64,000 bases of DNA, from NCBI GenBank assembly GCA_963664115.2, contig CAXWPJ010000004.1:32001-96000 (forward strand), given 5' to 3'. The notes beneath the pieces are model-generated. The model had not been told where the DNA came from and did not search any database. It saw only the letters and a program-made list of their open reading frames with translations. The position numbers and the translations under genes were made by a program. Within the stretch, counting starts at the first letter, position 1; every line of letters starts with the position of its first letter. The stretch comes from Terriglobia bacterium (GTDB lineage: Bacteria > Acidobacteriota > Terriglobia > 20CM-2-55-15). This document shows positions 1-64,000 of this stretch, in pieces.

Positions 1-419
1 ATCTGGACGTTCGCAAAGTCTTCGTCGGCAACACGCAAACCAATACCTCCGATAGCGTCAGCTACGTTGCTATCGCTGCGAATGACAGTGTAGACACGCA
101 AGGACTGGGTCTCGACACCCAGGACATCCTGAGTCAGGACGGCGCTGCGGCGGCAATCTCGAAGCTTCAGGATGCATCGGGAACTCTCGGTACGGTTCAG
201 GCCCGAACGGGAGCCGCGATGAACCGCTTGAGTTACGCCGCGTCTCAATCCCAGCGGGTTTCGGCCAGTTTACAAGCTTCCGAATCTCGAATTCGAGATG
301 CCGACATTGCTGAGGCGATCGCCGAACTGACGAAAAACCGCATCCTGACCGATAGCGGCATAGCGGCCATGTCCTACGGGGAATTGTCTTCCGAATCTGT
401 CCTGAAAGTTATCGGATAG
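1..419 (+). CDS. Flagellin, C-terminal part (5' end outside window)
   Basis: Frame open from nt 3; ...ARTGAAMNRL...ASESRIRDADIAEAIAELTKNRIL...VLKVIG matches the flagellin C-terminal helical domain. Confidence 0.85.
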   Translation, partial: LDVRKVFVGNTQTNTSDSVSYVAIAANDSVDTQGLGLDTQDILSQDGAAAAISKLQDASGTLGTVQARTGAAMNRLSYAASQSQRVSASLQASESRIRDADIAEAIAELTKNRILTDSGIAAMSYGELSSESVLKVIG

Positions 420-927
420 GGGCGCAGGCGACCCTGCGTCATACATAGTCGGGGAATTGATCGGCACACAAGCAGGCCGGCAATCAGGCACGTTGAAAAT
501 GGGGAACGTGAAGCGGAATCCCCCGATAGATCCAACGGTTCGGTTAGCTTTGTTTAACTCGGATTAAGGATTTATTGGGGGAAACTCCGAGGAGCTTCGA
601 GTCCTGTTTCCGGAATTGCAATTAACCTTCCCGCTAAGCCCCTCCACCCCTCATACCTTAGAAATCTCGATTCAGCTAAAGGCTGCGAATTCTGCATCTG
701 AGGCTTACAGGTTGTCCCGCGACCACGGGAATGTTCTCAAGTGGATTCATTCCTTGCTCAGGTGGTAGACTGCGCTCGCCCAGCGCTTGCCGGCACTCAA
801 GGAATACTGCATGGCTGGTGAGGCGGGCACCGCGAACTGATTCCGGCAGCTGGTTCTTCTCAATTGTTACTGAATGCGCGGCAAGGTCGTAGAGTGTCGC
901 TGCCGCCGGAATTTAATCCGAGTACAC

Positions 928-2085
928 ATGAAGATTAGCCGCGATCGGATTCTTACCACCCACGTCGGAAGCCTTCCCCGAAGCGAGACCTTATCGGACC
1001 TTCTGCTCCAACGCGAGGCCGGTGAAGACGTCGATCCCGAGCGTCTCGCGGAGGAAATGGATCGTGGGGTTCGCCGTATTGTCGAAAAGCAGGTCGAAGC
1101 AGGAATCGACATCGGTAACGACGGCGAGCAGCAGCGTGTCGGCTTTCAGACTTACGTGCCCGGGCGCATGTCGGGTTTTGCCGGCGAATCCAACCGGCGT
1201 CCAGGACTCGACTATACGGAATTTCCGGAATTGGGCGAGACGCTGATGAGGCGCTTTCCAAAGCGCAGCAAGATGCAGAACGCGCCTGAAGCTCAAGGCG
1301 AGCTGAAGTACCTGGACACGGCGGCAATCAATCAGGAAATCGGTCGAGTTCTGGAGACGGCGAAGACGGCGGGCCGCTTTGAAGAGTGCTTCATGACTGC
1401 ACCATCACCCGGCATTATCTCCTCGACCATGCTCAACGCTTATTACGACTCGCAGGAGGCCTATCTGGACGCCATCGCACGGGAAATGCGGCATGAATAT
1501 CAGGCGATCCACAAGGCCGGGTTGGTCCTGCAGATTGACGCGCCTGATCTGGCGATGGACCGTGCCATGTTCTTTCGCGACTTGAACGATGCGGACTTCG
1601 TGAAAGCTGTGGAGCTGAACGTCGCGGCATTGAACAAGGGTCTGGAGGGCATTCCACCCGATAGGGTGCGTCTCCATTGCTGCTGGGGAAATTGGGACGG
1701 ACCGCACATATTCGACGTTGCCCTGGATCTGTTGCTGCCGGTTCTCTATCAGGCAAATGTGGGAGCCCTGAGCATCGAGCTTGCGAATCCCAGGCACCAG
1801 CACGAGTACCAGGCAATCCGGCGGAATCCACTGCCGGACCTCATGGTGCTGATTCCCGGCGTTATCAACACCACGACCAACATTGTGGAACACCCCGAAG
1901 TTGTCGCACGTCGGCTTGAGGAGGCTGTGGGCGTCGTCGGGGATCGTGAGCGGATCATCGCCAGCACCGATTGCGGCTTTGGAACTTTTACAAATCGCGA
2001 GTGGGTGATTGAACCCTCGGTGTGGCTCAAGCTCAAGACGCTCCGTGAAGGGGCCGATCTCGCTTCGAAGCGGCTATTTGGTTAG
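928..2085 (+). CDS. Cobalamin-independent methionine synthase II family protein (single-barrel MetE-like / epoxyalkane:CoM transferase-like)
   Basis: TTHVGSLPR N-terminus, DGE, LQIDAPDLA, Zn ligands H-C-C-WGN and STDCGFG; ATG 928 preferred over the ORF-track start at 874. Confidence 0.85.
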   Translation: MKISRDRILTTHVGSLPRSETLSDLLLQREAGEDVDPERLAEEMDRGVRRIVEKQVEAGIDIGNDGEQQRVGFQTYVPGRMSGFAGESNRRPGLDYTEFPELGETLMRRFPKRSKMQNAPEAQGELKYLDTAAINQEIGRVLETAKTAGRFEECFMTAPSPGIISSTMLNAYYDSQEAYLDAIAREMRHEYQAIHKAGLVLQIDAPDLAMDRAMFFRDLNDADFVKAVELNVAALNKGLEGIPPDRVRLHCCWGNWDGPHIFDVALDLLLPVLYQANVGALSIELANPRHQHEYQAIRRNPLPDLMVLIPGVINTTTNIVEHPEVVARRLEEAVGVVGDRERIIASTDCGFGTFTNREWVIEPSVWLKLKTLREGADLASKRLFG

Positions 2086-2190
2086 ATCAAGCGAAGCGAC
2101 GGTTCAACCCGGACACGGAAACGCTTGTCGCATTTCAAATGACTCTGCGCCCGAAGAGGTAGGACCCACAAACCCACTGGCAATGAAATT

Positions 2191-2901
2191 ATGATCGACA
2201 TACGCAAGAGTGAAGAGCGAGGCGGCGCTGACCGTGGGTGGGTGAAGGGACTTTTCACGTTCTCATTCGCGGACTACAACGATCCGGAGCACACAGGATT
2301 TCGCTCCTTACGTGTGATGAATGAGGATCGCATCAGTCCCGGAAAAGGTTTCGGTCCCCACGCGCACCGGGACATGGAGATCATCAGTTACATCCTGCAA
2401 GGACATCTGGTGCATCGAGACAGCATGGGGGAGCGGCACACGATGGGGCCGAACGAGATCCAGCTCATGTCGGCCGGCAACGGGATTGTGCACAGCGAGT
2501 TCAACGCATCCGAAACCGAGCCGCTCCACATGATGCAGATCTGGATCGAGCCAAGATGCGAAGATTTGCCTCCGTCCTATCAGCAGATCGCATTTTCTCC
2601 CGAGGAAAAACGCGGAAGATTGCGCCTGTTGGCCGGGCCGGAAGCGAGTGTGGGCGAGGGGGCAGCAGTCATAAATCAAGACGCCCGAGTATTTGTTGGG
2701 GAAGTCGCGACAGGAGAATGCGTACGCCATGTGCTCGGTCCCGGACGTTACGCGTGGGTGCAGGTCGTGAGGGGGGAGAGCTCAGTGAACGGGCGAGTGC
2801 TCGGTGCGGGCGACGGCGCTGCCTGTGGCAGCGAAGAAGAGTTGTCGGTGGTCGGGAGAGGACCTGAGGGCGGGGAAGTCCTCGTGTTCGATTTACATTG
2901 A
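2191..2901 (+). CDS. Pirin family protein (YhhW-like)
   Basis: FSFADYNDP, GFGPHAHRDMEIISY, MSAGNGIVHSEFN, QIWI motifs. Confidence 0.9.
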   Translation: MIDIRKSEERGGADRGWVKGLFTFSFADYNDPEHTGFRSLRVMNEDRISPGKGFGPHAHRDMEIISYILQGHLVHRDSMGERHTMGPNEIQLMSAGNGIVHSEFNASETEPLHMMQIWIEPRCEDLPPSYQQIAFSPEEKRGRLRLLAGPEASVGEGAAVINQDARVFVGEVATGECVRHVLGPGRYAWVQVVRGESSVNGRVLGAGDGAACGSEEELSVVGRGPEGGEVLVFDLH

Positions 2902-2911
2902 GGCGCATGAC

Positions 2912-3445
2912 ATGTCTCCGATCACAGTGATGATTGCTTTCTATTCGATCCGCGGTTCCACCGAGAGGCTTGCGACAGCTGCGGCTGTAGGCGCCGTGCA
3001 GGGTAGAGCCCGAATACGTTTGCGGCGCATGCCGGATGCGGGCTCCCTGGAAACAATTCGCGGGTTTCCCGAATTCAGAGAGTCTCTGGAGCGGATGAGA
3101 AAGGAATATGTCGGTCCCACGGAATCGGACGTGATCGCCTCGGACGCACTCGTGTTCGGAGTACCTGGAGATTTTGCGGCGGAGTCGGGGGAATGGAAGG
3201 GGTATCTGGACGTGCTTGCCCGGCTCGGGTCTCAAGGAAAGTTGCGTGGAAAGGTGGGCGTCGCACTTGGGAGCGAACCGGGACTTGCGGCCTTTTCAAG
3301 GGCGATTGCACCGCTGGCATTAGCTGCTCCGCGTTTGGGCGCCTCTCTCGCCGAGGAAGTCCCAAACGACGATGTCGCGCGTGCCATTGCCCTGGGTCGC
3401 CGGGTGGCCGCTGCGGCGCGGTCGCTCATAGATAGCACAGATTAA
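2912..3445 (+). CDS. Flavodoxin-like / WrbA-related protein
   Basis: FYSIRGSTERLA flavodoxin P-loop-like start, DALVFGVP, LRGKVG; GAGG RBS before ATG 2912. Confidence 0.65.
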   Translation: MSPITVMIAFYSIRGSTERLATAAAVGAVQGRARIRLRRMPDAGSLETIRGFPEFRESLERMRKEYVGPTESDVIASDALVFGVPGDFAAESGEWKGYLDVLARLGSQGKLRGKVGVALGSEPGLAAFSRAIAPLALAAPRLGASLAEEVPNDDVARAIALGRRVAAAARSLIDSTD

Positions 3446-3462
3446 TCAGAAGGAGTCGCAAT

Positions 3463-4564
3463 ATGCCGATCAAGATCGTGGATACCTTACTGCCGACCAC
3501 CATGGTCGGATCCTTCTCCCCGGCCGGGCTGGTATAACTACGAACTCCTTGGACGCGACATTCGCGTCGCGTTCAAAGAAGTCGGGCACGAAGAGGCGTA
3601 CAACGATGCCACCCAGGCGGTTATTCACGATCAGGAGGAAGCCGGCCTCGATATCATCACGGACGGACAGATGTCCTACGACGACTACGTCGGGGTGATC
3701 GGCTCGTTCTGCTGGTATATGTACGAGCGCATTCCCGGATTCCAGAACGCGAAGGAGATCCATCCGTCAGAGATCGGGGCTCCGGTGAGGACCAAAGAGA
3801 TCGAGCTTCTTGCCGACTGGGGCGGCGTGGTTAATGACGGGCCGGTGTCGCGCGGTCCGATCCGGCTCGCGGACCTCTATAAGATAGGCAAAAAGTATGC
3901 CACGAAACCCATGAAGGTGTCCGTCGGTGCCGGGTCGGTCAACCTGGCGTGGCATGTCCACTTCCAGCACTACAAAAATGCCCGTGAGCTGAGTTTTGCC
4001 CTGGCACCCATTTTCAACGCCGAGATGAAAGACCTCGTTGCGGCTGGAGCGACCTACCTGCAGTTGGAGGACCTCGGGGCCTGGCTCCCCGTGTTCACAA
4101 ACGACGAAAACGACTACGGTTGGATCGGGGACGTTATCGCAGAGTGTGTGGATGGGGTCGATGCCAAGGTGGCCTGGCATTTCTGCTTTGGTAATGCCTG
4201 GGGCAATGCCGTCGTTCCGAGCAACTATGCTACCGTCCTGCCCCATTTTTATGACGCTCCCGTGGATCAGTTCGTTCTGGACTTCGCGAATCGGGATAGG
4301 TCCGATATCGATTGTCTGAGTTCACTTCCTAAAGACAAGGAAGTCCAGATTGGGGTCATCGATATCCGTACCATGATGATCGAAACGCCCGAGCAGGTTG
4401 CGGACAGGATTCGTAGGGTGATCAAGGTCGTGCCGGCCGAACGCGTGTACTTAAGCACGGACTGCGGCATGAAGCCGCTTCCGCGTATCGTCGCGAGGAT
4501 GAAGTTACAGGCGCTTGTCGCAGGTGCAAAGATCGTCCGGGAAGAACTCAACGGCAAGTCGTAA
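3463..4564 (+). pseudogene. Single-barrel MetE-like protein with a +1 frameshift near 3517 (pseudogene or sequencing error)
   Basis: AAGGAG RBS, MPIKIVDTLLPTTMVGSF; the next frame continues PRPGWYNY...QEEAGLDIITDGQ into ORF 3671-4564; Zn ligands HFCFGN and STDCGM. Confidence 0.8.
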
Positions 4565-4602
4565 CTTACGACTCCACTTTCAGCTTTCGAAGGAGGCTAG
4601 AT

Positions 4603-6215
4603 ATGCGAAACAGCATCTGGACCCTTTGTCTATTGGTGGCCGCCATGTGTGGCCAGGCAATGGGGCAGTCTGCCCCGGACGTGATCCGCAGGGCTGCGGC
4701 AGCGCTCGGAGGCGAGGACAGGATCCTCTCTGTCCGGACGCTCATGATCGAAGGCTATGGTCAGGCTGCAGCCCAGAACGGCGGCGCCAATGCCTCCGCT
4801 TCGGTGGATTCGCCCCAGGTGTGGACCAACATTCAGGCCTACGAAAAGACGATCGATCTGGTCAACAACCGTGTGCGTGTCCGTCAACGCACCCAGGCCT
4901 TTACCTCTGCCGCGACGCTCAGTCGGGGTCTGGAAAATTTCGTTACGACCCAGGTCCTGGATGGAGACCTGTCGTACACGGTCAACGAAGACGGAGAGGC
5001 CAGCCGCGGAGGGAACGCGGCCAACCTGCGTATCGAGATGCTGACGCACCCTGTCGTTCTCGTGCGCAAAGCGCTCGACCCGACGACCGTCGTCAACAAT
5101 TTGCGGAACCAGGGGAACCAGCAGCTTGTCGACATCACGACTGAGGCAGGCGACCAATTTATCCTCGGCATCGACAGAGAGACCCAACTCCCGACATCGG
5201 TGCGGTGGATGGTCAGCAACGGTATGCTGGCCGACCTCGCGTATCAGACAGCCTTCACCGGATACATGCCAATCGACGGACTCCAGATGCCGTTTGGATT
5301 CAATACCGTCATCGACTTCAGGAACATCGTCTCCAGCAAGCTCTACGTCAACAGGAACACCGTGGATGCGCCCATCGATGATCTTTTGCCGCACCCCAGT
5401 TGGTAGTGTCGGCCCCACCGCCGGCCCCTTTCGTGCCAATGGTTGATGCGGAAGTCGTCGCAGATGGAATCTGGCTACTCCATGGTAATCGGGGGCACAA
5501 CGGGATCGTATTTGAATTCGAGGATCATCTGACACTGTTCGAAGTGCCCGTGAATGAGGCGTGGACCCTTGCACTGATCGAAACCGCCCGGTCCCTGGTT
5601 CCGGATAAACCTCTCACTGAAGCCATCGTTTCCCATCACCATTTCGACCACTCGGGAGGGCTGCGAACGGCTATCGCCGAGGGCCTCACGATCATCGCTC
5701 ATCGAGGAACCGAGGATATGTTTGCTGAGATCGCCGCCCGGCCCTCGACCATAGCTCCCGATCACCTCGGCCGAAACCCGGCGCCCTTCAAATTCGTGGG
5801 GATTGACGACCATCTCAAATTGGAAGATGACGCTATGGAGATCGATCTCTATCACATCATCGGGGACGACCACATGGCCGAAGCGCTGATGGCCTACGTA
5901 CCTCGCGATCGAATTCTTGTGCAGGGAGATCTCTTTGACCTCTCGTGGCAGGGTTATTGGTGGCGGGACGTCTACGCTGACAACGTCGCACTCCGGAACC
6001 TGATGGTTGCGGATGTTCCCGTCCACGGTCCTGTCGTGCCGTACTCCCAGGTGCTCACGAGCCTTGAGGAGAAAATTGAAAGAACCCAGCAATTGTGCAT
6101 GGAACCTGTCGGACAGTTTCTCCCAACCTGTCCGTTCCAGCAGCGGCGGTGCAGGGGGACGGAACAGGGACGGACACTTCGGTCGAAATGCAGCGTTCAG
6201 ACTAAGACGCAGTAA
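4603..6215 (+). pseudogene. Secreted MBL-fold metallo-hydrolase split by a frameshift in a T run near 5384-5387
   Basis: Signal peptide in ORF 4603-5406; ...IDDL continues as AAPQLVVSAPP into ORF 5400-6215 with SHHHFDHSGG, QGDLF and VPVHG motifs. Confidence 0.75.
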
Positions 6216-6252
6216 GAAGGGTCCGTCCCTATCCTGAAGTGTCCGTCCCCTT
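6153..6252. repeat. REP/REPIN-like palindromic element, copy A
   Basis: GGGGACGG...GGGACGGACACTTC facing GAAGGGTCCGTCCC...GAAGTGTCCGTCCCC; same arms at 25022 and 48304. Confidence 0.75.
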
Positions 6253-6618
6253 AGAAATCCCCTCTCTTTCACGATGCCTGTGCGCGGCAACGGCAGGCGG
6301 TTTGTAATCAGTTCCAGTAATTTGGGCGACTCCAGTGATGGAAGTCTTCGTTGATTTCTTCCACTGGCAGGGTGTCTTCAACCAAAAAGTCGTCCTATAT
6401 CTTAGGAATAAGACTTAGGAATTCAAATCAAGCGTCTGAAACGGCTTTGGTGTTTTTCAACAACGGTTCAGCAGGTTTTCCGACTGTGCATTGTGGAACC
6501 GTTTAAGGCCCCCACCCCCTAAAGTGCCATCAATAACTATAATAAATATATTAATTAAGCTTGCCTTAGTTGTGGCCTGAGAGTAGTTTCGACTGATCCC
6601 TAGACGGAGGTTTCGGAA

Positions 6619-7869
6619 ATGAGATCACAGCGTGGTATGGCGCTGATCACGGCCCTGATGCTGCTCGCATTTCTCACGGTCGTGGGCGGAGCACTCTTAT
6701 CCAGCACGACGGTCGACCTTAAGATCGCCGATAACTACAAAACCAACGCACAGTTGTTGTTCCTCACCGAAGCCGGTCTCGATGCAGCCCGGGAAACGTT
6801 GAGGGTTTCGGCGAACGATCTGACCACGGATATGGTGGCGGCTGCCGGGACGGACACGACGCTGTCCGCATCGATGGACCTGGCCACGCTCCTGGCAACC
6901 GACGACCAGCCCCTCCTGCCATCTAGCAACAGCCTCCGAACGACGGGCCAGACCCTCGACAATGGTTCCGGGCAAACCATAGGCGCCTACCATGTATTCA
7001 TGCGCAACGATCCGGCGGAAGGTCAGACTGCGACAACGGATGCAAATGATGTCGTCACCCTGGTGAGTATCGGAACCATCGGCAACGCGACGCTGACGAT
7101 AGCAGCCGACGTCAAGAAAGGAACCTTTCCGCCCATTCCGGCAGCGCTGACTCTCAACGGAGGCATCGGTTTGTTCGATGCCGCAAATTCGAATCTGTTC
7201 CGCGTGGATGGATTTGATTCGGCGGGTAGCGGCAACAACGAGAATGCTATCGGTGTCATTTCTGCGGGGGACGATACGACCGTAACCGGCGCCATTCCCG
7301 CAAATCGGGTTTCCAACTACACCGGTGATGGCGGTGCCACACCAGACGTCGAAGACGTCAGCACTGACCTTTCGACATCGCTGGAAACAGTGTCCGGGCT
7401 GGAGGACATCGTCTCCAGCATCTCGGACTCGGCCACAGACACCTACACGCCGGGCTTCGGAAGCTCGACTTCGATCGGTGACATCGGAAGTGCCAGCGAC
7501 TACCGTGTTGTCGTCGTCAACGGCGATGCCACGTTCGGGCCCGGAACCGGCTACGGCATTCTGCTGGTACGGGGTGTCCTGACACTTTCGGGCAACTTCA
7601 ATTGGAACGGCCTGGTTCTGGCGATCGGCCAGGGAGAAATGCACTGGAACGGTGGTGGGAACGGAGAGGTACAAGGAGGCGTGTTTATTGCGAAGACGCG
7701 CGACACGGCAACGATGTCCGAACCGCTGGGAGCCCTGCGGACGACGAGGGGAGATATCATTGCCGACTTCAACGGCGGTGGCGGTGCAGGAATCATTTAC
7801 AACACGAGCACGATCGCCAGTGCAAACAACACGTTTCCGTATGACCCGATTGCGGTCTGGGAGTACTGA
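6619..7869 (+). CDS. PilX N-terminal domain protein (type IV minor pilin-like)
   Basis: Class III signal MRSQRG|MALITALMLL lacking Glu5, then LLFLTEAGL; GGAGG RBS; Gly/Thr-rich beta C-terminus. Confidence 0.8.
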   Translation: MRSQRGMALITALMLLAFLTVVGGALLSSTTVDLKIADNYKTNAQLLFLTEAGLDAARETLRVSANDLTTDMVAAAGTDTTLSASMDLATLLATDDQPLLPSSNSLRTTGQTLDNGSGQTIGAYHVFMRNDPAEGQTATTDANDVVTLVSIGTIGNATLTIAADVKKGTFPPIPAALTLNGGIGLFDAANSNLFRVDGFDSAGSGNNENAIGVISAGDDTTVTGAIPANRVSNYTGDGGATPDVEDVSTDLSTSLETVSGLEDIVSSISDSATDTYTPGFGSSTSIGDIGSASDYRVVVVNGDATFGPGTGYGILLVRGVLTLSGNFNWNGLVLAIGQGEMHWNGGGNGEVQGGVFIAKTRDTATMSEPLGALRTTRGDIIADFNGGGGAGIIYNTSTIASANNTFPYDPIAVWEY

Positions 7870-7905
7870 AATGCTGGCCGACGGACGTCTGAACACGGAG
7901 AAATC

Positions 7906-8142
7906 ATGTCAGCGACAGCAACACAGACGGTCACAGGCGATGCCTTGCGAGGGGCGGAGGACCTACGGGAAGAGTTGGCCACAACCAGCAACCAACTCGT
8001 AGAACTCATGAAGCAATATCGCGACCCCGAGCGGAGTCTTGAAGAGAAGATAAGGTTGAACATCCGCCGCAGCGAGTTGGAGTCATACGCTGCCGGTTTG
8101 CGCTACGCCCTGGGCGGCGCTCCAAGGGAAGAGCGAGTCTAG
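7906..8142 (+). CDS. Small helical hypothetical protein
   Basis: GGAG RBS, 78 aa; its TAG stop is part of the CTAG flanking the IS1380. Confidence 0.6.
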   Translation: MSATATQTVTGDALRGAEDLREELATTSNQLVELMKQYRDPERSLEEKIRLNIRRSELESYAAGLRYALGGAPREERV

Positions 8143-9991
8143 GCCCTGAACAAGCGTGATTGACGAGGAAATGATAGTGCAATAAGAGCGGAAGTACCCG
8201 AAATGCCCCCTCTCCGTGCGAAAAAAACCTTGAACAGATTCTTCGGAAAAGGAGGCATTTCAGATGAACGATTATACGCGCAAGAACATGAGGAACCGCA
8301 AGCGGCGAATCGAACGTCGGCTTGGGGACCGGCATTGGACGGATCAGGTAGAGCCGATGTTTTCGGCGAGCAACATTCAGTACGAGATGGGAGAGCGGAC
8401 GCGGGGCACATCGGTTGGTGGTATCGGGACGATGCAACTGGTGGCGCGGCGGACCGGGCTGATCGAAGCCATCGACAAGGGCGTGCATGTGTTGAAGCGG
8501 CACCTGCCGTATCACGAGTCGGATCACGTGCTGAACATCGCCTACAACGCCTTGAGCGGAGGAACGTGCCTGGAAGACATCGAACTGCGGCGCAACGATG
8601 CGGTGTATCTGGATGCGCTGGGAGCGCAACGGATTCCGGATCCGACGACGGCGGGAGACTTCTGCCGGAGATTCGAGGCCGACGACGTGGAGTGTCTGAT
8701 GGAGGCAACCAATCAAGTCCGGCTCGGAGTCTGGCGACAGCAACCGGCGGCGTTTTTCGAAGAAGCGGTGTTGGACGCGGACGGGACACTGGCCGAAACC
8801 ACGGGGGAATGCAAGCAAGGGATGGACGTGGCCTACGACGGGACGTGGGGATATCACCCGCTGATGATCTCGCTGGCCAACACCGCCGAACCGCTGTATC
8901 TGGTCAATCGTAGCGGCAACCGGCCGTCGCATGAAGGAGCCGCGGTCCGGTTCGACCAAGCCATCGCATTGTGCCGGCATGCGGGGTTTCGCCAGATCCT
9001 GCTGCGCGGGGACACGGACTTCAGCCAGACCCGGCATCTGGACGGATGGGACGACCAGCAGGTGGGTTTCATATTCGGGATTGACGCGATGGCGAACCTG
9101 AAGGCCCGGGCCGATGAACTGGAGCCGCGCCAGTGGAAGCGCCTGGAACGGCCCGCGAAATACGACGTGGCGACCGAACCGCGCCAACGTCCCGACAACG
9201 TGAAGGAAGAGATCGTTCGGCAGCGCGGTTTCGACAATATCCGCTTGCAGGGTGAGGATGTGGCCGAGTTTCGGTATCGACCCGGAGCCTGCGATCGGGA
9301 CTACCGTGTCGTCGTGGTGCGGAAGAATCTGTCGGTGGCCAAAGGAGAGCAGGTGTTGTTTGACGACATCCGGTACTTCTTCTACATTACCAACCGTTCG
9401 GATCCGGCCGACCAGATTGTGATGCGTGCCAATCAACGGTGCAATCAGGAGAATCTCATTGAGCAGTTGAAGAACGGCGTTCAGGCGTTGCGGATGCCGG
9501 TCGGAGATCAGACCAGCAACTGGGCCTACATGGTGATCGCGTCACTGGCCTGGACACTGAAAGCGTGGTTTGCATTGCTGCTTCCCGAAACCGGACGTTG
9601 GGGCCAAAAATATCAGGCTGAGAAGCAAACCGTGCTGCGCATGGAGTTCAAAACCTTCTTGAACGCTTTCATGCTTGTGCCGTGCCAACTCGTGCGCACC
9701 GGGCGGCGCATTCTGTTCCGGATCCTGGCCTGGAACCGGTGGTTGCCGGTCTTGTTCCGCGGGGTGGATGTGTTGCGTCAGCCTCTGCGATGTTGACCCG
9801 ATCATGACTCTGAGCCCGGGCGATCGAGGTCCCGGTTTCTGTCAACCGTCCAACACCAGCGAGGCTGAACTGAAACAGATTCAACAGAAACTCGATACCT
9901 GGAACAGGCCATCCGGGAACGGGATTCTATGCCTCGAATTCTATCGGCGCGAACTGGGCCTCGGCGGACTGGTTATGCGCTTGTTTTGGGC
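8143..9991 (+). mobile_element. IS1380-family insertion sequence, copy 1
   Basis: Imperfect IRs (G)CCCTGAACAAGCG / CGCTTGTTTTGGG(C), CTAG on both sides (8139-8142, 9992-9995); near-identical inverted copy at 52112-53960. Confidence 0.92.
8264..9796 (+). CDS. IS1380-family DDE transposase
   Basis: VLDADGT, GYHPL, LLRGDTDF, RCNQENLIEQLK motifs; 510 aa. Confidence 0.92.
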   Translation: MNDYTRKNMRNRKRRIERRLGDRHWTDQVEPMFSASNIQYEMGERTRGTSVGGIGTMQLVARRTGLIEAIDKGVHVLKRHLPYHESDHVLNIAYNALSGGTCLEDIELRRNDAVYLDALGAQRIPDPTTAGDFCRRFEADDVECLMEATNQVRLGVWRQQPAAFFEEAVLDADGTLAETTGECKQGMDVAYDGTWGYHPLMISLANTAEPLYLVNRSGNRPSHEGAAVRFDQAIALCRHAGFRQILLRGDTDFSQTRHLDGWDDQQVGFIFGIDAMANLKARADELEPRQWKRLERPAKYDVATEPRQRPDNVKEEIVRQRGFDNIRLQGEDVAEFRYRPGACDRDYRVVVVRKNLSVAKGEQVLFDDIRYFFYITNRSDPADQIVMRANQRCNQENLIEQLKNGVQALRMPVGDQTSNWAYMVIASLAWTLKAWFALLLPETGRWGQKYQAEKQTVLRMEFKTFLNAFMLVPCQLVRTGRRILFRILAWNRWLPVLFRGVDVLRQPLRC

Positions 9992-10122
9992 CTAGATCGG
10001 GGGAAATCTCGGTGATGGTCCGCTAGATTGGCCCTTGTGATATAAGACACTCAATGAATGTTTACAACATCGAAGATTTCAGGCCAGCGAAGACCGAAGC
10101 CCCCGCTGGCCTTCGGATCGAA

Positions 10123-10395
10123 TCAGGAAGCGAGCTTCTGATTGATCTGATCACTAGTAACCAGCAGGTTGTACCATGCCGTGTTGGACGGCACGATCTC
10201 GGCGACAAGAAGCCTGTCGTTCTTGTCCATAAACCTCATCAGGTCGTTGGCTATATCAAGCGCAAGCGAAGTGCTTCTCATTAGCCATGTGGATTGCTCC
10301 ACTCGAACAGCCTTCAATTGCTGTAGCCGTTCAATCAGACCATCATAGTTCTGTCCGGGTTTTCTTAGATCGTAAGTAACTTCATAAGGTTTCAT
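10123..10395 (-). CDS. Cas2/VapD-like ferredoxin-fold small protein (standalone)
   Basis: Y-x-V-T-Y-D-L N-terminal strand with conserved Asp, RVEQSTW (compare Cas2 RxQxSVF), DxNDRLLV; AGGAA RBS; no cas genes nearby. Confidence 0.65.
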   Translation of the reverse strand: MKPYEVTYDLRKPGQNYDGLIERLQQLKAVRVEQSTWLMRSTSLALDIANDLMRFMDKNDRLLVAEIVPSNTAWYNLLVTSDQINQKLAS

Positions 10396-10472
10396 TTTCC
10401 TGTCTTCCTAATTAAAGCCCATCCGCACTAAGACCACAGCGCGATCCGGGCGAACTTCGGGTAGAGAAGAGA

Positions 10473-10502
10473 TTGACGGGATCACGCATACGGCGCTATG
10501 AT
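10473..10502 (+). promoter_or_regulatory. Putative sigma70 promoter (TTGACG-N18-TATGAT)
   Basis: 5/6 match to the -35 consensus and 5/6 match to the -10 consensus; followed by a terminator with no intervening ORF. Confidence 0.5.
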
Positions 10503-10508
10503 GGGAGA

Positions 10509-10573
10509 GTCTAATTACCATCTCCCGTCAACCTCGACGGATTTTCAAAGGTCCCCTGGCAGGGGGACCTTTT
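10509..10573 (+). ncRNA. Candidate ~65-nt small RNA, antisense to the upstream region of the Cas2/VapD-like gene
   Basis: Bounded by the promoter at 10473-10502 and the intrinsic terminator at 10547-10573; start site inferred. Confidence 0.35.
10547..10573 (+). terminator. Intrinsic terminator
   Basis: AAAGGTCCCC-TGGCAG-GGGGACCTTT hairpin ending in a T tract. Confidence 0.7.
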
Positions 10574-10646
10574 GCATTATACCCGATGTTTGTTCGGTGC
10601 TACTAATTGTGGCTAGAATTGGGCCGAACGCTACCTGTTGGGCTTT

Positions 10647-10709
10647 TTAGCTCTCGATCAATTCGTTCAGCGTCCAAACGTGATCAGTGAGTCCCGCTTC
10701 CATCGCTGG
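10647..10709 (-). pseudogene. 3' remnant of an IS1-like transposase
   Basis: Minus strand encodes PAMEAGLTDHVWTLNELIES*, similar to TPAMEAGLTDRVWTFEDI in the transposase at 32368-33252. Confidence 0.75.
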
Positions 10710-10751
10710 GGGATTCTTCCGATCATTGCGACCGTTGGCATCGCCATTTTT

Positions 10752-10883
10752 GGTAGTGTCCTAATTTCGATTCCGGGTTGAAGCACCCAGAATATACCCA
10801 GCGATTGCCGATAGAAGAGCAATTATCGCCGCGCCTTCGACCACACCCACAAACGCCAGAACTGCGCCGGTCCCCGCGATCAT
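10752..10883 (-). mobile_element. Orphan IS1-like terminal repeat with a membrane-protein fragment, cut off by IS256
   Basis: GGTAGTGTCCTAATTTC resembles the IR GGTAGTGCATCAGTTTG at 32359; hydrophobic ORF 10761-10883 (MIAGTGAVLAFVGVVEGAAIIALLSAIAGYILG...) stops inside it. Confidence 0.45.
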
Positions 10884-10885
10884 GG

Positions 10886-12270
10886 GAGTTATTGTCAAAA
10901 GTGGTGTTTAGGAGATTGATTCAAGCGGCGGCCTGATCGACTTGTGTCGCTTCGACACCATCGTTGAATTTCACTCCGATGATTACCTTGCTCAGATCAT
11001 CGAATCCTCGTAATCGTCGCCAATTGTTCTCAGCGCACTGGCCCAGTTTGAACATCATGTGCAGCATGCCATCCCGTGTCAGGCAACCTCTGGATCGCTT
11101 CGTTCGGTGTCGAATGGTGGCAAAGGTCGACTCAATGGGATTCGTCGTTCTGATGCTCTGCCAGTGCTTGGCCGGAAAGTCGTAAAAGGCCAGCAGTTCC
11201 TCTCTGTCTTTCTGCAGGCAGAGTGTGGCTTTCGGATACTTCGGTTCATAGGTTTCAATGAACAAGTCGAATGCCTTCTCGGCGTCTGCCTTCGTCTCGG
11301 CCTGCCAGATCGAGTGCAGGGCCTGTTTCGCCTTCGCCTGGACCGACTTGGGCAGGCAGTTGAGGACGTTCATGACTTTGTGCATCCAGCAACGTTGTTG
11401 ACGTGTCTCGGGATAGATTTCCTCCAGTGCGGCCCAGAACCCCATCGCACCGTCACCGATGGCCAACTTCGGAACATTCATCCCACGGGACTTCAGCTTC
11501 AACAAGACCTCGCGCCAACTCTGTGTCGATTCCCGTACACCGTCTTCGATCGCCAGGAAACGCTTCTCTCCGCGTTCATTCACGCCGATCACGACCAATG
11601 CACACAACTTGGTTTGTTCCGCCCGAAGTCCGCTGTAGATGCCGTCGGCCCAGACATAGACCCAGCGATCTGCATCCAAACGCTCCTCGCATCCGAGGCG
11701 GTACTGTTCGCCCCAAACCTGTTTCAACCGCGATACCGTGCTCGCCGACAGACCCTGCGCCTGGGGACCGACAAGAACTTTTAGGGCCTCACCCATCTCG
11801 CCGCTGGAAACGCCTTTCAAATACAACCACGGCACCGCTGCTTCCAGCGACTTCGTCTTCCGAATGTACGGTGGTACCAGGGCCGATCGGAACGTCACAG
11901 CTTCGCCCGTCTTGGCACGGACCTTCGGGATTTGGACTGTTACCGGACCCAATCCCGTCTGCAGTTCGCGTTCCGGCAGATAACCGTTGCGTACCACCCC
12001 GGCGTTTCCTGTCTCAGTTCGCCGGCCACCGTGCTGGGATAGCAGCTCTGCCAATTCGGCTTCCACTGCGCGTTGGATCAGTTGCTGTGCCCCAACTCGT
12101 AGTAGTTCTGTTACTGGATCCTCAATCGTTTCTCGACCTTCCGGTCCATTCACGTTACTCTTGCTCACAGTGGCGTATCTCCTATGGTTGCTTTGAAGTT
12201 TTGTCACAACAAATCAACCAGATACGCCGCTCTTATTCAATCCCTCAAACACCAGATTCGGTTATAACTC
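10886..12270 (-). mobile_element. IS256-family insertion sequence
   Basis: Imperfect IRs GAGTTATTGTCAAAAGTGGTGTTT / GAGTTATAACCGAATCTGGTGTTT; no matching target duplication. Confidence 0.85.
10921..12168 (-). CDS. IS256-family (mutator-type) transposase
   Basis: RNGY, YVWADGI, AIGDGAMGF, QRCWMHK, RTTNPIES motifs; GTG at 12168 with AGGAG RBS. Confidence 0.92.
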   Translation of the reverse strand: MSKSNVNGPEGRETIEDPVTELLRVGAQQLIQRAVEAELAELLSQHGGRRTETGNAGVVRNGYLPERELQTGLGPVTVQIPKVRAKTGEAVTFRSALVPPYIRKTKSLEAAVPWLYLKGVSSGEMGEALKVLVGPQAQGLSASTVSRLKQVWGEQYRLGCEERLDADRWVYVWADGIYSGLRAEQTKLCALVVIGVNERGEKRFLAIEDGVRESTQSWREVLLKLKSRGMNVPKLAIGDGAMGFWAALEEIYPETRQQRCWMHKVMNVLNCLPKSVQAKAKQALHSIWQAETKADAEKAFDLFIETYEPKYPKATLCLQKDREELLAFYDFPAKHWQSIRTTNPIESTFATIRHRTKRSRGCLTRDGMLHMMFKLGQCAENNWRRLRGFDDLSKVIIGVKFNDGVEATQVDQAAA

Positions 12271-14544
12271 GGCATGAACCTTTGCCACCCCGGTCATTTC
12301 GGCTTTCAGTGCCGCGTCCTCATTAGGCAGCTCAGTGCGGACCTTGACGAACCGTTCGGTGCCGATGGTTTCCGCTACTGGTGCGATAAAGTCCACGCGT
12401 CCTTGGAAGTCGCGCGCGGGATAGGACCGGACCTTCAGCATGACCGGGCTGCCGGGGTGGACGTCGGCCATTTCCTTTTCCGGAACCAGCATCTCGGCAG
12501 AAACGCGGTCCACATCCACGATCCGGGCCAGCTCGTCGCCGGGCAAGAGGTGACTGTGCAACAGGCGTTCGACGAACGGCGTGACGACGGTTCCCGAGAT
12601 CGGGGCGCGGATCGTGCTCTTCTTGACCTCCTCGTCCAGGATCTTTCGCTGAGATTCCAGCGTCCGGACTTCGGCTTGCCGTTGCTGGATTTCTTCGGAC
12701 CTGAATCCGGCCCTCAGGAGAACTAACGCACTCCGGGACTCAGCCAGCTCCCGCTCCTTGAGGTCTTCTTCGCGGTCGTTGGATTCGGTCAGGATGTCGA
12801 GCGAAGTGGCGGTTTCGGCCACCGCACTCCTCTGAATTTCGAACTCCGTTTCGGCTTTCTCCATGTCGACACGCGGGCCCAGCCCCTCTTCGAACAGATC
12901 GCGCGTTCGGCCAAATTCAATCTCAGCCAGGCGCAGTTCCGTCTGTTCGCGCACCAGGCCTTGCTCCAGCTGGGTACGTTGCTGTAGGTTGCGCCGGACG
13001 TTGGTCAGCTCGGTTTCTTTCGTGGCCACCAACCGTTCTGCGCGGTCCACTTCTTCGGCCCGCGGCCCGGCCACCAAGAGCGCCAGCTCGGCCTGCTTCT
13101 GTTCCAGCTGGCCATTGATGAGAGAGAGATCGCGATCCTTGTCAAAGTCGTACAGCACGGCGATGACGTCGCCTGCCTCGACGCGGCTGCCTTCACGGAC
13201 CATGATTTCAGCCACGGTGCCCTCAGTCTCCGAACGGACGACGGCCTCCTGTCGCGGAAGGATGCGGAAGTCCGACGCAATCCTCAGCTCCCACGGGATG
13301 ACAAAGGTCGCCAGCAAAAGCACAAAGGCGATTCCCAGGTTGCGGTATTTCTTGAAAGCGGCCCGTGCCACCAGGGCCTTCGCCCCTGCGACGGGTTCGG
13401 TGGCGGTGCGCTTGATGGTGAGACCTGAAAACATAACAAAGCCGACCAACCCGGCAAAAGCGAAGTACGAGGTGGCCAGTATGAAGATGTTAACGTAAAC
13501 CACCGTAAGCAGTAACGTTGAAAAGGTCAGCGATATCCCGCCGTAGAGGAGCAGGGCCCGGCGGTGAGCACCGGTGAGCAAGGGTTCGGCCTTGCCCGCG
13601 ATCCAGGCGTGGACGGCCTGAAAGGCTTTGGCGCGGAGGTTTGGGATCTCCAGGTAGTCGCTCAGTATGTAGTAGCCGTCCAGCTTGATCAGGGGATTGA
13701 AGTTGAACAGCGTTCGGAGTCCGGCGAACAAGATAATGATCAGCGCGATCTGGCCGATGAGGGTGTCTTCCGCCGCAATGCGCCAGACGATGAGCGCCAG
13801 GCCCCATATCACCAGCTGGAAGTAGCCGCCTGCAAACGTCACCCACATCCTGTCCCGTCGCTTGGGAAACATCCACGAATCGCTGACGTCGCAGAAAAGG
13901 GCCGGGGCAAAGTAGATCAGCATGAAACCCAGCTTACGCACTTTGCCACCGAAGTAACGGCAGGTCAGACCGTGCGCAAATTCGTGCAAGGTCACCACGC
14001 ACACTACGACCATCCAGATCATCAGGAAGCCATACACGCTGATCAACGACGTCATCTGGTTACCCAGTCGGTTGCCGTTGGAAAAGCTGATGAAGAATCC
14101 GGTGAGGATGATCAGGACCGCGAAGACGTGGAACGTCGGAGTGAAGCACCAGCGGACCTTGGGAAACAGCCATTCGAAGACGCGTTCGGCATCGAGGGAA
14201 AAGAGCTGGTAGTACAGAAGGTTTTGGTCTTTCGATTTTCTAGCCTTGTATTCGGCGATCTCTTCGAGGACCTGGGGTGTGTCGAGCAGTTGCTTCTGTT
14301 CAAGGGAGTGGATCAGGCCCTCGAGCGATTTGGCCTTGACGGGCACGCCGAAGCGGGCCGCGGCGGCCTTCGCCAGCGATTCCAGATCGATCGGCTCGCG
14401 GATCAGTTCGAGAATGATGCCCTGGTTCTCGGTGAAGCGCAGATAGCGATTCGTCACCGGATCCTTCACGACGACGTAATTGATGCCGTGTTGGGTCTGG
14501 TTCGAGAACTCCAGTTCGGTCCGCAGGCTGTAAAGCGCTGACAT
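12262..14544 (-). CDS. PqqD/RRE-like domain + M50 zinc metalloprotease + HlyD-like adaptor fusion, C-terminus truncated by IS256
   Basis: VVKDPVTNRY N-terminal domain, HEFAH and NPLIKLDGYY M50 motifs, lipoyl-like VREGSRVEAGD, coiled coil, IRAPISGTV; last codons (EL*) come from the IS256 end. Confidence 0.8.
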   Translation of the reverse strand: MSALYSLRTELEFSNQTQHGINYVVVKDPVTNRYLRFTENQGIILELIREPIDLESLAKAAAARFGVPVKAKSLEGLIHSLEQKQLLDTPQVLEEIAEYKARKSKDQNLLYYQLFSLDAERVFEWLFPKVRWCFTPTFHVFAVLIILTGFFISFSNGNRLGNQMTSLISVYGFLMIWMVVVCVVTLHEFAHGLTCRYFGGKVRKLGFMLIYFAPALFCDVSDSWMFPKRRDRMWVTFAGGYFQLVIWGLALIVWRIAAEDTLIGQIALIIILFAGLRTLFNFNPLIKLDGYYILSDYLEIPNLRAKAFQAVHAWIAGKAEPLLTGAHRRALLLYGGISLTFSTLLLTVVYVNIFILATSYFAFAGLVGFVMFSGLTIKRTATEPVAGAKALVARAAFKKYRNLGIAFVLLLATFVIPWELRIASDFRILPRQEAVVRSETEGTVAEIMVREGSRVEAGDVIAVLYDFDKDRDLSLINGQLEQKQAELALLVAGPRAEEVDRAERLVATKETELTNVRRNLQQRTQLEQGLVREQTELRLAEIEFGRTRDLFEEGLGPRVDMEKAETEFEIQRSAVAETATSLDILTESNDREEDLKERELAESRSALVLLRAGFRSEEIQQRQAEVRTLESQRKILDEEVKKSTIRAPISGTVVTPFVERLLHSHLLPGDELARIVDVDRVSAEMLVPEKEMADVHPGSPVMLKVRSYPARDFQGRVDFIAPVAETIGTERFVKVRTELPNEDAALKAEMTGVAKVHAEL

Positions 14545-14565
14545 CTCTTTACCTTATATAACAAG

Positions 14566-14595
14566 AAGACCCTGCGAATCGCTTCGCAGGGTCTT
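14566..14595. terminator. Hairpin terminator downstream of the cold-shock gene
   Basis: 13-bp stem AAGACCCTGCGAA-TCGC-TTCGCAGGGTCTT. Confidence 0.7.
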
Positions 14596-14625
14596 GTTTT
14601 CTGGTAGAAACAGAATTTGAGCCGT

Positions 14626-14835
14626 CTATTCGGGCAAAGTCACGTTTTCGGCCTGAAAGCCTTTGGGTCCTTCCGTGATGGTGAATTCGACGTCTTCGCC
14701 TTCTTTCAAGGTCCGGTACCCCTCGGACTCGATCGCCGAATAGTGGACAAACACGTCCCCACCGCTGGCCCGTTCAATGAAACCGAAACCCTTTTTATTG
14801 TTGAACCACTTGACCTTGCCTATTTCCTTACTCAT
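14626..14835 (-). CDS. Cold-shock protein (CspA family)
   Basis: GKVKWFN, KGFGFI (RNP1), VFVHYS (RNP2). Confidence 0.95.
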
Positions 14836-15098
14836 GGCTCTACACTCCTTTTACTTATGTAACTGTTTCTTGTCCGGCCGAACGGCGTACGAAAAGGTGG
14901 GCTGTCGAGGAGATTCGGTTTCAGCAGACCGCTCTTTTCTTCGTCTTTTTTAGCCGTAAAGTGTGGACCGCCGCATTATATCTTAGGCTCCAAAGGTGTC
15001 AACTCAATACGGATTTTCCCATCGACTCACACGGAATGCATCCGTTCAAAGTCGTGCGTCTTCAGTTTCGGCAGTAAGTTCGGGCGAATTTTTGTGGT

Positions 15099-16133
15099 TC
15101 AGAGAAACAGTGTGCAGTCGCCGTAACTGTAGAAGCGATAGCCGTGAACGATTGCATGTTGGTAGGTGTCAAGAACCAGTTCTCGGGAGGCAAAGGCTGA
15201 AACCAGCAGGAGCAGGGTAGAGCGTGGCAGGTGGAAGTTTGTCAACAGGCCATCGACGGCGGCGAATCGGTGACCGGGAAGAATGTAGAGGTCGGTTTGC
15301 CCGGTCCCCGCACGGAATCGGTCGTGTTTCGCCAAGATGTGTTCGAGCGTGCGCGTTGTGGTCGTGCCCACGGCGATAATGCGCCGGCCTTCGGCTCGCG
15401 CCTCGTTCAACTGTTCCGCGGCCGATTCAGAGATTTCGAACCGCTCGGCTTTCAGCTGGTGTTGGGCCGGGTCATCGGTGCGCACCGGTATGAAAGTGCC
15501 GATACCGACATGCAATGTCAGCTCTGCAGTTCGAATGCCAGCGGCTTCGAGCGATGCAAATACGCTGTGGGAGAAGTGCAAGCCAGCCGTGGGTGCGGCG
15601 ATGGCGCCGTCTCGGTTGGCGTAAACGGTCTGGTAGTCGGTTTCGTCCGCAGACCGGTCATCCCGATCCATATAGGGCGGTAAAGGCAGGTGACCGTCTC
15701 TTTCAAGAATTTCGAGAATCGTTGGCCCGGAAGTATCGATCAGCGAAAGAGTCCGAAGCCCATGCACCCCCCGTTCACCCACTTCGAGAGCAACATTGTT
15801 CTCCAGGGCGATCCGATCGCCCTCGCGAACACGGCGGCCCGGATGAAGTAGTGCTTCCCAGGAGTGTCGGTCGATTGGGTCGGCGAACAGTAGTTCGACA
15901 CTCCGGCCGGTGCGCTCCAGGGTACCGAAGAGGCGGGCTTTCAAAACTCGGGTGTTGTTCAGAACCAGCAGGTCGCCCTGTTTGAGGTGGGTTGCCAATA
16001 CGTCAAACGTCGAATCTGTCCAGGTTCTGCGAGTCCGGTTCACCACCAGCAATCGGGACCGGTCCCGTGGGCGTGCGGGCGTTTCGGCGATACGATTGCT
16101 CGGTAAATCGTATTCGTAATCGGCCAGCGACAT
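15099..16133 (-). CDS. queA: S-adenosylmethionine:tRNA ribosyltransferase-isomerase
   Basis: MSLADYEYDLP, LVLNNTRV, PLPPY, YQTVYA, AAPTAGLHF, TNFHLPRSTL, YRFYSYGD; alternative start 16181. Confidence 0.95.
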   Translation of the reverse strand: MSLADYEYDLPSNRIAETPARPRDRSRLLVVNRTRRTWTDSTFDVLATHLKQGDLLVLNNTRVLKARLFGTLERTGRSVELLFADPIDRHSWEALLHPGRRVREGDRIALENNVALEVGERGVHGLRTLSLIDTSGPTILEILERDGHLPLPPYMDRDDRSADETDYQTVYANRDGAIAAPTAGLHFSHSVFASLEAAGIRTAELTLHVGIGTFIPVRTDDPAQHQLKAERFEISESAAEQLNEARAEGRRIIAVGTTTTRTLEHILAKHDRFRAGTGQTDLYILPGHRFAAVDGLLTNFHLPRSTLLLLVSAFASRELVLDTYQHAIVHGYRFYSYGDCTLFL

Positions 16134-16289
16134 GGGGGTCCGCACGCTATCCGAGCTATTATCAGTCTTGTCAGGGTCCATCTTTGATTCGGCGGCTTGG
16201 CGACGATTTACTGATTGAATAATATAAGTATATCATTTCAAATAACATACCGGATAGCTCAGGGTGAGGACTCATCGGTAATTTTCTAT

Positions 16290-16319
16290 ATTGACATTAA
16301 ACGACTCAGGTTTTATTAT
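16290..16319 (+). promoter_or_regulatory. sigma70 promoter of hsp20-clpB with an overlapping HAIR-like operator
   Basis: TTGACA(16291)-N17-TATTAT(16314); ATTGACA-N7-ACTCAGG resembles the HspR site CTTGAGT-N7-ACTCAAG. Confidence 0.6.
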
Positions 16320-16347
16320 ATGTGGAGACTAACTTTTAGAGGAGGAC

Positions 16348-16797
16348 ATGATGATGGCAGTCATTCGATGGGATCCCTTTCGAGACCTCAATACCTTGCA
16401 GGACAGGATGAATCGGCTCTTCGAGGATGCAAACCGCGGATCGAGGTCTGAAGACGCTTCGAGCACCACCGCGTGGAGTCCCGCCGTCGACATTCACGAA
16501 ACCGACGTGGAGATCGTCGTCAAGGCAGAGCTTCCAGGAATGGACCGAAAGGATATCGAGCTGAATCTGGAGAACAACGTGCTCACGCTTAGGGGAAACC
16601 GCGAGTTCGAGAAGGAGGACAAGGACGAAAACTATCACCGCATCGAGCGTGCTTATGGCGGATTCAGCCGATCCTTCTCGATTCCGGCCGTTGTGGACGA
16701 CGCGAAGATCCGGGCCGACTACAAGGAAGGCGTATTGACGATCGCTCTTCCGAAAACGCAGAAGGCGAAGCCAAAGCAAATCAAGATCGAAAGCTGA
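16348..16797 (+). CDS. Hsp20/alpha-crystallin small heat-shock protein
   Basis: RWDPFRDL, PAVDIHE, AELPG, ERAYGGFSRSF, YKEGVLTIALPK; GGAGGA RBS. Confidence 0.95.
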   Translation: MMMAVIRWDPFRDLNTLQDRMNRLFEDANRGSRSEDASSTTAWSPAVDIHETDVEIVVKAELPGMDRKDIELNLENNVLTLRGNREFEKEDKDENYHRIERAYGGFSRSFSIPAVVDDAKIRADYKEGVLTIALPKTQKAKPKQIKIES

Positions 16798-16812
16798 CCG
16801 AGGCCGAATACT

Positions 16813-19386
16813 ATGATTCGTTTTGATAGATTTACCCAGAAAGCGCAGGAGGCGCTCCACTCGGCCCAGGGGCATGCCACCGAGCACCGGCATTCGCAGT
16901 TGGGGCCGGAACATCTGCTCTGGGCGTTAATCGAACAGAAAGACGGTGTCGTGCTTGCTGTCCTTCAGAAGCTCGGCACCGACGTTTCTAAATTGGCTCA
17001 GGGCATGGCCGATGCCGTCGCCGGCCTTGCGCGCCTGGGCGCCCCGGCCGAAGTCCAACTCTCCCCCCAGCTTGGAAACATTCTCCAGGCGGCGGAAACC
17101 GAAGCCGCACAATTCAAAGACGAATACGTCAGCACCGAACACCTGCTCATTGCCATGACAGGCGCGACCGATGAAGCTGTATCCCGATTACTCGAGGCCC
17201 ACGGAGTTACGAAGGACGCGATCCTCAAAGTTCTGGTGTCCATCCGGGGTTCGCAGAAGATTACCGATCCGAATCCTGAAGAAAAGTATCAGGCCCTGGA
17301 GCGCTACTCTCACGACCTGACCGAACTGGCGCGTGGGGGCAAGCTCGATCCCGTCATTGGACGGGATGAAGAGATACGACGCGTGGTACAGGTGCTGTCG
17401 CGTCGCACCAAGAACAATCCCGTTCTCATCGGCGAACCCGGAGTCGGCAAGACTGCCATCGCCGAGGGTCTGGCACAGCGCATCGTTGGCGGTGATGTTC
17501 CCGAATCCTTGAAAAACAAACGGCTCGTATCGCTCGACCTGGGTTCGATGATCGCGGGGACGAAATATCGGGGTGAGTTTGAAGACCGATTAAAAGCGGT
17601 CTTGAAAGAAATAGACGAGGCGGCCGGACAGGTGGTTCTGTTTATAGACGAACTTCACACACTCGTAGGCGCAGGCGGCGGAGAGGGTTCCATGGATGCG
17701 TCCAACATGCTCAAGCCCGCACTGGCTCGCGGTGAGCTGCGCTGTATCGGCGCGACGACGCTCAACGAATATCAGAAGTACATCGAGCGGGACAAAGCGC
17801 TGGAACGCCGCTTCCAGAAAGTACAGGTCGGCGAGCCCAACCCCGAAGACACCATCTCAATCTTGCGCGGATTGAAAGAACGCTACGAAGTCCACCATGG
17901 CGTAAGGATCAAGGACTCGGCCATTCTGGCCGCCGCGCTCTTATCGAATCGCTACATCACAGACCGGTTTCTACCCGACAAGGCCATCGATTTGATCGAC
18001 GAGGCCGCCGCCAGCCTGCGGATGCAGATCGACTCGATGCCGGTGGAGATCGACACCACCGAACGCGCGATCGTGGGCTTGGAGATCGAGCGTCAGGCTT
18101 TGAGCAAGGAAAGGGATCGTGCGTCCTTGGATCGTTTGGTCGAGTTGGAAAAGGAACTCGGTGACCTCAGCGAACAGGCCACGCGCATGAAAGCGCGATG
18201 GCAGTCCGAGAAGGAAGGTATTCAGTCCATCCGATCGCTCAAAGAGCAACTCGAGCAGACGCGGATCGAAGAACAGCAAGCCGAGCGCGAAGGTGATTTG
18301 AGCCGGGTGGCCGAAATCCGTTACGGACGCGTTCACGAACTGGAAAAGCAAATCGAAGACGCCAACCAGCGCCTGGCCGATCAGGGGCCCGACGAGCGGA
18401 TGCTCAAGGAAGAAGTCGACGAAGAAGACGTTGCGCGCATCGTTGCGAAGTGGACGGGGATTCCCGTCAGCAAGATGCTCGAAAGCGAGATGCAGAAACT
18501 TGTCCAGATGGAAGACCTGCTGGAAGAGCGTGTCGTTGGTCAGAGAGAAGGCCTGGGCGCCGTGGCCAATGCCATCCGCCGCGCACGCGCCGGTCTGCAG
18601 GACACAGACCAGCCGATCGGAGTGTTTCTGTTCCTTGGACCCACTGGAGTGGGAAAGACCGAAACCGCCCGCGCTGTGGCCGAATTCCTCTTCGATGACG
18701 AACGCAACATCGTTCGCCTCGATATGAGCGAGTACATGGAAAAGCATTCGGTGTCCCGCTTGATTGGCGCGCCTCCGGGCTACGTCGGCTACGAAGAAGG
18801 TGGACAGCTCACAGAAAGTGTCCGGCGGCGGCCATACGCTGTCGTCCTGCTCGACGAAATCGAAAAAGCACATCCCGATGTGTGGAACATCCTGCTCCAG
18901 ATCTTCGATGACGGCCGACTGACTGACGGAAAGGGCCGCACGGTGGATTTCAAGAACACCGTCCTCATCATGACGTCCAACTTCGCCGTGTCCGGTGCCG
19001 AAGCTGATGTCCGGCAGGCGCTGGGCGCGCAGTTCAAGCCCGAGTTCCTGAACCGCATTGACGACATCGTTCGCTTTCATTCGCTCGGTAGCGAGGAGAT
19101 TGTCCAGATCATCGACATTCAGCTTGCCATTCTGAGAAAGCATCTTGAGGAAAAGAAGATTACGTTGGAGTTGACCTCGAGCGCGCGCGAAGCCCTTTTT
19201 CGTGAAGGTTACGACCCCACATTCGGTGCAAGGCCACTCAAGCGCGCAATCCAGCGGCTCGTCGCAAATCCACTATCGATGAAGATCCTTCAAGGTGAGA
19301 TTTCCACCGGAGCGCATGTCGTGGTAGATGCGGGTGCGGATGGGGAGTGGGTGTTCGAGGCGGGTTCGATCGACGTCGAGGCCTGA
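16813..19386 (+). CDS. clpB: ATP-dependent disaggregase ClpB
   Basis: Two AAA+ modules ([16 protein letters not shown]), KYRGEFE, long coiled-coil M domain, GARPLKR; 857 aa. Confidence 0.95.
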
Positions 19387-19432
19387 TAAAGGCCCCGACA
19401 GCCGTACTTGGTAAAACGTCTATCCAGTTGTC

Positions 19433-20341
19433 TTAGTCGTCGTTGCCTCCGATGCGTGGGGGATTGCGAACGTCGTCGTCATACTTCGACTCATTTGCGA
19501 AATACACTTCGCGGCGTGTGGAGTCGGCGTCACACTCCCAGTGGGAGTCCATCGCTTCGTCGGTTTTGACCCAGTAATGATGGAAGGTATAGGGTTGGGT
19601 CAAGAACTGGGGATCGTCCACCGTGATTTCGATATCCACCCTGTTCGGGTTAGTGAACGTGTAGTACTCGGTGACTTGCTTTTCAACTGACGTGGCGATG
19701 TGTCCGTGGTCGTCGAACCCGCTCGGATCGAAGGTGTAGTTGGCGCTGTGGATAACCAGACCGTCATCTACGAAGCGGCCGATCGAGTGTCCCTGGTAGA
19801 ACTGCTCACCCTCAGGCGGATGGGGCCGCCCATCGATCCAGACCTTGCGTTCGACTCCGCCCATTTCGTAATAGATAAAAAGGTGGTCCCTTTTCAGTTG
19901 GATATTGAATTTCAGGACGTCTCCCAGAAGCGTGGGTATCGTGTTCGCACCGCACGAGTAGAGCGGTGACTGGATCTCGTCGAAGTACTCAATCCAGGCG
20001 AGAGCCCTCTCGTTCAAAGCCATATCGTCGACGATCACTGCGCAGTTATTCCGGGGAAGGCCGTTCTGGTCTACCAGAAAGCCGCAGTCGCCCCTCGAAT
20101 ACGACTGGCCGTCCCGGCTCCAGCTTCCGATGAAGCTATAGGCTTCGGGGGGCAGCGCGCCGGCGGGCTGCGCGAAAAGCTCCCCAACGTTGACGCTCTG
20201 CCCAGGAAGCTCTCCCACGCCTACAACTATCATGAGCGCCATCGAGGCACTGAGGAACCACGCGATACGTCTTCCCTGATTCGCTTTCCTACCGATTGAT
20301 GCCATGATCAAACTTCTCCTGTTGCCTATGATTCGTTCCAT
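19433..20341 (-). CDS. Exported hypothetical protein, typical DUF6152 partner
   Basis: N-terminal hydrophobic segment; RKVWIDGRPHP, GHSIGRF, ITVDDP and WEC motifs; directly downstream of the DUF6152 gene. Confidence 0.7.
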   Translation of the reverse strand: MERIIGNRRSLIMASIGRKANQGRRIAWFLSASMALMIVVGVGELPGQSVNVGELFAQPAGALPPEAYSFIGSWSRDGQSYSRGDCGFLVDQNGLPRNNCAVIVDDMALNERALAWIEYFDEIQSPLYSCGANTIPTLLGDVLKFNIQLKRDHLFIYYEMGGVERKVWIDGRPHPPEGEQFYQGHSIGRFVDDGLVIHSANYTFDPSGFDDHGHIATSVEKQVTEYYTFTNPNRVDIEITVDDPQFLTQPYTFHHYWVKTDEAMDSHWECDADSTRREVYFANESKYDDDVRNPPRIGGNDD

Positions 20342-20421
20342 GAAACGCTCGCGGCGCTCGGTGTTATCTGAGCGCCGCAGTCGTTCTGTAATTGTTTCGA
20401 TTACCTGTCATGTCATGGCGA

Positions 20422-20826
20422 TCATCCCTGGGGAATGCCACCACCACCACCGAACCAGACTTCGGAGCCGTCAGAACGTGTAATTTTTCCGGCGACGATC
20501 GCGGGGGAACCTCGTCGTCGGGGTGGGCTACCATCAACCGTGACCGTCATGCCGATTGGCAACGTGTCCGCAGTCCAGCCTGCCCGCATAATCGCACTGC
20601 CGGTGCCTCTTGATGTGACGTACCAATCGGTTTCCACGCCGTTATCGTCGGTGACAGTGACAATCAGTTCGCAGTGCGGGTTTACCAGCCTGAGCGACTT
20701 CACCACGCCCGTGATGTTGCTGGTCTGATCCAGATCCCAGAAGTTTGTGAACGAATGGTGCGCCAGGGCTGGAATAGACACCGCCAGGAACCCGATGGCC
20801 ACGACGGCCATGATCGAACGTTTCAT
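20422..20826 (-). CDS. DUF6152-family secreted protein
   Basis: Signal peptide ending ALA|HHSF, then ITGVVK...VNPHC and RAGWTADTL; AGGAGG RBS. Confidence 0.75.
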   Translation of the reverse strand: MKRSIMAVVAIGFLAVSIPALAHHSFTNFWDLDQTSNITGVVKSLRLVNPHCELIVTVTDDNGVETDWYVTSRGTGSAIMRAGWTADTLPIGMTVTVDGSPPRRRGSPAIVAGKITRSDGSEVWFGGGGGIPQG

Positions 20827-21147
20827 TTCAAGTCCTCCTGCTGATGCTTTGCAACACGAGATACGTGTATTACGAATTTCATGAAGACGGCGGCTCGGCT
20901 AACTATGCGTTCTGTCATCCGGCGCTATGTTCCCACTCCCGACTTCGAGAGTTTGCAATGCGCTCTTTCAGCCGCTAGATTATGACTTCTCGGCGAATGT
21001 TAGTTCTGCGGTAACTGTTTTGTCAAGAAGCATTTGCCCCCACTCCCAGTGCCAGTTGGACGAGAGCTGTGGAACCCCTGTGACTGTGGTTTCAAGTGTG
21101 GGGTATCGGTATCAAATCGAATGTGCCGGAATGGCCACTTCCGCCTT

Positions 21148-21849
21148 TTAAGGGGCAATTTCGAGCAACTCGACTTCGAACATCAGGGCCGCGTTACCCG
21201 GAATGCCCGGAGGGCCCGTCGGGCCGTAGGCAATGTCCGGAGGGCAGATCAGGCGGCTCTGGCCGCCCACCTGAATGTGCTGCAAGCCTTCAGTCCAGCA
21301 CGGAATAACCCCGCTCAAAGGAAAGGTGGCCGGTTCGCCGCGGTCCACCGAGCTGTCGAAGACCGTGCCATCCCTCAGAGTGCCGTGGTAGTGCACGGTG
21401 ACGGTGTCCTCAGGCGTCGGACTGGCGCCGTCCCCGGCTGTCATTTCCTGAATGACCAGTCCCGAGTCCGTCCGGACCGCTCCTTCAACCGCCGCTTGTT
21501 GCTCGACGAAGGCCAGCGATGCAGTCAATTCTGTATCGGCCGAGGCCTGCAACCGTTCGTCCATGAAAGCCTGCATTTGCGGGGTATATTCGTCAAAGTC
21601 AATCTGCGAATCGCGTCCCAGAACCATATCGGCTAAGCCCATCTGCACGAATGAGAGCTCCTCGTCCGAGAAGTTGGCGTTCGTGACGCTCTGACCCAGA
21701 GCGTGGCCGAGCGCATACAGGATTTTCTGGTCTTCGGTTTCCAGAACACCAGAGGCCGTCTGGCCGGAAAGCCCGGAGGGCGTCGTGGCGCAGGCTGGCA
21801 GTGCACAAGCGAGACTTAGCAGAAGCAATAGACGGAGAGTAGACGACAT
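21148..21849 (-). CDS. FKBP-type peptidyl-prolyl isomerase (lipoprotein)
   Basis: Lipobox LPAC, YALG dimerisation domain, VTVHYHGTL, FDSS, VIPCWTEGL, FEVELL. Confidence 0.92.
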   Translation of the reverse strand: MSSTLRLLLLLSLACALPACATTPSGLSGQTASGVLETEDQKILYALGHALGQSVTNANFSDEELSFVQMGLADMVLGRDSQIDFDEYTPQMQAFMDERLQASADTELTASLAFVEQQAAVEGAVRTDSGLVIQEMTAGDGASPTPEDTVTVHYHGTLRDGTVFDSSVDRGEPATFPLSGVIPCWTEGLQHIQVGGQSRLICPPDIAYGPTGPPGIPGNAALMFEVELLEIAP

Positions 21850-22014
21850 CAGGACTCCTTCTTGGTGATTGACGGTCCGCCACGATACCACGATGGTTCA
21901 GAATTCATGAGGGGTGGACGAGGGACCTGTGCCAGCGTCGTTCGACTGAATGTGAACGACTCTGGCAAAGTTTCATTCTGGTCAACGAGCGGAAACCGGG
22001 TTCCTCTTTTGCCG

Positions 22015-22935
22015 TCAAGACGGAAATCCGCCGGCTTTGGAGACCATTGACGCGGCAGGTTGCCCCAGGAGGCTCCCTGCCCAATGGGCCAGTTCGATGA
22101 GCTTGGCAAGATCAGTGCCCGTTTCTACGCCGGCGCGACCCAGCATATAGACGAGGTCTTCAGTCGCTACATTGCCTGTGGCGCGCGGAGCGAACGGGCA
22201 CCCACCCAGGCCCCCGATTGACGCATCTATGGTTTTGGCGCCTGCTTCTACTGCCGCCCAGGCGTTAGCGATTCCCGTGTTGCGTGTGTTGTGAAAGTGC
22301 GCGCGCAAGGGGAGATCACCGACCGCGTCGTGAACCCGGTCGAACAAATCCCGTACCTGGTTCGGGACGCCGACGCCGATCGTGTCCGCGATGGCGATGT
22401 CCACCGCACCCGCATCGGCAACGGTCTTCGCGATCTCCACGACACGGCCCGGATCCACCTCACCCTCGAAAGGGCAGCCACAAGACAAACCGATCGTTGC
22501 TTGCGCGGACCGGCCGTCACGTGTGGCGAGGCGAATAATGTCTGCGGCCACTTCCATGCTCTCCTGCCACGTTGCCTGGCCCTGGTTCTTTTGCGCGAAG
22601 GTATCGGTCGCGCAGACAACCGTACCAATCTCGTTTATCCTTGTCTCCCGAGCGCGTTCGTACCCTTTCATGTTGAGGACCAGTCCGATGTAGCAGACGT
22701 CGCTGCGGGGCTCTACGCCGTCCACGACTGCTTCGGCGTCGGCCATTTGCGGAACCCTCTTCGGATGCACGAAGCTGGCGACTTCCAAGCGGCGAATTCC
22801 GGCATCGATGGCGCGCGCGATCAAGGCGAGTTTCTCCTCGGTCGAAACCATCGTCGTTTCGTTCTGCAGCCCGTCACGCGGCCCGACTTCACATATCTGT
22901 ATCCGGCTTCGAGGCTTGTCTTCGGCCTGTGTCAT
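22015..22935 (-). CDS. Hydroxymethylglutaryl-CoA lyase family protein
   Basis: EVGPRDGLQNE, ADTIG, HFHNTR, GGLGGCPFAP, GNVATED. Confidence 0.92.
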   Translation of the reverse strand: MTQAEDKPRSRIQICEVGPRDGLQNETTMVSTEEKLALIARAIDAGIRRLEVASFVHPKRVPQMADAEAVVDGVEPRSDVCYIGLVLNMKGYERARETRINEIGTVVCATDTFAQKNQGQATWQESMEVAADIIRLATRDGRSAQATIGLSCGCPFEGEVDPGRVVEIAKTVADAGAVDIAIADTIGVGVPNQVRDLFDRVHDAVGDLPLRAHFHNTRNTGIANAWAAVEAGAKTIDASIGGLGGCPFAPRATGNVATEDLVYMLGRAGVETGTDLAKLIELAHWAGSLLGQPAASMVSKAGGFPS

Positions 22936-23071
22936 TGTGGAGATCGCGCCCGTGTCTGGTTTCGGGTGACGTATAGAATAATAATGATACCGGAGGTCCG
23001 TGGGTCAATAAGGAATGTCGGTGCGGGGTTCGTGTGGTGGTCGAAAGGCTTGGTTGAGGGATGGTTGAGGG

Positions 23072-24277
23072 ATGACTGAAAATAAGCATCAGCATGGCGA
23101 GCCAGGGGCCCTGAAAGATCTGAGGACGATTGAACTTGGCCACTTGATCGCCGGTCCGTTCTGCGGTCAGCTCATGGCCGATCACGGGGCTGAAGTCATC
23201 AAAGTTGAAGCCCCTGGCGACGGTGACCCGATGCGGGGCTGGGGCCGGGGAAAGCCTGTCTGGTGGCCGGTCATTGGCCGCAACAAGAAGTCGATCACAC
23301 TGAACCTCCGTGTCTCGGAGGGCCAGGAAATCCTTAAGGAGCTGGTTGGGGCGAGTGATTTTCTGCTCGAAAACTTCCGTCCCGGAACGATGGAGAAATG
23401 GGGTCTGGGTTGGGAGGAACTCCGCGGCATCAACCCGCGACTCATAATGATTCGCGTGTCGGGATTCGGGCAGACTGGCCCCTATGCGAAGCAGGCCGGT
23501 TACGGCGGGATCGGCGAGGCGATGGGTGGCATGCGGGCGCTGATGGGATATCCGGACCGACCGCCGAGCCGCGCCGGTTTGTCGATTGGGGATTCGCTGG
23601 CGGGAACCTTCGGTTGCCTGGGGGCGATGATGGCGCTGCACCATAGAGAGAAGACCGGCCAAGGTCAGGTTGTCGATTCGGCCATCTACGAATCAGTCCT
23701 CGCGATGATGGAATCCACGGTTCCCGAATACACCGAGGCGGGGCATGTGCGAAAGCGCTCCGGATCCATGATCCCAAAGCTTGCCCCCTCCAACGTATAC
23801 ACGACCAAAGACGGTGAGCTGCTGATTGGGGCCAACCAGGATAGCGTCTGGAGTCGTCTTGTGGCAGCGATGGACCGCGAAGAGCTTGCCAGTGACCCTC
23901 GCTTCGCAACCCACATCGCGCGTGGCGAGAATCAAGTCGAGCTCGACGCACTCATCAACGAATGGACACAGACCTTGACGACCGATGAGTTGCAGGAGCT
24001 GATGGACAAGTTCAGTGTCCCGGCCGGGAAGATCTACACGCCTCCTGAGATGTTGTCTTGCGAGCACTACCGCGCGCGCGAGGCGATCGTCAAAGTCGAA
24101 CACGAAGCCTTCGAGAACCTCCATATGCAGAACGTCTTTCCAAAGCTGTCGGAAACGCCCGGAGGCGTGAGGTGGCCCGGTGTAGCCCTGGGATCTCACA
24201 ACGAAGAGATCTACGGTGAACTCCTTGGCCACCCCCTGGACGACCTTGCCCGTTGGCGGGAAGCCGGGACGATTTGA
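23072..24277 (+). CDS. CoA-transferase family III (CaiB/BaiF)
   Basis: IAGPFCG, GAEVIKVE, RNKKSITLNL, ENFRPG, SGFGQTGP. Confidence 0.92.
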   Translation: MTENKHQHGEPGALKDLRTIELGHLIAGPFCGQLMADHGAEVIKVEAPGDGDPMRGWGRGKPVWWPVIGRNKKSITLNLRVSEGQEILKELVGASDFLLENFRPGTMEKWGLGWEELRGINPRLIMIRVSGFGQTGPYAKQAGYGGIGEAMGGMRALMGYPDRPPSRAGLSIGDSLAGTFGCLGAMMALHHREKTGQGQVVDSAIYESVLAMMESTVPEYTEAGHVRKRSGSMIPKLAPSNVYTTKDGELLIGANQDSVWSRLVAAMDREELASDPRFATHIARGENQVELDALINEWTQTLTTDELQELMDKFSVPAGKIYTPPEMLSCEHYRAREAIVKVEHEAFENLHMQNVFPKLSETPGGVRWPGVALGSHNEEIYGELLGHPLDDLARWREAGTI

Positions 24278-24570
24278 AGTGGCGGGCGTCTGCTTCTCTC
24301 AAATGTTTTCGGGTTTTCAGCAGTTTCTTTCATACCACTAATCTGCGACTGACACTTTGTCCAAGTCCTGGCAAGCCCCGCACTGCGGCATCAGTGAATA
24401 GGGCTGAGCCGAACGGTCAAAACCTTTTGTATCAGTTGTTTCCCATATGCAAACCGAACGCGCTTCGGAACCCAACCTGCAGGAAGTACGTTGGAGGAAG
24501 TAAAGGAGTAGCAGTAGCCATGCGTGTGTCCGCACTCAGGGTCACCTGCCGGCTTTGGGAGGGCAAGCCG

Positions 24571-24960
24571 ATGACTCCAATTCAAATTGACGAATATAAG
24601 GAAGAGATGCGTGAAGCCATCTGCCGCGTGTGCGTGTCCTTTATTAACGACGACGGGAAACCCGGCCGATGTGTTCACGAGAACTCAGGCAATTGCGCCC
24701 TGTTCGCACATCTGGGCGAAGTGGTGGACGTGGTATCCGGTGTCCAGAGTGGTTCTATCGGTCCGTACGCAGATGTGTTACGCCAAAAGGTTTGCGCGAA
24801 GTGTGAGACCCAGGACGAGCAGGGATTTTGCAGGCTGCGCGACAATCATGATCCCGTGCCGGATTGGTGCGTTCTGGATTCATATTTCAATCTCGTAGTC
24901 GGTGCGGTTGAACGGGTGCAGGCCGCTCACGCCGCCTCAACTCCTGCCCGTCAGCCGTAG
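24571..24960 (+). CDS. Cys-rich hypothetical protein with an internal duplication
   Basis: GGGAGG RBS; two modules, CRVC..C..C and CAKC..C..C. Confidence 0.7.
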   Translation: MTPIQIDEYKEEMREAICRVCVSFINDDGKPGRCVHENSGNCALFAHLGEVVDVVSGVQSGSIGPYADVLRQKVCAKCETQDEQGFCRLRDNHDPVPDWCVLDSYFNLVVGAVERVQAAHAASTPARQP

Positions 24961-25021
24961 CCGCAGCCAAGGGAAATCAGTCGCTATCGGTCCTTTCTCG
25001 GCTGCATCCTTTTTAGAACAC

Positions 25022-25092
25022 AAAGGGGACGGACACTTCACAATTCGGCTTTTTTGTTCCCAGGTTATGGAATATATGAAGTGTGCGTTCCA
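25022..25092. repeat. REP/REPIN-like palindromic element, copy B
   Basis: AAAGGGGACGGACACTTCA ... TGAAGTGTGCGTTCC. Confidence 0.7.
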
Positions 25093-25294
25093 ATCCGTCT
25101 CAGCGGTCCAGACCAATGCCTGAGCAAACATGAGGCAACCCCCGGTCATTCGCAAGTTGACCACGCGCGCCAGCCAGCATAAAATCAGGGGCTTCAACCC
25201 AAGGTTCCATGAGAAAAGCTTGCCGTGACGGTGAAGCATCCCTTGGCCGCCGGCGTCCGATGTAGTGGCGACCGCGGGTCAAATAGGAGACTCA

Positions 25295-26281
25295 ATGGCA
25301 GAAGGTAAGGACCCCAATCCAACTGTATCGAACGAACGGCAGCAACCCGGATCATCTGACCCGAAGCCGTCCCGGCCCCCGATCACGCGACGTGACTTTC
25401 TGATTCGCGGTAATGCAGGGGCGGTCGCGGTCGGTGTAATGAGCGGTGCCGGATTCGCGTCAACGCTTATTTCCGAACCCGCTGAGGCGGCGCCAAAGCA
25501 ATCGGATCCCATCGATCCCATACGGTCGCGCAGAGTCACCCTGAACGTTGATGGAGCCGAACACGACGCAACGGTGGACGTCCGCGAAAGCCTGTGGGAA
25601 ACCATGAACAAGCGTTTGGGACTGTCCAACTCCAACCTGGGCTGCGACCGCGCTCAGTGCGGTGCGTGCACGATCCTGATGGATGGGAGGGCGGTGAACG
25701 GTTGTGCTGTATTGACGGCCCGTTCCGGCCGGGGTCAGGTCATACGCACAGTGGCAGGGCTTGCCACCGGACCGGGAGTGGCCGGGCTGCACCCGATTCA
25801 GAAGGCATTTTGGTATGAGGGCGGGTTTCAATGCGGCATATGCACGCGGGGCTTCATCATGGCCACCTACGCCCTCCTTGAAAGCAATCCCAACCCGACA
25901 ACCCAGGAAATCAAGGAAGCACTTGCCGGAAACATCTGCCGCTGCGGTGAATATACGAAGATCCTGACGACTGTTCAGAAGGCCGCAGCCGACATGCGCG
26001 GTGAGCAGATTACTTACTCGGCGGCGCCGACCGCCCTCGAAGAGCCGGAAATACCTCAGGTAGCAGCCGGGGGTAGCGAATCGAGGCAGTTCAGCTTCGT
26101 CACGGCCATGGGAACGATCGAAGACTACGATGACCTGGCTCTGGAATTCGGTGGGCGACCGGGAATACTGGGTGTGTCCGGAACCGAGCGTACGATAACG
26201 CCTATCTGGAATCCCACTGTGCTTGACGAAGCGCGGGTCCGCCAGATATTGGAAGAGCTCGGCTCTCCCGTAACGCCGTAG
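25295..26281 (+). CDS. Xanthine dehydrogenase-family 2Fe-2S subunit with Tat signal (PaoA-like) and a C-terminal extension
   Basis: TRRDFL twin-arginine motif, GCDRAQCGACT, QCGICTRG, GNICRCG; AGGAG RBS. Confidence 0.9.
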   Translation: MAEGKDPNPTVSNERQQPGSSDPKPSRPPITRRDFLIRGNAGAVAVGVMSGAGFASTLISEPAEAAPKQSDPIDPIRSRRVTLNVDGAEHDATVDVRESLWETMNKRLGLSNSNLGCDRAQCGACTILMDGRAVNGCAVLTARSGRGQVIRTVAGLATGPGVAGLHPIQKAFWYEGGFQCGICTRGFIMATYALLESNPNPTTQEIKEALAGNICRCGEYTKILTTVQKAAADMRGEQITYSAAPTALEEPEIPQVAAGGSESRQFSFVTAMGTIEDYDDLALEFGGRPGILGVSGTERTITPIWNPTVLDEARVRQILEELGSPVTP

Positions 26282-26306
26282 TTAGCCGTAGACAAGGAGA
26301 AGTGAT

Positions 26307-28799
26307 ATGAACAGAGATTTGGATGCCCTGCGAATCGCACAGGATCCGGCGTATGCGGCCAGCCTTTCCGATGACGAATGGAATAGTTTGTCGACGAATC
26401 CGGAGTGGAACGAACTCATCGGCGAATACCCGGAGTTGGTCGAACCCGTGATCGAGCAATATGCGGGAGCCCTGAACGTTCCATCGCCCCGGACGCCACC
26501 ACCACCGCCACCCCCCCAGGCGGGGGCGGCACAGGATTTCCAGGTGATCGGACGACGAATACCCCGCCTCCATGGCTTGGGTGTCGTTACCGAACTCGGG
26601 AAATACGTCCAGCATATGCAGATGCCCGGAACGCTCTACACTCGAACGCTCCGGAGCCGCTATCCCCACGCCAGGATCGCCGCTGTCCGGACCGACCGGG
26701 CGGAACAGATCCCAGGCGTCGTTGCTGTCCTGCACCGTTTCAATCTGCCACCGGAGTATTCCGACGTCCGTCTGGGTGGCAGCCCGCCGGAACGTTACCT
26801 GTTCAACGAAGAAGTTTTTCAGGTCGGGGCGCCGATCGCGGTTGTCGCGGCAGAAAGCGAGCATATCGCCGACGAAGCGATCCGGGAGATCGACGTAGAT
26901 TACGAGGTTCTTCCCGCCATGCTGGGCATGATGGAAGGGACCAGCCCTTTTGCCTTGCAGCAGTGGGATAACGCCGAAGACGGCACGATCATATCGGTCA
27001 CGCCGGCGCTGCTGCGGGGGGACCCCGATGGCGCTCGGGCCGATACAACGCTGAACGCGGTTATCGAGAAATCCACAGAACAGCATTTGGCGTTGGAAAT
27101 GACGAACTCCCTGATGTATTGGGATCAGGACCGTCTCATCGTGTACTACACCACGCAGCATGCGCACGGGGCCCGCGCCGGTCTTTCCCGGGCTCTGAAG
27201 ATTCCCGTCAACCACATCCGCGTCATCCAGCCCGGCTACATGGGTTCGGGGTACGGCTATCGTGCGGGGGTTGACCTCAGCGAAGTCCATACGGCCATTT
27301 TGTCCAGGATCACGGGTCGTCCGGTAAAGACAATGTACACACGCGAAGAGGACTTCATCACGCGGACGCATCGGCCGCAGTTCCGTAACGAAATGCGGAT
27401 GGGCGTGAACCGGGACGGGACAATCCAATCCGGACAATTCCGCGTTTACGCGAACGTCGGTGCTCAGAGAGGCGGGGGCGCAAACGGTGCCTGGTATGGG
27501 ATGCAGCATCTCTACAACATCCCGAACCTCCGGCTCGAAGCGACTGACGTGTTTACCAACAGCTTCAGGTCCGGTCCCTACCGATGCGTCAGCCATCCCA
27601 ACGGAACATTTGCGTTGGAGATGATGGTCGAGCGTGCGGCGGACGCAATCGGCATGGATCCGGTCGATTTCCGGCTCCTGAACCTGAATGAAACCGGAAA
27701 CCCCGATACGGGCAGACCCTTCAGCAATCCAGGTATTCGCGACTGCATCACCTCTGTCAGAGACCGCATCGGATGGCAGCAAACCTGGCACCCGTCCCGC
27801 GCGCGGGAGCTCAGCCCAGGTATCTACCACGGCATTGGTATCGCCGCGCATTGCTGCAGTCACGGCGGTGGAACCAATCCGGCCACAGGTCAGGTCATTG
27901 TGAATACGGACGGCAGCGTTCAATGTGTCTCGGGCTCGACTGAAATCGGACCGGGACAGCGGACCCAAATGGCCATGATCGCGGCCGAGGCGCTCGGCGT
28001 TCCGTTCGAGACCGTCAGTATCGCGACCTATGTCGATACGGACAACACGACCGACACTGGAAGTTCGACCGGAAGTCGACAGACCAATACCGGCGGTCGC
28101 GGCATGTATGAAGCGGCCATCGACGCCAAGAACCAAATCCTCAGGTACGCTGCCGACCGGCTCGTCAGCGATGCCGCCCGTCGCAACGAGCAGATCCAGG
28201 TCAGCCCGGACGATCTCGACATTCGCGACGGACAGGTCTTCATGACGGCGGACCCGTCCACGAGCCTGGCAATGAGCGCAGTCGTCCAGAGCGCCGGTTT
28301 CTCGATTCTGGGACGGGCGGTTTACAGACAGGACACCGACTGGCAGCGCACCGCGTGGGCGTCGCACGCTGTCGAAGTCGAGGTCGATACGCTGACGGGC
28401 ACCGTGACGGTTACCCGTTACGTGGCGGGTCACGACGTGGGACGGGCGATCAATCCCTTTGCGCTTGAGCAGCAGATTGAAGGGGGCGTCGTCATGGCGC
28501 TGGGTGCCGTTCTCGGGGAGGAACTGCTCGTAGATACATCGACGGGCATTCCGGTGAACCCCAACATGCTGGACTACAGGGCACCGAGTATTCTGGACGT
28601 ACCGGACGAGATCGAAGTCATTCTGATCGAGCATCCCAAGGCATACGGAGTGTTCGGCGCGCACGGAATAGGCGAGCCACCGATGGCGCCTGGGGCTCCG
28701 GCGGTGGCCGCGGCCGTCTATAACGCGGTCGGTGTGTGGATGGACAGCATGCCGCTTTCGCGCGACAAACTACTGACCGAACTCAGGAACGTGAGGTAA
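26307..28799 (+). CDS. Xanthine dehydrogenase-family molybdopterin-binding subunit (PaoC-like)
   Basis: LRSRYPHARI, GSGYG, EIGPGQRT, HDVGRAINP, QIEGG, AHGIGEP. Confidence 0.92.
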   Translation: MNRDLDALRIAQDPAYAASLSDDEWNSLSTNPEWNELIGEYPELVEPVIEQYAGALNVPSPRTPPPPPPPQAGAAQDFQVIGRRIPRLHGLGVVTELGKYVQHMQMPGTLYTRTLRSRYPHARIAAVRTDRAEQIPGVVAVLHRFNLPPEYSDVRLGGSPPERYLFNEEVFQVGAPIAVVAAESEHIADEAIREIDVDYEVLPAMLGMMEGTSPFALQQWDNAEDGTIISVTPALLRGDPDGARADTTLNAVIEKSTEQHLALEMTNSLMYWDQDRLIVYYTTQHAHGARAGLSRALKIPVNHIRVIQPGYMGSGYGYRAGVDLSEVHTAILSRITGRPVKTMYTREEDFITRTHRPQFRNEMRMGVNRDGTIQSGQFRVYANVGAQRGGGANGAWYGMQHLYNIPNLRLEATDVFTNSFRSGPYRCVSHPNGTFALEMMVERAADAIGMDPVDFRLLNLNETGNPDTGRPFSNPGIRDCITSVRDRIGWQQTWHPSRARELSPGIYHGIGIAAHCCSHGGGTNPATGQVIVNTDGSVQCVSGSTEIGPGQRTQMAMIAAEALGVPFETVSIATYVDTDNTTDTGSSTGSRQTNTGGRGMYEAAIDAKNQILRYAADRLVSDAARRNEQIQVSPDDLDIRDGQVFMTADPSTSLAMSAVVQSAGFSILGRAVYRQDTDWQRTAWASHAVEVEVDTLTGTVTVTRYVAGHDVGRAINPFALEQQIEGGVVMALGAVLGEELLVDTSTGIPVNPNMLDYRAPSILDVPDEIEVILIEHPKAYGVFGAHGIGEPPMAPGAPAVAAAVYNAVGVWMDSMPLSRDKLLTELRNVR

Positions 28800-28804
28800 C
28801 AGCG

Positions 28805-29797
28805 ATGAATAGCTTTGAACTATACGAACCCACCAGTGTAAGCGAAGCCGTTGATACCTTGAACAGACTCGGTTCCAGGGGCAAGGTGCTGGCCGGCGGC
28901 AGTGATCTCGTGTCTGGTGTTATGAAAGACTGGGTCCAGGGAGATGGCATGCCGATGCCGGACGCCCTGGTCGACGTCACGATGATTCCACAGCTGAAAG
29001 GCATTACAGCCGACGCGGGTGGCGCCACTATTGGAGCCAACACGACACTGTCGGAGATCATCGAGTCTGAGGTTTTGAGAGAAACGTTTCCTCTTTTGAC
29101 GGAGGCGACGGAAAGCGTGGCTTCTCCGCTGATTCGGAATTTTGCAACGCTCGGCGGCAACATCAACCAGCGGCCGCGTTGCTGGTTCTTCAGAGGGCGG
29201 GAATTCAACTGCCTGAAGAAGGGTGGCGATATCTGTTATTCAGTGGGTGGCGACAATCGGTACCACGCGATCATCGGAAACGATCAGTGCTTCATCGTGC
29301 ATCCTTCAGACACGGCGATGGCCTTGCTGGCTCTCAACGCCCAGGCCACGATCGCGGGTCCCAACGGTGAACGCCAGGTGGCTTTCGACGACTACTTTGT
29401 CACTCCGAGAGAAAACATCCTGAAGGAGAACATCCTTGAGGAAAACGAGCTGATGGTCAACGTGTTTATTCCGACCCCGGCACCGGGTACACGGCAGGCG
29501 TGGTCGAAACTGAAAAATCGTCAGGTTTACGACTTTGCCATCATTTCGGTTGCCACTGCGTTTACCGAGGCAGGCGGCACCTGGAACGACGGTCGCCTGG
29601 TCCTCGGCGGTGTGGCACCCGTGCCCTATCGGGCCACGGTGATCGAGAATCAACTTCAGGGCATGGATGTCACAAGCAATGCCAGGGCCGCGGCGGCACA
29701 GATCCGCACCGTGGCGCGTCCAATGAGCATGAACGCCTACAAGGTGGACGTGGCCCAGACCTTGGTGGAGCGCACGCTTCTGGCCGCAATGGCGTAG
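28805..29797 (+). CDS. Xanthine dehydrogenase-family FAD subunit with a 4Fe-4S insert (PaoB/HcrB-like)
   Basis: LAGGSDL, IRNFATLGGN, RPRCWFFR..CLKKGGDIC..C, LGGVAPVP, NAYKV. Confidence 0.92.
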   Translation: MNSFELYEPTSVSEAVDTLNRLGSRGKVLAGGSDLVSGVMKDWVQGDGMPMPDALVDVTMIPQLKGITADAGGATIGANTTLSEIIESEVLRETFPLLTEATESVASPLIRNFATLGGNINQRPRCWFFRGREFNCLKKGGDICYSVGGDNRYHAIIGNDQCFIVHPSDTAMALLALNAQATIAGPNGERQVAFDDYFVTPRENILKENILEENELMVNVFIPTPAPGTRQAWSKLKNRQVYDFAIISVATAFTEAGGTWNDGRLVLGGVAPVPYRATVIENQLQGMDVTSNARAAAAQIRTVARPMSMNAYKVDVAQTLVERTLLAAMA

Positions 29798-30042
29798 TGG
29801 CCTGAGTTAAAAGTTCGCAACATAAGATTTCTCCCGATTGTCGAATCGGCCGACCATCCCTGTTGCGTTCAAGAAGAAGCTGCGCAGCCGAGGCGTTCAG
29901 AACAAGAAGAGAAACCGAACCACTGGTTGCGCCTTCATCTGCAGAGAGTCGCGGAACGAGTCAAACGCCCGAAGTATCAGCAAACATTTAGTAAGAAGTC
30001 CTTTGTTGAACTCCAGTGATTCTCAACGTCCGACAATGTCAT

Positions 30043-31287
30043 TCAGATCAACCGGTCGATGCAACACCTGCGTTTAATGTCTCTGCCGGATTAGCGAAGT
30101 CCAGCGTCTCACGGGGTCGCCCGTTGAGCTTCCTTGCGATCATATCCAAATGCTCCTGTGAGTGAACCGACAAATCCGTCCCTTTAGGAAAATACTGTCG
30201 GAGCAAACCGTTCGTGTTTTCGTTCGAACCCCGTTGCCAGGGACTCCTCGGATCGCAAAAGTAAACGGCAATGTCGGTGGCCAGAGTGAACCGTTTGTGA
30301 TTGGCCATTTCCAATCCGCGATCCCAGGTCAGTGTTTTATAGAGTTCGGTCGGGAGTTTGTCTGCGTGTTCGATCAGCGCGTTGATGACGGTTTCGGTTT
30401 CCTTATTCGGAACCTTCACCCGCATCACGTACCGGGAGAAACGTTCGACCAATGTCGCAATGTAGGTGTTGTTCGAACCCGCTATGAGATCCCCTTCCCA
30501 GTGTCCGGGGACCGCGCGATCTTCAACCGAAGCCGGGCGCTCACGGATCGATATCAGATCCGGGATCTGCCCGCCACCCCGGCCTTTGCGACTGGCATGC
30601 TGGGACCGGCGAATCGTGCGTTTGGTCCGTAGATGCTGTGTCAGTTCTTTCTTCAGAGCCCCGCGGGCCTGGATGAAAAGGCTGCGATAGATCGTTTCGT
30701 GTGACACGTAAAGTGACTCGTCGTCTGGATATTCGCGTTTCAGCCAACCCGCAATTTGTCGCGGTGCCCAATCCTCCCGGAGCTTCTCTTCGACGATCCC
30801 GCGTAAGCTGGGATAGCGGATCAGTCGACATCTCTTCGGGCGGTGAGCCCGTTCCCATGCGCGTTCATCCGCCTCCAACGCTCGATAGTTATCATAGCCC
30901 CCATTGCGACCGATCTCCCGACTGACTGTGGAGGGTGTACGCGACAGCGACTCGGCAATTGAACGGATCGATCCCTTGGCGGCAATGCCTCGGGAAATCT
31001 CTTCACGCTCGGCGAGGGTCAGCGCCCGCTTAGAGCGGCATCGTGTCCTGGGACAGATTCCACCATACGGTGCGATCTGACCATAAACCGAAGAGCCCTC
31101 CTTTCCGAACACACGTCCGATCGCTTTCAGACTCTCTCCCCGCTGCCAGCGAATCCACACCTCGTCTATATCGGCGAGTGTGTAGCCTCGCCGCACCCGG
31201 TCTTTACTCTGTTTCTTCCGTCGTTTCTTACGCATACACTCCACCTCCTCCTTTTAGGTACAGTGTTGCATCGATCTGTTGAGATCA
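30043..31287 (-). mobile_element. IS30-family insertion sequence
   Basis: Imperfect IRs TCAGATCAACCGGTCGATGCAACAC / TGATCTCAACAGATCGATGCAACAC; end positions approximate. Confidence 0.8.
30048..31235 (-). CDS. IS30-family transposase
   Basis: LTLAEREEI, PSTVSREIGRN, GHWEGDLI, TWDRG, SPWQRGSNENTNGLLRQYFPKG. Confidence 0.92.
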   Translation of the reverse strand: MRKKRRKKQSKDRVRRGYTLADIDEVWIRWQRGESLKAIGRVFGKEGSSVYGQIAPYGGICPRTRCRSKRALTLAEREEISRGIAAKGSIRSIAESLSRTPSTVSREIGRNGGYDNYRALEADERAWERAHRPKRCRLIRYPSLRGIVEEKLREDWAPRQIAGWLKREYPDDESLYVSHETIYRSLFIQARGALKKELTQHLRTKRTIRRSQHASRKGRGGGQIPDLISIRERPASVEDRAVPGHWEGDLIAGSNNTYIATLVERFSRYVMRVKVPNKETETVINALIEHADKLPTELYKTLTWDRGLEMANHKRFTLATDIAVYFCDPRSPWQRGSNENTNGLLRQYFPKGTDLSVHSQEHLDMIARKLNGRPRETLDFANPAETLNAGVASTG

Positions 31288-31385
31288 CCTCGTTTAACAG
31301 GCGTTGAGAATTTGATAGCACCTAACCCACTCCTCTAGTATCTTTTACCGAGTTTTCACGGTTATTTCAGCGACACACTTTAAAC

Positions 31386-31482
31386 ATGGAATCTGGCACC
31401 AAACTCGGCCACTACGAGATCAGCACACTCCTTGGGAAGGGAGGCATGGGAGAAGTGTGGCGTGCGCGGGATACGAAACTAG
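31386..31482 (+). pseudogene. N-terminal fragment of a Ser/Thr protein kinase, cut at CTAG by IS insertion
   Basis: [32 protein letters not shown] (Hanks kinase Gly-rich loop); not in the ORF track. Confidence 0.85.
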
Positions 31483-32367
31483 TACTACTGTGTTACAAAA
31501 TGACGAGCTTGTGTTAGCATTGGCACATGAGCGCCAAAACGAAGGCGCCAGGCACTCAGGAAGAACGTTTTGCGGCCTATATGGAACGCCTGGCGTCGGC
31601 CGCCGGACACGCCGACCGTCATGAACCGCTGAAGTGGTACTGCAAGGGATTGCTGCTGCCAATCAAGCGCAAGAGCGTGGAGCCGATGGCGGCGCGATTG
31701 GCTCCGGATAATGTGCGCCAAATGCATCAGTCGCTGCATCACCTGGTGGCGGATGCCCCCTGGGAGGATGCGGCCATATTGCGACAAGTCCGGGAGTCGA
31801 CGTTGCCGGGGATGGAAGCGCACGGTCCGATTGAATCGTGGATTGTCGACGACACCGGATTCGTGAAGAAGGGGACCCACTCGGTAGGTGTGGCCCGGCA
31901 ATACTGTGGACAGGTCGGCAAGCAGGAGAACTGCCGGGTGGCGGTCAGTCTGTCGGTAGCGACGGCGAAATCGAGTCTGCCCGTGGCATGGCGGCTGTAC
32001 CTGCCGAAGCTTTGGGCGAACGATGCCGAACGCCGCAAGAAGACCGGTGTCCCCGACGCGGTTGGATTCCAGACCAAGATTGCGATTGCTCTGGACCAAA
32101 TCCGACAGGCGATTGCGGACGGTGTGGGGACGGCTCCCGTGTTGGCCGATGCCGCCTACGGCAACGACAGTAAGTTTCGCGCGACGATTACCGCACTGGG
32201 GCTGCCTTATGTGGTTGGCATCCAATCCTCGACCTCGGTCTGGGAGCCCGGTCGGCAACCCCTGCCCAAGAAGTCGTGGACCGGCCAGGGGCGCCCGCCG
32301 ACGCTGTTGAGGCGTCACAAGAAGCATCGTCCTGTTTCGGTCAAACAACTGGCTCTCTGGTAGTGCA

Positions 32368-33252
32368 TCAGTTTGAAATCCGCTTCTTGTATGGTCCGCG
32401 TGATCCCGGCTTCGGGGCGTTCGCGTCGATCAGCCCAACAATATCCTCAAACGTCCAAACTCGATCCGTCAAACCTGCTTCCATCGCTGGCGTCACTCGC
32501 AGGGTCTTATGTATCTTCAGGAAGTTGTAATAGACCGCGTACAAGGCAACCATCCACATGTGATTCTCAAACTTCTTCGAGAATCCGTTGGTCAGGCGAG
32601 TAAACCGCCGCATGTGCATCCGCATTGTCAAATTTTGGCGTTCGACGTGAGACGTTGAAATGTGCTTCGGGTCTGGGCGTCCCTCCCGCGCGTAACATCG
32701 TGTACCCGTGCATTCTGAAGGGCTGTACTTGCGTTCCGGACTGGCGGTCTTCGGTTCGCCGTAGAGCTTCACAAGTTGTGCGAAATCGACATCCGCACCG
32801 AAAGCGCCTTCAACTGCCACCAGGTATGCTTTAAGTCCGTCTGTGGTCAACTGGACGCGACCGGCGAGACGGTTCTTAACATCGTCCATGAACATCGCGG
32901 CATATTCGGTGTCTCGTCCACCTACCAGCCATGACACGATCAGCTTGCTGTCGCTGTCCAGCGCCGTCCACGTCCACGTATCACCAGCCCCGTCAGGGGC
33001 CTTTTTAGCCGTACCGACGTTCTTCTGTTTGGCGTAGGTGAAGCTCCAAATTTCATCGCACTGGACCCGTCTTGCTTTTACGTTCTGCACTCTTTCATCA
33101 TGGAACGTAGCGCAAGAGCGACCCGAGTCTATCAGGATCTTATTAACGGTATTGAACGACACGTTTGCGATCCTGGAGACCGAACGCATGGAGTTTCCTT
33201 CGCACAGTAAGTGAAGGATTTGAGCGCGGGCGTTGGTGTCTAGCTTATTCAT
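32368..33252 (-). CDS. IS1-family-like DDE transposase
   Basis: HTH N-terminus (EGNSMRSVSR), QCDEIWSF, LTTDG, TSHVERQNLTMR, RFTRLTNGFSKK, TPAMEAG; stop codon lies in the IR. Confidence 0.85.
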   Translation of the reverse strand: MNKLDTNARAQILHLLCEGNSMRSVSRIANVSFNTVNKILIDSGRSCATFHDERVQNVKARRVQCDEIWSFTYAKQKNVGTAKKAPDGAGDTWTWTALDSDSKLIVSWLVGGRDTEYAAMFMDDVKNRLAGRVQLTTDGLKAYLVAVEGAFGADVDFAQLVKLYGEPKTASPERKYSPSECTGTRCYAREGRPDPKHISTSHVERQNLTMRMHMRRFTRLTNGFSKKFENHMWMVALYAVYYNFLKIHKTLRVTPAMEAGLTDRVWTFEDIVGLIDANAPKPGSRGPYKKRISN

Positions 33253-33259
33253 ACTGACT

Positions 33260-33288
33260 ATTATGCTTAAACCTATAAGCATTGTCAA
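33260..33288 (-). promoter_or_regulatory. Transposase promoter containing a palindromic operator
   Basis: TTGACA-N17-CATAAT on the minus strand, overlapped by ATGCTTA-N6-TAAGCAT (33263-33282). Confidence 0.65.
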
Positions 33289-33407
33289 TGGTTTCATTCA
33301 ATTTAATGAAAACAAAGGATATCTCAGTTTAGAGCTTGAGCTATGCACATTTCTCGATCTATAATGAGATCCGAAAATGTGACACCGCCCGAACTAAGGG
33401 GGTTTAA

Positions 33408-34094
33408 GTGAGTTCGATAGAAAGGATCATCATTTCGGAACCGATACAGGTGGAGCAGCGGCTCCGCGAATTGCAGTCAACCCTTAGCGGCGAGTTATTG
33501 CTCTCGGCGCTTGAGGCCGGGATGGCGGACCGGGCACGAACGACAGAGAATCATCCGGCAACCTATCGTGGCAGCGTCATGTACGGTGAATCGACGTGCC
33601 GCCTCCGAGAACTCGGGCTACCGCTCGGCTGGATTCGGGAATCGACCAAAAACTTCGAGACGCTGGTAGCTCCTGACGGCAGGATGGCTATCGTTGTCGC
33701 AAGCGGCGACGAGTGGACGGGAACCGCCAGCGTGGCGCGTCAGCCAACGACAAGACATGGAAAGGGGTTGGTCACTCGGCGCGTCGTTTACCGTAATCGA
33801 CAAGCCGCCTTGGAATTCGTCAACTCCGCCGAACAAACCAACGCAGAAGTGTTTGCCCCAGATGACGATGGGCAGGACAAATACCAGTTGACGTGGTTTC
33901 TCCTCCACTGCCTCGTTGACGGTGAACTCCGGTCCGAACTTTCGCATCCGACGAAGATTGATGAAGCAGGAAAGATAACCGCGTGGTCAGAGCGGCTGAT
34001 ACTCGGGCGCATTCCGGGAAGTCCTGAAGTGATGCCCAGACCCGAAGACGAGCCAGTCGAGCCGATAGTCGAAGTTCGTCGCCGTGGCAACTGA
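33408..34094 (+). CDS. Hypothetical protein, putative toxin/effector partner of the HTH-Zn-peptidase (RmrT-like by position)
   Basis: 228 aa, overlaps the next gene by 11 nt; upstream TTGAGC-N18-TATAAT; function inferred from context only. Confidence 0.65.
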   Translation: MSSIERIIISEPIQVEQRLRELQSTLSGELLLSALEAGMADRARTTENHPATYRGSVMYGESTCRLRELGLPLGWIRESTKNFETLVAPDGRMAIVVASGDEWTGTASVARQPTTRHGKGLVTRRVVYRNRQAALEFVNSAEQTNAEVFAPDDDGQDKYQLTWFLLHCLVDGELRSELSHPTKIDEAGKITAWSERLILGRIPGSPEVMPRPEDEPVEPIVEVRRRGN

Positions 34095-35190
34095 CACCAT
34101 CTTCAATCCGGACCGGATGGAGTTGGCGCGAATGCGTCGCGGACTCACGAAGGTTTCTCTGGCGAAGCAGTCCGCAATAAGCCGCGAACGGCTCCACCGA
34201 TTCATCACCGGAGAGGTCGAGCCCACCGAAGGCGAGATCGTGTCGCTTTCCGAAGTGCTACGTTTTCCAGTTTCGTTCTTCTATCGTGGAGACCTCGCAA
34301 AACTTGGATCCGCTTCATTCCGTGCGCTCAGCACGATGTCTGCCGCAGAGAAGGCTTCGGCATTTTCAGTAGCTGGGATTGCGTGGGAACTCAACAAGTG
34401 GATCGACGCGAAGTACCACCTTCCTGAGCCAGATATCCCGGACCTGTCCATGTACAAGCCCCCTGTCGCGGCGACGGTCCTGCGACAGTATTGGGGGATT
34501 GGTGAGCGGCCAATTGGTAATATGGTTCGCCTTCTGGAAGCGAAAGGCGTCCGGGTGTTTTCCCTGATCGAAAGGACCAGGAACGTCGATGCCTTCTCGC
34601 TCTGGGCAGATGATGTGCCGATGGTGTTCCTGAATACCATCAAGACTCCAGAGCACTCCCGCACTGATGCCGCTCATGAACTGGGCCATCTCGTGCTGCG
34701 CCACCACCACCGCAAGCAGGTAGGCCAACCCTTTGAAAGAGAGGCCCAGACATTCGCGGGAGTGTTTTTGGTTCCAGAGAAGAGCGCATTGGCGAACGTT
34801 GGGCGTCTGCGTGCTCCAACAGTTTCGACGCTCGCCTCAAAAAAGAAGATTTGGAAGGTATCGGTCTCTCTTCTAGCCCACCGTCTCCACACACTAGGGC
34901 TGATAACCGACTACTACTATCGCGGCATCTGCATTGAATTAAACAAGCACGGTAGATCGTGGGAGCCGGAAGGCATCGAACGCGAAACATCACAGGTGCT
35001 CGAAAGCGTTTTCGGCGACCTGAAGAAGAGTGGTGTTAAGAATGCAGACGTAGCGCGGGACCTCTGTGTCGGGACGGATGAGGTGGAGGGTCTGATATTC
35101 GGGTTGAGGAACGTAACGGCGATTTCCGGAAAGCACAGGCCCGACAGCAGGGAATCTAAAGAACTCCGGGACCAAATTCGGCCGCTCTAA
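34084..35190 (+). CDS. XRE HTH + ImmA/IrrE (M78, DUF955) zinc metallopeptidase
   Basis: FNPDRMELARMRRGLTKVSLA HTH, LEAKGVRVF, DAFS, DAAHELGHLVL, EREAQTFAGVFLVP. Confidence 0.9.
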   Translation: MATDTIFNPDRMELARMRRGLTKVSLAKQSAISRERLHRFITGEVEPTEGEIVSLSEVLRFPVSFFYRGDLAKLGSASFRALSTMSAAEKASAFSVAGIAWELNKWIDAKYHLPEPDIPDLSMYKPPVAATVLRQYWGIGERPIGNMVRLLEAKGVRVFSLIERTRNVDAFSLWADDVPMVFLNTIKTPEHSRTDAAHELGHLVLRHHHRKQVGQPFEREAQTFAGVFLVPEKSALANVGRLRAPTVSTLASKKKIWKVSVSLLAHRLHTLGLITDYYYRGICIELNKHGRSWEPEGIERETSQVLESVFGDLKKSGVKNADVARDLCVGTDEVEGLIFGLRNVTAISGKHRPDSRESKELRDQIRPL

Positions 35191-35420
35191 TTATCTTTGG
35201 CGTGCTCCTTCGCCCATCGCGCCTCTGCCGCCTTCTTGGCGATCTCACGGCGCTTGCGGGCTGACAGCTTCGACGCACGGACCTTACCGCCCTTCTTGCC
35301 ACGGGCAATGGCGTCAGGGTCCTTCTCTTCTTCTTCAGCATCACCAGTTGCGATCTGCATCACGCGCACGGCATTCCCGACCACGTCGGCGGGTCGCTTC
35401 GTCTTGGGATTCTTTGCCAT
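35187..35420 (-). CDS. Small basic protein of IS1-like elements (KGG motif, nucleic-acid-binding candidate)
   Basis: KRPADV...KDPDAIARGKKGGKVRASKLSARKRREIAKKAAEARW; 77 aa next to the right IR. Confidence 0.75.
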   Translation of the reverse strand: MAKNPKTKRPADVVGNAVRVMQIATGDAEEEEKDPDAIARGKKGGKVRASKLSARKRREIAKKAAEARWAKEHAKDN

Positions 35421-36086
35421 GCCTCTAAGCATATCGGAGGCGTGAAAGGATTTAACGTCTAATTTCAAACTGATGCACTACCGGCTCTCTCCTTGCCTCG
35501 ACAAAAATGGAAGAACGTGTCCTGGCGCGAAGGCACGGCCGACACGTTGCGCTCCCGCTTCGCCGCAATCCGGATTCGCACGGCTCATCGCGATCATGAG
35601 CGCCACGAGCCCCATCCGGAAGAATGGTTGTTGATCGAATGGCCCAAGACCGAATCCGAACCGGTTCAATACTGGCTCTCCAGTCTCGGGACCAATACCT
35701 CTCTTTCAAATCTGGTCTATCGGGCCAAGCATCGCTGGATCATCGAACGCGACTATCAGGAACTCAAGCAGGAACTCGGACTGGGCCATTACGAAGATCG
35801 CGGCTGGCGTGGATTTCACCACCATGGCGCTTTATGCATCGCAGCTTATGGGTTCCTGGTCGCTGAGCGGAACCGTTTTTCCCCCTCTGCATTTGTCACG
35901 CATGTTGGACTATCCGTCCCCCAACTCCCCAGACACTTCAAACCCCGCGGAGCCCCGGATCCGGCCCGAGCGACATAATCCGTGCTCGATTGCCACACTT
36001 CGCATTCGCATCGCACGATTCCTCATCCAGCAACTCCCGTGCTGTCCGCTCTGTGGGCCGCTTCGTTTGTAACACAGTAGTACTAG

Positions 36087-37571
36087 CAGCCCGTGGTGAA
36101 AGTCGGTTTCATAGTATTTAGAAGAAGGACCGGATGCGACCATATCGCGAGGAACATTGAGGTAAGGAGACCGCGCTATGGGAATGGGACGAAGAAAGGA
36201 CCGACAGGAGACGTTGTGGGTGGCGACGGCGGAGTTGCCGCGAACCGCGGGCCACGTGTTCTATGAACGGGTGAACCGAATCCTGAATGAGACGAATTTC
36301 GACCGGTTCGTCGAGGATGCCTGCGAGAAGTTCTACGCCGCAGTGATGGGTCGGCCGAGCCTGGCACCGGGCAGGTATTTTCGGATGCTGCTGGTCGGCT
36401 ACTTTGAAGGGATCGATTCGGAGCGGGGAATCGCATGGCGGTGTGCCGATTCTCTGAGCTTGCGGGAATTTCTGGGATTGGGACTGAGCGACGCGGTGGC
36501 GGATCATTCGACGGTGTCGCGAACCCGACGGCTGATCGATCTGGAAACGCATGGAAAGGTTTTTTCGTGGATGTTGGGCGTGTTGGCCAGTGAGGGCCTG
36601 ATCGATGGGAAGACGGTGGGCGTGGATGCATCGACGCTGGAGGCGAATGCGGCGATGCGAACGATCGTGAGACGGGATACCGGAGAAGCCTACAACGAGT
36701 TCCTGACACGGCTGGCGCAGGCGTCGGGCATTGAGACTCCGACCCAGGCCGAGCGGGCCCGGCTGGACCGAAAGCGCACGAAGAAGGGATCGAACAAAGA
36801 GTGGGAACATCCCCACGACCCGGACGCGCGAATCACGAAGATGAAGGACGGCCGGACTGATCTGGCGCACAAGGTCGCACATGCCGCCGACATGAAGACC
36901 GGGGCCATCCTGGCAGTCACCGTGCAGGGCACCGACCAGGGCGACACGACGACGATCAAAGAGACGATGATCGAAGCGGCTCGTCAGATGGAGACACTGG
37001 CGGCCGATCCTGAATCGAAGTTGCGGGATGATTGCCTCTCCGAAATCGTGGCCGATAAGGGATATCACAGTAACGATACGCTGACCGGTTTCAGGGACCT
37101 CAATATGCGCAGCTACATCTCGGAGCCGGACCGGGGCCGGCGCAACTGGAAAGGCAAGCCCGACGAACAAAAGGCCGTCTATGCGAACCGGCGGCGGATC
37201 CGGGGTGAGCGGGGCAAGCGGTTACTCCGACAGCGGGGACTGATGTTGGAACAACCGTTTGCGCACACGCTGGAAACTGGCGCAATGCGTCGGGTTCACC
37301 TGCGACATCGCGACAACATTCTCAAGCGTGTTCTGATTCAGTACGCTGCGTTGAATCTGAGTCTGATTCTTCGGAACAATTTCGGGAATGGCACACCGCG
37401 AGGCCTTCAGGGCCAGCATGTCACTGCCTTGTTCACCCTGATACTGCTCTGGAGCCACTATGCAACGCTCTCTTTCGATCGTCACCGCTCCCGAAACGAT
37501 TTCGCAGCCGATCCTTCCCGGAACACTCCTGTGAATTCCGGCTCAAAATATGCCACTTCTGCCACGGGCTG
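36087..37571 (+). mobile_element. IS1182/IS5-like insertion sequence
   Basis: IRs CAGCCCGTGG / CCACGGGCTG; flanks CTAG and TTAG (not identical). Confidence 0.85.
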
Positions 37572-37575
37572 TTAG
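36178..37575 (+). CDS. IS1182-family transposase (DUF772 N-terminus)
   Basis: GRPSLAP, GIDSERGI, DHSTVSRTR, VDASTLEANA, DPDAR, VADKGY. Confidence 0.88.
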   Translation: MGMGRRKDRQETLWVATAELPRTAGHVFYERVNRILNETNFDRFVEDACEKFYAAVMGRPSLAPGRYFRMLLVGYFEGIDSERGIAWRCADSLSLREFLGLGLSDAVADHSTVSRTRRLIDLETHGKVFSWMLGVLASEGLIDGKTVGVDASTLEANAAMRTIVRRDTGEAYNEFLTRLAQASGIETPTQAERARLDRKRTKKGSNKEWEHPHDPDARITKMKDGRTDLAHKVAHAADMKTGAILAVTVQGTDQGDTTTIKETMIEAARQMETLAADPESKLRDDCLSEIVADKGYHSNDTLTGFRDLNMRSYISEPDRGRRNWKGKPDEQKAVYANRRRIRGERGKRLLRQRGLMLEQPFAHTLETGAMRRVHLRHRDNILKRVLIQYAALNLSLILRNNFGNGTPRGLQGQHVTALFTLILLWSHYATLSFDRHRSRNDFAADPSRNTPVNSGSKYATSATGC

Positions 37576-37650
37576 GGGACAGGCGCCCGTTCCTTCAGTT
37601 GTTCAAACCAGTTGAGGACGACGTTGATATGAGGCAGTGCGGTTTGACGC
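37572..37650 (-). pseudogene. C-terminal fragment of a Ser/Thr kinase with a TolB/PD40-type tail
   Basis: Minus strand encodes RQTALPHINVVLNWFEQLKERAPVP*, the typical end of Acidobacteria-type kinase-propeller proteins; not in the ORF track. Confidence 0.7.
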
Positions 37651-37667
37651 AATGAGATCACACCGAG

Positions 37668-38054
37668 TCATCGTCGATGGACGAGCGTCTTCATGCCATT
37701 CTCGAAGACTACCTCGATCTTGTTGCCATCTTTGATTGTCGTCGTCACGCCGACTCCAAAGCTTGGGTGCTCCACGACGTCATCCAGCACGTAACTGTCG
37801 CTAGTGGAATAACGCTTGGCGAGCGAAATGTCTTTTCCGTTCAAGAGCTTTTCATAACTGCTCGTCCGAGCTTTGCGCTGGCGCACGTTCTTGGAAACTT
37901 TACTTGGTTTATGAGGTCTGTATTTATGTTGCGCTTTGCAAGTGTTGCAATGCACTCGCGCTGGGCTATCGGCGACGATGGCTTCGATCGTGTGCGCCAA
38001 AATGAGCTTGCATGCACCACACCAACTGTCAACGTCATCGCCCGTCTTTAACAT
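37668..38054 (-). CDS. Hypothetical protein with two CxxC motifs (zinc ribbon-like)
   Basis: VDSWCGAC...VHCNTC...H and C-terminal HPSFGVG; AGGAG RBS before ATG 38054. Confidence 0.75.
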   Translation of the reverse strand: MLKTGDDVDSWCGACKLILAHTIEAIVADSPARVHCNTCKAQHKYRPHKPSKVSKNVRQRKARTSSYEKLLNGKDISLAKRYSTSDSYVLDDVVEHPSFGVGVTTTIKDGNKIEVVFENGMKTLVHRR

Positions 38055-38498
38055 TTGTTTCTCCTGATAGCAGGTCAATTGATCTTCTGAATTCTAGGGA
38101 CCACAACATTATGCCCGACGGCCGTCGGAACTCGATGGAACGGAACACGGCTTCTTTTCAGTTACTGGTGAAGAGGAGGTGAGATTTTGAGAGTCGGGAC
38201 GTGTGAAGAGTTCGGTCGAGAGTCCAGTCTGCGCCAGCGGTTTCTCGATTTCTTGCGAATTCAAATCGACAGGTTTATGATCTTCGGCAATTCTCCGTAT
38301 AGCTCATTCCCTATCGGGGCGCTAGTGTACGTATCGGAAAACGGAATTGAGATCTTTAGGCGAATAAGGATAAAAACTATAATACCTGAGACACCGAAGC
38401 CCTGCCGGTACCGTCGGATGAGTTAAATATATTAAATCAAATGACTTACTAAGGTGTCGAACCGGAAGGCGTGGCGAGTTTCCGGTTCGAAACGATTC

Positions 38499-39452
38499 TC
38501 AGGGCAATTCGGCCCAAATCGCGCGGACCGCGGCGCCAATCCGGTTGGGGGCGCTCCAGTCCGGGTATGCAGCCTCAAACTCAAGCGTCAGCGATGTGGC
38601 GGCCTGTTCCACAGACTGCCCTTCGGCCTTGAGTTCGCGAGCCCTTTCAGTAATGGCTGCGACAACCGTCCGCTGAGCATCGACTAAAGCCCCGCCGCCT
38701 ATAGCGCCGTGGCTGGGCACAATAGTCGTGGGATTCAGCTCCTTAAATCGGTCGAGCACATCGACCCATGTTGCGCCACTGGAGCCGGAGTTGAATGAAA
38801 GAAAGGTGCGGTTCATCACGATGTCTCCGGCAAACAGAACACCATCTTCTTCTACGAAGATCGCTGTGTCACCGCGTGTGTGCGTCGGACCCAGAGACAT
38901 GAACCGCACCGTCACACCGCCCAGGTCGATCGTATGCTCCCGTTCGAACATGAGGTCCCCGCGACGGTACCGCACGCCTTCGAGCAGTTCTCCCATGATG
39001 GGAGAAAACCCCGCGAACCGTTCGGAAATTCCCGCGGCCAGTTCGTCGAGGTCTCTCTCCTGGGCCTCGGATACAACGAACTGGGCACTCGCCGGAAAGG
39101 CCGAACCCCCACCTGCGTGTTCAGGGTGATAATGTGTCGCCACTACATAGATGTCTTCGTTCGAGCTGAGCTTCGCTATTTCGCCGAGCACGATCTGACC
39201 ATTGCGCTCTCCCAAACCCGTGTCCACGACGAGCGTCGCACCCTCGCCAACGATGATCCCAACGTTCGGTACGAACCGGACATTGTCATCGGAAATGACC
39301 CAGACATGCTCAGAAATCTTCTCGGCCGCGTCCTGCCTAACGAACGGGGGCCGTCCCTCACGTGGCCCCTGGACGGCTCGTGCAGTCGGGGAAGACAGCA
39401 GGCACACCGCCAGGACAAGGCACCCACGTACTTTCAAACCAGGCATTTGCAT
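38499..39452 (-). CDS. Secreted MBL-fold metallo-hydrolase
   Basis: Signal peptide, LVVDTG, THYHPEH, PTHTRGD, FAGD, VPSHG. Confidence 0.85.
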   Translation of the reverse strand: MQMPGLKVRGCLVLAVCLLSSPTARAVQGPREGRPPFVRQDAAEKISEHVWVISDDNVRFVPNVGIIVGEGATLVVDTGLGERNGQIVLGEIAKLSSNEDIYVVATHYHPEHAGGGSAFPASAQFVVSEAQERDLDELAAGISERFAGFSPIMGELLEGVRYRRGDLMFEREHTIDLGGVTVRFMSLGPTHTRGDTAIFVEEDGVLFAGDIVMNRTFLSFNSGSSGATWVDVLDRFKELNPTTIVPSHGAIGGGALVDAQRTVVAAITERARELKAEGQSVEQAATSLTLEFEAAYPDWSAPNRIGAAVRAIWAELP

Positions 39453-39639
39453 CACAAACTCCACTGAATAACGAATTACCCAGATTATACCCGCAGATAT
39501 CTTCTGCGGGTATGGCCTATGACCGCAAACTTCTCTGCCGTGTGCGGTCACAAACGGCCCCGGCCGGTTCGAATCAGCGACCGCCGTACTGATTCTCTCG
39601 TTGACCCTTTCTGGTACACATCGATACTCTAGTGACCTG

Positions 39640-40122
39640 ATGGAAGACATACTCCGCATCCTCGAAGAAGACGCGCGCGCGTCTTCCGAGCGGATCGCCA
39701 CGATGACCGGTCGTTCTGTGGACGAAGTCCGCCGTCTCATAAAAGAGGCAGAAGAAGATCGCAGGATTCTCTCCTATAAAACTCAAGTGGACTGGGACAA
39801 GGCCGGTGAGGGCCCTGTAGCGGCCTTGATCGAGGTGCGAATGACTCCCCAACGGGATGTTGGCTTCAATGCGCTGGCCACCCGCATCGCCCGGTTTCCT
39901 GAAGTGCGGTCCATGCACCTGGTCTCAGGGGATTATGATCTCCTGGTACAGGTTGTGGGCAAGAGCATCTACGAAATTTCGAATTTTGTCTCCAGCAAAC
40001 TGTCGGGAATGGACGCGGTCCAGGGAACGCACACGCACTTCATCCTGAAGCGATACAAAGAAGACGGGACCCTTATCGCGGGCGAAAACGGCGAGGACGG
40101 GCGTCTGCCCTTGTCGCTGTAG
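39640..40122 (+). CDS. Lrp/AsnC family transcriptional regulator
   Basis: ILRILEEDARAS HTH, LVSGDYDLLV RAM domain. Confidence 0.9.
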   Translation: MEDILRILEEDARASSERIATMTGRSVDEVRRLIKEAEEDRRILSYKTQVDWDKAGEGPVAALIEVRMTPQRDVGFNALATRIARFPEVRSMHLVSGDYDLLVQVVGKSIYEISNFVSSKLSGMDAVQGTHTHFILKRYKEDGTLIAGENGEDGRLPLSL

Positions 40123-40134
40123 AGAGCGTTAACG

Positions 40135-41352
40135 ATGGCCAAGCGACCCATACCGTTTTCTTCGAGAGGCAAACCCGGCAAGCCGCGTCGGAAACAAAGG
40201 ATTTCCCAAATCGTTCAGGACATTCCCGCCTCGGGTCTCCGACGCTTCTTCGATCTGATCGTCTCTACGGACGGCATTATCTCTCTCGGCGTGGGCGAGC
40301 CGGACTTTGTCACGCCCTGGCACGTGCGCGAAGCCGCTATCTATTCGGTAGAAGCCGGTCAGACCTACTACACGTCGAACCTGGGGACGATGGAACTCCG
40401 AAGCGAGGTTGCCGCTTACCTGGAGCGTTTGTACGGCCTGCGATACGATCCGGAGTGCGAAATTCTGATTACCGTGGGTGCGAGCGAAGCGATCGACCTC
40501 GTCATGCGCGCCACACTCAACCCCGGAGACGAAGTCGTCAGCGCAGACCCCGGTTACGTGGCGTATTCCCCTATCATCCAGCTAGCCGGCGGCGTGTCCC
40601 GGACGGTCCCGACGCGAGTGGAGGATGGGTTTTGCCTCCAGGGGGGAGACATCGCCGCACACCTCACCGATCGGAGCCGACTGCTTCTGCTGAACAATCC
40701 TTCAAATCCGACGGGAGCGTTGCTGGATCGGAAGACTCTCGAAGCCATCGCAGAGGTGGCCGAAGAGAACGATCTCCTCGTCGTCTCCGATGAGATTTAC
40801 GACAGGCTTGTATACGCCGAAGAACCTTTTGTACCCTTTGCTTCCCTAGCCGGAATGAACGATCGCACGATCACCGTTGGAGGCTTTTCCAAAGCGTTCG
40901 CGATGACGGGCTGGCGGCTCGGCTACGTGTGCGCACCCCCCGATCTCATAGCAGCCATGATGAAAATTCATCAGTACACACTGATGTGTGCGCCAACCTC
41001 TGCTCAGGCCGCTGCTGTAGAGGCCTTGCGCCACGGCGAACCGGATGTACAGCAAATGCTCGAAGCCTACGGCCAACGCCGCAAGTTGCTGCTCGACGGC
41101 CTGGAAAAGATAGGCCTTGAGCCGAATGAACCACAGGGCGCTTTCTATGCCTTCCCGTCCATCCGTTCTACGGGCTTGACGTCGGAAGAGTTTGCCGAAC
41201 AGCTTCTGATCGAAAACCAGGTGGCTGTCGTGCCTGGCAATGCATTCGGCCCGTCCGGCGAAGGCTTCGTCCGTTGTTGCTATGCTGTCAGCGTCGCAGA
41301 CATCGAAGAGGCACTCGAACGTATGGGTCGTTTCGTCAGCCGTCACAGCTAG
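40135..41352 (+). CDS. PLP-dependent aminotransferase class I/II
   Basis: SLGVGEPDF, NNPSNPTG, SDEIY, GFSKAFAMTGWRLG. Confidence 0.92.
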   Translation: MAKRPIPFSSRGKPGKPRRKQRISQIVQDIPASGLRRFFDLIVSTDGIISLGVGEPDFVTPWHVREAAIYSVEAGQTYYTSNLGTMELRSEVAAYLERLYGLRYDPECEILITVGASEAIDLVMRATLNPGDEVVSADPGYVAYSPIIQLAGGVSRTVPTRVEDGFCLQGGDIAAHLTDRSRLLLLNNPSNPTGALLDRKTLEAIAEVAEENDLLVVSDEIYDRLVYAEEPFVPFASLAGMNDRTITVGGFSKAFAMTGWRLGYVCAPPDLIAAMMKIHQYTLMCAPTSAQAAAVEALRHGEPDVQQMLEAYGQRRKLLLDGLEKIGLEPNEPQGAFYAFPSIRSTGLTSEEFAEQLLIENQVAVVPGNAFGPSGEGFVRCCYAVSVADIEEALERMGRFVSRHS

Positions 41353-41364
41353 TACGCCTAACCA

Positions 41365-41709
41365 ATGTCTGCAGGCAACACACCCACACAGCCATCAATG
41401 CTGGCGAACTTGGTCGAGTATCAGGATGGTTCCGTCGTCAGCCGAACGCTCATCAAACAACCCGACGGCTCGGTCACCGTTTTCGCCTTCGATGAGGGAC
41501 AGGAGTTGAGTGAACACAAAGTTCCTTACGACGCCTTCGTGTACCTGGTTGTTGGAAAGGCTCGGATCACTCTTTCAGGCATACCACATGAACTGGGCGT
41601 CGGAGACGCCCTTGTCATGCCAGCGCGCACACCGCACGCCGTTGTCGCCCTGACACAATTCAAAATGGTGCTCGCAATGGTACGGGCGGATGAGGATCCT
41701 CGAAAGTGA
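41365..41709 (+). CDS. Cupin domain protein
   Basis: VVSRTL, FAFDEGQELSEH, MPARTPHAV. Confidence 0.85.
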   Translation: MSAGNTPTQPSMLANLVEYQDGSVVSRTLIKQPDGSVTVFAFDEGQELSEHKVPYDAFVYLVVGKARITLSGIPHELGVGDALVMPARTPHAVVALTQFKMVLAMVRADEDPRK

Positions 41710-42242
41710 ATCACCCGACCACCGCGGAACTGGAGAGCAAACTCGCCTGGCTCAGCGAATGCCCAAAAGATGGTGGAAAGATTACCGGAATCGTTATCCG
41801 GCCACGAACGAACGAGCGGGTCTTGCTCAGCGAGTGCGAAGTCAGCCCCAAACTTGGAGTGCATGGAGACAACTGGGCGAGCCGGAGTCATGACGAAAAT
41901 TCCAACTCAGCAACTCAAATTACGATCATGAACACGCGTATGATCGAATTGCTTGCCGATGAAAAGGAACGCCAGGCCCTGGCGGGAGATCAGTTCTTTG
42001 CAGACATGGACCTCAGCAAAACGAATCTCAAGGTCGGCCAACAATTACGTGTGGGCACGGCCACCCTCGAGATCATGTCCAAACCTCACCGCGGATGCTT
42101 GAAATTCTCGAAGCGATTCGGTGCAGACGCTTTGAGGTTTGTCAATTCCGAGGCAGGCATCGGAATGCGACTGCGCGGCCTATACGCACGAGTCATCTCA
42201 TCCGGATCGGTCGAGGTTGGGAGCGCGCTAGAAAAGATCTGA
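41706..42242 (+). CDS. MOSC domain protein
   Basis: GVHGD, LRVGTATLE, PHRGCLKF, LRGLYARVISSG. Confidence 0.85.
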   Translation: MNHPTTAELESKLAWLSECPKDGGKITGIVIRPRTNERVLLSECEVSPKLGVHGDNWASRSHDENSNSATQITIMNTRMIELLADEKERQALAGDQFFADMDLSKTNLKVGQQLRVGTATLEIMSKPHRGCLKFSKRFGADALRFVNSEAGIGMRLRGLYARVISSGSVEVGSALEKI

Positions 42243-42334
42243 TCCTGAAGAGAATCCGAAAGCAGAATGACTGACGAAAACATAAGCACATGCGCTCAAG
42301 GGATCCGGAGCGCCAAGACAAGCGGAGTCTAAAG

Positions 42335-44173
42335 ATGTCTCAACTACTACACCGGAAGCTTCGAAGATTTCTGACTAAAGAATCACTCGGATTAGGCGTG
42401 GTCCTCGGTTGCATTGGCCTCGTCTCGGTCCAGCCCACTCAGGGTGCTGGTTCTCAGGCCTCGCCCGCTCCCGCTTTCTCCGGCGACCGGTTAATCGAGC
42501 TACCCACAGAGGACTGGGTCACGAACGGAGGCAACGTCTACAACCAACGGTACTCACCCCTCGATCAGATCAACCGCGACACCGTAAGCGAACTGAAGGG
42601 CGTCTCACGCACGCGGCTCGGTGGATCCGGCGTGGGCGCCAAGTACTCCGGCGAGGCCCAACCGCTCGTGTACGACGGTGTGGTCTATGTCGTGACCGGC
42701 GCCAATGACGTGTTTGCCATTTCCGTGGACACCGGCGACCTGTTGTGGAACTACGCAGCCAACCTGGACCAGACCATCGATACCATCTGTTGCGGCTGGA
42801 CCAGCCGCGGCCTGGGCCTGGGCGAAGGGAAAGTCTTTGTCGGCCAGTTGGACGGCAAACTGGTGGCACTGGACCAAAGCACGGGCGCGGTCCTCTGGTC
42901 GACGCAGGCGGAACGCTGGGAAGAGGGGTTCAGCATCACCAGCGCGCCACTCTACTACGATGGACTGGTGATTACGGGTTTCGCGGGTGCGGAGTACGGC
43001 GTTCGCGGGCGGGTGAAAGCCTACGATGTAGCGGATGGCTCCCTCGTTTGGACGTTCTATACCGTTCCGGGTCCCGGTGAGTTCGGGCACGACACCTGGC
43101 CCGCCAACAGTGACGTCTATCTTTACGGTGGCGCGACGGTCTGGCAGACACCGGCCGTTGACCCGGCACTCGACCTGATCTACTTCTCGACGGGCAACCC
43201 AGGCCCGGACTTCAACGGCAGCATACGGCCAGGCGACAACCTGTTCGCGACCTCCATCGTCGCGGTCGATGCAAGATCGGGTGAGTACCGCTGGCATTTC
43301 CAGCAAGTCCACCATGACATCTGGGATTACGATGCCCCGAATCCGGTCGTGCTTTTCGATCTCGAGATCAACGGTGAGATGAGGCAAGCGTTGGCAGAGG
43401 CCAGCAAGACGGGCTGGGTCTACATCCTGGACCGTGAGACCGGTGAGCCTCTGATCGGCATCGAAGAGCGTCCGGTGCCACAGGAGCCCCGGCAAGCCAC
43501 CTCAGCGACCCAACCTTACCCGATCGGGGATGCCTTCGTTCCGCAGCAGGTTGATATCGCACCGGAAGGCTATCCCCCGCTCGTGAATCAGGGACGCATA
43601 TTCACACCCTTCTTCGACGACGGGGTTGTCGTCAAGCCGAGTCATAGCGGCGGCGCCAACTGGGCAGGCAGTGCCTACGATCCCGAGACGGGCTATCTCT
43701 ACATCTGTGCAACCGACCGCATGTCGTTCTTCAGTGGTGGGACCACCGATAACGAGCTGCCTCCCGTGCAAGGCGAACAATTTGTGGGTGGGGAGTTCGG
43801 GTCTATTCCTTACCATGTTTCCGGCGTGTTCGCTGCCATGGACATGCACACCAACACGATCGTCTGGCAACAACGGTTGCGGGACCGCTGCTACAGTGGA
43901 TCACTGGCTACGGCAGGAGGATTGATCTTCCTCGGTCGCAACGATGGTCGCTTGACCGCGCTGGACTCGAGCGACGGATCGTTGCTCTGGGAGTTCCAGA
44001 CGGGCGCCGGAATGAATTCGTCGGTGAGCAGCTTCGAATATGAAGGGCAACAGTATGTCGTTGCGTATTCCGCGGGTAACAATTTCGCACGATCCACTCG
44101 AGGCGACAGTGTCTGGCTTTTTTCGTTGAGCGGTTCCATGGAGGAAGTAGCCGCGGCAAGCTCAGGGCCATAG
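42335..44173 (+). CDS. PQQ-dependent dehydrogenase (alcohol dehydrogenase-like)
   Basis: Signal-like N-terminus, QRYSPLDQIN, vicinal CCG, GAEYGVRG, HHDIWDYD, Trp-docking propeller repeats. Confidence 0.88.
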   Translation: MSQLLHRKLRRFLTKESLGLGVVLGCIGLVSVQPTQGAGSQASPAPAFSGDRLIELPTEDWVTNGGNVYNQRYSPLDQINRDTVSELKGVSRTRLGGSGVGAKYSGEAQPLVYDGVVYVVTGANDVFAISVDTGDLLWNYAANLDQTIDTICCGWTSRGLGLGEGKVFVGQLDGKLVALDQSTGAVLWSTQAERWEEGFSITSAPLYYDGLVITGFAGAEYGVRGRVKAYDVADGSLVWTFYTVPGPGEFGHDTWPANSDVYLYGGATVWQTPAVDPALDLIYFSTGNPGPDFNGSIRPGDNLFATSIVAVDARSGEYRWHFQQVHHDIWDYDAPNPVVLFDLEINGEMRQALAEASKTGWVYILDRETGEPLIGIEERPVPQEPRQATSATQPYPIGDAFVPQQVDIAPEGYPPLVNQGRIFTPFFDDGVVVKPSHSGGANWAGSAYDPETGYLYICATDRMSFFSGGTTDNELPPVQGEQFVGGEFGSIPYHVSGVFAAMDMHTNTIVWQQRLRDRCYSGSLATAGGLIFLGRNDGRLTALDSSDGSLLWEFQTGAGMNSSVSSFEYEGQQYVVAYSAGNNFARSTRGDSVWLFSLSGSMEEVAAASSGP

Positions 44174-44256
44174 GCAGCCCGTGGCACAAGTCTTGAGGGC
44201 CAGGTCACATCCACACTTTTTAGACGGATCTGACTCGATTCAAAAGGAGCTTCTTA

Positions 44257-47121
44257 ATGAGATACCCAATCCGCATCGCTATCCTCTTTTGCCTGCTGGC
44301 AACGCATCCACTGGCATTCCCAACATCCGGGCTCATCGCTCAGGAAGCGACGCTTGGGAGGGCGAACCCCGAAGATGCGCTGACAGTTCCTCTGGATCAA
44401 CCCGCTCCGATCAGCCCAGCCGTCAGGACTGGAGAATTCGCCAACGGCCTGCGCTACTTCATTCGTGAAAACCAGGAACCGGAAAACCGGGCGGAATTGC
44501 GACTTGTAGTCAACGCGGGATCGATCCTTGAAGACGACGACCAACTCGGACTGGCGCATTTTCTGGAACACATGGCCTTCAACGGAACCGACAACTTCGA
44601 AAAGCAGGAATTGATCGGTTTCATGGAATCCATCGGCATGCGCTTGGGCCCGGGCGTCAACGCCTCCACCTCTTTCGATGAAACGAACTACCAACTGGAA
44701 CTGCCGACCGACAATCCCGTGTACATGGAAACGGCTTTCCAGATTCTGGAAGATTGGGCGCACGGTCTGACACTCGACCCCGAAGAGATCGACATGGAGC
44801 GCGGAGTCGTCATTGAGGAATGGCGGCTGGGTCAAGGCGCCGGCTCACGTTTACGCGACCTCCAATTTCCGGTCATCTTTAATGGATCGCGTTACGCGGA
44901 ACGCCTTCCGATCGGCACACTGGAAAGTCTGGAAAACTTCGACCACGAGGCCTTGGGTCGCTTCTACCGGGACTGGTATCGGCCCGATCTGATGGCTGTC
45001 ATTGCGGTTGGCGACTTCGACGCATCCGAGATCGAGGCGCTGACGCGTCAACATTTTGAAGATCTGCGAAACCCGCCGAACTCTCGAGAGCGTCCCACAT
45101 ACGGTGTTCCAGACCATGCTGAGACGCTGTTTTCGATCGCGACGGACCCGGAAATGCCTCGGACGAGCGTCCAAGTCTATCACAAGATGCCGCCGGCAAC
45201 CGATTGGACAATTGGCGGCTACAGGCAGCGGATTGTGGAACGGCTCTACAACAGCATGCTCAACAATCGCTTTGCGGAGATCGCCAGGCAACCCAATCCA
45301 CCGTTTGTGCGGGGATCATCAAACCAGGGCCAGTTGATTCGCCCGGTGGGCGCGTATTTCTTGAGCGCTTCGGTTCTTGAGAACAGTATCGAAAGAGGTT
45401 TGGAGTCGCTGTTCACAGAAGCGGAACGTGTCGCGCGATTCGGATTCACCGAGTCTGAACTTGAAAGACAAAAGACAAACCTTCTGCGTGGAATGGAGCG
45501 CAGCTATACGAATCGGGACAACCGCGATTCTGGAGCCTTCGCACGCGAGTACACCCGAGCCTTCCTCAGCGGCGAGTCAATTCCCGGCATCGAATACGAA
45601 TACCAACTGCACCAGCGCTTCATCCCCGAAATTGCTATCGATGAAGTCAACGGGATCGGTCAAGATTGGATCCGCGACGCCAACCGCGTTGTTGTTGTTT
45701 CAGGTCCAGAGAAAGAAGGCTTGGCGATGCCAAGTGAAGCAGCTCTGACGGCTGTCCTCACTGCAGTTGGTGATCTTGAGATCACCGCCTATGTGGACAC
45801 TGTCAGCGACGCGCCCCTACTGGCTACAGTCCCCGAAGGATCGGAGATCGTCGCTACGCGCATGATCGAAGGGGGCATTACCGAGTGGGATCTTGCCAAC
45901 GGCGTGCGCGTCGCCCTGAAGCCGACAGACTTCGACGAAGACCAGATCGTGTTCCGCGGTTCGAGCCCGGGAGGAACGTCGCTGGCCAGTGAAGCTGACT
46001 ATATCCCCGCAAGCACAGCGACAACACTGATCTCGAACGGTGGAGTTGGAGAATTCAACGCAATCGATTTACAGAAGGTGCTCACGGGCAAGCTCGCGAA
46101 CGTTCGCCCGTTCATCTCCAGCTACGACGAGGGTGTCAGTGGCAACGCGTCCACCACGGACCTGGAAACGATGTTCCAGTTGATCTACTTGCGGTTCACT
46201 GCGCCGCGTGCTGATGACACCCTGTATGAACTGTGGGAAGCCCAGACGCGGCAAGCCCTCGCGAATCGAGACTCGAATCCGGCAACGGCGTTCAGCGATG
46301 CCTACAACCGCATCATCACACAAGACCATCCACGGTATCGCCCACCAACGGTTGCAATACTTGATGACACGGACTTATACCAATCACTGTCCTTCTATGA
46401 GGACCGCTTCTCCGACGCCAGCGATTACACTTTCGTCTTCGTCGGCAACATCGATTTTGACGTCATGCGGCCGCTGGTGGAACGCTATCTGGGAGCTCTG
46501 CCCTCGACAGGCCGGAGCGAAACTTGGCGGGATCTCGGTCTGAGGGCGCCAACTGGCGTCTTCGCCGAAACCGTGTACGGGGGTATCGAACCCCGAAGCC
46601 AGACGCGTATCGCATTCACCGGCCCTTTCAATTACGAAGACCAGGCTGAACGGACCGGAATTCGGGCGATGGCGATGGTACTGGAGACACGCCTGAGAGA
46701 TCGCATGAGGGAAGAACTCGGTGGCACCTACAGCATCAACGTTAGAGCCAATATGACCTGGCAACCTGTTGAAAGCTACACGTTCACCATTACGTTCGGG
46801 TCCGACCCGGAACGCACGGATGAGCTTGTCCAGGCCGTTTTCGACGGAATCGAAGATCTCAAGAGTGCCCCGCCCGACGATGATCTGGTTTCTGATGTCC
46901 GTCAAGCCCTGCTCCGGTCATTTGAAACCGGATTTCAGGAAAACAGGACTCTGCTGGGTCAGCTCGTCAGCGACTATCAACGGGACGCTGACCCGGGCGC
47001 CAGCATCCGCTCATATCCCGCGTCTGCAGAAGCCCTTACGCCCGTTTCAATTCAGGAAGACGCGCAGCAATACCTGAACCTGGAAAACAGGATTCGCGTC
47101 ACCCTGATGCCTGAACCCTAG
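44257..47121 (+). CDS. M16 (insulinase/PqqL-like) zinc protease, secreted
   Basis: GLAHFLEHMAFNG (HxxEH), NASTSFDETNY, ERGVVIEE; 954 aa. Confidence 0.92.
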   Translation: MRYPIRIAILFCLLATHPLAFPTSGLIAQEATLGRANPEDALTVPLDQPAPISPAVRTGEFANGLRYFIRENQEPENRAELRLVVNAGSILEDDDQLGLAHFLEHMAFNGTDNFEKQELIGFMESIGMRLGPGVNASTSFDETNYQLELPTDNPVYMETAFQILEDWAHGLTLDPEEIDMERGVVIEEWRLGQGAGSRLRDLQFPVIFNGSRYAERLPIGTLESLENFDHEALGRFYRDWYRPDLMAVIAVGDFDASEIEALTRQHFEDLRNPPNSRERPTYGVPDHAETLFSIATDPEMPRTSVQVYHKMPPATDWTIGGYRQRIVERLYNSMLNNRFAEIARQPNPPFVRGSSNQGQLIRPVGAYFLSASVLENSIERGLESLFTEAERVARFGFTESELERQKTNLLRGMERSYTNRDNRDSGAFAREYTRAFLSGESIPGIEYEYQLHQRFIPEIAIDEVNGIGQDWIRDANRVVVVSGPEKEGLAMPSEAALTAVLTAVGDLEITAYVDTVSDAPLLATVPEGSEIVATRMIEGGITEWDLANGVRVALKPTDFDEDQIVFRGSSPGGTSLASEADYIPASTATTLISNGGVGEFNAIDLQKVLTGKLANVRPFISSYDEGVSGNASTTDLETMFQLIYLRFTAPRADDTLYELWEAQTRQALANRDSNPATAFSDAYNRIITQDHPRYRPPTVAILDDTDLYQSLSFYEDRFSDASDYTFVFVGNIDFDVMRPLVERYLGALPSTGRSETWRDLGLRAPTGVFAETVYGGIEPRSQTRIAFTGPFNYEDQAERTGIRAMAMVLETRLRDRMREELGGTYSINVRANMTWQPVESYTFTITFGSDPERTDELVQAVFDGIEDLKSAPPDDDLVSDVRQALLRSFETGFQENRTLLGQLVSDYQRDADPGASIRSYPASAEALTPVSIQEDAQQYLNLENRIRVTLMPEP

Positions 47122-47172
47122 CAGCCAGCCTGGCTGGATCCAACGGACGCGTATACGAAACAGAGCTGCGGT

Positions 47173-47201
47173 TTGACACCTTCTTTGGGTGGGGGTAGGA
47201 T
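47173..47201 (+). promoter_or_regulatory. sigma70-like promoter
   Basis: TTGACA-N17-TAGGAT upstream of an AAGGAG RBS. Confidence 0.5.
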
Positions 47202-47241
47202 ACCCGTAAATTTCTGAACCTATTGATCCAAGGAGAACCCG

Positions 47242-48294
47242 ATGAAACGAATCTTTATTTGTCTCTGCATTGTGCCGCTTGCGCTGACTTTGTCTGCTTG
47301 CGCACCCATGGCCGAACCAGAACCGGAAGCGGAAGCGGAAGCGGAGGCCCCGGCTCCGGCCGAGCCAGACGGACCGGCTCGAAGCATCGTTAATATTACG
47401 GGAGATCTGTATCGAGCACAGAACAACAACCACCACACGGTGTTCCTGGTCACCGAAGAAGGCATCATCATGTCGGACCCGATCAACCGGGACTTCGCGA
47501 CATATCTCAAGGCAGAAATTGAAGAGCGCTTTGCTCAGCCTGTCCGTTACGTGCTCTACAGTCACACGGATTGGGACCATGCTTCCGGCGGAGAAGTCTT
47601 TGCTGACACGGCAGAGTTCATCGGTCACGAGAACATGACCGACGCGCTGGCCGCGCCAGCCGAGATGGATCTCCCGGCGAACGTCGCAGAACTCGATGCC
47701 AATGGAAACGGAGAGATCGAACCGTCCGAGGCCACCGGCAACTTCCAGAACAATTTCGCACTGTTTGACGCCGATGAAAATGGCATGTTGAGCGGTGGGG
47801 AAATCGCGCGGGGTCCGGTCGGCGACGTTTATCCACCGACAGATACATATTCGGACAGCCGGACCGTAACACTCGGAGGCAAGAGTGTTGAGATGATTCA
47901 TCCGGGCACGGCTCATTCCGCCAACATGTCGGTGCTGCACTTCCCCGAAGAGAGCGCCGTTTTTGTCGTCGACTTCATTAGCCTGGGACGGCTTCCGTTC
48001 CAGACAATGGGCGGCTACGATCACGAACTGTGGACAGGTGAAATGAGCGCAGTCGAAGCACTCGGCGCCGAGTTTGTCATCCCCGCTCACGGTGTTGTGG
48101 GTTCAACGGACGATCTCGCCGAGTATCGGCAGTATCATGTCGATCTATACGACGCTGTTGCCGAGGGAATGGCGGCCGGTTCGTCTTTGGAAGAGATGCA
48201 GGCATCCATAACGATGGAAGCCTATTCGGATTGGGCCAATTATGAGCAATGGCTGCCCCTGAATATCGAGGGCATGTACAACTCGATGAATTAG
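47242..48294 (+). CDS. MBL-fold hydrolase lipoprotein with an EF-hand-like insert
   Basis: Lipobox LSAC, EP/EA linker, YSHTDWDH, DANGNGEIEPSE and DADENGMLSGGE loops, IPAHG. Confidence 0.85.
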   Translation: MKRIFICLCIVPLALTLSACAPMAEPEPEAEAEAEAPAPAEPDGPARSIVNITGDLYRAQNNNHHTVFLVTEEGIIMSDPINRDFATYLKAEIEERFAQPVRYVLYSHTDWDHASGGEVFADTAEFIGHENMTDALAAPAEMDLPANVAELDANGNGEIEPSEATGNFQNNFALFDADENGMLSGGEIARGPVGDVYPPTDTYSDSRTVTLGGKSVEMIHPGTAHSANMSVLHFPEESAVFVVDFISLGRLPFQTMGGYDHELWTGEMSAVEALGAEFVIPAHGVVGSTDDLAEYRQYHVDLYDAVAEGMAAGSSLEEMQASITMEAYSDWANYEQWLPLNIEGMYNSMN

Positions 48295-48303
48295 TAGGTA
48301 CCA

Positions 48304-48379
48304 AAAGGGGACGCACACTTCAATTTTTGAACGACCTAACGAGTGAGATCTGCTGAATTCTGAAGTGTGCGTCCCCTTT
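48304..48379. repeat. REP/REPIN-like palindromic element, copy C
   Basis: Perfect 19-bp inverted arms AAAGGGGACGCACACTTCA / TGAAGTGTGCGTCCCCTTT around a 38-nt spacer. Confidence 0.8.
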
Positions 48380-48401
48380 ATCGTTTCCTGGAGGCATACC
48401 A

Positions 48402-49733
48402 GTGGTTGAGTCGAGGCCGAATCCACTCAGGATGGCTGGGTTCGCGCTTCCCGCCATGCCGCTCAACGCGACCCTGACGGCACTGTTCGTCTTCCTTCCT
48501 CCTCTCTATGCCGAATTCCGAGGATTGGGCGCCGCCGCTGTGGGCGGCGTCTTTCTTGTCGCAAAGCTCTTTGACACGGTGACCGATCCGATCTTCGGAC
48601 TTGCGGCCGATCGATTGGAAACCCGATGGGGCCGACGACGGCCATGGCTCGTATTATCGGTGCCCATTCTGATGTTGTCGCTCTACCGACTCTACCTGCC
48701 TCCGGAAACGGCGGGCTACGTCTACTTCGCGGGCTGGTTGATCATCATGTACGTCGGGTGGACACTTTCCACGGTAAGCCACACGGCCTGGGCGCTGGAG
48801 CTTTCGGGCGACTACGACCGCAGGTCGCGAATCACCGCGATGCTGCAACTGGCGATCATCGCTGGTGCGGTTGTGGTCAGCCTTATCCCGGCCGCGATGG
48901 AGCGTATGGGCGCTCCCAGCTATGAAGAACGAACGGCTGCGATCGGTCTTTTTCTAGTCTTCAGCCTTCCAGTAGCAGTGCTGATCTGTCTGATGAGTAT
49001 CAGCGAACCACCCTTCAAGCGGCAGCCGGCCATAAGTTGGAAAAGTATTGCCATCGTTCTTAGGACTGCAGCGCTGTTCCGACTGATGATCGCCAACGCG
49101 CTGCTCACTTTTTCGACTTATTTTGTGCAAGGACTCTTCGTATTCTTTGTATCTTTCACCTTGGGACTGGAAGACCAGGTGGGTTCCATTCTCCTCTTTC
49201 TAATCGTGGGAGGTCTCCTGTGTCTACCTCTGTGGGTCAAGCTCTCAGAGGTGTGGAGCAAACATAAGACCGTACAGGTGGCGGTCATGTTCGGCGCTCT
49301 GGCTCCGATTCTTCTTTTGATTCTTCCTCCCGGGCAGTTGGTGATGACCGCGCTTGTCTTCCTGCTGATCGGGGTCAACACCTCGGCAAACGAGTTCCTG
49401 CCACGCTCCATGATGGCGGACGTATCTGATGAAGACAGCGTTAATACCGGTTCCGATCGGATGGGGCTCTACTATGCACTGCTTCAGTTTTCCAGCAAGG
49501 CCGCTTCCGGCTTAGCTGTTTTTATCGGGTTTACGTTTCTCGCCATCTTCGGGTTCGACCCTGCGCTCGGAGCCGAAAACAGCGCGGAGGCGCTCCAACG
49601 CATTCGTTACCTGATCGTAACGTTGCCCATGGCTGCCTATGCCGTGGTGATTTTCCTGATGTGGAGATACCCCATTACACGGGAACGTCAGCAGGAACTG
49701 CGTCGGATCATTGAGGAAAGACCGGCTCAGTAA
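48402..49733 (+). CDS. MFS transporter (GPH/MelB-like)
   Basis: FDTVTDPIFG, TRWGRRRPW, MMADVSDED, many hydrophobic segments. Confidence 0.88.
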   Translation: MVESRPNPLRMAGFALPAMPLNATLTALFVFLPPLYAEFRGLGAAAVGGVFLVAKLFDTVTDPIFGLAADRLETRWGRRRPWLVLSVPILMLSLYRLYLPPETAGYVYFAGWLIIMYVGWTLSTVSHTAWALELSGDYDRRSRITAMLQLAIIAGAVVVSLIPAAMERMGAPSYEERTAAIGLFLVFSLPVAVLICLMSISEPPFKRQPAISWKSIAIVLRTAALFRLMIANALLTFSTYFVQGLFVFFVSFTLGLEDQVGSILLFLIVGGLLCLPLWVKLSEVWSKHKTVQVAVMFGALAPILLLILPPGQLVMTALVFLLIGVNTSANEFLPRSMMADVSDEDSVNTGSDRMGLYYALLQFSSKAASGLAVFIGFTFLAIFGFDPALGAENSAEALQRIRYLIVTLPMAAYAVVIFLMWRYPITRERQQELRRIIEERPAQ

Positions 49734-49785
49734 CTGGGGCGCTGCCCGAGGGTGAGACGAGACAGAACGAGGCGAAAGAGAAAAC

Positions 49786-50244
49786 ATGAAGGGCAAACCG
49801 AAAAGCACGGTTATTCAGAGGGTTCACGGCAAATGCGCCACGCACACCCGAACCGAGATATCCGTCCGGGACGTCGGCTCCGTCATCGATGAGCCGCCGG
49901 AACGCGGGGGAGGCAACACGGGACCCACTCCGACTGAAACCCTGCTGTCGGCTCTCATCGCGTGCACCAACGTCATCAGCAACAAGTGTGCAAAAAATCT
50001 GGGGATTCAATACGAGACCGTGTCGATCGATGCCGAAGCGACGTTCGACAGACGTGGAACCCAACTCCTCGAAGAGATAGAAGTGCCGTACCCGAAAATT
50101 CAGCTAACTATCAACGTGAAGACGCCCGCATCCGATGAGGAAATGGAGCAACTCAAATCAGATCTCCAGCGGTTCTGCCCGATTGCAAAGATCATCAGAA
50201 ATGCGGGCACTGAAATCGAGGAAATCTGGAACGTTGAAAAGTAA
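49786..50244 (+). CDS. OsmC/Ohr-like protein
   Basis: IDEPPERGGGNTGPTPTETLLSALIAC...RFCPI (two conserved Cys). Confidence 0.88.
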   Translation: MKGKPKSTVIQRVHGKCATHTRTEISVRDVGSVIDEPPERGGGNTGPTPTETLLSALIACTNVISNKCAKNLGIQYETVSIDAEATFDRRGTQLLEEIEVPYPKIQLTINVKTPASDEEMEQLKSDLQRFCPIAKIIRNAGTEIEEIWNVEK

Positions 50245-50274
50245 AGGGACCACCTGCTTGTATTTCGAAATCTG

Positions 50275-50450
50275 GCTGGCCTCGGCCCTGGGATGATCCG
50301 AACGTACATCCGCAAAGTACCTTCACAACCACGAGGCAGAGGAGGAGAGACAGGAGCAATTCATTCTGGAAGAGCTTCAGCCCTCTTCGTCTGATCGAGG
50401 CCCCCTCGGGGGGCCTTCATCAATCCGAGTTTGGCGGGCGGTATCTGATT
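50275..50450 (+). mobile_element. Degenerate IS200/IS605-like right-end remnant
   Basis: Frameshifted GL..MIRTYIR / KYLHNHEAEEERQEQ resembles a TnpA C-terminus; followed by hairpin AGGCCCCC-TCGG-GGGGGCCT and ...GGCGGGCGGTATCTGATT. Confidence 0.4.
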
Positions 50451-50642
50451 GAATGTTCTGTTGTCCATTACACCGATGGCTAAAACCTTAAACGGGATCG
50501 TGCCGGTTCCGGATGGCTATGCCGTGCAAGATCCAAGGCCAGATACCGGATTCAGACAGAACTCCGTCTTATACACAAGCCTGGACCACATAAATTGGGA
50601 TTCGATCATCCATTTCAATCCAGGCCATCGGGTTAAGCTCGA

Positions 50643-51533
50643 TCATGATCCGATCCCGGCCATATCCTCCAATTCAGTTAGATAGGCAAAAAAGTCGAGA
50701 TCTCCTTTTCCCTTGGCCTTCATACTTTCATAGCCCTGTTTAACCATAGAGGTCATCGGCATGGGCGCATTGTTTTCACTAGCGGTGTCCAGGGCAATAT
50801 CAAAATCTTTGGCCATTTGCGCTGCCGTGAATGCCGGAGCGAAATTCCTATCCTTTAACGCCTGGGCTTTATAAGCAACCAGCGGTGACGCGACCACACT
50901 GTTACCCACAATTTCGATCATCTGCTCCCAGTCCATGCCGCCTTTCTTGCCGAACGTGAGGGCTTCTCCTACCATGGCCGAAGTCATGCCCACCATCATG
51001 TTCAAGACGAGCTTCAAAACCCTGGCTTCTTCAGCAGCGCCTACATGGAAGGATTTCTGCCCCATCGATCCAAAAATATCGACACACGCGTCATACGCAT
51101 CCTTGGGACCGGATGCAAAAATTGTCAAGGTCCCGGCTGTTGCTAAGGCCGTACTTCCCGACACAGGCGCACGCAAGTACTGCAGTCCCGCTTTTTCGGC
51201 ACCCTCGGCAACGCGAGCTGAAGCCACCGGCGAAACGGTGCTCATATCGATGAAAATGGTCCCCTTCCTCGCTGCTTCAAATGCACCGCCTGCCCCGATA
51301 GAAACAGCTTCCAGGACGGGATCGTCAGAAATCATGGAAATAATTACGTCAGATTCCGCAACCACGTCCTTTATGGAATCCGCAACTTGAGCGCCGGCCT
51401 CGGCTAAGGCCGCTGTTTTACCTGCCGTCCGATTCCAAACGGTCACCGGGTATCCTGCCTTGATCAAATTCTTGGACATGGGATCACCCATCTTTCCCAA
51501 GCCTATCCAACCGATTTTCTGTTTGTTCGCCAT
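50643..51533 (-). CDS. NAD(P)-dependent beta-hydroxyacid dehydrogenase (3-hydroxyisobutyrate dehydrogenase family)
   Basis: IGWIGLGKMG, IDMSTVSP, APVSGS, LKLVLN, MAKDF. Confidence 0.9.
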   Translation of the reverse strand: MANKQKIGWIGLGKMGDPMSKNLIKAGYPVTVWNRTAGKTAALAEAGAQVADSIKDVVAESDVIISMISDDPVLEAVSIGAGGAFEAARKGTIFIDMSTVSPVASARVAEGAEKAGLQYLRAPVSGSTALATAGTLTIFASGPKDAYDACVDIFGSMGQKSFHVGAAEEARVLKLVLNMMVGMTSAMVGEALTFGKKGGMDWEQMIEIVGNSVVASPLVAYKAQALKDRNFAPAFTAAQMAKDFDIALDTASENNAPMPMTSMVKQGYESMKAKGKGDLDFFAYLTELEDMAGIGS

Positions 51534-51725
51534 TTTTCTCCTACCTTTCCTCTAGCCGTGAGTTGAATAATCGGAACCAAAACATTTCAATAATTCAATT
51601 ATTGGACACAACGCTATTGCCCTAACCGAGGGCAACATGTGGACGAGAGTACATCATACTATCAGCAAATTTACTTACTCTATCTATCGAGAAAGCAAAA
51701 TCGCACGCTTCGAAGTAGGTCTGTT

Positions 51726-52088
51726 CTAGGACGGTGCCAGCATGGCAAGAGACGCTCCCAGCAGAGCGATGTTCTTGATGAAATTAAGCATATCGATTTC
51801 TCTGTTGACTCCTGCTTCCAGTGTCCAGAAATTGTGTACTTTAATTGTCGCGGGAATCAGGAACACCCAGACACACAAGACTCCGAACCCGATCCAGAAA
51901 TTGATCATGATCAAGAATCCACCCAACGTAATGATGGCTGTCGATATGATCACGCTTGCTTTGGGAAAGGGGATACCTTTGGTCTCGGCAAGATGGATTT
52001 TCTTCTCCAGTTTGAGATAGTTGTTCAATCCAAGAATCACCAGAACTCCACCATATAAAACGCGGCCGATGTCTACTAAGACTTCCAT
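51726..52088 (-). CDS. DoxX family membrane protein
   Basis: IGRVLYGG, HNFW, NFIKNIALLGASL. Confidence 0.85.
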   Translation of the reverse strand: MEVLVDIGRVLYGGVLVILGLNNYLKLEKKIHLAETKGIPFPKASVIISTAIITLGGFLIMINFWIGFGVLCVWVFLIPATIKVHNFWTLEAGVNREIDMLNFIKNIALLGASLAMLAPS

Positions 52089-52111
52089 GTTTTCTCACTT
52101 TTTCGATCTAG

Positions 52112-53960
52112 TCCCAAAACAAGCGCATAACCAGTCCGCCGAGGCCCAGTTCGCGCCGATAGAATTCGAGGCATAGAATCCCGTTCCCGGATGGCCTGTT
52201 CCAGGTATCGAGTTTCTGTTGAATCTGTTTCAGTTCAGCCTCGCTGGTGTTGGACGGTTGACAGAAACCGGGCCCTCGATCGCCCGGGCTCAGAGTCATG
52301 ATCGGGTCAACATCGCAGAGGCTGACGCAACACATCCACCCCGCGGAACAAGACCGGCAACCACCGGTTCCAGGCCAGGATCCGGAACAGAATGCGCCGC
52401 CCGGTGCGCACGAGTTGGCACGGCACAAGCATGAAAGCGTTCAAGAAGGTTTTGAACTCCATGCGCAGCACGGTTTGCTTCTCAGCCTGATATTTTTGGC
52501 CCCAACGTCCGGTTTCGGGAAGCAGCAATGCAAACCACGCTTTCAGTGTCCAGGCCAGTGACGCGATCACCATGTAGGCCCAGTTGCTGGTCTGATCTCC
52601 GACCGGCATCCGCAACGCCTGAACGCCGTTCTTCAACTGCTCAATGAGATTCTCCTGATTGCACCGTTGATTGGCACGCATCACAATCTGGTCGGCCGGA
52701 TCCGAACGGTTGGTAATGTAGAAGAAGTACCGGATGTCGTCAAACAACACCTGCTCTCCTTTGGCCACCGACAGATTCTTCCGCACCACGACGACACGGT
52801 AGTCCCGATCGCAGGCTCCGGGTCGATACCGAAACTCGGCCACATCCTCACCCTGCAAGCGGATATTGTCGAAACCGCGCTGCCGAACGATCTCTTCCTT
52901 CACGTTGTCGGGACGTTGGCGCGGTTCGGTCGCCACGTCGTATTTCGCGGGCCGTTCCAGGCGCTTCCACTGGCGCGGCTCCAGTTCATCGGCCCGGGCC
53001 TTCAGGTTCGCCATCGCGTCAATCCCGAATATGAAACCCACCTGCTGGTCGTCCCATCCGTCCAGATGCCGGGTCTGGCTGAAGTCCGTGTCCCCGCGCA
53101 GCAGGATCTGGCGAAACCCCGCATGCCGGCACAATGCGATGGCTTGGTCGAACCGGACCGCGGCTCCTTCATGCGACGGCCGGTTGCCGCTACGATTGAC
53201 CAGATACAGCGGTTCGGCGGTGTTGGCCAGCGAGATCATCAGCGGGTGATATCCCCACGTCCCGTCGTAGGCCACGTCCATCCCTTGCTTGCATTCCCCC
53301 GTGGTTTCGGCCAGTGTCCCGTCCGCGTCCAACACCGCTTCTTCGAAAAACGCCGCCGGTTGCTGTCGCCAGACTCCGAGCCGGACTTGATTGGTTGCCT
53401 CCATCAGACACTCCACGTCGTCGGCCTCGAATCTCCGGCAGAAGTCTCCCGCCGTCGTCGGATCCGGAATCCGTTGCGCTCCCAGCGCATCCAGATACAC
53501 CGCATCGTTGCGCCGCAGTTCGATGTCTTCCAGGCACGTTCCTCCGCTCAAGGCGTTGTAGGCGATGTTCAGCACGTGATCCGACTCGTGATACGGCAGG
53601 TGCCGCTTCAACACATGCACGCCCTTGTCGATGGCTTCGATCAGCCCGGTCCGCCGCGCCACCAGTTGCATCGTCCCGATACCACCAACCGATGTGCCCC
53701 GCGTCCGCTCTCCCATCTCGTACTGAATGTTGCTCGCCGAAAACATCGGCTCTACCTGATCCGTCCAATGCCGGTCCCCAAGCCGACGTTCGATTCGCCG
53801 CTTGCGGTTCCTCATGTTCTTGCGCGTATAATCGTTCATCTGAAATGCCTCCTTTTCCGAAGAATCTGTTCAAGGTTTTTTTCGCACGGAGAGGGGGCAT
53901 TTCGGGTACTTCCGCTCTTATTGCACTATCATTTCCTCGTCAATCACGCTTGTTCAGGGA
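52112..53960 (-). mobile_element. IS1380-family insertion sequence, copy 2 (inverted)
   Basis: Same length as copy 1 and the same 510-aa protein; CTAG on both sides (52108-52111, 53961-53964). Confidence 0.92.
52307..53839 (-). CDS. IS1380-family DDE transposase
   Basis: Translation appears identical to 8264-9796. Confidence 0.92.
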   Translation of the reverse strand: MNDYTRKNMRNRKRRIERRLGDRHWTDQVEPMFSASNIQYEMGERTRGTSVGGIGTMQLVARRTGLIEAIDKGVHVLKRHLPYHESDHVLNIAYNALSGGTCLEDIELRRNDAVYLDALGAQRIPDPTTAGDFCRRFEADDVECLMEATNQVRLGVWRQQPAAFFEEAVLDADGTLAETTGECKQGMDVAYDGTWGYHPLMISLANTAEPLYLVNRSGNRPSHEGAAVRFDQAIALCRHAGFRQILLRGDTDFSQTRHLDGWDDQQVGFIFGIDAMANLKARADELEPRQWKRLERPAKYDVATEPRQRPDNVKEEIVRQRGFDNIRLQGEDVAEFRYRPGACDRDYRVVVVRKNLSVAKGEQVLFDDIRYFFYITNRSDPADQIVMRANQRCNQENLIEQLKNGVQALRMPVGDQTSNWAYMVIASLAWTLKAWFALLLPETGRWGQKYQAEKQTVLRMEFKTFLNAFMLVPCQLVRTGRRILFRILAWNRWLPVLFRGVDVLRQPLRC

Positions 53961-54217
53961 CTAGTGGCCTGTACCACTGGATTGGAATTCATTTCCGACT
54001 TGAAAATAAACGCCATTTTCTCGAAAGACAATTGCGCAGTCATCGTGCAAATAATAGAACGATTCATTGATACCTCATCCCGCGTCATGTCGAATCGTCC
54101 GTTCGCGTCGATTAAGAATCTCATCTCACAACGTGAAGGGGCCGGCCGGGGCAGTTCTATTGGATCCGGGCGCTTCGGATGACAGGCCGAGTGGCCACGG
54201 CAGGGCTCGAATGGACG

Positions 54218-54340
54218 CGATACGGCCCGCACTATTGCGGGCCGTATCGTTACAGAGACGTATCAAACCCTGGATGTCTCAAACCACAACCCTATTGCGG
54301 GTGGGGGCTAAGACCAGAGACGTTTACACGCCGGGTTTGG
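54218..54340. other. Structured intergenic element with tandem motifs
   Basis: 14-bp hairpin at 54218-54249; CTATTGCGGG at 54232 and 54292; CAGAGACGT at 54253 and 54315. Confidence 0.45.
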
Positions 54341-54374
54341 GTCAGAGGCTCAAGAATACCGTCATCAATCCGAT

Positions 54375-54683
54375 TCAGGCACCTGACTCTTCGCCGGTCA
54401 TGTTGTTCACACGAAGCTTAAAGGGCCTGATGGTAATCGTTTCCCAGATATCTGCGGCCTTAAACGGGTCATTGTTATTGAATTCCTGAACTTCCTCGAT
54501 GTTATTTGCCTCTACAAGAAAGAAGCTTCCGACCATCGTATCCTGGCTACCTTCTTCAACGATAGGACCCGATAACAAGAACTTGATCGGCTTCGTCATC
54601 AGATACGCTTTATGAGCCTCATAGTTCGCAAGACGCTTCTCAACATGGTTCGGTTTGTCGTTGCAATAAACGATATAGTGCAT
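54375..54683 (-). CDS. YciI family protein
   Basis: AHKAYL, LSGP, MVGS, NNDPF. Confidence 0.88.
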   Translation of the reverse strand: MHYIVYCNDKPNHVEKRLANYEAHKAYLMTKPIKFLLSGPIVEEGSQDTMVGSFFLVEANNIEEVQEFNNNDPFKAADIWETITIRPFKLRVNNMTGEESGA

Positions 54684-54798
54684 TTTTTCTGCTCCTTGAG
54701 ATTGAACATTGCAGAAACTACTTTCTTCCGCAAATTCAGGTTAATCGGAACCCATACGGGTTATCCGAAGGTCCTTCCGGGTTACCGACAAGCGACGT

Positions 54799-55674
54799 TC
54801 ATTCAATGCCGCTCGATCTGGCTTGATCGCGCGCAATGACCGCCCAATCGAGCTCGCCTTCGCCATGAGCGATTGCACCGATCAACCGGTCGCGATAAAC
54901 GTTGCAGCTCGGTAAGGGAACGTTCGCCGCCTGGCCCGCGGCCAACATTAGATTCGCGTCCTTCAATCCCAGCACGGTCGTAAAGCCGACTTGATCGTAA
55001 GACTCGTTTGCGATGATACTGCCGTACACCTTATAAGCCGGTGCTGCGAATAAGCCATCGGTCAGCACCTCGTTGAAAACGGCCGGATCCACGCCGTGCT
55101 TTCGCGTCAATGCAAAGCCCTCGCCCATCGCTTCGATCGCGCAGCCAAGCACCATATTGTTCGCTAACTTGACCGATGCAGCGCCAGCAGGATTCGTGCC
55201 GGCGGCGAATGTCCGCCTGCCGATGGCTTCGTACAACGGCGCGAGCCTGGCGATCGCATCTGCAGGTCCGGCCGGCACCAGGCCGAGCTGGCCCGCGGCG
55301 GCGGCATCGGGACGGCCAAGCACCGGTGTGGCCACCAATACTTGTCCGGCCTGTTCGTGGGCCTCATCGAGCGCCGTCATTGCGGTCACACCGTGCGTGC
55401 CCATGGGCACGTGTATGGCGCCTTTCGGCAGCGAGTCGAGGATGCCGCTGTGGGCAACTTCATCGAGTGCGGCATCGTCGGCCAGCATCGTGATAACGAC
55501 TTCCATGCCGGTGCAGGCATCCGCTATGGAGTTGGCAACCGTAGCGCCGCTCTTTTCGAGTTCGTCCGCCTTCGAGCGCGTGCGGTTGTAAACAGTCAAG
55601 TCGTGACCGCCATTCAATACACGGCCGGCAATCGCTGTACCCATGCGGCCCAAGCCAATGAATCCTACCTTCAT
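54799..55674 (-). CDS. NAD(P)-dependent beta-hydroxyacid dehydrogenase family protein
   Basis: VGFIGLGRMG, YNRT, PVLGRP, VKLANN, LKDANL. Confidence 0.9.
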   Translation of the reverse strand: MKVGFIGLGRMGTAIAGRVLNGGHDLTVYNRTRSKADELEKSGATVANSIADACTGMEVVITMLADDAALDEVAHSGILDSLPKGAIHVPMGTHGVTAMTALDEAHEQAGQVLVATPVLGRPDAAAAGQLGLVPAGPADAIARLAPLYEAIGRRTFAAGTNPAGAASVKLANNMVLGCAIEAMGEGFALTRKHGVDPAVFNEVLTDGLFAAPAYKVYGSIIANESYDQVGFTTVLGLKDANLMLAAGQAANVPLPSCNVYRDRLIGAIAHGEGELDWAVIARDQARSSGIE

Positions 55675-55967
55675 GATGTCCCTCTCGTGATGATCTCAAA
55701 TTAGATTGTCTAGCTCGACAACTGTCGTTCGTGCATACAATCGATCTAGAGCACAATGTATTCGTTGATATCGCCCGTGTTCAGGTTCCTCGAGCAATGA
55801 TGCCGGGTGAACGTGTCACTTTTCACTGCGGAGACACCCAGACACCGCCCCTCCACATGAGGTGTTGGCGGTACCCGCTGACGCAGATGGCAAACAACAT
55901 ACCGCAGATAAAAAATCAGAAATGGATTACGCGATCGTCTGGCAATTAAGTATCGCTCGAGCCTTCT

Positions 55968-56072
55968 TTATTTACCCTGACGGAGATAACCGACCAGGGC
56001 GATGGCCCCAAAGATGGCCATAATGGCCACAACACCCGCCATCCACAGTCTCGTTACAACGATTTCTTCCAT
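55968..56072 (-). CDS. 34-aa single-pass membrane microprotein
   Basis: GGAG RBS; MEEIVVTRLWMAGVVAIMAIFGAIALVGYLRQGK*; below the ORF-track cutoff. Confidence 0.6.
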   Translation of the reverse strand: MEEIVVTRLWMAGVVAIMAIFGAIALVGYLRQGK

Positions 56073-56090
56073 CGTCTTCTCCGTGTTCGA

Positions 56091-56207
56091 TTACTGCTCG
56101 TTGATTTGACCGCGATCCCGGCGATCCATCAGATAGGCGATGACCCAGCCTACGGCAAGAATCGCGAGCATTAGAACTATGCTGTCGACAAAGATGCTCC
56201 AGAACAT
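56091..56207 (-). CDS. 38-aa single-pass membrane microprotein
   Basis: AGGAG RBS; MFWSIFVDSIVLMLAILAVGWVIAYLMDRRDRGQINEQ*; below the ORF-track cutoff. Confidence 0.6.
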   Translation of the reverse strand: MFWSIFVDSIVLMLAILAVGWVIAYLMDRRDRGQINEQ

Positions 56208-56476
56208 TGATGATTACTCCTGGCGTCCTGAGTTTGTCCGCCTCGCCTGCGATCCGGCGCTCTTACCCGGGCATTCGGCCGGCGACGCGACGCTCTATCG
56301 GAATTCTATATGTCGGTCTCCCGTTTCTTCCCTCCGCATCACACCAAACTCTCTTTATGCTGCGGGGCTCTGACCGTTCCAAACGGCTTTGGCTGTCTCC
56401 CTGTCGTTTGATCACCCACTCCGCTTAACCTTCTGTCCCGTTCTGCCACTGATCAACGTTCAGCCAGGTGTCTCAC

Positions 56477-57961
56477 CTAGGTTGACACAGAGGGTGAGCT
56501 GCCGAACCGGGATCGATATTCCTCCGACTTGAAATAGCCCGGTTGGCCCCGGGTGACGAGGTTTCCGACGATACCAAGAGCGAAAGTCACTGCGAGTGTG
56601 ACGTAGGCGTTGGGGACGTTAGCCATGTTCAACATTTGCGGCAAGGCAGTGAAAGACCATGCTGAATTCGCCGCCCAAGCAAGCAGTAGCGTCCATACGG
56701 CAATCGCGCTGTTGCGCTTCCAGAACAGGCCGAATACGACCACCCAAAACACGGGCACCAGCCACGAGAACAGCCAGTTTATGGCGGCCAGAATTGGTGG
56801 AAGGAACGCAGCTACGCTCACGGCGATGACAGCCAGGACGACGATGGTGATGCGTATCACCCGCGCCATCTCATTCTCGCTGGCCTGAGGCCGGAAGAGA
56901 TTCTTATAGATATCGACACCGAAGATGGTCGCGGGCGCGAGGCTGGTCATGGCAAAAGTGGAGAGTATTGCCGCCAGAAATGACGCCAGGAGCAGCGCAG
57001 CCAACCACTGCGGCAGATAGTTCACCAGCATCGCAGTCGCCGCCACTTTCGGACCCAACTCCGCGAACTCCGGGACGGTCTTGGCAGTCAGCCCGATGAC
57101 CACAGCGAAAATACCGAAGATGCCGTTCACGGGAGCAGCGATCCACAGGGCTTTGCGAATCGTCCGCTCACTCTCTGCCGCCATGCACGGCTGCATCAAC
57201 ATCTGGCTGATGCCCTGACTGAACACGACCGCAATCGTGGTACCCAGCGCAAAACTGAAAAAGATCTCGGGCGTGCCGTAAATGCTGAGCATGAATTCGT
57301 TGCCGGAGGAGTTGTAAAAATTCGCAACAGAGTCATAGTTGCCGCCGGGCAGCCTGAACGCCAGAAAGATGGTTGCCAGTATCAATCCCACGTACATCAC
57401 TATGGCATTGACCAGGTTCAGCCAGCCCACTTCCCTCATCCCGGCAAATACGACATAGAAGATACCGAGAATTGCCCCGACGACTGCGCCGTTACGGATG
57501 CTCCAACCAGTCATGGATGCGATGATGATGCCTATTCCCTGAGTCTCAAGCGTAAGGATGCCGAAGACGACGCCGGCCATCGTGCACGAGACCAGAAGCC
57601 GCGTTCCCCGCCCGTAAAGAAGTTCGAGGATCTCGGGTAAGGTCGTCAGTCCCAGTCGCCGTACCCACAGACCCGTCGACAGACACACCATCACCAGTAA
57701 GATGACGTGGGCAATGCTGAACCAGATGGCAACCGCACCCAGAGTCCAGGCCAGTTCGAAGATGCCCAGTATGTGGGCCGTACCGAGAACGGTAAGCGCT
57801 AATGTGATTGCGACCACGGGGACGGGCAAGCCGCGCCCGGCGAGGGCGAAATCGCCATCCTGACGGGTTTGCGATGCGCTCCGCTTCGCTAGCCAGAGAC
57901 CGATCCCCAGGATGATGGCCACCTCATAGACCAGGACGGCAATTAGGATTCCTGCGTTCAC
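56477..57961 (-). CDS. Sodium:solute symporter (SSS) family transporter
   Basis: DFALAGRGL, TTLPEILELLYG, FLAAILST, many hydrophobic segments. Confidence 0.9.
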   Translation of the reverse strand: MNAGILIAVLVYEVAIILGIGLWLAKRSASQTRQDGDFALAGRGLPVPVVAITLALTVLGTAHILGIFELAWTLGAVAIWFSIAHVILLVMVCLSTGLWVRRLGLTTLPEILELLYGRGTRLLVSCTMAGVVFGILTLETQGIGIIIASMTGWSIRNGAVVGAILGIFYVVFAGMREVGWLNLVNAIVMYVGLILATIFLAFRLPGGNYDSVANFYNSSGNEFMLSIYGTPEIFFSFALGTTIAVVFSQGISQMLMQPCMAAESERTIRKALWIAAPVNGIFGIFAVVIGLTAKTVPEFAELGPKVAATAMLVNYLPQWLAALLLASFLAAILSTFAMTSLAPATIFGVDIYKNLFRPQASENEMARVIRITIVVLAVIAVSVAAFLPPILAAINWLFSWLVPVFWVVVFGLFWKRNSAIAVWTLLLAWAANSAWSFTALPQMLNMANVPNAYVTLAVTFALGIVGNLVTRGQPGYFKSEEYRSRFGSSPSVST

Positions 57962-58223
57962 GCTTTCATCTCCAATTCCCCTATGAAGGCATAGACAGTC
58001 CTATGAATGGGCGGCTCAACAATCTGCCCAGAATCTCATGGAGTGTACCGCAATTCGGGTTACTCTGTACGCTATGTTGGGCTTCGATTTATCACCTCTG
58101 GACCTAACACGCAATGGGCGTTCGATAGCGCGGCAAACGGGTGGAACAATCAATATTTGCGAAATCACCTTCGCGCTCCGGCATCGTTGATATTCAGACC
58201 GATCGTCATTTACGGATAAAACC

Positions 58224-59420
<1,197 letters not shown>

Positions 59421-59479
59421 GAGTCCGGGCGGACTTTCGCTGAACGGACGGGAAAAACCCCTGTCGGGAGATACCTCAA

Positions 59480-60505
59480 ATGATCAACGCGGCAATTGTG
59501 GGCCTCGGTTGGTGGGGCAAGACACTGGTAGAGTCGGTCCAGGGTAAGAGCGATACGATCCGCTTCACCGCGGGTGCAACACGCACGGTGTCACCCGAAG
59601 TGGAGGCGTTTGCAAAGGATCAGGAATTCCAACTCGCTGATAGCCTGGATACACTCCTGACAGATTCGAATCTTGATGCCATCGTGCTGGCCACGCCACA
59701 TTCCGTCCACGCCTCGCAGGTGATCGCCGCGGCTGGGGCGGGAAAACACGTTTTCTGTGAGAAGCCCTTCGCACTCACCCGGGACGACGCCGCATCCGCT
59801 GTCGCTGCTGTTGAGAAAGCCGGTGTCACTTTGGGCCTCGGATACAACCGCCGTTTCCATCCTGAGATGATCAAACTCCGGGAACGCATCCGTAGCGGTG
59901 AACTGGGAACCGTCATGCACGTTGAGGCCACAATGACCTTTTCCAATGCCCTGTTGCTCAAACCCAGTCAGTGGCGCGCCCAACGGAATGAAACACCCTG
60001 CGGTGGACTCACACCGATGGGCGTGCACGCGATCGACGGGATGATCGATCTATGTGGCCCGATCGAGAGCGTCTTTTGCCAGAGCTTCAGGCGCGTGGTC
60101 GAAATTGACAGCGACGACACGACGTCGATTTTGTTCCGCATGGCAGATGGGATGTCGGGTTATCTGGGAACCGTGACAGCTACGGGCCCTGGATTTAGTT
60201 TTCAGGTCTTCGGTTCGAAAGGGTGGGTCCGATTGGAAGGGATGACGCACGTGGCGGGCGCGTCGTCGGAAGAAAGGCGCACGCGATTATTCGGAACGTG
60301 CAAGTTCCAACCGGCCAAGGGCGCACCGGAAGTGTGGGAGGCCGAAGCTCTTGACGTCACGCGGGCCGCCCTGGAATCATTTGCCGAAGCTGCCGGCAAC
60401 GGGTCGGAGTTCGCGATCCCCGTAGATCAAATGATTCACGGAGCGGCCGTCACAGAAGCGGTCGTACGCTCAGCTTCCTCGGGACAAATTGAGAAAGTCA
60501 CCTGA
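59480..60505 (+). CDS. Gfo/Idh/MocA family oxidoreductase
   Basis: VGLGWWG, ATPHSVH, GKHVFCEKP, GYNRRFHP, GVHAID. Confidence 0.92.
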   Translation: MINAAIVGLGWWGKTLVESVQGKSDTIRFTAGATRTVSPEVEAFAKDQEFQLADSLDTLLTDSNLDAIVLATPHSVHASQVIAAAGAGKHVFCEKPFALTRDDAASAVAAVEKAGVTLGLGYNRRFHPEMIKLRERIRSGELGTVMHVEATMTFSNALLLKPSQWRAQRNETPCGGLTPMGVHAIDGMIDLCGPIESVFCQSFRRVVEIDSDDTTSILFRMADGMSGYLGTVTATGPGFSFQVFGSKGWVRLEGMTHVAGASSEERRTRLFGTCKFQPAKGAPEVWEAEALDVTRAALESFAEAAGNGSEFAIPVDQMIHGAAVTEAVVRSASSGQIEKVT

Positions 60506-60520
60506 ACAGGAGAAGGGACC

Positions 60521-61703
60521 GTGTTGATCGCAAGCGCTGGGCAAACCCTGCCCACAACCATCATCGGCTCACTGCCGCGCCCGAGCTGGCAAACTGAAGA
60601 TCTGGGAACCCGGTCGTTTCTGGACGCCATGGTGAATTCCAAGTTCCGGGAACAATACGTCGATGCGCTCTCTGTTCACTTGCGGGATCAGGAAATCGCT
60701 GGGCTGGACATCTGTACAGACGGGGACTGCCGCTTCGATCAGGACGTCGGCGGTCAGAGTTGGACGAGCTATCCGCCGCACCATATGTCGGGCTTCGAAG
60801 CGACGCATCCGGAATTGGCGAGGGCCGATGCGGGAGGCATCGCCTTTCCCCGCGGACACATACTCCATGACTATCTGGAAGCGCGCGTCATGCCGAAAAT
60901 CGTCGGGCCCGTGAAACGCGGCGAGATGCAGTACACCGAAATATGGAAAGCGGCGCAGCGTCTGACCACGAAGCCGGTTAAGTTCGGGACGGTTACGCCC
61001 GAACTGGTCGCGTTTGCGGTTCAGGATGAGCACTACAAGGACCTGCCGTCACGCATTATGGCGCTCAGCGATGCTTTCAACGAGGAATTGCATGATCTCG
61101 CCGACGCAGGTTGTCCGGTCATTCAGATGGAGGAGCCCCAGATCCACCTGTTGGCAGCCCGCGGCATCATCGACGATGTCATCAATCCCGAATTCATGCT
61201 CAAAGTGTTTAACAACACCGTGAAGGGATTGCGGGATAAGACGGAGGTATGGTGTCACACCTGTTGGGGAAACCCATCCCAACAGCGCATGTTCCCTACG
61301 GTGCAGTCCTACAAACCCGCCCTTGAGATATTGAATCAGGTGGATGCCGACGTAATCACGTTCGAAACGAAAAGTTCCGGTGCGATCGACCTCGAGGCCA
61401 TCGGCAAAGATTTCACTGGAATGTAAGGTGGGTATCGGCGTCATCGATCATCACACGCTCCAGATCGAATCGCCCGACGAAGTGGCTGATCTCATTCGCC
61501 TCGCACTCCAACACGTCCCCGCAGAACGTCTCGTTATCTGCTCCGACTGCGGTATGGGCCGTGAAGGCATGAGCCGCCGGCACGCGTCCTACAAGATGGT
61601 GTCGCTCGTGTTGGGGACCAACATCGTTCGCAAAGAGCTCGGCCTTCCAGAAGCAGAGTGCCTCGCCGCCGACCCACGGTACTCGCTGATCCGAAATTCC
61701 TAG
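60521..61703 (+). pseudogene. Single-barrel MetE-like protein with a +1 frameshift near 61424 (pseudogene or sequencing error)
   Basis: LPTTIIGSLPRP, HTCWGN; ...TGM then an extra T, next frame KVGIGVIDHH...SDCGMG. Confidence 0.8.
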
Positions 61704-62189
61704 GGAAAACAGATTTTTCCTGTAGGTGCGGTCTATGTTCGTAGAAGAGCTCTCGAACTCATCCAGCTCAGGCTCTCGATAGCGTATTCCGTTGTTCTCC
61801 ACTGGGATCATTTCGGACCACCTTGTTCCCAGGCCGGCAAACGCCGAGCCGGCGCTTGCGGGGAACAACAATCGAAAAGGTTGATGTGGGGAGGACTGCG
61901 CCACAAGTGAACATAGCCCGGTATGAAGCAATTCACGCGTCATCGACGTTGCGGGACTAAACCGTCTGGATGTAGGAAATTAGTCGCAGAGGGAAAGTGG
62001 ATTGAGGGCAAAACGGGCTGGCCGAATGACGAAAAGCTCCCCCAAAGCGATCAAGCCCGAGACAAACTGTCGAGTCCTAACTTCAGAGTGAAAAACCAAT
62101 TTCGGTGTGTACGTCCGCTCGCCTCCCCTTGACTCCCACAACATCGCTTCGTAACATCTGGCCAGTTTTCAAACAACGGAGGCCGTAAC

Positions 62190-63662
62190 ATGACTGATTC
62201 GAGACGCCCCGCAAGCGTCCGCATGCTGACGATGTTTTTCGCTGGGGCGCTTCTGTGTTCCCTTTGGTCGTGTTCAACCGAAGATCCCGCCTCCGGAGAC
62301 ACGACTGTCCCCGAAGGGGAGGCGGAGGCCAGGAATATAAGGCTCGTTGGCTACAACGACCTTCAGGGACGCGAGTCTCTCGTAGTCGTTACCAAGTCGG
62401 ACGAAGCCAACGGGAACTGGGTTTATGTCGGCCATCACGAAAGCTATTACGACGGCGAGCAACGCTTCAATCCGATCACTGAGCAGATGGAGTGGAACGG
62501 CACGTCGATCCTCGAGATCTCTGATCCCGCGAACCCACAGTTGGTGTGGCACATCCCGAACGATGTCAACGCGAACTCTCGCGGAGTGTCTGTGGTCTAC
62601 GACTATGATTTCGACGGCTCCGGCCGGGACTACCTGATTCGAAACTCCGAGGCGGGAACCGATCTGAAATTTCAGATCTTCGACATCACATCCCGTGACA
62701 CGGACCCGTCCCAGATCTCTCTTGTCTCAGAAATTACGGGAACTCCGGAGAACTCCTGTGGGCCGGGTTGTGGAGGAAACTTCATCCAGAGGGCGCACAA
62801 AGGATGGTGGTCCCCCGAAACCGGCTACTTCTATTCCGCGGCGGCCGAACCCGGATTCGGTGGGGCCCTCATCCAGATCTGGGATCTCGGCGAACCTCGA
62901 AACCCTGTATTTCTGGGAAGGGCCTGGGTGCCCGGCCAGAAGGATGGTGAGGCAGGCTTTGAAGGTCAGTACGCACACCACCCCATCGTCGATGAAGAGA
63001 ACAACCGGATCTATGCCGGTTTCCGCGAAGCCGGACATACGGCATCTTGGGACATTTCCGATCCCACGAACCCGACACTCGTCTGGATGATCGACACCTC
63101 ACCCCCGGGGCGGGGCCCACACACAGTGTCGCCCATCGTGTACAACGATGTTCCGAACTTCATGGGAGACGCGCTGCCCAGAACCTACGCCCTGGTTGTG
63201 GACGAGGCCGGGGGCGCTGACATCTCACCATGCCCGGGCGGTGTTCGGGCGAAGTCCTACATGTTCGATATTACCCACGAGACGAATCCGTTTCCGGTTT
63301 CGACCTGGCAGGTACCCGTTGACGATTTCTGCAACAAGGGTGGACGCTTCGGACCGCACCAGTCGGCCGAGACCGTGAACGGGAGCATCAATCGCTTCGA
63401 AGACAAAATGGCCTGGATTGCCTACTTCAACGCCGGTGTGCGCGTCCTGGATCTTTCCGATCCTTACAATCTGCGAGAGATCGGCTACTACATTCCGGAA
63501 CCCAACGAAAATACACATCCCATCGTGGAAGACCAACCGATCGTTATTCAGATCGATGACGTCGATCTCGATCACCGCGGCCTGGCCTATGCTTCAGACC
63601 GCACGGGCTCAGGGCTCTTCATTCTGGAATACACGGGGGCAAGCCCGGGGACAAGCGACTGA
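62190..63662 (+). CDS. LVIVD-repeat beta-propeller lipoprotein
   Basis: Lipobox LWSC; repeats ILEISDPANP, WDISDPTNP, VLDLSDPYN; GGRFGPH; GGAGG RBS. Confidence 0.8.
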   Translation: MTDSRRPASVRMLTMFFAGALLCSLWSCSTEDPASGDTTVPEGEAEARNIRLVGYNDLQGRESLVVVTKSDEANGNWVYVGHHESYYDGEQRFNPITEQMEWNGTSILEISDPANPQLVWHIPNDVNANSRGVSVVYDYDFDGSGRDYLIRNSEAGTDLKFQIFDITSRDTDPSQISLVSEITGTPENSCGPGCGGNFIQRAHKGWWSPETGYFYSAAAEPGFGGALIQIWDLGEPRNPVFLGRAWVPGQKDGEAGFEGQYAHHPIVDEENNRIYAGFREAGHTASWDISDPTNPTLVWMIDTSPPGRGPHTVSPIVYNDVPNFMGDALPRTYALVVDEAGGADISPCPGGVRAKSYMFDITHETNPFPVSTWQVPVDDFCNKGGRFGPHQSAETVNGSINRFEDKMAWIAYFNAGVRVLDLSDPYNLREIGYYIPEPNENTHPIVEDQPIVIQIDDVDLDHRGLAYASDRTGSGLFILEYTGASPGTSD

Positions 63663-63722
63663 ATCCGGCGTCAGTCACGAAAAGGAACGTCCGGAGCATG
63701 GAAACTGGGCACGTGACAGAAT

Positions 63723-64000
63723 TTAAGCCGTGAACCGCGGCACGTCTTCGCCATCCAGATAGGCCAGCAACAAATCGGCCGCCCCCTGGGCGAACAGTCC
63801 GTATCTGAAGTCCGTCGTCCAACCCATGTGGGGCGTCAGGACGACGTTCGAAAGGCGGGTCAGTGGGTGACTGGCCGGCAGCGGTTCTTGATCGAAAACA
63901 TCGAGACCGGCACCTGCGATGCGTCCTTCGGCCAGGGCCTCGACCAGCGCGGCTTCTTCCACGATGGGTCCACGTGCGGTATTGATCAGATACGCGGAAG
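63723..64000 (-). CDS. D-2-hydroxyacid dehydrogenase, C-terminal part (5' end outside window)
   Basis: [30 protein letters not shown]. Confidence 0.9.

Follow-up and report, generated by a model that had tools for sequence, protein, structure and literature searches.

This locus raises the question of whether a small RNA transcribed opposite to the leader of a standalone Cas2-fold gene controls that gene and, if so, by which route. The gene lies in a 64,000-nucleotide stretch of a Terriglobia bacterium contig (the window) and encodes a 90-residue protein on the minus strand (10123–10395), identified from the open reading frame, a phrog_1090 match and a structural model. Together with its leader it occupies a cassette of about 890 bp between two high-copy insertion sequences. 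A first-pass annotation had described nested stems between an IS1-like transposase stop and the start codon, with an antisense RNA cassette embedded in them, and had proposed either an RNA-regulated nuclease toxin carried as transposon cargo or a fold-back single-stranded DNA promoter.

The flanking elements are an insertion sequence with a DDE_Tnp_1_4 transposase (IS1380-type; 8139–9995, plus strand) and another with a Mutator-family transposase (IS256-type; 10886–12270, minus strand); genome G000 carries dozens of near-identical copies of 1857-bp and 1385-bp insertion sequences. On the downstream side of the gene, a hairpin directly 3′ of the stop codon (10089–10114, minus strand) may act as the mRNA terminator, and a sequence that we presume resembles IS1 ends (10011–10021) forms a candidate right end of an IS1-family element. 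On the upstream side, the transposase stop at 10647 proved to be IS1-like as annotated, but it closes only a C-terminal remnant of about 21 residues (10647–10712, minus strand). Longer IS1-like transposases in other parts of the genome end in matching sequence, and proteins related to the remnant match PF03400. Next to the remnant lies part of a small cassette with inverted repeats, namely its right end and a truncated membrane ORF (10752–10885, minus strand); this cassette is intact in a second genomic copy. In that intact form (L001, 7984–8345, right end corresponding to window positions 10752–10761), terminal inverted repeats and an 8-bp target duplication enclose a 91-residue membrane ORF without a Pfam family, inserted just before the IS1-like remnant; it is likely a non-autonomous IS1-family cargo cassette. 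Elsewhere in L001 (4575–6640), two small ORFs beside an IS5-like transposase come after a second C-terminal remnant of IS1-like type; the ORFs had no Pfam or NCBIfam match, and we take the pair to look HicB/HicA-type. Transposase-tail remnants seem to head several such cargo units.

The second copy of the Cas2-fold cassette (contig C9) is identical to that in the window except for two short tandem duplications of 21 and 16 nt, located near 539560 and 540080, and a similar duplication occurs elsewhere on C9. Since contigs of all three other runs compared matched the cassette without indels and agreed with the window version, the duplications in C9 are likely long-read assembly errors. Searches across the phylum, one centred on this genome and one on a genome of Acidobacteriota, hit the same two places, which makes an acidobacterial host probable.

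The protein model (pLDDT 93) displayed a Cas2 ferredoxin-like fold with an Asp after strand 1, and its best structural matches were Cas2 structures (for 1zpw, Z 9.4, rmsd 2.3 and 79 aligned residues), bearing out the Cas2/VapD-like assignment; the Z score was 8.5 for BPSL1038 and 5.4 for Haemophilus influenzae VapD, so that the protein is closer to Cas2 than to VapD. The phrog_1090 profile matched over the full length (positions 1–88 of 90, E 1e-22), and a profile search placed the family at 2,704 clusters at 50% identity. At least 90% of 93 sequences retain Asp-9 and Ser-35, which stand at the Cas2/VapD catalytic positions. The VapD of type II systems (with VapX, VapY or VapW) and standalone Cas2-like nucleases of the BPSL1038 type have the same ferredoxin-like Cas2 fold and share the Asp at the end of strand 1 and the Ser at the strand 2–3 turn; these positions are reported to be catalytic in VapD, with the Asp needed for toxicity (PMC11980593), and in BPSL1038 (PMC10491678). 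The term "RNA antitoxin" is absent from the main text of the VapD paper (PMC11980593). The window protein had no match to Cas2 families in Pfam or NCBIfam, its relatives scored below the TIGR01573 cut-off, a PDB sequence search with the protein gave nothing useful, and Foldseek returned no match at E ≤ 0.001, although Cas2 structures ranked first.

The fold is common to this protein and CRISPR Cas2, but the accompanying genes were not found here: the genome, which is 97% complete, yielded no Cas1, no cas genes occurred among 87 scanned neighbours and, in agreement with the first-pass annotation, no array was detected in the window, where no 23-mer is present three times. No constant partner gene, such as the adjacent VapX, VapY or VapW antitoxin gene of VapD type II systems, was found around the leader-bearing genes. 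Homologues are carried by temperate phages (39 records) and plasmids (80 records), and several of six inspected phage and plasmid loci lie in lysogeny modules with short gaps upstream. In one Cereibacter plasmid (L229, 2495–5216), a Cas2-like gene stands directly upstream of nucleotidyltransferase and SAVED-domain genes in a CBASS-like set. Two loci without the leader (L032, 1067–1252; L039, 2808–2993) have a 61-residue ORF separated by 1 nt from the Cas2-like gene, a candidate protein partner. The Cas2-fold protein is likely a nuclease and a passenger of IS1/IS1595-type elements.

We then considered the DNA upstream of the gene. An AGGAAG sequence resembling a Shine–Dalgarno element (10404–10409, minus strand) precedes the start codon, and a perfect TATAAT (10576–10581, minus strand), which is accompanied by no good −35 sequence, is the likely −10 element of the mRNA promoter. 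All three annotated plus-strand arm pairs (10414/10639, 10446/10580 and 10473/10523) were located, as was the TTGACG-N18-TATGAT promoter inside them (10473–10502, plus strand; −35 at 10473–10478, −10 at 10497–10502). It is one of two promoter-like sites in 1.4 kb where 1.0 is expected by chance, so the promoter match alone means little. The annotated strong terminator was found as a GC hairpin ending in TTTT (10547–10573, plus strand) but was not listed by the terminator scanner; on the opposite strand, the same sequence would double as the 5′ hairpin of the mRNA. The antisense RNA predicted from these signals (10509–10573, plus strand; about 65 nt) folds into a 16-nt single-stranded 5′ tail, a small hairpin and the terminator hairpin. 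The region from 10396 to 10660 folded better than all of 200 dinucleotide shuffles, with a z score of −3.46 on the plus strand and −3.24 on the minus strand, and the strength of this 265-nt fold was about equal on both. The two arms of either outer stem occur together in neither predicted transcript. One RNA run from the same sample had zero coverage over the cassette and was uninformative on expression.

Comparison with homologues revealed which of these elements are conserved. From 169 fetched loci and three genome loci, we obtained 150 distinct proteins, 140 of them with 250 nt of upstream DNA. The antisense-promoter pattern, which was picked by eye from the same sequences, was present in the upstream 250 nt of 40 of these 140 homologues and absent from the other 100; by comparison, 7 had it in the sense orientation, shuffling gave 1.0, and it occurred in 4 of 130 downstream regions. 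In 35 of the 40, the pattern lay 88–135 nt before the start codon. We aligned 32 pattern-bearing leaders, excluding any whose distance or shape differed, and since RNAalifold gave no pairs on the MAFFT core alignment, their structure was set by hand from single-sequence folds. It consists of a three-way junction on the mRNA strand (10473–10531 in the window, minus strand): P1 (10531–10523/10481–10473) pairs the complement of the antisense −35 box with an upstream copy, P2 (10522–10518/10504–10500) bears a GAC loop, and P3 (10496–10484) occupies the promoter spacer. P1 and P2 were 82–86% paired across the 32 leaders, all selected by the pattern, as against 36–50% when slid; two-sided changes in P1 and P2 were seen in 74–76 cells versus 33–34 in shuffles, and none of 500 shuffles reached the observed count. 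P3 was only 55% paired in the fixed register. G-U pairs on the mRNA strand outnumbered A-C oppositions both in P1 (29 versus 16) and in P2 (17 versus 12).

In 17 of 27 leaders the upstream GC hairpin was A-rich on its 5′ side, whereas in 4 of 27 it was T-rich on its 3′ side, an asymmetry that fits an antisense terminator. The antisense RNA predicted in the homologues had a median length of 77 nt. A sense −10-like hexamer lay within 60 nt of the hairpin in 16 of 27 leaders, a count taken without a control. In a quick tree of 90 columns, all 32 labelled leaders fell in one 83-row branch, with 11 label changes needed. The outer stems were tried as a conserved feature and rejected (cognate versus swapped arms at 30 loci, p 0.018 in sense and 0.089 in antisense), and those of the window copy were outside the strongest in that test. 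Of the annotated nested stems, then, the inner junction covaries and the two outer ones show no clear conservation; on this comparative evidence, what is conserved is the inner junction in its mRNA (minus-strand) form. Three groups of differently shaped leaders (L024, L106, L109, L110 and L118; L027 and L144; L171, L174, L178 and L180) also have a GC hairpin and an antisense −35-like box and are possibly further classes of the same switch.

The leader matched no catalogued family. A search at the Rfam 15 gathering score gave no match over the leader in the window, 20 homologue loci or 9 further loci, the lone match in the window being a snoRNA (E = 6) on the end of the gene, and a nucleotide search of 60 relatives returned short matches only (E 0.03–0.08). 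In the literature searched, which comprised titles and the starts of abstracts, with supplementary motif catalogues and subscription papers outside, neither the motif nor phrog_1090 was described.

A search with a model trained on the aligned leaders showed where else the leader occurs. Over 777,661 bases of loci, strong matches fell only upstream of Cas2-like genes, and in its own genome the model found the two cassette copies only. Searches of 151, 151, 141 and 141 partly overlapping acidobacterial genomes, with matches accepted at E<1e-5, yielded six new held-out leaders, all of which kept the whole anatomy. Their downstream genes were one Cas2-like gene, two GIY-YIG-like genes (one above and one below the Pfam cut-off), one DUF1508 gene, one gene for a 42-residue basic peptide and one unknown 90-residue ORF. 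An order-wide protein search found the leader in 2 of 20 homologues, one of which was a training sequence. The proposal that the gene is transposon cargo agrees with this wider sample: a co-oriented IS1-like or IS1595-like transposase or fragment stood upstream, within the available DNA, at 12 of the 32 training loci, and an IS1-like transposase stood in front of three of the six new leaders. Since the leader fronts unrelated small genes, it is likely a portable RNA switch and not an antitoxin dedicated to the Cas2-fold protein, and the best reading is a cis-antisense translational switch on passenger genes of IS1/IS1595 elements. Together, the conserved promoter pattern, the covariation and the held-out leaders lend good support to control by the annotated antisense RNA, and a leader under antisense control probably exists.

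Weak model matches (E>1e-4) were excluded; for three of the searches, 4 of 4, 1 of 1 and 4 of 6 were inspected. Four of the loci excluded as weak (L222 and L262–L264) resemble the motif and have no clear downstream gene; in L262–L264 (1501–1586), a weak, near-identical core match is found at the same conserved position across several genomes of Bryobacterales. When viral contigs were scanned for a degenerate motif, 29 places were hit, and only the known L086 contig scored well. Basic peptides of about 40 residues without a Pfam match form a family (L257, 1287–1415, minus strand; L017, 2862–2981, plus strand; G000 contig C2, 64024–64119), one member of which lies behind the leader and another directly upstream of a Cas2-like gene.

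The anatomy suggests the following model for the switch. The mRNA would start near 10570 and fold into the 5′ hairpin, the junction P1–P3 and a further hairpin, P4 (10424–10443, minus strand), whose loop, GGUCU, complements AGACU in the loop of P2, so that the two loops could kiss. The antisense RNA is predicted to start opposite the P2 loop and to leave the P2 3′ arm uncovered; its free 5′ tail begins with the GUC that is also present in the P4 loop. This tail would therefore be a competitor for the P2 loop and, by opening P2 and P1 along their 5′ arms, would free the P2 3′ arm. The freed arm would then base-pair next to or across the ribosome-binding site, at a distance of about 100 nt, in the window through its CCCAUC with GAUGGG (10418–10423, minus strand), the alternative partner predicted when the antisense RNA is bound. 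With the arm at the ribosome site, the gene would be silent as long as the short-lived antisense RNA is made; it would come on when that RNA is missing, either after entry into a new cell or once transcription has been stopped, for instance by a phage.

Pairing of the P2 and P4 loops was better in cognate than in swapped combinations (p about 0.004); an in-register test gave 35 of 56 against 29.8 (p 0.047), and with relatives collapsed to 11 representatives, p was 0.06. The P2 3′ arm scored −8.3 against its cognate ribosome-site region, −6.8 against swapped regions (2/20000) and −6.0 against shuffled ones; this complementarity is strong in one subclade and gave p 0.25 with 11 representatives, and an unrelated control region scored 96/20000, which points to a kinship bias in the test. 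In L255, an 8-bp match between arm and start region was changed on both sides. In a folding model, binding of the RNA made the start region costlier to open in 26 of the 32 training leaders and in all six held-out ones; much of this rise is generic, since start regions that were shuffled or swapped reproduce between a half and four-fifths of it (+1.5 to +2.8 versus +3.3 for real leaders). The loop–loop contact and the anti-ribosome-site switch thus have weaker support from these comparisons, and repression of translation by the proposed route is, on the modelling, only somewhat favoured.

A rather unlikely alternative would keep the same two RNAs and have them act by activation, transcription termination or mRNA decay, tuning a passenger gene whose protein is non-toxic. 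The window copy itself leans this way: in a nested model without pseudoknots, its opening cost fell from 14.0 to 12.7 with the RNA bound, the opposite sign to the family, with −5.0 in a shorter model and a change from 5.1 to 3.8 for the region −20 to +3; the arm did switch to GAUGGG (pairing 0.00 to 0.49), with slightly better net access for the ribosome. Tuning is also consistent with leaders that precede non-nuclease genes, and with the phage homologues, which lie 48–77 nt from their upstream neighbours and, like all six inspected phage and plasmid loci, gave no match to the RNA model. This alternative is opposed by the direction modelled across the family, which is repression, by the recurrence of long arm/start-region matches with altered sequence, and by the scarcity of 5′ hairpins with a T-rich 3′ side.

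A second alternative, which fits the anatomy poorly and which we regard as improbable, is that the small RNA or the leader binds the protein and inhibits it directly in the manner of type III toxin–antitoxin or AbiF/AbiFr-like systems. A standalone nuclease-fold gene that adjoins a structured RNA and has no constant protein partner would suit such an arrangement, and the first-pass annotation had named type I/III and AbiF-like systems as ones controlled by RNA antitoxins. The same RNA, however, is also found before genes with no relation to Cas2, namely GIY-YIG, DUF1508 and peptide genes, so that the cognate specificity of type III and AbiF-like systems fails; no tandem RNA repeats lie upstream of the gene, and the conserved letters are those of the promoter boxes and the mRNA pairings.

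The annotated fold-back promoter, an Frpo-like element driving the gene from transferred single-stranded DNA, suits the anatomy poorly and is highly improbable. Sigma70 needs about 17 bp between −35 and −10, and in the Frpo geometry both boxes are duplexed at about that spacing in the folded strand. Here the −35 box lies within the P1 helix and part of the −10 box within P2, and the two strands differ little in fold strength (the sense strand better in 15 of 32 single-sequence folds), but only about 0–10 nt separate the −35 and −10 helices, the spacer is looped out as P3, the excess of G-U pairs favours an mRNA-strand RNA, an oriented terminator is kept, and the carriers are DDE elements. Least probable of all is that the region holds just an ordinary promoter facing outward and a terminator and folds by chance, which would account for the modest single-sequence promoter and fold scores but not for the fixed position, the covariation and the recovery of held-out leaders.

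Among characterized systems, the nearest in mechanism are antisense RNAs of plasmids. Inc RNA of the IncIα plasmid ColIb-P9 serves in plasmid copy control at repZ, together with a leader peptide. According to PMC8383071, this antisense RNA competes with intramolecular pairing of a leader loop, as proposed here, whereas the loop in our leader sits in a three-way junction and its loop–loop contact is moderately supported. RNAI of the staphylococcal RepA_N plasmid pSK41, as described in PMC5703833, is about 83 nt long, binds about 100 nt upstream and is proposed to induce sequestration of the ribosome site; in both systems the RNA is counter-transcribed, comparable in length, and made up of a free 5′ tail followed by two stem-loops. 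RNAI controls a replication initiator, unlike the small passenger genes on insertion sequences found here, and it has no Rfam or sequence match with our leader. As the downstream genes are Cas2-like, GIY-YIG-like, DUF1508 and others, with no rep gene among them, the leader does not belong to the copy-control RNAs (RNAI, Inc, ctRNA). The best reading, by analogy, is that it works like pSK41 RNAI or Inc/repZ and is a member of neither.

By sequence conservation, the locus has the anatomy of a type I toxin–antitoxin system, namely a cis-antisense RNA gene with its own promoter and terminator opposite the mRNA, and a small cis-antisense RNA over the 5′ leader of the gene is likewise found in SymE/SymR, RalR/RalA and hok/sok. 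SymE acts as an RNase. Both SymE and RalR are described as nuclease-type toxins (PMC1891008 and PMC4041452). In contrast to type I systems, the RNA predicted here lies clear of the ribosome site, the gene encodes a Cas2-fold protein, and the leader is common to unrelated genes; leaders in front of DUF1508, the peptide and the unknown ORF argue against a strict toxin–antitoxin role. That the locus is a toxin or defence module is a tentative proposal. Equally speculative is the specific idea of a portable RNA dead-man switch that IS1/IS1595-type elements would attach to interchangeable mini-nucleases of the Cas2-fold and GIY-YIG types, in which loss of the RNA upon phage take-over or loss of the element would unleash the nuclease.

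If the dead-man switch is true, it would give the Cas2/VapD fold its first RNA-antitoxin system and would define an abortive-infection or addiction family by its RNA, not by its protein. If the switch silences a nuclease, it would connect control by RNA with the proposal that Cas2 descends from toxins. The leader itself is a bacterial RNA motif that has not been catalogued and whose mechanism can be tested; at about 180 nt it would make a compact switch, and it offers a handle on a very large uncharacterized family of Cas2-fold proteins. Since insertion sequences appear to reuse this one riboregulator for different cargo, the RNA may be usable as bait for new defence and addiction genes.
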